Shown here one piece after another: positions 1 through 32,000 of a stretch of 32,000 nt of DNA. Position numbers and translations under genes: made by a program. This stretch comes from Kiritimatiella glycovorans (GTDB lineage Bacteria; Verrucomicrobiota; Kiritimatiellia; Kiritimatiellales; Kiritimatiellaceae). Below the pieces are notes generated by a model. The model saw nothing but the letters and a program-made list of their open reading frames with translations. It made no database searches and was not told where the DNA came from. Every line of letters starts with the position of its first letter. Positions within the stretch are counted from its first letter, which is position 1. The stretch is from assembly GCF_001017655.1 (NCBI RefSeq), contig NZ_CP010904.1, positions 600,001 through 632,000 of the forward strand. The letters run 5' to 3'.

Positions 1-2
1 TC

Positions 3-488
3 TGGAACAGCGGCGTCGCGAGCAGCGGCTGCATCAGTGCCGGTCGCCGCGGCGGCTACTTCGCGATCGACTGGAACGGCGACATCACCCCCTGTGTCTT
101 CATCCAGTACGCAGTGGACAACATCTATGACCTCTACAGGCGCGGCGGCACCATTACCGACGCGCTCCAGGCCCCGCTGTTCAGGGAGATCCGCGCCTGG
201 CAGAAGGAGTACGGATATGCGCAGGAGGCGGAAAGCGTGGGCAACTGGCTCTGTCCGTGCATCGTGCGCGATCACTTCGAGGTGCTTCGCGACGCCGTGC
301 GCCGGACGGGTGCACGCCCCCTGAACAGAGAGGCCGCGGAGGCGCTCGAGGATCCCGACTATGTGCGGGGCATGATCGATTACGATCGCGAACTCGAAGA
401 GAAAACGGAGCCGATCTGGACCCACGAGTACGCAGAGCAGGCCCAAGAGGAAGAGGCCCGGAGCACCTCCGATGCCGCGGCCAACTGA
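3..488 (+). CDS. radical SAM-type enzyme, C-terminal fragment (5' end outside the window)
   Basis: Frame 3 is open from base 3; the ORF track starts it at an internal GTG at 114. Translation WNSGVASSGCISAGRRGGYFAIDWNGDITPCVF...CPCIVRDHF shows the Cys-containing C-terminal pattern of radical SAM/SPASM-like proteins. TGA at 486-488. Confidence 0.4.
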   Translation, partial: WNSGVASSGCISAGRRGGYFAIDWNGDITPCVFIQYAVDNIYDLYRRGGTITDALQAPLFREIRAWQKEYGYAQEAESVGNWLCPCIVRDHFEVLRDAVRRTGARPLNREAAEALEDPDYVRGMIDYDRELEEKTEPIWTHEYAEQAQEEEARSTSDAAAN

Positions 489-1431
489 ACGTCCGGAAGA
501 CGCGGCGGCGGAGCCGGATCCGGCCCCGCTCATCAGCTTTATCCGGGAGTTCACGCGCGAGCGCAGCGCACCGGGCCTGGTCCTCGGCCTCAGCGGCGGA
601 CTCGATTCGGCGGTCCTTTGCTCCCTCGCAGCCCGAGCGCTGGGCGGTGGTCATGTCCATGCCCTCATGCTCCCCGACCGCACGACGCCTGCCGAAAGCC
701 TGCGCCACGCTCGCGCCTGCGCAGACGCTTGCGGCGTCGACCCCGTGCTTCAGCCCATCGATCCGGTGCTGCTGGCCTTCAAGGACTGGCGGCGCTCATG
801 GATGCGGCGCCTTCCGCGCTTCCTGGCCGCACCCCTCCTGCGCGCCGGATACCGCCACTATACGAAAAAGGCGGGGCATAGTCCCTATGAAGCGGGCATG
901 AACCCCTCTACGCCGGGACCCTATCGCCGCATGCGCCTGAGCGCCGAGGCTTATTACCGGCTCAAACACCGCGTCCGCGCCGTGATGCTCTACGAATACG
1001 CGGAACGTCGCGGACTCCCCGTCGCCGGCGCCGCCAACCGCACGGAGTGGATGACCGGTTTTTTTGTGCGCTACGGATGCGACCACCTGGCGGATGTCAT
1101 GCCCCTGCTTCACCTGTATAAAACCGGCGTGCGGCAACTCGCCCGCCGACTGCCGGTCCCGCGCGAAGTGATCGATATGGCCCCGTCACCCGACCTGATG
1201 CCGGGGATCACGGACGAATACGCCCTCGGTATCACCTACTCCCGCCTCGACGCCGTTCTCGAACTCCTCGACCGCCGCGAGTCCCCTGCGGACATTTCGA
1301 GACGGACCGGCATCCCCGGCGAAGAGGTGGAACGCGTGATCAAACTGCGCGAGCGGGCGGAAGCCATGCGCAGCACAGCGGCCACGGTCCACAACAGCCG
1401 CAAAGGAGCACAAAGGGACACAGAAGAATAA
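472..1431 (+). CDS. nadE: NH3-dependent NAD+ synthetase (PP-loop ATP pyrophosphatase)
   Basis: PP-loop motif LGLSGGLDSAVL. NadE-like block NRTEWMTGFFVRYG...LYKTGVRQLARRLPVP...SPDL. ATG 472 overlaps the upstream stop. Confidence 0.8.
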   Translation: MPRPTERPEDAAAEPDPAPLISFIREFTRERSAPGLVLGLSGGLDSAVLCSLAARALGGGHVHALMLPDRTTPAESLRHARACADACGVDPVLQPIDPVLLAFKDWRRSWMRRLPRFLAAPLLRAGYRHYTKKAGHSPYEAGMNPSTPGPYRRMRLSAEAYYRLKHRVRAVMLYEYAERRGLPVAGAANRTEWMTGFFVRYGCDHLADVMPLLHLYKTGVRQLARRLPVPREVIDMAPSPDLMPGITDEYALGITYSRLDAVLELLDRRESPADISRRTGIPGEEVERVIKLRERAEAMRSTAATVHNSRKGAQRDTEE

Positions 1432-1455
1432 GGGCTTAAACGAAATCTTCCGCAG

Positions 1456-1475
1456 GGCCCCGCTTTGTCGGGGCC
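1456..1475 (+). terminator. GC hairpin downstream of nadE (no U-tract)
   Basis: GGCCCCG (1456-1462), loop CTTTGT, CGGGGCC (1469-1475). No T-run follows, so terminator function is uncertain. Confidence 0.25.
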
Positions 1476-1610
1476 GGGTCGGGATAGGGGTGGAGGGTTG
1501 TTGAGTTGCTGGGTTGCCGGGAATGCGGCGATGAATGGTTATTCGCAGGTTTTTATGGAAGGTCGTCCGGGGGAACGGTGGAATGCGGGAGATCGGAGGC
1601 ACATGATACT

Positions 1611-1754
1611 CAGCGATTCTCATTATGGCTTCACCCTTTTCGGTCGGGGTGGCACCCGACCCTCCCAGTGCCCGAAAATGCGTCGGATATCGACTCGGGA
1701 GGGACGGCTGCCACGCCGTCCGCGGTCGGAATGCGGCCATAATGAGAACTGCTG
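1611..1754 (+). mobile_element. 144-bp MITE-like non-autonomous element, copy A
   Basis: Recurs at 27225-27368 with 2 mismatches (1668 G/A, 1679 T/G). Termini CAGCGATTCTCATTATGGC ... GCCATAATGAGAACTGCTG are inverted repeats (17/19). Flanked by a perfect 9-bp direct repeat CATGATACT at 1602-1610 and 1755-1763. Confidence 0.85.
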
Positions 1755-1772
1755 CATGATACTTGGCCCTGC

Positions 1773-1801
1773 TTGCATTTCCCCGCCTCCGGCGTTACCC
1801 T
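1773..1801 (+). promoter_or_regulatory. candidate sigma70-type promoter of the SRP RNA
   Basis: TTGCAT (1773-1778), 17 bp spacer, TACCCT (1796-1801). The implied start about 7 nt downstream coincides with the predicted 5' end of the SRP RNA closing helix. Confidence 0.3.
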
Positions 1802-1807
1802 GCCGAC

Positions 1808-2094
1808 CGCTGTGCTAGACGGGGAGGTAGCGGTGCCCTGATCCCGCAGATCGCGGGGGACCTGCAATCCGCTGCAGCAGGGTCGAATCCCCGAGTGAGG
1901 CCGCACGCAGGCGGGCGGACCCTCAACCGGAGGGCGTGGAAGGCCGGACCCTATGCGACGGTTCGCGGTGAACCCCGTCAGGACCGGAAGGTAGCAGCGG
2001 TAAGCCGAAGGATCGGGCGCCGTAGGTTCTATCCGGCCCGAGTCCGAAGGTCGGAGATGCCCGCCCGGCGGCGGTCGAACAAGGGTGCACAGCG
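1808..2094 (+). ncRNA. ffs: signal recognition particle RNA, long (Bacillus-type, Alu-domain-containing) form
   Basis: Domain IV motif GTCAGGACCGGAAGGTAGCAGC at 1977-1998. The 5' domain GTGCTAGACGGGGAGGTAGCGGTGCCCTG...CCTGCAATCCGCTGCAGCAGGGTCGAATCCCC resembles the B. subtilis scRNA Alu domain (from memory). CGCTGTGC (1808-1815) pairs with GCACAGCG (2087-2094), followed by CTTTTT. It lies directly upstream of dnaX. Ends are +/- 5 nt. Confidence 0.85.
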
Positions 2095-2131
2095 CTTTTT
2101 GCTGAATCTGGAACACGGATAACGGACAGGC

Positions 2132-3352
2132 ATGGCCTACGAAGTATTAGCACGGAAATGGCGCCCTCAGCGTTTCGAGGACGTGGTCGGGCAGGAACAC
2201 GTCACGCGGACCCTCCGGAACGCGATCGAATCGGAACGCGTCGCCCACGCGTACCTGTTCGTCGGACCCCGCGGCATCGGAAAGACCTCGTCCGCGAGGA
2301 TCTTCGCCAAGGCCCTGAACTGTACGGACCGCAGAGACGGCGAGCCGTGTAACGAGTGCGAGTCCTGCACGGAGATCACCGCCGACCGGAGTCTCGACGT
2401 GATCGAGATCGACGGTGCATCGAATAACGGGGTCGATGACGTCCGCGAACTTCGGGATAACGCCCGCTACGCCCCGAACCGGGGGCCGTTCAAGATCTAC
2501 GTCATCGATGAAGTGCACATGCTCAGCACGGGGGCGTTCAATGCGCTCCTGAAGACGCTCGAGGAACCGCCTCCTCACGTGAAGTTCTTCTTCGCCACCA
2601 CCGAGCCCCGGAAAGTACCCAATACCATCCTCTCGCGCTGTCAGCGCTTCGATCTGCGCCGCATCTCGGTCGCGGACCTCGGGACCCAGCTGCGGAAAAT
2701 CGCCGCCGCCGAAGAGATCGAGATCACCGAAGAGGCGCTGCTCGCGATCGCCCGCGGTGCGGAAGGGGGTATGCGGGACGCCGAGTCGGCGCTCGACCAG
2801 CTCGTCTCTTTCCGCGGGAAGCATATTAACGAGGAAGATGTCCTCGCCGTCTTCGGACTGGTCTCGCAGGGCGCGCTCTACGGCCTGCTCCAGGCGGTGC
2901 TCGACGGCGACCGCGGAACGATCCTCGACCGGATCGCCGAATTCGATCGTTCGGGCCGCGATCTGCCGCGGCTGGTGGGCGAACTGCTCGACGGAGTGCG
3001 GCACCTGCTGGTGCTGAACTGTGCCGGAGAGGAGCAGGTCGGCGAAGCCCTGACCGATGCGCAGGTCGAGGCGCTCAAAGCATTGGCCGGGAAGGTCGAC
3101 GAGGAACGCCTGCTCAGAATGACCGATATCCTCGTCGAAACCGATCTCCGGATGAAGTCCTCGCTCTCACCGCGCACCCTGCTGGAGACCGGACTGGTCC
3201 GCTGCTCGCGTGCCGCCACGGTGGTCTCCATGGATGAGCTCATCCGCCGGCTCTCCGAGCTGGAGGGCGGGGATTCCGGATCTCCGGATCCGTCGCCGGA
3301 TCCGTCGCCCGCCCCGGAGGCGAAAAAAAAAAGAGCGCCGCGGATGAGCTGA
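2132..3352 (+). CDS. dnaX: DNA polymerase III subunit gamma/tau, zero-frame product (clamp-loader domains I-III plus Pro-rich linker)
   Basis: Walker A GPRGIGKTS, Zn module CNECESC, IDEVHML, SRCQRF sensor motif. The frame ends at TGA 3350-3352, 6 codons after an A10 run (3323-3332). Confidence 0.9.
   Translation: MAYEVLARKWRPQRFEDVVGQEHVTRTLRNAIESERVAHAYLFVGPRGIGKTSSARIFAKALNCTDRRDGEPCNECESCTEITADRSLDVIEIDGASNNGVDDVRELRDNARYAPNRGPFKIYVIDEVHMLSTGAFNALLKTLEEPPPHVKFFFATTEPRKVPNTILSRCQRFDLRRISVADLGTQLRKIAAAEEIEITEEALLAIARGAEGGMRDAESALDQLVSFRGKHINEEDVLAVFGLVSQGALYGLLQAVLDGDRGTILDRIAEFDRSGRDLPRLVGELLDGVRHLLVLNCAGEEQVGEALTDAQVEALKALAGKVDEERLLRMTDILVETDLRMKSSLSPRTLLETGLVRCSRAATVVSMDELIRRLSELEGGDSGSPDPSPDPSPAPEAKKKRAPRMS
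3316..3332 (+). promoter_or_regulatory. candidate recoding site (slippery A10 run with upstream SD-like GGAGG)
   Basis: GGAGG at 3316-3320, then CG, then A10 at 3323-3332. The zero frame reads AAA AAA AAA AGA, so A AAA AAA (3325-3331) allows tandem -1 slippage into AAG AGC GCC. The run is also long enough for transcriptional slippage. Confidence 0.5.
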
Positions 3353-3756
3353 CGGAGCTTCGCGCCGCCTGGCCGGACATTGCGGAACAGGCGGCGCGCA
3401 TGGATCCGCGGGCGCGGGACGCCCTGATCGACCTCAGACCATACCGCGTCGAAGCCGAACGCGTCGTGCTGGCGATCGACGAGGAATTCGCCACGGAGCG
3501 CGAGGTCTTGAATACCCCGCCGGTGCGCAATACGCTGGTGCAGATCATGAGCCGGCGGCTGGGCCGCGGGGTGGGGGTGGAAATCGTGGCCGACGCTTCC
3601 GGTCACGGAACAGAGCCCGCCGCCGAACCGGTGCGCGATCTCATGCAGGACCGCTCACGGTGGAACAACGATCCCGTGGTGCGCAGGATTCTCGAATCGT
3701 TCAACGGACACATCCTTGAGGTAAGGGGATGGGATAAAGGAGGACCCTCACGATGA
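3331..3756 (+). CDS. dnaX: dnaX tau C-terminal domain, encoded in the -1 frame relative to 2132-3352
   Basis: Frame 1 is open across the A-run and reads (E)KKKSAADELTELRAAWPDIAEQAARMDPRARDALIDLRPYRVEAERVVLAIDEEFATEREVLNTPPVRNTLVQIMSRRLGRGVGVEIV. This is the W-P-x-I / L-x-L-x-F / G-x-x-V pattern of tau C-terminal domains. The ORF track shows only its internal ATG at 3400. The stop overlaps the ybaB start (ATGA at 3753-3756). Confidence 0.7.
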   Translation, partial: KSAADELTELRAAWPDIAEQAARMDPRARDALIDLRPYRVEAERVVLAIDEEFATEREVLNTPPVRNTLVQIMSRRLGRGVGVEIVADASGHGTEPAAEPVRDLMQDRSRWNNDPVVRRILESFNGHILEVRGWDKGGPSR

Positions 3757-4064
3757 AAAATATGGGTAAACTGCTCAAACAGGCCGCTTCGATGCAGAAG
3801 GATCTGCAGAAAAAACAGGCGGAACTGGCGGAGAAGGAAGTGGAATTCAGCAGCGGCGGCGGGGCGGTAAAGGCGACCGCCACCTGCGACCTGCAGATCA
3901 GGAGCATCAAAATCGACCCCTCGGCGGTCGATCCCGACGATGTCGAAATGCTGGAGGATCTGGTGACGTCCGCCGTCGACGGCGCGCTGGGTAAGGCCCG
4001 CGAAACCATGCAGTCCGAACTCGGCGGTATCGCGGGCGGCCTCGGCGGCGGGTTGCCGATGTAG
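3753..4064 (+). CDS. ybaB: nucleoid-associated protein YbaB/EbfC family
   Basis: About 100 aa with MGKLLKQAASMQKDLQKKQAEL...V.A...G......IKIDP...DPDD.EMLEDLV..A...A pattern. GGAGGA SD upstream. Canonical dnaX-ybaB-recR synteny. Confidence 0.9.
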   Translation: MKNMGKLLKQAASMQKDLQKKQAELAEKEVEFSSGGGAVKATATCDLQIRSIKIDPSAVDPDDVEMLEDLVTSAVDGALGKARETMQSELGGIAGGLGGGLPM

Positions 4065-4167
4065 GCCGCACGGCGCCACAAAGAAGCGCAGAAGAGAAAA
4101 AAAGAGCCACGAAAAGGCACAGGAAGCACAGAAGAGACAAGAGGGCCGCAAAGGAAACAGAAGGGGC
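4063..4167 (+). other. 105-nt thymine-free, purine-rich ybaB-recR spacer
   Basis: There is no T between T4062 (of the ybaB TAG) and T4168. Reiterated CAGAAGAG / CAGGAAGC / CAGAAGGG units. Consequently no ATG/GTG/TTG/CTG start and no stop codon exists in any forward frame. Confidence 0.9.
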
Positions 4168-4178
4168 TGGAGACCATC

Positions 4179-4784
4179 ATCAAACCACCGCGCATTCTGG
4201 ACACGGTCAGCGGGCTGCTGCAGAAACTGCCCGGCGTGGGACGCCGCTCGGCCGAGCGGATGACGCTGGCGCTGGCGCAGGGCGACCGCGCACTGGCGCG
4301 GCGTCTTTCGCAGGCCCTGCAGCAGATGGATGAGGAGGTCGTGAGCTGCGCCCGGTGCGGACACCCGACCACGCGCTCGCAGGACCCGTGCACCCTCTGT
4401 ACCGATCCCGAACGCGACCCGCGGCTGCTGTGCGTGGTTGAGGATCCCGGCGATATCGTCCGCCTCGAGCGCACCGGGGTGTTCCACGGACGCTATCATG
4501 CGCTGATGGGCAAACTCTCCGCCGGGAGTGGAACGGGACCGGGGCAGCTGCGCATTGAGCCGCTGCTTAAACGCATTGCCGAAGAAGGGGTGGAGGAAGT
4601 GCTGCTTGCGCTCGACACCGATACGGAGAGCGAAACGACCGCGGGATACCTGCGCGAGCTGCTGGAATCGCGCGGCATCACCGTCACCCGCCTTGCCCGC
4701 GGGCTCCCCTCGGGCAGCGCCATCGAATATCTCGACCCCGACACGCTCGCCGGCGCGGTCAGGGCGCGGGAGCGGTTCGAATAG
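4179..4784 (+). CDS. recR: recombination protein RecR (start codon uncertain: CTG 4167, ATC 4176 or ATC 4179)
   Basis: LPGVGRRSAERM helix-hairpin-helix, C4 zinc finger CARCGHPTTRSQDPCTLC, Toprim LCVVEDPGDIVRLE. The track's GTG 4236 start would remove the conserved N-terminal helix. The in-frame upstream sequence IKPPRILDTVSGLLQKLPGVG aligns residue-for-residue in length with E. coli [27 protein letters not shown] (4161-4166) lies 9-12 nt before the ATC codons. Confidence 0.8.
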   Translation: MKPPRILDTVSGLLQKLPGVGRRSAERMTLALAQGDRALARRLSQALQQMDEEVVSCARCGHPTTRSQDPCTLCTDPERDPRLLCVVEDPGDIVRLERTGVFHGRYHALMGKLSAGSGTGPGQLRIEPLLKRIAEEGVEEVLLALDTDTESETTAGYLRELLESRGITVTRLARGLPSGSAIEYLDPDTLAGAVRARERFE

Positions 4785-4787
4785 GCC

Positions 4788-5696
4788 CTACTTCTTCCCG
4801 AATATCGCGTCCGCCAGTCCGGCGAGGCGCGAGACGTGGGGGAGAATCATCACGGGCACGTTCAAGTCGGTCCGGCGCAGGTTCTCGGTCACATTGCCCA
4901 GCAGCGAAGTCACGGATGCCGGACGGCCCTTCGCCCCGACCATGACCAGATCGCACGCCTTGTTCTCTGCATCGCGCAGTAATCGCTCCGCTTCATTCTC
5001 CCGCGCGTCCCGCTGTTGCTCGAAGGTGCAGGGGATGGTCTTTTTCTGGAGGTCGAACCTGGCGAGGAACGAGCGGAAGCGGCGTTTCCGTCTGCGCCGG
5101 CTGCCGGCCGGCTCGCGGAAGGAGGCGAACGGATAATAGCTGCGCGTGGTGTCGTAGAGGTGATAGCAGCTCAACTCCGCCCCGCTGCGCCGCGCAAGCT
5201 TCCAGGCCGTTCGGAAGGCGCGCTCGGACTCGCGTGAGAAGTCGACGGCGCACAGTATATGTTCAAGGCGCGGCGGGGCTTCGGGCGGGACGAGCACCAC
5301 CGGCGCCGGCGCCTCCGCGATGATGCGGCGGCCGTAGCGCCCGCGCCGCTGTCCCGATTTCTTCTGCCCCAGCAGGATCAGGTCGCAGTGTTCATTGCGC
5401 GCGTAGGCCAGCATCACGCGCGCCGCGTCTTCGCGGCTGATCTTGGTTACCAGTTCCGCCTCCCGCTCGCTCCCGAAGTGACGGCCGATGAGGCCCTCGA
5501 GTTCCCCGCGCAGGGCGTCCTCCACCGACCGGCCGGCGTCCCGGCCTCCGTCGCCCAGGTCATAGGCCTGGACCACATGCAGGAAGATGACCTTCTCCGC
5601 ATGCAGTCGGTCGGCCAGAAAGGCGGCGTAGCGAATCAGCGGCCGGTCCATCTCTGTCAGATCGAGCAGTACCAGGATGTTCCGGAAGCGTCTCAT
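4788..5696 (-). CDS. universal stress protein, tandem UspA domains
   Basis: Two Usp-like halves (ILVLLDLTE...CDLILLGQKK...PVVLVP and ILCAVDFS...CDLVMVGAKG...VPVMIL). The start overlaps the upstream BCCT stop (ATGA). Confidence 0.75.
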   Translation of the reverse strand: MRRFRNILVLLDLTEMDRPLIRYAAFLADRLHAEKVIFLHVVQAYDLGDGGRDAGRSVEDALRGELEGLIGRHFGSEREAELVTKISREDAARVMLAYARNEHCDLILLGQKKSGQRRGRYGRRIIAEAPAPVVLVPPEAPPRLEHILCAVDFSRESERAFRTAWKLARRSGAELSCYHLYDTTRSYYPFASFREPAGSRRRRKRRFRSFLARFDLQKKTIPCTFEQQRDARENEAERLLRDAENKACDLVMVGAKGRPASVTSLLGNVTENLRRTDLNVPVMILPHVSRLAGLADAIFGKK

Positions 5697-7399
5697 GAGG
5701 TATCCTCCTCCCGGCCGCCGCCGGCCACCAGGTCGCGGACGAGATCTTCATACGATCGGCGTTCCTCTTCGCGTTCGCGCAGGGCCTCGCGTTCGCGTTC
5801 CTCGATCAGCCCGCGCCGCAGGCTCCATCCCATGCCGATCAGCACGGCGGCGAAGGGCAGGCCCGTGGATACCGCCGCGGTCTGCAGTGCACCGATGCCC
5901 CCGCCCACCAGCAGTACCGCGGCGACGGCCCCCGCCAGCAAGGCCCAGAGCACGCGTTGAAATATCGGGGTGTCCAGCTTGCCCCCCGAGGTAAACGCGT
6001 CCACCACCAGCGAACCGGAGTCCGCCGAAGTGACGAAAAACGACATCACGAGCAGCACGGCCAGCGCCTGCGCCGCGAGGGTGAAAGGGAAGTGCTCAAA
6101 CAGGGCATACAGTGAGGTCGCCACATGATTGGAAATGCCCCGGGCAATATCCGCGCCCTCGTGCAGCTCGAGATACAGGCCCGCCCCGCCGAAGACACTG
6201 ATCCAGAAGAACGTCAGCAGCGCCGGGACAATCAGCACGCTCAGCACGAATTCGCGTACCGTGCGCCCTCTGGAGATCCGGGCGATGAACATGCCCACGA
6301 ACGGCGACCATGAGATCCACCACGACCAGTAGAAGATCGTCCATCGATGCTGCCATCCGTCACCGGCATAGGTCTCGGTCCAGAAACTCAGCTCGAAGAA
6401 ATGCTGCAGATAACTGCCCGTGTTCTGTACGAAGCCGTCGAGAATGAACAGGGTGGGGCCCGCCGCGGCCAGAAAGATCATCAGGACCGCGGCCGTGTAG
6501 ATGTTCAGCTCGCTCAGCCGCTTCACCCCGTGGTCGATGCCGGAAGCGACCGAAAGCGTCGCCGCGGCCGTGATCAGAGCGATCAGCACGAGCTGGAGCG
6601 TCAGCGAGTCCTGCCAGCCGAACAGGAAATGAAACCCCGAACTCATTTGGCGTACGCCGAATCCGAGCGAAGTGGCCAGTCCGAAGAGCGTGGCCGCCAC
6701 GGCCACCACGTCGATCAGATGGCCCGGCCAGCGATAGGCGCGGTTGCCCAGCAGCGGATAGAAGACCGAGCGGATCGAGATCGGCTGGCGGCGGTTGAAC
6801 GCGAAAAAGGCCAGCGCGAGCCCCACCAGTGCGTAAACCCCCCAGGCGTGCAGCCCCCAGTGAAGAAACGTCAGCCGCATCGCCGCCCTGGCGGCGGCCT
6901 CCGTCTCCGCCGCCGCCGTCGGCGCATGGACGTAATGCGAGAGCGGCTCCGCCACCGACCAGAAGAGGATCCCGATGCCCATGCCGGCGCTGAAGAGCAT
7001 CGCGAACCACGACGTGCGCCCGAAATCGGGGACCGCATCCGGCCCGCCCAGCCGCAGGGTCCCGAACCGGCTGAAGGCCAGGTACAGGGTGAACAGCAGG
7101 TAGAAATTGACCGCCAGTACGAAAAACCAGCCGAAACGGATCGCAATGCCTTCCTGGATCGAGGAGAAAATCTTCTCCATCGGCGCCCCGACCAGCAGCG
7201 TCAATGCGATGAACAGCAGGATCAGGATCAGCGAGGGCCAGAATACCGGAGGATGCACGTCGAACCTCCGCCCCCGTACCGTACCGCCGTCCCCGCTGTC
7301 GCTCGAAGCCATGGCCGCCACTCTAGCCGAGGCGGCCCGCGGCGTCGAGAACGCGCGCGCATTCGGAAACGTTCCGCCCGCAACGGCGGGGGCGCTCAT
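5693..7399 (-). CDS. BCCT-family (betaine/carnitine/choline) transporter
   Basis: BCCT signature WTIFYWSWWISWSPFVGMFIARISRGRTVREF and multiple TM segments. An alternative start ATG at 7312 is possible. Confidence 0.85.
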   Translation of the reverse strand: MSAPAVAGGTFPNARAFSTPRAASARVAAMASSDSGDGGTVRGRRFDVHPPVFWPSLILILLFIALTLLVGAPMEKIFSSIQEGIAIRFGWFFVLAVNFYLLFTLYLAFSRFGTLRLGGPDAVPDFGRTSWFAMLFSAGMGIGILFWSVAEPLSHYVHAPTAAAETEAAARAAMRLTFLHWGLHAWGVYALVGLALAFFAFNRRQPISIRSVFYPLLGNRAYRWPGHLIDVVAVAATLFGLATSLGFGVRQMSSGFHFLFGWQDSLTLQLVLIALITAAATLSVASGIDHGVKRLSELNIYTAAVLMIFLAAAGPTLFILDGFVQNTGSYLQHFFELSFWTETYAGDGWQHRWTIFYWSWWISWSPFVGMFIARISRGRTVREFVLSVLIVPALLTFFWISVFGGAGLYLELHEGADIARGISNHVATSLYALFEHFPFTLAAQALAVLLVMSFFVTSADSGSLVVDAFTSGGKLDTPIFQRVLWALLAGAVAAVLLVGGGIGALQTAAVSTGLPFAAVLIGMGWSLRRGLIEEREREALREREEERRSYEDLVRDLVAGGGREEDTS

Positions 7400-7419
7400 C
7401 CTTACGGGGGTGCGGGAAA

Positions 7420-7458
7420 CATAACATCGCTTTGCATTTCAGCGATGAGCCTGTTATG
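7420..7458. promoter_or_regulatory. imperfect inverted repeat in the divergent BCCT / SH3b intergenic region
   Basis: CATCGCT (7425-7431) pairs with AGCGATG (7441-7447) across a 9-nt loop. An outer CATAA (7420-7424) pairs with TTATG (7454-7458). It lies 21-59 nt upstream of the BCCT ATG at 7399. Confidence 0.3.
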
Positions 7459-7542
7459 AATCCCTGCACTGCGTACGCGCAGCACGGCCGCCCGGCCATG
7501 CAGGCGGCGGTCCGGAATCAGTCTTAGAGAGAGGAGATACGC

Positions 7543-8553
7543 ATGAATCCGCATCGTTCGAAACGACTTCTCCCGATCCTTTTACTTGTCGCCTGCGCGT
7601 GGCATAGCGTCAGCGCTGACGAGCTGCGGGTCACCGGCGATCGCGTGAACCTGCGTTCGCGTCCGGCCCTCGCCGCGGGCGAAATCGTCGGCCAGACCGG
7701 CGCCGGGCAGACGCTGGAAAGGGCCGGCGATCCCGTCGAAAAGGAGAATTTCGTGTGGGTGCCCGTCCACCCGCCCGAAGGGCTTCGCGGCTACGTGAGC
7801 GCCGCCTTCGTCAGTAACGGCGTCGTCCAGGCCGGAACCCTCAACGTGCGCGCGGGACCGAGTATCAACTTCGGCGTCATCGGCACGTACGGCGAAGGCG
7901 AACTCATCCATATCGAACAGTCCGAGGGCGACTGGCTGAAAGTCCCCGCCCCGGACGACGGAATCGTCTGGATTGCCGATAAGTTCGTTCAGCCGGTGAC
8001 CCCGCCTCCGCCGCCGGAAAAGGCGGAGAAAAAACCGGAGGATCTCCCTTCGGAGGGCGGGGATCTCTACCGCGAATCCCCGGAAGCCGAGGTGACACAG
8101 GAACCGTCCGAAAAGAAAAAGCCGGCGCCCGAAACGACCGTCGGCATAAAAGAAAAAGCCTCGCCCGCTGAAATGGACACCACCGTCAAGGGGCCGCACG
8201 CGGAATGGCTGCGTAAAGCCGGACGCGGGCCGGAGCTGCCGCTGTTTTTCGATCTCGACGAGGACGCCGAGCAGGGGGTCGAAGCGCAGGCCGTCGGCCG
8301 ACTGCTCGACACCGAATCGACGATTCTCTACCGGCTGGTCGACGATGAGGGCGAACTGGTCACGCTCGTGCGCGGGCGTGAGGGCCAGATGAAGAAATAT
8401 GTGTACTGGCGCATGAAGATCGAAGGCCGGCGCTATCGGGCCGAAGACGTGGAATCGCCGATCGTTATTCCCGAAGTCATACGCCTGCTGAAAAAGCCGC
8501 CCGAACATCTTCTCACTCCGGACGAGGCCGGCGGGGGGGACGCAGACGGATAG
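7543..8553 (+). CDS. secreted protein with two bacterial SH3 (SH3b) domains and a Pro/Glu/Lys-rich linker
   Basis: Signal peptide MNPHRSKRLLPILLLVACAWHSVSA. Two SH3_3-like units (VTGDRVNLRSRPA...GYV and GTLNVRAGPS...GDWLKV...GIVWIADKFV). GAGAGGAGA SD upstream. Confidence 0.7.
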   Translation: MNPHRSKRLLPILLLVACAWHSVSADELRVTGDRVNLRSRPALAAGEIVGQTGAGQTLERAGDPVEKENFVWVPVHPPEGLRGYVSAAFVSNGVVQAGTLNVRAGPSINFGVIGTYGEGELIHIEQSEGDWLKVPAPDDGIVWIADKFVQPVTPPPPPEKAEKKPEDLPSEGGDLYRESPEAEVTQEPSEKKKPAPETTVGIKEKASPAEMDTTVKGPHAEWLRKAGRGPELPLFFDLDEDAEQGVEAQAVGRLLDTESTILYRLVDDEGELVTLVRGREGQMKKYVYWRMKIEGRRYRAEDVESPIVIPEVIRLLKKPPEHLLTPDEAGGGDADG

Positions 8554-8556
8554 ATC

Positions 8557-8570
8557 CCGGACCGGTCCGG
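8557..8570. repeat. perfect 14-bp palindrome CCGGACCGGTCCGG between the SH3b gene and the sulfatase gene
   Basis: The sequence equals its own reverse complement. It sits 4 nt after the SH3b stop and 17 nt before the sulfatase ATG. Confidence 0.6.
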
Positions 8571-8586
8571 CCTGTTCCATCGATCA

Positions 8587-10173
8587 ATGCAGTGGCTTAA
8601 ATATATTCTGCTCACGATGCATATGACCGGCGCCGCGATGGCGGCGCCGCGGCCGAATGTCGTCATTCTCTTCGCCGACGACCTGGGACGCTATGCCGGG
8701 GCCTACGCCGACCCAGACCATCCCTCACCGAACGACATCATCGATACCCCGGTCTTCGACCGCATCGCACGCGAAGGCGCGCTTTTCAACAACGCCTTTG
8801 TCAGTGCGCCCTCCTGTACCCCCTCGCGCGCCGCACTCCACACCGGCCGCCACTTTTTTCGCAACGGTTCGCACTCCCAGCTCCATCACCCCTGGGACGG
8901 GGATCCGCAGACCGATCCTTTTCGCGAGGTAATCGGGATCGCCGCCCCGCTTCGGAAGGCCGGGTACGCGGTCGGTTACGCCGGCAAAGTTCACGTCCGC
9001 GATTCCCTGATCGGCGGCAAAGAGGTTCAGTTCAACGGCGCGGGCCGCGATATGAACCGATTCTCGCAGCTCGTGGCGCCGGCCGATGATCCGGCTTCGG
9101 CCAAAGCCGCAATCCTCGAGCAGATCCGCCGTAATTTTCGCGCTTTTCTCGAAACCCGAGCACGGAATCAGCCCATCTACTACTCCCTGCATCCCATGAA
9201 TACCCACCGGAAGTGGGTCCGGGGGTCCGGGTCATCGATCTGGGGGCTGGATCCCGACAATCTGAAGGGGCGGCTCCCGCCTTACGTGCCCGATGTGCCC
9301 GAGGTGCGTGAGGACTTCGCCGACTATCTCGGCGAGGCGATGGCGTTCGACGCCTACTGCGGGGTGATCCTCGAAGAACTGGAAAGGCTCGGCGAACTGG
9401 GGAATACCCTGTTCGTCATCTCGGGCGATCACGGCGCGCCGGGATTCCCGCGCGGGAAGGCGAATGTGAACGACTTCGGTTCGCGCGTCCTTCTCGCGAT
9501 GCGCTGGCCGGGATCGATCGAACCGGGCCGGGTCATCGATACCCCGGTCTCCCTGGTCGATCTCGCCCCGACGTTCGCGGACGCCGCCGGGGTGGCGATG
9601 CCGGAGGATATCGACGGCGAAAGTCTGCTGCCCGTCCTCCGGAGGGGCGGCGATGAGGACGCTCTGCGCGGATGGGCCCTGATCGGACGTGAGGTCCACG
9701 ACGGGACCGCGCGGGAGGGGCTGCTTCCCTATCCCGTCCGAGCGCTGCGCACGCGCGAATTCCTGTACGTCGTGAACTTCAAGCCCGACCGCTGGCCGGC
9801 GGGCGATCCGAACCGTGCCCTGGAATCACCGCCGCCGCCCGAAGACCTGTGGGCGCGAAATACCTTTCTCGGATACGGCGACATCGACGCTTCCCCCACT
9901 AAGGGCTGGCTGGTGCACCACCGCGAGGCCCCGGAGGCGGAACGGGCCGTGGCGATGGGGCTGGAGAAGCGACCTCGCGAAGAGCTGTACGACCTGCGCC
10001 GCGATCCCGACCAGCTGCACAACCTCGCCGGAGACCCCGAGTACGCGCCGGTGCGCGAGCGCATGAATCGCCGGCTTATGGATCTCCTTCGCCGCGGTGA
10101 AGATCCCCGCCTGACCGACGCGTTCGATCGGCCGTTCTATCTCAAGAATAAAAGCATTCGCGGGGGGCACTGA
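8587..10173 (+). CDS. sulfatase (formylglycine-dependent, arylsulfatase A family)
   Basis: PNVVILFADDLG and the C-x-P-x-R maturation motif SCTPSRAALHTGR, GDHG, C-terminal ELYDLRRDPDQLHNLA. Signal-peptide-like N-terminus. Confidence 0.9.
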   Translation: MQWLKYILLTMHMTGAAMAAPRPNVVILFADDLGRYAGAYADPDHPSPNDIIDTPVFDRIAREGALFNNAFVSAPSCTPSRAALHTGRHFFRNGSHSQLHHPWDGDPQTDPFREVIGIAAPLRKAGYAVGYAGKVHVRDSLIGGKEVQFNGAGRDMNRFSQLVAPADDPASAKAAILEQIRRNFRAFLETRARNQPIYYSLHPMNTHRKWVRGSGSSIWGLDPDNLKGRLPPYVPDVPEVREDFADYLGEAMAFDAYCGVILEELERLGELGNTLFVISGDHGAPGFPRGKANVNDFGSRVLLAMRWPGSIEPGRVIDTPVSLVDLAPTFADAAGVAMPEDIDGESLLPVLRRGGDEDALRGWALIGREVHDGTAREGLLPYPVRALRTREFLYVVNFKPDRWPAGDPNRALESPPPPEDLWARNTFLGYGDIDASPTKGWLVHHREAPEAERAVAMGLEKRPREELYDLRRDPDQLHNLAGDPEYAPVRERMNRRLMDLLRRGEDPRLTDAFDRPFYLKNKSIRGGH

Positions 10174-10181
10174 TCCTCTGC

Positions 10182-10206
10182 CGCACCCGACGGTACGAAG
10201 GGTGCG
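10182..10206 (+). terminator. hairpin after the sulfatase gene (no U-tract)
   Basis: CGCACCC (10182-10188), 11-nt loop, GGGTGCG (10200-10206). Confidence 0.2.
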
Positions 10207-10262
10207 TGAGAGGGTGCAGTTCGTGAAGTTCGGTATGCTCAGTCCCCTGTTCGAAAACACGA

Positions 10263-10350
10263 GGAATGACTCTCGCAAAGACACAAGATCGCAAAGGGGA
10301 ATGAGAATCGCATAGGCAAATGAATCGTGCTCCCCGAATGAAGAAAATCC
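10263..10350 (+). repeat. AT-rich island with four degenerate direct repeats sharing the MITE terminal-repeat core
   Basis: GGAATGACTCTCGCAAAG (10263-10280) and GGAATGAGAATCGCATAG (10298-10315) are 14/18 identical. AATGAATCGTGC (10319-10330) and GAATGAAGAAAATCC (10336-10350) are weaker copies. AATGAGAATCGC (10300-10311) is an exact 12-nt match to the reverse complement of the MITE 5' TIR. Confidence 0.6.
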
Positions 10351-10376
10351 CTGGCGACCCCGGCGGCCTGGCGAGA

Positions 10377-10397
10377 GAAAAACAGGTTCGAACCCGT
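10377..10397 (-). terminator. candidate intrinsic terminator on the minus strand
   Basis: The minus strand reads ACGGG TTCGAA CCTGT TTTTCTCTC, a 5-bp stem. The mismatch is a G.U wobble on the minus-strand RNA but an A.C mismatch on the plus strand. The T-run follows only on the minus strand. Confidence 0.35.
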
Positions 10398-10610
10398 CAC
10401 TTCAACGGACGGAGTACCGCCGCTGAGTTCTCCCGTTCGGCACCATCGCGTACACCGGCAGCGGGGCGCCACCCGTCGTGCAGTGTAGGGTCGGTCCTCA
10501 CGCGACGGCGCAGGTCCACATCAACTTTCTGCCGACTCCCTGCTTCCCCCCGTCTGCCCGGGGTCGACGCCCGGGTGGAGCAAAGCCAGCCCTAAACTGG
10601 AGTGATGAGG

Positions 10611-11423
10611 CTAGGGGAGCAAGCCGTCCTCCCACCGCTCCGCGATCTCCGGCGTACGGCCTTCGAGGAGGTCGATGACGGCGTTCAGCGCCTTGCGCGC
10701 GTCTCCGAGCGGATAATAGAAGGCGTCCCAGTGTTCGCTGTCTTCCCCGTCGTGATTGGGAATGACATGCCGGAACAATGCCGCGGTTTTCAGCTCTTCA
10801 TACGCACTGCCCGCCCGCCGCTCGATGTTCTCCAGGTCCGGCCCGGAAAGCTCGCCCTTCTGCCGTCGCATCCGCCGCAGAAGTTTGCGGCGCATGATGT
10901 CGGTCACCAGCTGGGGGAGATCCACGGGACGATCGGGGTCTTTCAGCTCGACGATCTCGTCGCGCGAGAGAGGCGCGAGAAAAATCCCCGTGCGCGGCAC
11001 TTTCGCAAGCGCCTCCAACGACAGGAGCAGCGTGCCGAATGCCGGATTGCCTTCGAACAGCACGTCGGTGTGCTCCAGATCCCGGTGCAGTTCCTCCAGA
11101 TCGATCGCCTGAAGATCGCCGCGGACTTCGAGCACTTCATAGCCTTCTTTCCCGCGCAGCGCTTCGATCACCGGCCTTGAACGAAAATGGTAGTCGACGC
11201 CGTCCTTTTCGCCCGGCCGCGGCGGGCGGCTGTTGTAGAGCACCAGCGGTTTGAGTCTTTTTTCAAGATCGGGACGCAACCGGGCGAGGGCGCGGTGAAG
11301 GGGGCTCTTTCCCGCACACGACGGTCCGGAGAGAATGGCGAGTCGAGACATGTCGGGACCTTTTAGACCTTTTCGTTTCTTCGCCTTCGGTCTCAAGGGT
11401 AGCGGAACGCGGCGGGGAATCAA
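10611..11423 (-). CDS. guanylate kinase-like P-loop kinase (divergent; alternative start ATG 11351)
   Basis: P-loop ILSGPSCAGKS and the Gmk-like substrate motif SRPPRPGEKDGVDYHF. It lacks the usual YGT block and carries extra C-terminal sequence. Confidence 0.65.
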   Translation of the reverse strand: MIPRRVPLPLRPKAKKRKGLKGPDMSRLAILSGPSCAGKSPLHRALARLRPDLEKRLKPLVLYNSRPPRPGEKDGVDYHFRSRPVIEALRGKEGYEVLEVRGDLQAIDLEELHRDLEHTDVLFEGNPAFGTLLLSLEALAKVPRTGIFLAPLSRDEIVELKDPDRPVDLPQLVTDIMRRKLLRRMRRQKGELSGPDLENIERRAGSAYEELKTAALFRHVIPNHDGEDSEHWDAFYYPLGDARKALNAVIDLLEGRTPEIAERWEDGLLP

Positions 11424-11430
11424 GCCGCCT

Positions 11431-12909
11431 TCAGGGGGTTTTCCGGAACAGCGCGACGCTCTCGATGTGGTCCGTCTGCGGGAACATGTCGATCGGTGTG
11501 ACGTGTTCGAGGCGGTAGGCCCCGTCCGTGCAGAGTGCCGCGCCGTCGCGGGCGAGTGAGGCGGGTTTGCAGCTCACGTAGACGATCCGTTCGGGCCGCC
11601 ATTCCCGCACGGTTGCCACGGTGTCGGGGTGCATCCCGGCGCGCGGCGGGTCGGCGATCAGCACATCGGGCTTTTCCCCCGTGACCCCGGCCGCGGGGTG
11701 GTTCAGATCGGCTTCGATGAACCGGGCGTGCGTAATCCCGAGCCGTTCGGCATTGGCGCGGGCGTCGGCGACCGCCGGCCCGACGGATTCGAATCCTACG
11801 ACCCGTCCCGCGCATTCCGCCAGGGTCAGCGCGATCGTTCCAGTGCCGCAGTAGAGATCGAAAACCGTCTCGCCGCCTTCCAGCCCCGCCGCCCGGTGCA
11901 CTTCGCCGTACAGCGTCTCGGCCTGCCGGGTATTGGTCTGGAAAAACGAATGCGCCGAGATGCGGAAAGGCATGCCGAGCAGACGGTCCCCGATGGATCC
12001 GGAGCCGTAGATGACGTGTTCGCGCTCGCCGAGGGCAACCGTATTCTTCCGTCGCGTCACGCTGTTCACAAAAGTCTCCGGTGCGGCCCGGCCGAGGCCG
12101 CGCAGCTGCCCCGCCAGTTCTTCCATAAGCGACGCCTCATAACCGGAGGTCACGAGGTTGACCATTCGTTCGCCGGTGTGGAATCCCTCCCGCAGGACGA
12201 GGTTTCGGAGAAATCCCTCGTGGGTGCGCGTGGTGTAGGGTTGCAGATCGCGCTCCAGACAGAACGTGCGTACGCAATCGCGAATCGTATTCAGTTCGTC
12301 CGATACCAGGTGACAACGGTCCAGATCGAGCGCCTTCGCGTAGCAGCCCGGAGCATGGAAGCCGAGGGCGAAGTGGAGCGGTCTGGCGCCGTATTCCGCC
12401 GCCGGGAAGGATCGTGCCTGCTGCGAGGACATCGATTCGATATCCCAGCCCCGATCACGGAGTTCTTTGCGTTCCGCGTCATCCACCCAGCGCATGTCGG
12501 TGAAGGAGAGATCGATCTTGTTCCGGTAGCCGTAGATCCGCGGCGCCGGAAGGGTTTTCGCCACGGAGGGGGCGGAAAATCCGCCGAGATGTTCGAGGGC
12601 GTCGACGACCTGTTTGCGCTTGATCCGAAGCTGTTCCGCGTATTCGAGATGCTGCCACTTGCAGCCGCCGCAGATACCGAAGTGAGGGCAGCGCGGCGCG
12701 GTCCGGCGGTCCGAGGGACGATGTACTTCGGTGAGGACGGCCTGGGCGTGGGTTTTCTTCAGCTTGATGAGGCGCGCGTGTACGACGTCGCCGACCGCCG
12801 CCGGACCGCGTACGAACACCGGACGCCCGTCTTCCAGCCTCGCGAACGTCTGCGCGCGATCGGCGGTGTCGGTGATTTCCACTTCTACAATGTCGTTCTT
12901 CCCGAACAT
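11431..12909 (-). CDS. RNA (uracil-5-)-methyltransferase, RlmD/RumA/TrmA family
   Basis: N-terminal TRAM-like domain, Fe-S Cys cluster CPHFGICGGCKWQH, SAM motifs DLYCGTGTIAL, DPPRAG, YVSCKP. Confidence 0.85.
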   Translation of the reverse strand: MFGKNDIVEVEITDTADRAQTFARLEDGRPVFVRGPAAVGDVVHARLIKLKKTHAQAVLTEVHRPSDRRTAPRCPHFGICGGCKWQHLEYAEQLRIKRKQVVDALEHLGGFSAPSVAKTLPAPRIYGYRNKIDLSFTDMRWVDDAERKELRDRGWDIESMSSQQARSFPAAEYGARPLHFALGFHAPGCYAKALDLDRCHLVSDELNTIRDCVRTFCLERDLQPYTTRTHEGFLRNLVLREGFHTGERMVNLVTSGYEASLMEELAGQLRGLGRAAPETFVNSVTRRKNTVALGEREHVIYGSGSIGDRLLGMPFRISAHSFFQTNTRQAETLYGEVHRAAGLEGGETVFDLYCGTGTIALTLAECAGRVVGFESVGPAVADARANAERLGITHARFIEADLNHPAAGVTGEKPDVLIADPPRAGMHPDTVATVREWRPERIVYVSCKPASLARDGAALCTDGAYRLEHVTPIDMFPQTDHIESVALFRKTP

Positions 12910-13036
12910 CCGCCGGAGTATGAAAAGGAGGGACGGACGTGGGAAGGAAGAACATCAGAAATACGAAGATAACGGCCCTGAAAATCTGTAAAGGTCCAAA
13001 AGCTCCCGCGCTGTTCGTGCACGATTATGTTATGGC

Positions 13037-13045
13037 TGGTATAAT
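13037..13045 (+). promoter_or_regulatory. extended -10 promoter element upstream of the DUF151 nuclease gene
   Basis: TGGTATAAT (TGnTATAAT) at 13037-13045 in an AT-rich spacer. The start codon follows about 20 nt downstream, after AAAAGGG. Confidence 0.45.
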
Positions 13046-13065
13046 ATGCGAAAAGGGTTGAAAGA

Positions 13066-13539
13066 GTGATGAGCGACGAATTACAGGTGCAGATCAAGGG
13101 TTTGATGCCGACGCCGAGTGGCTGCGGGGTTTTTCTGGGCAACGGGAAGCACGGGGGGAAGATCATTGCTATTTTTGTGGACCATCACGTGGCCGCCGCG
13201 ATCACGATGTTCCTCAAGGGCGTGGAAAAGCCGCGCCCGCTCACGCATGATCTGATTACGCACATTTTTGCCGGTCTGGACGCGAGACTCGAAAAGGTGC
13301 TGATCAACGACCTCAAAAACGACACGTATTACGCCAGACTCTACATTACGCAGGAAAACGAACTCGGACGCAATGTGGTCGAGATCGATGCCCGTCCGAG
13401 CGATTCCATGGCGCTGGCGCTCCAGCAGCACGCCCCGATTTTCGTAAAGGCAAGCGTCTGGGAGCGTGCGGAGGACATGGCCTGGGCGCTGGAGGAATCG
13501 TCCGGCGACGAAGACGGGGACGAGGACGTGGAGGAGTGA
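13066..13539 (+). CDS. bifunctional nuclease family protein (DUF151/BFN) with acidic C-terminal tail
   Basis: GVFLGNG...IIAIFVDHHVAAAI...RPLTHDLI...VLINDLKNDTYYARLYI...IDARPSDSMALAL pattern of DUF151. The start is more likely ATG 13069. Confidence 0.75.
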   Translation: MMSDELQVQIKGLMPTPSGCGVFLGNGKHGGKIIAIFVDHHVAAAITMFLKGVEKPRPLTHDLITHIFAGLDARLEKVLINDLKNDTYYARLYITQENELGRNVVEIDARPSDSMALALQQHAPIFVKASVWERAEDMAWALEESSGDEDGDEDVEE

Positions 13540-13548
13540 ACAGCCCGT

Positions 13549-15135
13549 TCAGGCCCCGGAGCGCGCGGCCGCGCGGCCGATCCTCCGGAGCACGGTGTCC
13601 CGCCCCAGCAGAGCGGCCGTCTCGGCGAGGTCGGGTCCGCCTTTCTGCCCCGATATCGCGACCCGCAGCGGGGTCATGATTTTCCCGAATCCTTCGCCGC
13701 GTTCTTCCGCAAGATGGCGCAGGGTGTCCTGGATTCGCGAGGCTTCAAACGGGTCCAAGGCCGCGAAGCGCTCGCGAATGGCGTCGAGGACTTCCGGGCC
13801 GTGCGGGGCGGCGAGGTGTTTGCGGGCCGCTTTTTCGTCGGTTTCGAATTCGTCCGTGAAGAAGAATGCGGCCTGTTCCGCGAATTCGTCAACCGTGCGG
13901 AAGCGGTCACCGAAGAGCATGACGATGTCGCGGAGGCGATCGGGGTCCGCGGGTTCGAGGCCCCGCTTTGTGAGCGCGGACCGGCATCCGGCCAGGACCT
14001 CCTCGTGCGGTTTTTCACGCAGGTATTCGCCGTTCAGCCACGCCAGCTTGTTCAGATCCACGCGCGCCGGCGAGGCCTGCACGCGGTCGAGCGAGAACTC
14101 CTTCACCATGGACTCGCGGTCCAGCTTCTCGCGGTCGCCGCCCGGCGACCAGCCCAGGAGGGCGAGATAGTTGTACAGTGCTTCGGGAAGCACGCCCTTT
14201 TCGCGGAAATCGCCGACGAAAGCGTCGCCGTCGCGTTTGCTATACGGTTTCCCCTGAGCGTTGACGATCATCGGGAGGTGGGCGTAGGCGGGCGGCCGGG
14301 CCCCGAGCGCGTGATAGAGGAAGAGGTGCCGGAAGGTGTTCTCCACGTGGTCTTCGCCGCGGATGATGTGCGTGATCCGCTGGTGGAGATCGTCGCAGAT
14401 GTTCGCCAGGTGAAAGACCGGAGATCCGTCGGAGCGCACCAGCACGAAGTCCTTCAGGTCGTCCAGCGGCTTGGTCAGCCGGCCCCTGACCTCGTCGTCG
14501 AATCCGATGCTGCGGCGGGTGAAGGTCATGCGCGCGGCGTTGTCGATCTCGAAAGAATGACGCCCTTCAAGGATGCCTTCGATATGTTCGCCGATGGAAA
14601 AGAGGCGTTGCCCGTTTGCATCGAATAGGCGCAGGTCGGCGAAACCCGCGAGACAGGCCGTAGTATCCACGGGCTTGCCCTTTCGGCTCACCGCGGAGTA
14701 ACGGATTCCGGTATGATCGAGGCGCACGGGGTGGTCCGGGTGCAGGGCGCGCTCGGCGGGTCCGAGTTCCTCTACGCCCGGGATCTCATCCGCGCGCCAG
14801 GGGATCCTGAAAAGCAGGGCCTCGCCGCCTTCGCCTTTGGCGTGACGGTAGACGGTCCCGTCCTGCTCCAGCCGGCGGGCGGCGTCCAGGTGCGCCTCGC
14901 GCCGCTGCGACTGGTAGAGCGGCGTTTCATCGCTGTCGAGGCCGAGCCACTGCAGTACGTCGAACAGGTATTCGATGGCCTCGGGTGTCGAACGCTCGCG
15001 GTCGGTATCCTCGATCCGCAGCGTAAATACGCCCCCTTCATGGCGTGCGAAGAGCTGGTTGTAGATCGCGGCGCGGATATTTCCGATGTGAACCTTCCCG
15101 GTGGGGCTGGGCGCAAATCGCGTTCGAACCGTCAT
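13549..15135 (-). CDS. gltX: glutamate--tRNA ligase
   Basis: RTRFAPSPTGKVHIGNIRAA (HIGH motif), LRIEDTDRERS, GKPYSKRDG (KMSKS-like), full anticodon-binding domain. ATG 15135 is preceded by GGAG; the track start at 15189 adds an unsupported extension. Confidence 0.9.
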   Translation of the reverse strand: MTVRTRFAPSPTGKVHIGNIRAAIYNQLFARHEGGVFTLRIEDTDRERSTPEAIEYLFDVLQWLGLDSDETPLYQSQRREAHLDAARRLEQDGTVYRHAKGEGGEALLFRIPWRADEIPGVEELGPAERALHPDHPVRLDHTGIRYSAVSRKGKPVDTTACLAGFADLRLFDANGQRLFSIGEHIEGILEGRHSFEIDNAARMTFTRRSIGFDDEVRGRLTKPLDDLKDFVLVRSDGSPVFHLANICDDLHQRITHIIRGEDHVENTFRHLFLYHALGARPPAYAHLPMIVNAQGKPYSKRDGDAFVGDFREKGVLPEALYNYLALLGWSPGGDREKLDRESMVKEFSLDRVQASPARVDLNKLAWLNGEYLREKPHEEVLAGCRSALTKRGLEPADPDRLRDIVMLFGDRFRTVDEFAEQAAFFFTDEFETDEKAARKHLAAPHGPEVLDAIRERFAALDPFEASRIQDTLRHLAEERGEGFGKIMTPLRVAISGQKGGPDLAETAALLGRDTVLRRIGRAAARSGA

Positions 15136-15240
15136 GGCATTCTCCGGCGTACAGGGTGTAGGATGTGTCTTCCCGCGTTTGCGGAACAAAAAATAACGAA
15201 TAACATAATACGGCCATCCCGTAAATCACAGGAGGGACGG

Positions 15241-15783
15241 ATGCGCGCTCATCACGTGAACGACATCCTCTATACGGCAGAGCAGATCGGCGAACGGGTA
15301 GGCGGGCTGGGTGACGAGCTGGCCGCCGCGTTCGGCGGACAGGATTTCATCGCAGTAGGCATTCTCCGCGGTAGCTTCATGTTCATGGCCGACCTGCTCC
15401 GCGCCGGGGCTGCGCGCGGACTGCATCCCCGCATCGACTTTATCGGACTCGAGAGTTACGGCGACGGTACGGAGTCCGCGGGCGAGGTGAAGCTTGTGTA
15501 CGACACCTCGCTCGACCTGGAGGGAGCACGTCTGCTTCTGATCGACGATATCCTCGATACGGGTCTGAGTCTCGCCCGCGCGCGCCGCCTGCTCGCCGCG
15601 CGCGGGGCGGCCTCCGTGCATACGTGCGTCATGCTCGACAAACCTTCGCGCCGGCAGACCGGGATTCGCGCCGACTTCACCGGTTTCCGGGTCGACGATG
15701 TTTTCGTCGTCGGATACGGGCTGGACTACGCCGGTCTGCACCGCGAACTTCCGCACCTGTCCCGGGTGGTGTTCGAGGACTAG
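15241..15783 (+). CDS. hpt: hypoxanthine phosphoribosyltransferase
   Basis: PRPP-binding motif LLLIDDILDTGLSL and GYGLDYAG...R.LP C-terminus. ATG 15241 is preceded by AGGAGGGA. The upstream part of track ORF 14713-15783 is antisense to gltX. Confidence 0.9.
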   Translation: MRAHHVNDILYTAEQIGERVGGLGDELAAAFGGQDFIAVGILRGSFMFMADLLRAGAARGLHPRIDFIGLESYGDGTESAGEVKLVYDTSLDLEGARLLLIDDILDTGLSLARARRLLAARGAASVHTCVMLDKPSRRQTGIRADFTGFRVDDVFVVGYGLDYAGLHRELPHLSRVVFED

Positions 15784-16412
15784 ACCAGGTCGATCATCTC
15801 GCGGATGCGGGCATCCTCTTCGCTGCCGCGGTCGGAATCGTTTTTCTTCCCGCTTCCCTTGTTGCCGCCGTGGTTGTCCCCGCCGCCGGAGGATTCCCGG
15901 GATTCGTTTTTCCCCGACCTGGGTGAAGAGCCGGAAGAGCGTTTGCGTCCGCCGCGCCGGCGGCCTCCGCCGCTCTTGCGCGAGCCGCCGCCGGAAGCGT
16001 TTTCGCCTTCGATATTGACCGCCTTGTTGAAGGTGCCGGCGCGGAGCGCGGCGCCGCCGGCCTCCATGATCCGCTGCTCCATCTCGCTGTCGTCGGTCAC
16101 GACCGTGGTCTTTTTGCGTCGGCGACGGAAGAGGTTCCATATCTTCTTCTGCGCTCGGGTGGAGGTTTCGGCGTACCGGACGTGGATGCCTTCGAACGAG
16201 GCATCGTCGGGCGCCTTGCGCAGGGGCTTGCCGGTGAGTACTACGATCATGTCGATCTTTTCTTTCTGTGCGAAGCGGCCGAGCTGGCGCAGCACGCGGA
16301 TCTGGTCGCGGGGCGCCGCCTTGCCGCGGCAGCCTGAAGCCTTGAGCATGGCGTCGCCGTCCACCACTACGCGCCTGGGGCCGAGCCCCAGCCATGTGAA
16401 CAGGTTGATCAT
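15780..16412 (-). CDS. NYN/YacP-like (PIN-fold) domain protein with Arg/Gly/Ser-rich C-terminal tail
   Basis: From ATG 16412 (AAGGGA SD 6 nt upstream): RRVVVDGDAML...IDMIVVLTG...VRYAETS...TVVTDDSEMEQ...GGAAL parallels the YacP/Rae1 layout (LLVDGYN...VVFDA...TSD...GA). The tail is GGGSRKSGGGRRRGGRKRSSGSSPRSG... The stop overlaps the hpt stop (CTAG). Confidence 0.45.
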   Translation of the reverse strand: MINLFTWLGLGPRRVVVDGDAMLKASGCRGKAAPRDQIRVLRQLGRFAQKEKIDMIVVLTGKPLRKAPDDASFEGIHVRYAETSTRAQKKIWNLFRRRRKKTTVVTDDSEMEQRIMEAGGAALRAGTFNKAVNIEGENASGGGSRKSGGGRRRGGRKRSSGSSPRSGKNESRESSGGGDNHGGNKGSGKKNDSDRGSEEDARIREMIDLV

Positions 16413-16614
16413 CAGTGGTCCCTTGTTTGTTGCGTTGTGTCTTTCCGGAGCGCGGGGGTCCGGCCCCCGGCCCTGTGCCGTGGCGTCCATCCCGATTGAT
16501 GAACGCGATTCTCCGTGTCCGCGGTATAAGAGCGTCCACGCCTCATGACGTGGCGGAGAAACCGTAACAACTACCGCAGCCGCAGGGGGGCTGGCAAGCA
16601 AAGACGGGCAGGGG

Positions 16615-19545
16615 CTATTCAGCGCCCCCGCCGGACACGGAGAAGATACGGATCGGCCCCTGCAGTCCAGAGGCCTGAAGCTTCGAGGTGCGGTCGTGAT
16701 GACGGAAGGGCACGAACGTCACCCGCTCCCGGGCGGCCGGCGGTGGGCTGTCCGGATACCAGTCGGGGAAACGCCCGATGCGCAGTCCGTGCAGCCGGTC
16801 CTTGTGCCACTCTGCGATTTCCGGAGGATATCGCTCGTCGCCGATCAGCCGGTTCGCTCCCGTATTGGTCACGCGAATTTCGATCCGGTTTTTGCCGGCG
16901 CGCAGGGCGTCCGTAATATCTACGCTGAACGGCGGTTTCCATAGGATGCCGAGATTCTCTCCGTTCAAAATGATTTCCGCCATCACATCGACGTCGCCCA
17001 GATCGAGCACGTACCGTCCGCCGTCGCGGAGCCCGCCCCCGGACAGGTTGAAGGTGTGCTCGTATTGCGCGGTGCCCGAGAAGTACTTCACGCCCGCCTG
17101 TTCGTGATCGGGCCAGGAGATGAGTTCGTCGAGCCGGATGTGGGCGGGTGCGCCGCGGCCGGGTGGAAACCGCACGGTCCAGGGCCCCTCCAGTCTGAGG
17201 CGCTCATGCCGTTCTGTCCCGCGCACTTCGGCCACGGCTCCGGGAGACGTTGTGCGCCGGAATACCACAAACCGCGACTCTGCAGGGCCGAGATTCAGCG
17301 TGAGCCGCGTCCTCCCGTCTCCCGTTCCGCCGGAATCGGCTGCGATTTCTATCGCGCCCCGTTCGGGGTCCCAGAATTCAATTACGGGTGCGGCACAGCG
17401 GAACCGCGCCCGCACGGTCTGCGGTTCGAACGAGGTGTTGGCGATGAAATACCAGTCTTTTCCGTCCTCGCGCCGGTGGATGTAGTCGACGGACGGGTAG
17501 GGCGCGTCCGTGCGCACCGTGAGGCCTTCGACTTCGAAATCGGGGAGGACGCCCAGCTCGGCGAGAAGGTCCTTGAGCGGCGTGGGCGCGAGCACATGCT
17601 GAGGATTTTCCGGGTTCCACAGCTCCGCCGCAATCCGCTTCACCCGGTCATCGCATGCGGGATACCCGCTCAAACCGGGCGCGCGCACCGGACGGGGACC
17701 CGTCACCGCGGCTCCGGCCCGGACGAGTTCCTCGATTTTGTTCAGCACCTCCGGACGTTGCGGGCCGTGCGGAAGGACCAGCAGACGGTAGCTCATCCCG
17801 GAAGGGAGCGTGATCCGGCCGTCGCGTGCCTCCATCCGCATCAGGATTTCCGTGTCGCAGAGATCGAAGTCATAACCCGCGGGAGGGCGGGGTTTCATGT
17901 CGATGCGGTGTTCTCCGCTGTCCGGCGCGTGTTCCCCCGTGTAATAGCACAGGTCGGCCACGAACGAGCCCTCCTGCAGCATGTGCTGGCAGCGCGCGAG
18001 GTACTTCATCCACGCCCGGCCCGGTTCCCACCACGGGTTGCCGCGGTGGAATTGCGATCCCCACCGCCCCATCGTCATCCCCGGCCAGGCCTCAGTGGAA
18101 GGATGGTGTGCGAACGTATGGAAAATATAGCGGTTCACGCCGCGACAGAAAAAGAAATCGCCCAACGGCTTCAACCGGTACGGGTGATTGACGAATCCCG
18201 CATCGTCGGGCTGCGCGGTAAAGGCTTCGGCCCCCACCAGCCGGCGGCCGTACGTGTGTGCCGCCGAGGCCGCCAGCTTCACGGTCCACTTATAGAACCC
18301 CCCGTCGCCTTCGATCGGGTAGTGGACCCACCACTCTCCCATCGGTATGTCCGCGTACCCGGCTGCCTCAATATGATTGAAATTCCCCACATGACTGTAG
18401 GGTTCGATCGAGAGGCGCATGCCGTTGCGGTGAGCCATCTCGGCGAAATGGCCGAAGTAATGCTCGTTGAACAGGTCGGCGATCGTACGGCGGAAGTCGT
18501 AGAGAAAGCGTTCCGACACGTCGATGCTTTCGACCACCCGTCCGGTCAGACAGGGAAGCCAGGGGAAGAGATCGTACCCGCGGCGCCGGCGGAATTCCCC
18601 CCCGAGCCCGCGCGTCCAGTTCTGCTGATGAACCTCGTAACTGTCGATCAGCACGTTGTTGAGTACGCGGCCGCTCAGCGGTCCCGCCTTATCGATAACC
18701 GGCTGCACCGCATGGTTCCAGTGAAGCTCGGCCGCCGTGCGGCTGAGCTTGTCGCATTCCAGACCCAGGCCTTCGGGAGGAGCGGGGTGATTCCTGACGC
18801 CGGTCGTGGTATGTCCAAGTCTCAGAATCGTCCAGTCGCCTTCGGGAACCTCCCATTTGAGCCTGTCTTCGGCATCGAGCTGCGCCGTCAGGTCCACGAG
18901 GTCCCTGCGGGAGATCCGCGCATGGGCCGGTGCGGTGCGCTCGTCGGGTGCACATACCGTGTCGCGCTCCAGTCCGGTCTTGCCTTTCCAGTCCCGAATT
19001 CTGAAGGGTTCTCGGCTTCCGTTTCCGGGAGCAGCAGCCGGAAAGGCGAGCACGGCGATATCGCGGTAATACCCCAGCTTATGTTCAGGCTTTGCAAGCC
19101 GATCATGGAATGAAGAGGAACCCGAGACCGTGGTCTCGCTCCAGACCAGGCGCTGCATGGAATACTCGGGCGTGATCCACGGCCCGCCGCTGCTCGACCA
19201 CCCTGCGCAGTTGTGCAGGCAGACTTCGAGATCCAGCCGGTCTGCCTCCCGCAGGGTGTGATGCATAAGATCCAGCCACTCGTCGCTCATATAGTCGACG
19301 GGACCCTGCGGGATGCCGACGGTGACATGAAAGGCCTGGAACCCCCCGAGCCCCGCGCGGTCCATCGATTCGAGGTCGGCGGTGATGCCCTCCGGGGTGA
19401 CGTTTCCGTTCATCCAGTGCCACCAGGTATGGGGTCTCGCAGACCGTGGCGGATCGCGAAATTCTTCTACAAAAGTTTCGGCCGCGCCGGGTGCCGCGGC
19501 AAGACCGAGTGCGGATGCGTACAGCAGAATGGGTAGAAGTCTCAC
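16615..19545 (-). CDS. secreted large glycoside hydrolase, GH106-like (alpha-L-rhamnosidase-type)
   Basis: Signal peptide MRLLPILLYASALGLAAAPGAAE. N-terminal F.DPP...RP..WWHW...V..EGIT.DLE.M...GLGG motif. C-terminal LDLGDV..MAEIILNGENLGILWKPPFSVDIT...GKNRIEIRVTN...NRLIGD sugar-binding-like module. The family call is from memory. GTG start. Confidence 0.6.
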   Translation of the reverse strand: MRLLPILLYASALGLAAAPGAAETFVEEFRDPPRSARPHTWWHWMNGNVTPEGITADLESMDRAGLGGFQAFHVTVGIPQGPVDYMSDEWLDLMHHTLREADRLDLEVCLHNCAGWSSSGGPWITPEYSMQRLVWSETTVSGSSSFHDRLAKPEHKLGYYRDIAVLAFPAAAPGNGSREPFRIRDWKGKTGLERDTVCAPDERTAPAHARISRRDLVDLTAQLDAEDRLKWEVPEGDWTILRLGHTTTGVRNHPAPPEGLGLECDKLSRTAAELHWNHAVQPVIDKAGPLSGRVLNNVLIDSYEVHQQNWTRGLGGEFRRRRGYDLFPWLPCLTGRVVESIDVSERFLYDFRRTIADLFNEHYFGHFAEMAHRNGMRLSIEPYSHVGNFNHIEAAGYADIPMGEWWVHYPIEGDGGFYKWTVKLAASAAHTYGRRLVGAEAFTAQPDDAGFVNHPYRLKPLGDFFFCRGVNRYIFHTFAHHPSTEAWPGMTMGRWGSQFHRGNPWWEPGRAWMKYLARCQHMLQEGSFVADLCYYTGEHAPDSGEHRIDMKPRPPAGYDFDLCDTEILMRMEARDGRITLPSGMSYRLLVLPHGPQRPEVLNKIEELVRAGAAVTGPRPVRAPGLSGYPACDDRVKRIAAELWNPENPQHVLAPTPLKDLLAELGVLPDFEVEGLTVRTDAPYPSVDYIHRREDGKDWYFIANTSFEPQTVRARFRCAAPVIEFWDPERGAIEIAADSGGTGDGRTRLTLNLGPAESRFVVFRRTTSPGAVAEVRGTERHERLRLEGPWTVRFPPGRGAPAHIRLDELISWPDHEQAGVKYFSGTAQYEHTFNLSGGGLRDGGRYVLDLGDVDVMAEIILNGENLGILWKPPFSVDITDALRAGKNRIEIRVTNTGANRLIGDERYPPEIAEWHKDRLHGLRIGRFPDWYPDSPPPAARERVTFVPFRHHDRTSKLQASGLQGPIRIFSVSGGGAE

Positions 19546-19547
19546 CG

Positions 19548-21956
19548 TTAAGCCTCCCGGATTTGTGCGTCGAGCGCGCCGCAGACCGCCTCCCCGATGC
19601 TGTCATGCCAGCGGTTCACTTCCTCGTCGCGCAGCGTGCGGTCGCCTGAGCGGTAGACGAAACGATAGGCCATGCTCTTTTTGTCTTCTCCGATACCCCG
19701 GCCTTTGAAGATATCGAACAGCTCGCAGCGCTCCAGCTCATCCGGCGCCTCATTGCGGATCTCGTCCTCGATCTGTGCATGCGTCACGGCGCAGTCCACG
19801 ACGAAGGCGAAATCGCGCTCCACCGCCGGGTACACCGCCGGCGTCCGCACGCGGCGGACGCGAAAGGCCTCGTTGAGAAACGGTTCGAGATCCAGTTCCG
19901 CAACGGCCGCGGGCCCGTTGAAGCGGTATTCGCGCGCCAGCTTCGCGCGGAGCAGTCCCATCCGGCCGATCTCGCGCCCGGAGGCGCTCAGCACCAGTGC
20001 GCCGCCGGGTTCGAAGGCGGGCGCGTCGACGCGGTCAAACCGGGTCCCCTCAAGATTCTGATGCCGGAGCAGTTCCCCGATCAGTCCTTTCATCCACAGG
20101 AACATCTCTTCGGGTTCGACGGTCCGCTGGCGGTCGAGAAGCGCGCGGCCCACCGGCCCCATCATGCCCAGCGCGATACGCTCACACTCTGCGAGTTCGC
20201 CCCCGGTGCAGCGGAATACTTTCCCGGTCTCGAAAAACACGGCCTCGTGTTCCTGGCGCGCCATGTTACGGCCGAGCGTTTCGACCATCTGGGGGATAAG
20301 CGAGGTGCGCAGGATCGACTGATCGGAGCTGATCGGGTGGGGGAGCACCTCTCGCAGGTCCTCCGGCTCCGCGAAGCGGTCGAGAAGCTCCTTCGAAACC
20401 AGCGTATAATTCATGATCTCCCGCGCGCCGAGGCCGGTCAGGGCGTGACGGCAGCGGTCCAGTGCCCGCACGCGCCCGTGATCCGCGTCCTCCACGATCG
20501 AGGCGCGCGGGGTCGCCTCCGGTATGCGGTCCAGACCGTGGATCCGCGCAAATTCCTCGGCGAGGTCGACTTCGCGATGCAGGTCCAGACGGAACGACGG
20601 CACGTCCACCTCGAACACCGCAGGATCGTCGTCCGCCGGACGTACGACGAGTTCAAGCGATTCGAGCGCGGAGCGGACTTCGTCCGGCCCGGCTTCAATG
20701 CCCGTGAGGCGGGTGATGGCTTCCGGCCGGCAGCGCACGGTGCGCGATTCGGTGTCGCGGGCGCGTACATCGATCGCTCCGCGTGCGGGCGTGCCGCCCG
20801 CGATGGAGGACAGCAGCGCTGCCGCGCGGCGGCTGGCCCACTCCACGCCCTCGATATCCACGCCGCGCTGGAAACGGTAGGAAGAATCGGTGTGGAGCCC
20901 GAGGCGCCTGGTGCAGGCCCGGACGGTCGGCGGGTCGAAGGCCGCCGACTCCAGCAGCACGTTTTCCGTGTCCCCGCCGATCTCGCTGTCGGCACCCCCC
21001 ATGATGCCCGCAAGCGCCAGCGGACGCGCACCGTCGGCGATCACGAGCGTGTCTTCGTCCAGCGTGCGTTCGACGCCGTCAAGGGTCGTCAGCGTCTCCC
21101 CGGGGGCGGCGCGGCGGACCACGACCCGGCCGCCCTCCAGGCGGTCGAGGTCGAAGGCGTGCAGCGGCTGGCCGCTCTCGAAGAGCACAAAGTTCGTGAT
21201 GTCGACCACATTATTGATGGGCCGGAGCCCGGCCAGCCGGAGCCGCTTCTGCATCCAGTCCGGGGAGGGGCCGATCCCTATCCCGCTCAGTACGCGGGCG
21301 GTGTACCGCGGGCACCCCCCGGGGTCCGCGACCTCGACGGCGGCCCGCTCGTCCACGGCCGATCCCGCTTCGCCGCAATCGGTCTCCGGGCGCCTGAGCG
21401 AGGTTCCGTACAGCGCCGCCACTTCGCGCGCGAGGCCCATGATGCTCAGGCAGTCGGGACGATTGGGCGTGATCTCGAGTTCAAAGACCACCTCCTCCGG
21501 CCCCATCCACTCGTGCATCGGTGCGCCGGGCTCGCACGTCCCGTCCAGCTCCATGAGACCCTCGTGGCGGTCGGAGAGTCCGAGTTCATCCTCGGCGCAG
21601 AGCATGCCCAGCGACGTCTCGCCGCGCAGTTTCGCCTTTTTGATCTTCATCCCGCCGGGAAGGGTGACGCCCACGGGTGCAAAGGGATACACGCCGCCGG
21701 TCCGCACGTTGGGGGCGCCGCAGACCACCGGGGCGGGGTCGTCCTTTCCGTATTCCACGCTACAGAGCACGAGCCGGTCCGCCTTCGGATGCGGGCGCAC
21801 CTCGACGACCTTCCCGGCGACGACGCCTTCAACCGGACTGCCGATCCGCTCGATCGCCTCGACTTCCAGCCCCGCGAACGTCAGCTTTTCGGCCAGTCGC
21901 TCCGGCGTATCATCGAAATCCACGTAATCTTTCAGCCAGCAGATCGGAACTCTCAT
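19548..21956 (-). CDS. pheT: phenylalanine--tRNA ligase beta subunit
   Basis: MRVPICWLKDYVDF...LTFAGLEVE N-terminus, tRNA-binding, B3/4 and B5 domains, FDIFKGRGIGEDKKSMAYR C-terminus. No pheS is adjacent. Confidence 0.95.
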   Translation of the reverse strand: MRVPICWLKDYVDFDDTPERLAEKLTFAGLEVEAIERIGSPVEGVVAGKVVEVRPHPKADRLVLCSVEYGKDDPAPVVCGAPNVRTGGVYPFAPVGVTLPGGMKIKKAKLRGETSLGMLCAEDELGLSDRHEGLMELDGTCEPGAPMHEWMGPEEVVFELEITPNRPDCLSIMGLAREVAALYGTSLRRPETDCGEAGSAVDERAAVEVADPGGCPRYTARVLSGIGIGPSPDWMQKRLRLAGLRPINNVVDITNFVLFESGQPLHAFDLDRLEGGRVVVRRAAPGETLTTLDGVERTLDEDTLVIADGARPLALAGIMGGADSEIGGDTENVLLESAAFDPPTVRACTRRLGLHTDSSYRFQRGVDIEGVEWASRRAAALLSSIAGGTPARGAIDVRARDTESRTVRCRPEAITRLTGIEAGPDEVRSALESLELVVRPADDDPAVFEVDVPSFRLDLHREVDLAEEFARIHGLDRIPEATPRASIVEDADHGRVRALDRCRHALTGLGAREIMNYTLVSKELLDRFAEPEDLREVLPHPISSDQSILRTSLIPQMVETLGRNMARQEHEAVFFETGKVFRCTGGELAECERIALGMMGPVGRALLDRQRTVEPEEMFLWMKGLIGELLRHQNLEGTRFDRVDAPAFEPGGALVLSASGREIGRMGLLRAKLAREYRFNGPAAVAELDLEPFLNEAFRVRRVRTPAVYPAVERDFAFVVDCAVTHAQIEDEIRNEAPDELERCELFDIFKGRGIGEDKKSMAYRFVYRSGDRTLRDEEVNRWHDSIGEAVCGALDAQIREA

Positions 21957-22000
21957 GGGGTCTCCCGCCGTCCGGTTGAGTCTTCGGGTGCGAACAGCCG

Positions 22001-22030
22001 TGTATACTGCACTTCCCTCCGGCGTCTCAA
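22001..22030 (-). promoter_or_regulatory. candidate sigma70-type promoter for pheT
   Basis: The minus strand reads TTGAGA (22030-22025), 18 bp spacer, TATACA (22006-22001), about 45 nt upstream of the pheT ATG, with GGGAG SD. Confidence 0.3.
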
Positions 22031-22065
22031 GGTTTTATGGGGAGCCGGATGAACGCGGGTCCTGC

Positions 22066-23442
22066 TTATCCCTGAAGATGGGCGCGGGTCAGGTTGAGTG
22101 CGGTGTCGACCAGGTTCCGGGCCTCGTCCGCCGATCCCGCCTCGGCGGTGAAGCGGATCACGGGTTCGGTGTTCGACCGGCGGACGTGCAGCCAGCCGCG
22201 GGGCAGCGAGACGAAGACGCCGTCCGAGGTGTCGACCGGATGGTCCGCGTAATGCCGCCGGAGCGCCCGCAGCAGGGAGGGCGTCGATCCGGCCGGCGTC
22301 TCCAGTTTCGCGGTCGCCGTGTGGTAGGCCGGGATCTCCGCCTTCAGTTTCGAGACGGACTTCTGTTCCGCCGCCATCAGCTCCAGCGCCAGGGCCATGC
22401 CGATGAAGCTGTCCCGGCAGGGGTGGACGGCGGGAACGATCACTCCGCCGTTATGCTCGCCGCCCACCGCCGCACCGTGGCGGAGCATCGCTTCGACCAC
22501 GTTGATCTCCCCGATCCGGCTGCGGTGTACGGCGACGCCGTATTCGCGGGCCAGATCGTCGATGCAGCGGCTGGTGGAGAGGTTGACGACCACCGGTCCG
22601 GAGGCGTGGGCTTCGAGCACCCGGCGCACGGCGAAGGCGACGCTCAGGTTTTCGCCCGCGGGCGACCCGTGCTCGTCGACGATGCTCAGACGGTCTCCGT
22701 CGGGGTCCTGGGCGAATCCCGCGTCGCAGCGCTCCTTCCGGACCAGGTCGCAGAGCGCCCGCACATGTGCGGGCGCCGGTTCCGGGTCGCGTCCGAAGAC
22801 CCCGTTCGGCTCCGCGTGGAGTTCCACGACCTCGCACCCGAGTCGCTCGAGAAAGGGCCGGGTGTACAGAGCGCCGGTTCCGTTGCAGGGATCGACGGCG
22901 ATCTTGAATCCCGCGGAGCGAATGAGGCCGGTGTCCACGTAGGCGGCCACGGCGTCGAGATGGGCCGCGGCTGCGTGATCGATTTTGCGCGCGGCGGGAA
23001 GTTCGGCCTCGCTCACCATCGGAAAATCGCGCTGGTGGTACAGGTCGAACAGCTCCCCGGAGCGCGAGCGGTTGAGGAAGAAGCCGTTGCGGTCCACGAA
23101 TTTGAGGGCGTTCCATTCGGCGGGGTTGTGGCTGGCGGTAATCACGATGCCGCCGCGGGCCCCGAGGCGCCGGACGAGAAAAAGGGCGGAGGGTGTGGGG
23201 ATGACCCCGCACAGCAGGGGGCGGCAGCCGACGCTCTGCAGGCCCGCGAACACGGCCTCCTCGAGCATGCGGCCCGAAGTCCGGGTATCGCGGGCGACCA
23301 CGACCGGTCCCGCTCCGGCGAATACGCCGAAGGCCTGGGCGAACGAGACGGCGAGCTGGGGCGTGATGGTGCGGCCGACGATGCCCCGTACGCCGGAGAT
23401 GCCCACCTTGAGCGTGAATCGTTCGGGATCAGAGTTCTTCAT
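22066..23442 (-). CDS. alpha-D-phosphohexomutase (phosphomannomutase/phosphoglucomutase/GlmM-like), catalytically intact
   Basis: GISGVRG, active-site loop ITASHNPAEWNALKF, metal loop DPDGDRL, sugar loop GGEHNGG, phosphate loop RRSNTEP. Confidence 0.85.
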   Translation of the reverse strand: MKNSDPERFTLKVGISGVRGIVGRTITPQLAVSFAQAFGVFAGAGPVVVARDTRTSGRMLEEAVFAGLQSVGCRPLLCGVIPTPSALFLVRRLGARGGIVITASHNPAEWNALKFVDRNGFFLNRSRSGELFDLYHQRDFPMVSEAELPAARKIDHAAAAHLDAVAAYVDTGLIRSAGFKIAVDPCNGTGALYTRPFLERLGCEVVELHAEPNGVFGRDPEPAPAHVRALCDLVRKERCDAGFAQDPDGDRLSIVDEHGSPAGENLSVAFAVRRVLEAHASGPVVVNLSTSRCIDDLAREYGVAVHRSRIGEINVVEAMLRHGAAVGGEHNGGVIVPAVHPCRDSFIGMALALELMAAEQKSVSKLKAEIPAYHTATAKLETPAGSTPSLLRALRRHYADHPVDTSDGVFVSLPRGWLHVRRSNTEPVIRFTAEAGSADEARNLVDTALNLTRAHLQG

Positions 23443-24784
23443 GCAGGACCCTCACGGTTTCGGCGGCCCGGCGTTCGGCCGTCTCGCGGTCGAGGGCCTC
23501 GGAAATGACCCGGATAATGTTCTCGGTGCGCGAGAGCCGCGCATGGACCCACCCGTCCTCGAGGTCCAGGCGGATGCCGTCGGTGGTGTCGAGCGTCCCC
23601 GCGCCGGCCCCTCTCCAGCGGCGCTGCAGCGCGTCGAGTGCCTGGGTGCCGCGGGAATACGTGCAGCGCACGCGGCGCTTATCGATTCCGTAGCGCGGAA
23701 TGCCGGCGAGCAGTCCGCTCAGGGTGCAGTCGCGGACGGCCATCGATTCGAGAATGAGCAGGGTGGAGAGGATGCCGTCGAAATACGCTCCGTTCGAGGC
23801 CCGGGCGGCCCCGCCGCTGCCCTCGCCGCTGAGCACGGCCTCCTCGTCCTGCATGGACGAGATCACCCAGGCCTCGCCCACGCGGCTCTTCAGCAGCGGC
23901 GCCCCCGCCCGCGCACACAGGTCGTCCACCGTGCGCGTGGTGCACGAATTGGTCACCACCGGTCCGGGCGTCTGTTCCAGTACGTGCTGGGCGACCAGCG
24001 CGAAGGTGTACTCCTCGCTCGCCGGCTCCCCCGTTTCCGAGACCACCGAGAGCCGCTTGGCGTCGCTGCTGAGCACGAATCCGGCATCGGCGCCCAGCGC
24101 GCCGATGATTTCCGCCATCGGCAGGGCGCTGCGGGGCCTGGGTTCGGGTTCGCGTGCAAGGTAGCCCGAAGGCCGGCCGTTGATCGGGATCAGGTCGAGT
24201 CCGAACAGTTCCCTGAAACGGGGGAGGAGCGGGCAGGCGGCGCCGCCGACCGGATCGATGACCACGCGAAAACGGCGCCGGCGTATGCGTTCGGCGTCCA
24301 CCTGCGCCGCGAGGTGGTCCATGTAGCGGTCCATCCCCTCCGGGCGGTCCGAGATGGCGCCGAGACGGCACCAGTCCGCCTTGCGGAACTCGGAGGCGTG
24401 GAAGATGTCCAGCACGGCCTCGCCGCCCGAGGGGTCCAGGAAGGCGCCGTCGGCGCCGATGAGCGTGATCGTGTTCCACCCCTGGCGGTTGTGCCCGCCC
24501 GAGATCGACAGCCCCCCCGCCGCGCCGCATTCCTTTACCGCGAACTGGACGGCCGGGGTGGGGGCGACCCCGAGATCGATCACCTCGCAGCCGGCGCAGG
24601 TCAGGGCGGAGACGGCGGTGGCGTGGAACATGGGACTCGAGTAGCGGGTGTCGCGTGCGAGGACGATGCGGCCGCCCTCCGTGAGCGTGGCGAAGGCCGA
24701 GACGAAATCGGCCGCAAGATTCGGCGTGAGCGATCCGCCCACGTAGCCGCGCATGCCGAAACCGGCCAGCCTCAGCGTATTCAC
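23429..24784 (-). CDS. phosphohexomutase paralog with degenerate catalytic motifs
   Basis: Collinear with 22066-23442, but the loops read ISGGHNRQGWN (Ser to Gly), SSDAKRL (DxDxDR lost), SGEGSGG and RLSRTEN. GTG 24784 is preceded by GGGAGGA. Its 3' end overlaps the downstream paralog by 14 nt. Confidence 0.8.
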   Translation of the reverse strand: MNTLRLAGFGMRGYVGGSLTPNLAADFVSAFATLTEGGRIVLARDTRYSSPMFHATAVSALTCAGCEVIDLGVAPTPAVQFAVKECGAAGGLSISGGHNRQGWNTITLIGADGAFLDPSGGEAVLDIFHASEFRKADWCRLGAISDRPEGMDRYMDHLAAQVDAERIRRRRFRVVIDPVGGAACPLLPRFRELFGLDLIPINGRPSGYLAREPEPRPRSALPMAEIIGALGADAGFVLSSDAKRLSVVSETGEPASEEYTFALVAQHVLEQTPGPVVTNSCTTRTVDDLCARAGAPLLKSRVGEAWVISSMQDEEAVLSGEGSGGAARASNGAYFDGILSTLLILESMAVRDCTLSGLLAGIPRYGIDKRRVRCTYSRGTQALDALQRRWRGAGAGTLDTTDGIRLDLEDGWVHARLSRTENIIRVISEALDRETAERRAAETVRVLHEEL

Positions 24785-24932
24785 ATCCGTCCTCCCGGCG
24801 CGGTCAAACCTTTACCCGGCGTTCGTTCCCCCATTCAAAACCCACCATACGTGATCCTCTTATTCCATTGCAAACCCCGCCGGAGTCGTGTTTTCTAGGA
24901 GTTTCCGGAGCCCTGCGCCAGAACGGATTATT

Positions 24933-27194
24933 ATGAAGGTTCTTATTGCAGAAGACGACCCTGTTTCGAGGACCGTGTTGCGCCGCGTCCTCGAGCGGCT
25001 GGGTCACGAGGTTGAGATCACCTGCGACGGCGCGGAGGCGCTCGAGCGGCTGACCGCACCCGATGCGGCGCGGCTGGCGATTATGGACTGGATGATGCCG
25101 GAACTGGACGGGCTCGACGTCTGCCGCCGCGTCAAGAATCTCGGCAGCATGAACCCCGTCTACGTGATCGTGCTTACCGCCCGCCGCGAAAAGGAGGACC
25201 TGCTCCAGGCCTTCGAGGCGGGCGCCGACGACTTTATCTCGAAACCTTTCGACCAGGACGAGCTGGCGGCGCGGCTCCAGGTGGGGCAGCGCATCATCGA
25301 ACAGCAGTCGCTGCTGAGTTCGCTGATCGATTCGATCCCCGATCTGATCTATTTCTCCGACGGGTCGGGACGATGCCTCGGCTGCAACCGGGCCTTCGCG
25401 CGCTACGTCGGGCGGAATCGTACGGAGATCGTGGGTTCCCGGCCGCCGGACTTTTTCGACCGGGCACGCGCCGAGGAGTACCGGGAACTGCGCGAACGAA
25501 TCGAGCGCGATGAAGCCCCCAGCCGGTACTCCAAGTGGGTGACGTATCCCGACGGCGAATCGCGTCTGATGGATTGTGTGACGACCCCGTTTCACGGGCC
25601 GCACGAGGAGATGATCGGCTGGATCGAAGTGAGCCGCGACATCACGGAACGCCACCGCATCGACCGCGAACACCGCCGCCTCGCGGCCGTGGTCGAGCAG
25701 GCCGCCGAGGCGATCATGATCACGGACCTCGACGGGAATATTCAGTACGTGAATCCCGCCTTCCAGCAGCTCACGGGATATGCGACGGAGGACGCCGTGG
25801 GCTGCACGCCGAATATCCTCAAGAGCGGGACTCACGAAGACGCGTATTACCGCAAGATCTGGACCGCGCTCGAAAAGGGCGAGATCTGGAACGGACGGTT
25901 CACGAACCGCGGCAAGAACGGCCATTTTTTCGAGGCGGAGTCGGTGATCTTCCCCATCCGGAACCGGGAAGGGGAGATCACCAATTACGCCAGCATCATG
26001 AAGGACGTCACCCAGGAACTCCACCTCGAGGCCCAGCTCCGTCAGGCCCAGAAGATGAACGCGGTGGGTCAGCTCGCCGGCGGCGTGGCGCACGACTTCA
26101 ACAACCTGCTGATGGTCATTCGCAACAGCGCGCAGTTCGCCCTCGAAGGCAAGGAGTCCCCGGAGGAAGTCGAAGAAGATCTGACGGCGGTGATCGACGC
26201 CGCCAAGCAGGCGGCCACCCTCACCCGGCAGCTCCTGGCCTTCTCGCGCAAACAGGTGCTCTCCCCGCGCCAGCTCGACCTCAACGAAGTCGTGCTCGGA
26301 CTCGAAAACATGCTCCAGCGCGTCATTCCCGAGAATATCCGCATCCGCTACAACGTCGCCGAGGACCCCTGCCTCTGCCGTGTCGACCACGGCCAGATCG
26401 AACAGGTGATCGTGAACATGGCGGTCAATGCCCGCGACGCCATGCCCGGCGGCGGGACGCTGATCATCGAGACCCGGCACGCCCAGCTCTCGCGCCAGGA
26501 CGCGGAGGAATTCATCGAGTGGGAGGAGGAATGCACGGGGCGTTACGTTCTGCTGATGATCAGCGACAGCGGAGTGGGCATGGACCGCGACACCATGCAC
26601 CACATCTTCGAGCCGTTCTTCACCACGAAAGGGGTGGGCAAAGGCACCGGCCTCGGACTGTCCACCGCCTACGGGATTATCAAGCAGCACGGCGGGCATA
26701 TTTCAGTCTACAGCGAACCCGGCAGCGGGACGACGTTCAAGGTCTACCTGCCCGAGGTGCGCGAGAAGACGGAGACCGCCGGGCGGCAGGAACAGTCCGG
26801 AGATCTTCCCGGCGGCGGGGAGACGATTCTTATTGCGGAGGACGAGCCCGCCGTGCTCCATCTGGCCACCCGTATGCTCCGTCTGCTCGGCTATGAAGTA
26901 CTCGAGGCCCGCAGCGGGGAAGAGGCGCTCGAGGTGCTCGACCGCTACAAGGGCCACGTCGACCTCCTCTTCGCCGACGTCGTCATGCCGGGCATGGACG
27001 GCACCGAACTCGCGGGTAAGGTCAGCGAACGTTACCCCGATATCAGAGTCCTCTTCGCCTCGGGCTATTCCGAATTTCACGTCAAGGATCAGGGCATGAT
27101 TCACGACGAAAACGATCTCATCCAGAAACCCTTCGTCCTGGCCGACCTCGCCCACAAAATCCGCAAAGTCCTCGGCGCGCCGGATTCCGGGTAA
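24933..27194 (+). CDS. hybrid sensor histidine kinase (REC-PAS-PAS-HisKA-HATPase-REC)
   Basis: N-terminal receiver (LIAEDDP...IMDWMMPELDG), two PAS modules, H-box VAHDFNNLL, G-boxes GTGLGLS...GSGTTFKVYLP, C-terminal receiver (ILIAEDEP...FADVVMPGMDG). ATG 24933 gives the MKVLIAEDD start. Confidence 0.9.
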   Translation: MKVLIAEDDPVSRTVLRRVLERLGHEVEITCDGAEALERLTAPDAARLAIMDWMMPELDGLDVCRRVKNLGSMNPVYVIVLTARREKEDLLQAFEAGADDFISKPFDQDELAARLQVGQRIIEQQSLLSSLIDSIPDLIYFSDGSGRCLGCNRAFARYVGRNRTEIVGSRPPDFFDRARAEEYRELRERIERDEAPSRYSKWVTYPDGESRLMDCVTTPFHGPHEEMIGWIEVSRDITERHRIDREHRRLAAVVEQAAEAIMITDLDGNIQYVNPAFQQLTGYATEDAVGCTPNILKSGTHEDAYYRKIWTALEKGEIWNGRFTNRGKNGHFFEAESVIFPIRNREGEITNYASIMKDVTQELHLEAQLRQAQKMNAVGQLAGGVAHDFNNLLMVIRNSAQFALEGKESPEEVEEDLTAVIDAAKQAATLTRQLLAFSRKQVLSPRQLDLNEVVLGLENMLQRVIPENIRIRYNVAEDPCLCRVDHGQIEQVIVNMAVNARDAMPGGGTLIIETRHAQLSRQDAEEFIEWEEECTGRYVLLMISDSGVGMDRDTMHHIFEPFFTTKGVGKGTGLGLSTAYGIIKQHGGHISVYSEPGSGTTFKVYLPEVREKTETAGRQEQSGDLPGGGETILIAEDEPAVLHLATRMLRLLGYEVLEARSGEEALEVLDRYKGHVDLLFADVVMPGMDGTELAGKVSERYPDIRVLFASGYSEFHVKDQGMIHDENDLIQKPFVLADLAHKIRKVLGAPDSG

Positions 27195-27224
27195 CCCGCC
27201 CTCGCCACAAGAAAAAACGAATTC

Positions 27225-27368
27225 CAGCGATTCTCATTATGGCTTCACCCTTTTCGGTCGGGGTGGCACCCGACCCTCCCAATGCCCGAAAAGGCGTCGG
27301 ATATCGACTCGGGAGGGACGGCTGCCACGCCGTCCGCGGTCGGAATGCGGCCATAATGAGAACTGCTG
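27225..27368 (+). mobile_element. 144-bp MITE-like non-autonomous element, copy B
   Basis: 142/144 identical to 1611-1754 in the same orientation. Flanked by a perfect 9-bp direct repeat AACGAATTC at 27216-27224 and 27369-27377. Confidence 0.85.
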
Positions 27369-27439
27369 AACGAATTCGACAAGGGGTGGTTTTCACATTA
27401 TATTTCTATAAGTTACGGTTGCGATCCCCGGAGGTTGAA

Positions 27440-30400
27440 ATGAAGCACAAGTTTGCAGACGGGTTTTGTATAGCGGCGTGTGCGTTGCTCGTTTCCATGA
27501 CGGCGGCAGCCGCGCCGTGCGGTATGAGCGTGGAGGGCAGGACGGGTGCGGTTTGTGTCGATACGCCGCAGCCGCGGTTTTCATGGCGGCTGGACGAGGA
27601 AGGCTACGGGGTGCGCCAGACGGCTTATCGCATTCAAGTGGAGGCGGACGACGACGGGAGGACGGTCTGGGATTCGGGTCGCGTCGAGAGCGGTGAGCAG
27701 CTCTGGATCGAGTACGCGGGCCAGCCTCTCAAACCCTCTTCGGCCTATCGCTGGCGGGTGCGGACGTGGACCGGCGACGGGAAGTCCGGCTGGAGCGGCT
27801 GGGCATCGTTCGACACGGCCCTGCTCTCTGACGGAGGCTGGGAAGCGTCCTGGATTCGGGCTCCCTACGATCGATGGGCCGGGCGTTCCGGATTCCGCCC
27901 GTATGACCGCCTGCTCGATACACCGGAGATCAAGGCTCATGCCTGGGTTCCCGATGCCCCCTGGATCGAGACCTGGGTCGAAAAGGCCACACTCCATTCG
28001 CACCGCATCCCCAAAGAGAAACAGGCCGATTTCCAGCGCGACCGGCTCTATGAAATCCAGCCTGCGCCGATGTTCCGCAGGGAATTCCGCATTCACAAAA
28101 GAATACGCCGCGCTGTGCTCCACTACTGCGGGCTGGGGTTGGCCGAGTTCTACGTGAACGGCTCGAAAATCGGGAACACTACGTTTGACCCGGCGTTTAC
28201 CGATTACGACGAGCGTGCCCTCTACCTGAGTTACGACGTCACCGACGAGCTCCTTCCGGGCGTGAACGCGATCGGCGCGATCCTCGGCGAGGGCTGGTAC
28301 GGCCAGTCGCTGGCCTACGCCACACTCAAAGAGACCCCGCGCTACGGCGATCCGGGCCTGATCGCGCAGCTCGAGCTGATCTACGAGGACGGCACGCGCG
28401 AGCGGGTGGTCACGGATGATTCGTGGACTTGTACGCTCGAAGGGCCGGTGGTCAAGAACGGCATCTGGTGCGGCGAAGTGCATGACGCGCGGCGCGAAAT
28501 GGCCGGCTGGAGCGAGCCGGGTTTCGAGGGCGGCGAGGCCTGGACGGCCGCGAAGACGGTTGAACCGCTCTCGCCGCGCCTGGAGGCACAGAACGTCGAG
28601 CCGATCCGTGTGGTTGAAACCACGGAAACGAAATCGATCATGCACCCGAAACCCGACGTGTGGGTCGTCGATCTCGGCCGCATCCTGACCGGGGTAGTGC
28701 GTCTTAGGGTGGAGAACCAGCCCGCAGGAACGCCGATCCTGCTGACCTACGGCCAGTCGCTCGACCGCGACGGCACGGTCTACGGAACGGGACATATGTC
28801 CGTTACGGCGAACAACGCGGACCTGTATGTCTGCCGCGGGGATGCGGAGGAGACTTGGACGCCGCGCTTCACCTTCAACGCCTTCCGCTATGTGCAGATC
28901 GAGGGACTCATCGGCGAACCGCACCTGGAAACTATCAGCGGACTATTCACCTCGACGGACATGCCGGAGGCGGGGCGGTTCCAGTGTTCCGAGCCGTTGC
29001 TCAACGAGTTGCATCATGCGCTGGTGCGTACCGTGCAGGGCAATACGCGCCACATGTACTCCGACACCCCCACGCGCGAACGGACCGGCTGGATGACCTG
29101 GCCGAATGCGCGGGCGATTATGGACAATTTCAACTCCTACTCCTACTGGGATAAGTATATCGCCGACTGGCGCACCAGCGCCGGTCGCGCGCCGATCGGC
29201 GGCCATGCGAGCGCCTGGGGCAGCGACCGGGACCAGATCCGTTTTGATTCGGGTCGAAAGGGCGAGATCATGGAGAACGTCGGCCCCGGCATGGCCCCCG
29301 GCCGCCGATCCTCCAATATCCCCGAACAGCGCATCAGCAATGCCATGTACCCGTGGGAGACTTATGTGCGCTACGGCGACCGTAACCTGATCCGCGACCA
29401 TTACGAGATCGCGAAGGGGACGGTCGATCTGCTCGCTGAAACCCGTATCGAGGGGCTGGTTTTCTCCGCGGTCGGCGACTGGCACGATGCGGTGAAGGAG
29501 GATCTCAACATCGGTCTGCGCCGTGAGCGAGGCCTGGAGCGCGACGACACGTTCGGCCGGATCGGCGGCGGGTACCCGGTTCACACCCCCGGACGCATCT
29601 GCGGTACGGTCCACCTCTACCTAGCCGCCCGCGCCCTGAGTGATACGGCGGAGGAGCTGGGTAAAGCGGAGGATGCGGAAAAATACGACGCACTCGCGGA
29701 AGATCTCAAGGCGGCCTTCAACCGGGCGTACCTTGACCCGCAGACCGGCCGCTACTCGTATACTACGCCCGAAGGCAACACCTACGAGTCCCAGACCATG
29801 TACGGCTACGCGCTTTACCATGACCTGGTCCCTAAGGAAAAACGCGAACAGACCATGCGGAGGTTCCTGGAACATATCGCGGAATACGACGGTCACTTCA
29901 CCAGCGGCCAGCTCGGTACCGATCGCGTGCTGAAGGCGCTCACCGTCGGAGGCCACGAGGAGACCGCGATGAAAATGCTGACCGCCGAAGGCTTTCCGGG
30001 TTTTCGCTACATGCTCTCGTTCGGATCGGAGACGACCTGGGAGACATGGGGCGAGGCGGTTTTGAACGCGACCCCTGAAGGTTCAGAGCATATCATCCGC
30101 GCCAATCGTCCGCAGGAACACTGCCAGTGGACCGCCGTCGACACGTGGTTCTACGAATACGTGCTCGGCATCAGGCCGGATCCGGAGCAACCCGGCTACG
30201 GTCATTTCACGCTCAAACCCTACATGGTCCGCCAGCTCGAATCCGCCCGGGGCTCGTATGAGTCCCCGCGCGGACGGATCGTCAGCGAGTGGTCCTGCAG
30301 CAAAGGGGTGTTTGAGTGGACCGTCGAGGTACCCGCCAATGCTACGGCCACCCTCTACGCGCCCTGCGGCCGGGACGGCGTGAAGGTCGCCGAGGGCGAA

Positions 30401-30499
30401 GCGGGAATTCTCGATCGCGAAAAACCCGCGAACGGGCGGCAGAGACTGGAGGTCGGCTCCGGGCGCTACCGCATCAGCGCAAGTCTGCCCGGGGCATGA
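27440..30499 (+). CDS. alpha-L-rhamnosidase, GH78 family
   Basis: Signal peptide MKHKFADGFCIAACALLVSMTAAAAP. GH78 N-terminal pattern PRFSWRL...QTAYRIQV...VWDSGRVESGEQLWIEYAGQPLKPSSAYRWRVRTW. ATG 27440 is preceded by GGAGG. The track start at 27239 lies inside the MITE. Confidence 0.85.
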   Translation: MKHKFADGFCIAACALLVSMTAAAAPCGMSVEGRTGAVCVDTPQPRFSWRLDEEGYGVRQTAYRIQVEADDDGRTVWDSGRVESGEQLWIEYAGQPLKPSSAYRWRVRTWTGDGKSGWSGWASFDTALLSDGGWEASWIRAPYDRWAGRSGFRPYDRLLDTPEIKAHAWVPDAPWIETWVEKATLHSHRIPKEKQADFQRDRLYEIQPAPMFRREFRIHKRIRRAVLHYCGLGLAEFYVNGSKIGNTTFDPAFTDYDERALYLSYDVTDELLPGVNAIGAILGEGWYGQSLAYATLKETPRYGDPGLIAQLELIYEDGTRERVVTDDSWTCTLEGPVVKNGIWCGEVHDARREMAGWSEPGFEGGEAWTAAKTVEPLSPRLEAQNVEPIRVVETTETKSIMHPKPDVWVVDLGRILTGVVRLRVENQPAGTPILLTYGQSLDRDGTVYGTGHMSVTANNADLYVCRGDAEETWTPRFTFNAFRYVQIEGLIGEPHLETISGLFTSTDMPEAGRFQCSEPLLNELHHALVRTVQGNTRHMYSDTPTRERTGWMTWPNARAIMDNFNSYSYWDKYIADWRTSAGRAPIGGHASAWGSDRDQIRFDSGRKGEIMENVGPGMAPGRRSSNIPEQRISNAMYPWETYVRYGDRNLIRDHYEIAKGTVDLLAETRIEGLVFSAVGDWHDAVKEDLNIGLRRERGLERDDTFGRIGGGYPVHTPGRICGTVHLYLAARALSDTAEELGKAEDAEKYDALAEDLKAAFNRAYLDPQTGRYSYTTPEGNTYESQTMYGYALYHDLVPKEKREQTMRRFLEHIAEYDGHFTSGQLGTDRVLKALTVGGHEETAMKMLTAEGFPGFRYMLSFGSETTWETWGEAVLNATPEGSEHIIRANRPQEHCQWTAVDTWFYEYVLGIRPDPEQPGYGHFTLKPYMVRQLESARGSYESPRGRIVSEWSCSKGVFEWTVEVPANATATLYAPCGRDGVKVAEGEAGILDREKPANGRQRLEVGSGRYRISASLPGA

Positions 30500-30564
30500 T
30501 CTCCGTGCGATACGTTTCGGAAAACTGCGCACCGCGCCCATGTTTCCTGGGCGAGAATCGCACG

Positions 30565-30584
30565 GTCAAGTGCGCCGACTTGAC
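30565..30584 (+). terminator. hairpin downstream of the GH78 gene (weak U-tract)
   Basis: GTCAAGT (30565-30571), loop GCGCCG, ACTTGAC (30578-30584), followed by GGCGCTTATTC. Confidence 0.25.
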
Positions 30585-30681
30585 GGCGCTTATTCAACCA
30601 GACAGGCAGGCGTTCCGCTTCTTCCACCCGGAACGCAAGGAAACAGCCGGGTCCGGCTTCAAAAGAGGGAGGGATTGACTG

Positions 30682-31419
30682 ATGAAACGGCTCTGTATGA
30701 TCACGTGCATGATGGTGGTTTCGGCGGTGTCGGCGAGTGGGCCGGGGCCGGCGGGCAAACATCTTTTCATCCTCTCGGGTCAGTCAAACATGGCGAGACT
30801 TGATCCCGCAAAATCCTTTACGCCCACCGTGGAGGCAGCGTTCGGGGCAGATCGCGTGATCGTGATCAAGGATGCCATGGGAGGGCAGCCCGTCCGTCGA
30901 TGGTACCGGGATTGGGCGTCTGCCGACGGGGATTCTCCGGAAGAAAACGGCGACCTCTACGACCGCCTGATGTCGAAGGTCAGGCGGGCAATCGCCGGAG
31001 AGGAGATCATTTCGGTAACCCTGGTCTGGATGCAGGGCGAACGGGATGCGCGAGAGGCGTACGGGGATGTATACGAGGCGAGTCTGCGCGGTCTGATCGA
31101 GCAGTTCCGCGACGATTTGGGGAGAGAAGACATGAACGCGGTAATCGGACGTATTAATGATTTTGACCTTGAGAATCATCGCTATCCCCATTGGACCCTT
31201 GTGCGGTCCGCCCAGGTTGCGGTGGCGGAATCCGACTTGCGGGCGGCATGGGTGAATACGGACGATCTCAACAGCGGGATGAACCGGAAGGGCGAAGAGG
31301 TGTTCGACGATCTTCATCTGACCGTAAAGGGGTACGAAGAACTCGGTCGGCGTTTTGCGAAGGAGGCGATAGACCTGACTTCAACATTGCCCGAAAACGC
31401 GCTCGACCCCCCCCGGTGA
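30682..31419 (+). CDS. carbohydrate esterase, SASA/sialate O-acetylesterase-like (DUF303) family
   Basis: Signal peptide, then LFILSGQSNMARL (GQSN catalytic block) and LVWMQGERDA (W-x-QGE-x-D block). GAGGGAGGGA SD upstream. Confidence 0.7.
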   Translation: MKRLCMITCMMVVSAVSASGPGPAGKHLFILSGQSNMARLDPAKSFTPTVEAAFGADRVIVIKDAMGGQPVRRWYRDWASADGDSPEENGDLYDRLMSKVRRAIAGEEIISVTLVWMQGERDAREAYGDVYEASLRGLIEQFRDDLGREDMNAVIGRINDFDLENHRYPHWTLVRSAQVAVAESDLRAAWVNTDDLNSGMNRKGEEVFDDLHLTVKGYEELGRRFAKEAIDLTSTLPENALDPPR

Positions 31420-31486
31420 ACATTGAAGTGAGTTTTGAATCCGGGTGTCCCGGCGGAAAAATAACCCAATAACCTCAAAAACACCG

Positions 31487-32000
31487 TTACTCCAAAGCGC
31501 GTACTCGCTTCAGATCGCGTTCCAACTCTCGTGCCTTTTCCGGAAATTCAGGAAAAAGGTTGTTCCGTTGCCCGCGGTCCTCGTGCAGATCGTAGAGTTG
31601 CGTCGGTGTATCCTCGTCGCCGTCGTACCGCTTTATTCCGTTGCCGGGGTGGCTGAGCAGCGACCATTTTCCGCGCCGCAGCGCGAACTTGCCTCGGACG
31701 GAGGTCATCACGATCGCCCGCTCATCGCTGTTCGCGAGCGTGCCTTCGACCAGGGCTTCTCGAACATCGATCCCGTCCGTGAACTGGTTCGTGCACTCGG
31801 CCCCGCCCAGTTTCGTAAAGGTCGGATAGAGATCGACCAGCGAGATGACCGCATCGGACGCGGTGTTGGTCGGAATCGTACCCGGCCAGGAGGCGATGAA
31901 CGGGACCTTGACCCCGCCGTCGTAGTCCGAGGCCTTGCGGCCGCGCAGTCCCGCGGTGCAGTCGTGGCCGGTGGGCAGGCGCGGCCTGCGCGGCCCGTTA
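31487..32000 (-). CDS. sulfatase, C-terminal part (5' end outside the window)
   Basis: The minus frame is open to the window edge. Manual translation gives ...DYDGGVKVPFIASWPGTIPTNTASDAVISLVDLYPTFTKLGGAE...DGIDVREAL...RGKWSLL...QLYDLHEDRGQRNNLFPEFPEKARELERDL, a typical sulfatase C-terminus. The track lists only the last 74 aa. Confidence 0.8.
   Translation of the reverse strand, partial: NGPRRPRLPTGHDCTAGLRGRKASDYDGGVKVPFIASWPGTIPTNTASDAVISLVDLYPTFTKLGGAECTNQFTDGIDVREALVEGTLANSDERAIVMTSVRGKFALRRGKWSLLSHPGNGIKRYDGDEDTPTQLYDLHEDRGQRNNLFPEFPEKARELERDLKRVRALE

Follow-up and report, generated by a model that had tools for sequence, protein, structure and literature searches.

The window analyzed here is a stretch of 32,000 bp from the chromosome of Kiritimatiella glycovorans (contig NZ_CP010904.1, positions 600,001 to 632,000), and all coordinates are counted from its first base. 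Near the left end of the window the NAD synthase gene nadE (472-1431) is followed by the SRP RNA gene ffs (1810-2092, plus strand) and by dnaX (2132-3352), the product of which is 100% identical to DnaX of K. glycovorans. The SRP RNA, which the original prediction had already placed here, is of the large bacterial type and matches Rfam family RF01854 over its full length (119.8 bits, E = 2e-18); it enters this report as a neighbor only. Near the right end, a gene for a hybrid histidine kinase/response regulator (24888-27194) is followed by a gene for a GH78 alpha-L-rhamnosidase (27440-30499). The intergenic region between nadE and ffs and that between the kinase and rhamnosidase genes each contain one copy of the same short element, which is interpreted below as a MITE. 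Copy A occupies 1611-1754 and copy B 27225-27368, the latter beginning 30 bp past the stop codon of the kinase gene. Both copies lie on the plus strand, are intergenic, and are oriented as the flanking genes.

The two bodies are 144 bp long and 98.6% identical, differing only at positions 1668 (G/A) and 1679 (T/G). A repeat search of the window returned 1611-1759 and 27225-27373 as the sole long repeat; the 32 kb contain two copies of the MITE. Each copy ends in terminal inverted repeats (TIRs) of 19 nt, located in copy A at 1611-1629 (plus strand, CAGCGATTCTCATTATGGC) and at 1736-1754 (minus strand, CAGCAGTTCTCATTATGGC); the left end and the reverse complement of the right end match at 17 of 19 positions. 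The degenerate terminus CAGCNNTTCTCATTATGGC has exactly four matches in the window, all of them at the four element ends (0.04 expected from shuffled sequences), and the terminal pattern CAGCRRTTCTCAT(T/C)(A/T)TG is matched by both ends of both copies. The perfect 9-mer CATGATACT stands on either side of copy A, at 1602-1610 and 1755-1763, and a different perfect 9-mer, AACGAATTC, on either side of copy B, at 27216-27224 and 27369-27377. The chance of each perfect flanking pair is about 4e-6, and coincidence cannot explain two different perfect 9-mers placed directly against the same ends. Coordinates and sequences of the repeat, its two substitutions, the 19-bp TIRs and the copy-specific 9-bp target-site duplications had all been given in the original prediction and were reproduced exactly.

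The element has a G+C content of 62%, is non-coding and almost fully palindromic, and consists of the two 19-nt ends joined by about 106 bp of near-palindromic, non-coding filler. A spurious ORF start lies inside it. When folded computationally, the whole element forms a single hairpin with predicted energies of -80 and -83 kcal/mol on the two strands (z about -8).

The surroundings of the two copies were inspected for promoters and terminators. Between position 1763, the last base of the right duplication of copy A, and the hexamer TTGCAT (1773-1778) lie 9 nt. Together with TACCCT (1796-1801) at a 17-nt spacing, this hexamer forms a weak candidate promoter for ffs on the plus strand, picked out by eye. 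Each hexamer agrees with the consensus at three of six positions, and the spacing is right for an RNA start near 1810. A consensus scan of 1400-2200 returned no sigma-70-like promoter. The distance of about 10 bp between the right edge of the insertion and a -35 box of ffs, as originally claimed, is borne out with respect to TTGCAT, while the box itself is weak and went unrecognized by the scan. The link between the MITE and the SRP RNA promoter is positional only. Upstream of the rhamnosidase gene, a sigma-70-like promoter is predicted at 27376-27404 on the plus strand (TCGACA, 17-nt spacer, TATATT; 10 of 12 consensus positions; one found, 0.2 expected). The first 2 nt of its -35 hexamer also belong to the right duplication of copy B, and copy B itself ends 7 nt upstream of this promoter, which is better predicted than that of ffs. 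The sequence CATAAT in the TIR resembles a -10 hexamer and was considered as part of an outward-directed promoter; it was rejected, as it has no -35 partner and none was found by the scan. No terminator-like site was detected in the regions of either copy.

Eighty distantly related ffs-dnaX loci from a metagenome scan with DnaX, totaling 423 kb and with DnaX identities of up to 62%, contained no TIR-like site. The insertion next to ffs is therefore lineage-specific rather than part of a conserved control of ffs. The nearest DnaX relatives of the window are 62-65% identical. A further locus, L081 from a Kiritimatiellae MAG, has an analogous TTGCCA-17-TAGCGT upstream of its SRP RNA gene. It was considered as an orthologous empty site of copy A (GGAGGCACATGATACTTGGCCCTGC) and was rejected; ffs and dnaX are present, and the upstream gene is a different one.

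An exact scan for the terminus, with one genome per species, returned at least 120 loci. They are distributed over Kiritimatiellia, Lentisphaerota, Verrucomicrobiota, Alpha- and Gammaproteobacteria, Chloroflexota, Cyanobacteriota, Desulfobacterota, Omnitrophota, Planctomycetota and others, about ten phyla in all. Beyond the 19th base these loci are unrelated to the element in the window and mostly also to one another; conservation of nothing but the 19-nt ends points to a site recognized by a protein and not to an RNA or a gene. Fifty-three of the elements are small, complete and have both flanks available (48-533 bp, median 134 bp). A 9-bp flanking repeat was perfect in 17 of these and had a single mismatch in a further 13 (30 of 53 with at most one mismatch), whereas control 9-mers taken one position beyond these agreed with few mismatches at only one of 53. 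Repeats of 8, 10 or 11 bp were found at none of the 53. An all-against-all BLASTP comparison of the ORFs beside the terminus at 120 loci revealed no recurrent family, which is explained by nearly all of these loci holding MITEs. Subterminal hairpins were examined as a possible general trait of the MITEs with this terminus and were dismissed (median z -0.7; z below -2 in 22% of the arms).

The terminus CAGCNNTTCTCATTATGGC also bounds insertion sequences (ISs) of 1.44-1.77 kb which encode a DDE transposase of about 430 amino acids. The first of these, L018 from a Thermohalobaculum MAG, is 1453 bp long, has these ends and carries an ORF for 434 amino acids, with no flanking duplication. When this ORF was used in a tblastn search of the 120 loci, the transposase was found in L018 itself (full length) and as fragments in L023 and L028 only. 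Further full-length copies, L121-L131, were retrieved through the protein and hence independently of the DNA pattern. L121 lies on plasmid pNPUN02 of Nostoc punctiforme (WP_234711115.1; 1641 bp), has the ends CAGCAATTCTCAT(C/T)ATGAG and the duplication CCAACTCAG of 9 bp, possibly 10 bp, and is annotated by PGAP as 'ISNCY family transposase'. L122, from Gloeothece verrucosa Cy782202 (WP_013335080.1; 1766 bp), has ends beginning CAGCAATTCTCATTTTG and no duplication. Eight copies of 1437 bp with an identical transposase protein (L123-L130, P0044) come from one long-read assembly and end in CAGCAATTCTCATTTTGGC and CAGCAGTTCTCATTATGGC; six of the eight have perfect 9-bp duplications, one has a 10-bp duplication and one, L129, has none. 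L131, from ENA assembly ERZ25068762, is 1444 bp long, ends in CAGCAGTTCTCATTTTGGC and CAGCAGTTCTAATTTTGGG and is flanked by a 9-bp duplication. The 9-bp duplication is accordingly present in seven of the nine full-length copies L123-L131, and the full-length copies lacking a duplication are L018, L122 and L129.

Insertion sequences with ends matching those of the MITE are L018, L121, L123-L131 and L212. The right ends of the window MITE and of the 1437-bp IS (L123-L130) agree base for base, and the 19-mer pattern of the left end of the MITE terminates full-length ISs as well as the at least 120 loci. More distant relatives of the ISs, from Saccharobesus and Legionella, retain only the first eight terminal bases. 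The Saccharobesus relative (35% identity) has ends of the form CAGCAATTATTGGT (CAGCAATT..) and a perfect 9-bp duplication, TAAATAAAG; the Legionella relative (33% identity) has the ends CAGCGGTTCCCGGC. The near-invariance of the terminus (13-19 nt) across phyla is noteworthy; it is a property of the very widespread IS group and not of the locus in K. glycovorans. No similarity was found past the 19-nt terminus when the interior of the element was compared with the ends of the full-length ISs retrieved, and these therefore give no sign of a parent IS from which the MITE might have arisen through internal deletion.

The original prediction had described the element as non-autonomous, with no transposase in the window, and a tblastn search of the 32 kb for the partner transposase family indeed returned no remnant (best E 0.65). 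The genome of K. glycovorans is reported to contain 75 transposase genes, the families of which are unnamed (PMC5148204).

At least 7,923 homologues of the L018 ORF were retrieved, most of them of about 430 amino acids. Many are encoded on contigs of 1.4-1.6 kb, as is typical when a repeated IS is assembled by itself. Where named, they are called 'ISNCY family transposase' by PGAP. ISNCY stands for 'not classified yet' and is a holding name with no defined family behind it. Twelve diverse members were scanned against profile libraries. Pfam DDE_Tnp_1 was matched by 11 of them, around or below the gathering score, and the ISAs1-type N-terminal domain PF13808 (DDE_Tnp_1_assoc) weakly by six. The NCBIfam models NF033591 and NF033592 for IS4 gave weak matches with nine of the 12 (24.5 bits against a cut-off of 152) and were passed by none, and the ISAs1 model NF033564 was matched by none, with a genuine ISAs1 transposase scoring 402 bits. 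In the NCBIfam library as a whole no model was passed by the partner transposase. A profile-to-sequence comparison with ISAs1 (hhalign) was not significant, a PDB sequence search with the transposase gave no relative, and PHROGs returned only a weak match to a family of unknown function. The invariant residues (L018 numbering) include the acidic D127 and E336 and the signature RWKIENE..F..LK, together with a Cys/His cluster (C139, C142, H156, C190) in a Cys-rich insertion.

An AlphaFold model built from 25 homologues reached a pLDDT of 82.9 and a pTM of 0.84. The top Foldseek matches of this model were all Tn5 transposase (1muh, 4dm0, 3ecp, 1mus; E 7e-11 to 1e-9), with TM scores of 0.48-0.59 over about 450 columns and a wide gap to the next structures. 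By its fold, the transposase is predicted to be Tn5/IS4-like. Resemblance to Tn5/IS50 of the IS4 family extends from the best predicted-fold matches (1muh and 4dm0, E 7e-11 to 5e-10) to the DDE_Tnp_1-type C-terminal signature RWKIENE..F..LK. The partner transposase differs from that of Tn5 in its sequence (13-14% identity), in the end sequences of its elements, in the Cys-rich insertion and in the weak ISAs1-type N-terminal region carried by half of the members tested. Termini starting with CAG and duplications of 8-10 bp are listed for the ISAs1 family in its ISfinder description. A PF13808-like N-terminal region followed by a DDE_Tnp_1 domain is shared with ISAs1, whereas the ISAs1 model NF033564 is matched by none of the 12 members. 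IS1 was rejected as a relative: the partner has a single ORF of about 430 amino acids with a Tn5-like predicted fold, and no IS1 model appeared among the matches listed. ISAs1, IS4 and IS1 had been named at the outset as compatible families, with no commitment to any; the Tn5/IS4-like predicted fold and the ISAs1-type N-terminal domain of some members speak for the first two, the curated models for both IS4 and ISAs1 failed, and no result points to IS1.

Small elements of comparable build have been described in other bacteria. Nezha, from Anabaena and Nostoc, is 130-170 bp long and has the TIRs of ISNpu3 of Nostoc punctiforme (PMC3184786, PMC6042816); its published example has a 10-bp repeat, with a Nostoc punctiforme IS as the model partner (PMC3184786, PMC6042816). 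Chunjie, from Geobacter uraniireducens, is 178-235 bp long, with 21-bp TIRs and 9-bp direct repeats (PMC3184786, PMC6042816). The window element is like Nezha and Chunjie in being small, non-coding and intergenic, in having TIRs that copy those of an IS, in its flanking repeats and in its stable predicted hairpin. With Chunjie it also shares the 9-bp repeat, and the 10-bp repeat of the Nezha example compares with the 9- or 10-bp repeat of the Nostoc punctiforme IS of the present group. The window element differs in being G+C-rich (62%), unlike the A+T-rich elements in these descriptions. The closest likeness in the termini is to the group that PGAP labels 'ISNCY', whose CAGCAATTCTCAT... termini and 9-bp duplication recur in the window MITE; unlike the members of that group, the MITE is without a transposase, and its own interior has nothing in common with theirs. 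The sequence of the terminus was not found in the literature searched.

Bacterial MITEs built in this way are well known, and by sequence comparison the body of the window element is unrelated to anything retrieved. A 24-mer specific to the element had no match in a metagenome collection, and BLASTN of the MITE against plasmid and phage collections gave chance-level matches only. The two window copies are the only ones of this particular body known from these searches, which counts against the reading that is preferred here.

According to that reading, the element is very probably a non-autonomous MITE of the CAGCAATTCTCAT-ended IS group, served in trans by a Tn5-like transposase that leaves a 9-bp duplication. 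The repeat with its TIRs and duplications, and the fact that full-length ISs have identical ends, are direct observations on the sequences. The 9-bp rule is likewise demonstrated, for those ISs and for dozens of MITEs, and the Tn5-like fold is demonstrated as a prediction. From these we infer mobilization in trans, cut-and-paste transposition of the Tn5 type and a working transposase that is present in the genome now or was so recently. The finding of an autonomous partner family strengthens the interpretation as a MITE. The divergence of 1.4% between the copies, their intact ends and the perfect duplications argue for recent movement, and the sequences thus indicate that both copies moved recently. 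The same view had been taken in the original prediction, which favored recent transposition over a cis-regulatory RNA, and it gains from the partner IS family and from the many MITEs elsewhere that have the same ends and 9-bp duplications.

Transposition of Tn5 involves recognition of 19-bp ends, cut-and-paste through a hairpin intermediate and duplication of 9 bp of target. The mechanism proposed for the present transposase family rests on analogy with Tn5. The sole functional parts of the MITE would be its 19-nt ends, the proposed binding and cleavage sites of the transposase (end CAGCRRTTCTCATTATGGC). The enzyme would be supplied by an autonomous IS of about 1.44 kb, encoding about 430 amino acids and having the same termini, located elsewhere. 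Excision would take place in trans at the CAG...CTG ends, and the excised element would be inserted at a target site opened by cuts 9 bp apart on the two strands, repair of the gaps giving rise to the 9-bp direct repeats. Both landings would have been in intergenic DNA. Copy A, which counted from the start of the SRP RNA is positioned at about -46 to -55, would have displaced the DNA upstream of the ffs promoter.

A regulatory effect of the insertion on its neighbors is possible. A stronger proposal, that the MITE has been co-opted and acts on neighboring transcription, the SRP RNA promoter included, as an upstream promoter element, an insulator, or a terminator or RNA-stabilizing hairpin, is considered improbable. 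It would account for the same orientation of both copies and for the short distance, 7-18 nt, from their ends to a candidate -35 hexamer downstream (TTGCAT at 1773, TCGACA at 27376), each following an upstream gene transcribed in the same direction; the outward-facing end GCCATAATGAGAA is moreover A+T-rich in a genome of 64% G+C. These are two cases only, however, with a shared orientation expected by chance in 50%, and survival in intergenic DNA is expected of any insertion under purifying selection. The consensus scan gives no support for the ffs promoter, neither region has a terminator-like site, and none of the 80 related ffs-dnaX loci (423 kb) contains such an element.

That the repeat represents two copies of a conserved structured RNA gene or cis-regulatory RNA, with the hairpin as the functional product and no mobility, is most unlikely. 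The very stable fold predicted for both strands (z about -8) would be consistent with an RNA, as would the intergenic position of both copies in the orientation of the flanking genes. For a near-palindromic MITE, however, a hairpin over the whole length is automatic and is no evidence of RNA function. A search of Rfam, suggested in the original prediction as a check, gave no match to the element at the gathering score and none at E <= 1 on 1550-1810. The element begins and ends exactly where the termini of an IS group with its own transposase do, either copy has a separate 9-bp duplication around it, and the 19-nt ends alone are shared with unrelated interiors in about ten phyla, which is the pattern of a transposase site. 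There is hardly any likelihood that two full-length ISs decayed independently in situ by deletion to leave the copies, or that these are a segmental duplication: deletion derivatives exist in the IS group (L023 and L028, where a terminus stands beside a truncated transposase fragment), but two independent decays would not yield one 144-bp body with two differences and identical internal junctions, and a segmental duplication would not stop exactly at the TIRs with its own 9-bp duplication at each site.

With the interpretation as a MITE mobilized in trans, the type strain of the phylum Kiritimatiellota gains a mobile element that had been left unannotated and that is inserted on the upstream side of the essential SRP RNA gene, at a distance of about 50 bp. 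The 19-nt terminus provides a simple and highly specific probe for MITEs and their partner ISs in MAGs of many phyla. Repeats with the same terminus are often located at contig ends in MAGs and probably break assemblies. The partner transposase, with at least 7,900 homologues, no Pfam or NCBIfam model that it passes and no solved structure, merits the definition of a family. A wider proposal, advanced tentatively and judged slightly less probable than its opposite, is that of a pan-bacterial MITE superfamily, with the window element as one local representative. Its many lineages, unrelated in their interiors, would have originated separately in ten or more phyla and would be served by one highly conserved clade of Tn5-like transposases, the 13-19-nt termini being near-invariant across transposases with only 43-100% identity. 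If true and hitherto undescribed, this would be among the most widely distributed partnerships of ISs and MITEs and would offer a convenient system for studying the birth of MITEs.

Each arm of the MITE carries a 7-bp hairpin, at 1623-1642 and 1704-1723 in copy A and at the equivalent positions in copy B. The loop of both hairpins is GTGGCA, and the stems are GGTCGGG/CCCGACC in the left arm and GGACGGC/GCCGTCC in the right arm when the latter is read inward. Four positions distinguish the left arm from the right; these differences compensate each other within each local hairpin but produce mismatches in the long inter-arm hairpin. Local hairpins were generally not significant in 104 arms of other MITEs with the same terminus.

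A subterminal module located just inside the TIR, in which ACTAC(A/G)AACGG follows a short GC hairpin, is common to the MITEs of L016, L033, L061, L014, L041, L081, L101, L112 and L118, all loci of the terminus scan. The labels of the respective MAGs vary (Kiritimatiellae, Victivallales, 'Proteobacteria' and unclassified), and the sharing of the module across them therefore suggests either one MITE lineage that has spread horizontally or a second conserved site beside the terminus. A minimal element of 73 bp, comprising two TIRs and one hairpin and nothing else, was found in one Victivallales MAG (CAZKRK01). It is located at L062 9-81 and at L103 4693-4765, the latter with a perfect 9-bp duplication; the other loci listed for this element are L006, L031, L036, L076, L077, L094, L095 and L116. 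The start of the element was found at the extreme end of several contigs, and it is therefore probably present in high copy number and breaks the assembly.

In two further loci of the scan a truncated N-terminal transposase fragment adjoins a terminus, covering residues 4-82 in L023 (approximately 3492-3795) and residues 32-145 in L028 (approximately 7061-7531). The orientation of the L028 fragment is opposite to that expected from the 1453-bp IS of L018. Both loci may be deletion or rearrangement derivatives, intermediates towards MITEs.

The rule of a 9-bp duplication has exceptions among the full-length IS copies. The duplication is 10 bp long (AAGCGATGAC) in L124, one of the copies of the 1437-bp IS, and 9 or 10 bp long in the Nostoc punctiforme pNPUN02 IS (L121). 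Flanking duplications are absent from L129 (another copy of the 1437-bp IS), L018 and the Gloeothece verrucosa IS (L122), possibly as a result of recombination between copies. The transposase family has an invariant Cys/His cluster, C139, C142, H156 and C190 (L018 numbering; alignment A1), whose residues fall in the motifs HCxNC and KQDCE. The cluster (L018 residues 139-190) is placed after the first catalytic acidic residue and before the second, and may represent a zinc-binding insertion. Such a cluster is not known from Tn5.

The large, Alu-domain-containing bacterial model RF01854 matches the SRP RNA of K. glycovorans (1810-2092) as well as that of one metagenomic relative (L135 2615-2901). 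The SRP RNA of the Kiritimatiellae MAG locus L081 (2276-2375) matches only the small model RF00169. DnaX of K. glycovorans (2132-3352) has 406 amino acids and stops after domain III; almost all relatives with 62-67% identity have 525-580 amino acids. The protein may be a gamma-like form that is naturally short, or else a truncated tau.

In copy B, the left TIR contains an ATG (CATT-ATG-GC) that starts an ORF of 1086 amino acids (27239-30499). This ORF spans the entire copy B and then enters a GH78 rhamnosidase gene in frame. The ATG at 27440, with GGAGG ahead of it and a signal-peptide-like sequence after it, is very probably the true start of the rhamnosidase. This arrangement could mislead a gene caller.
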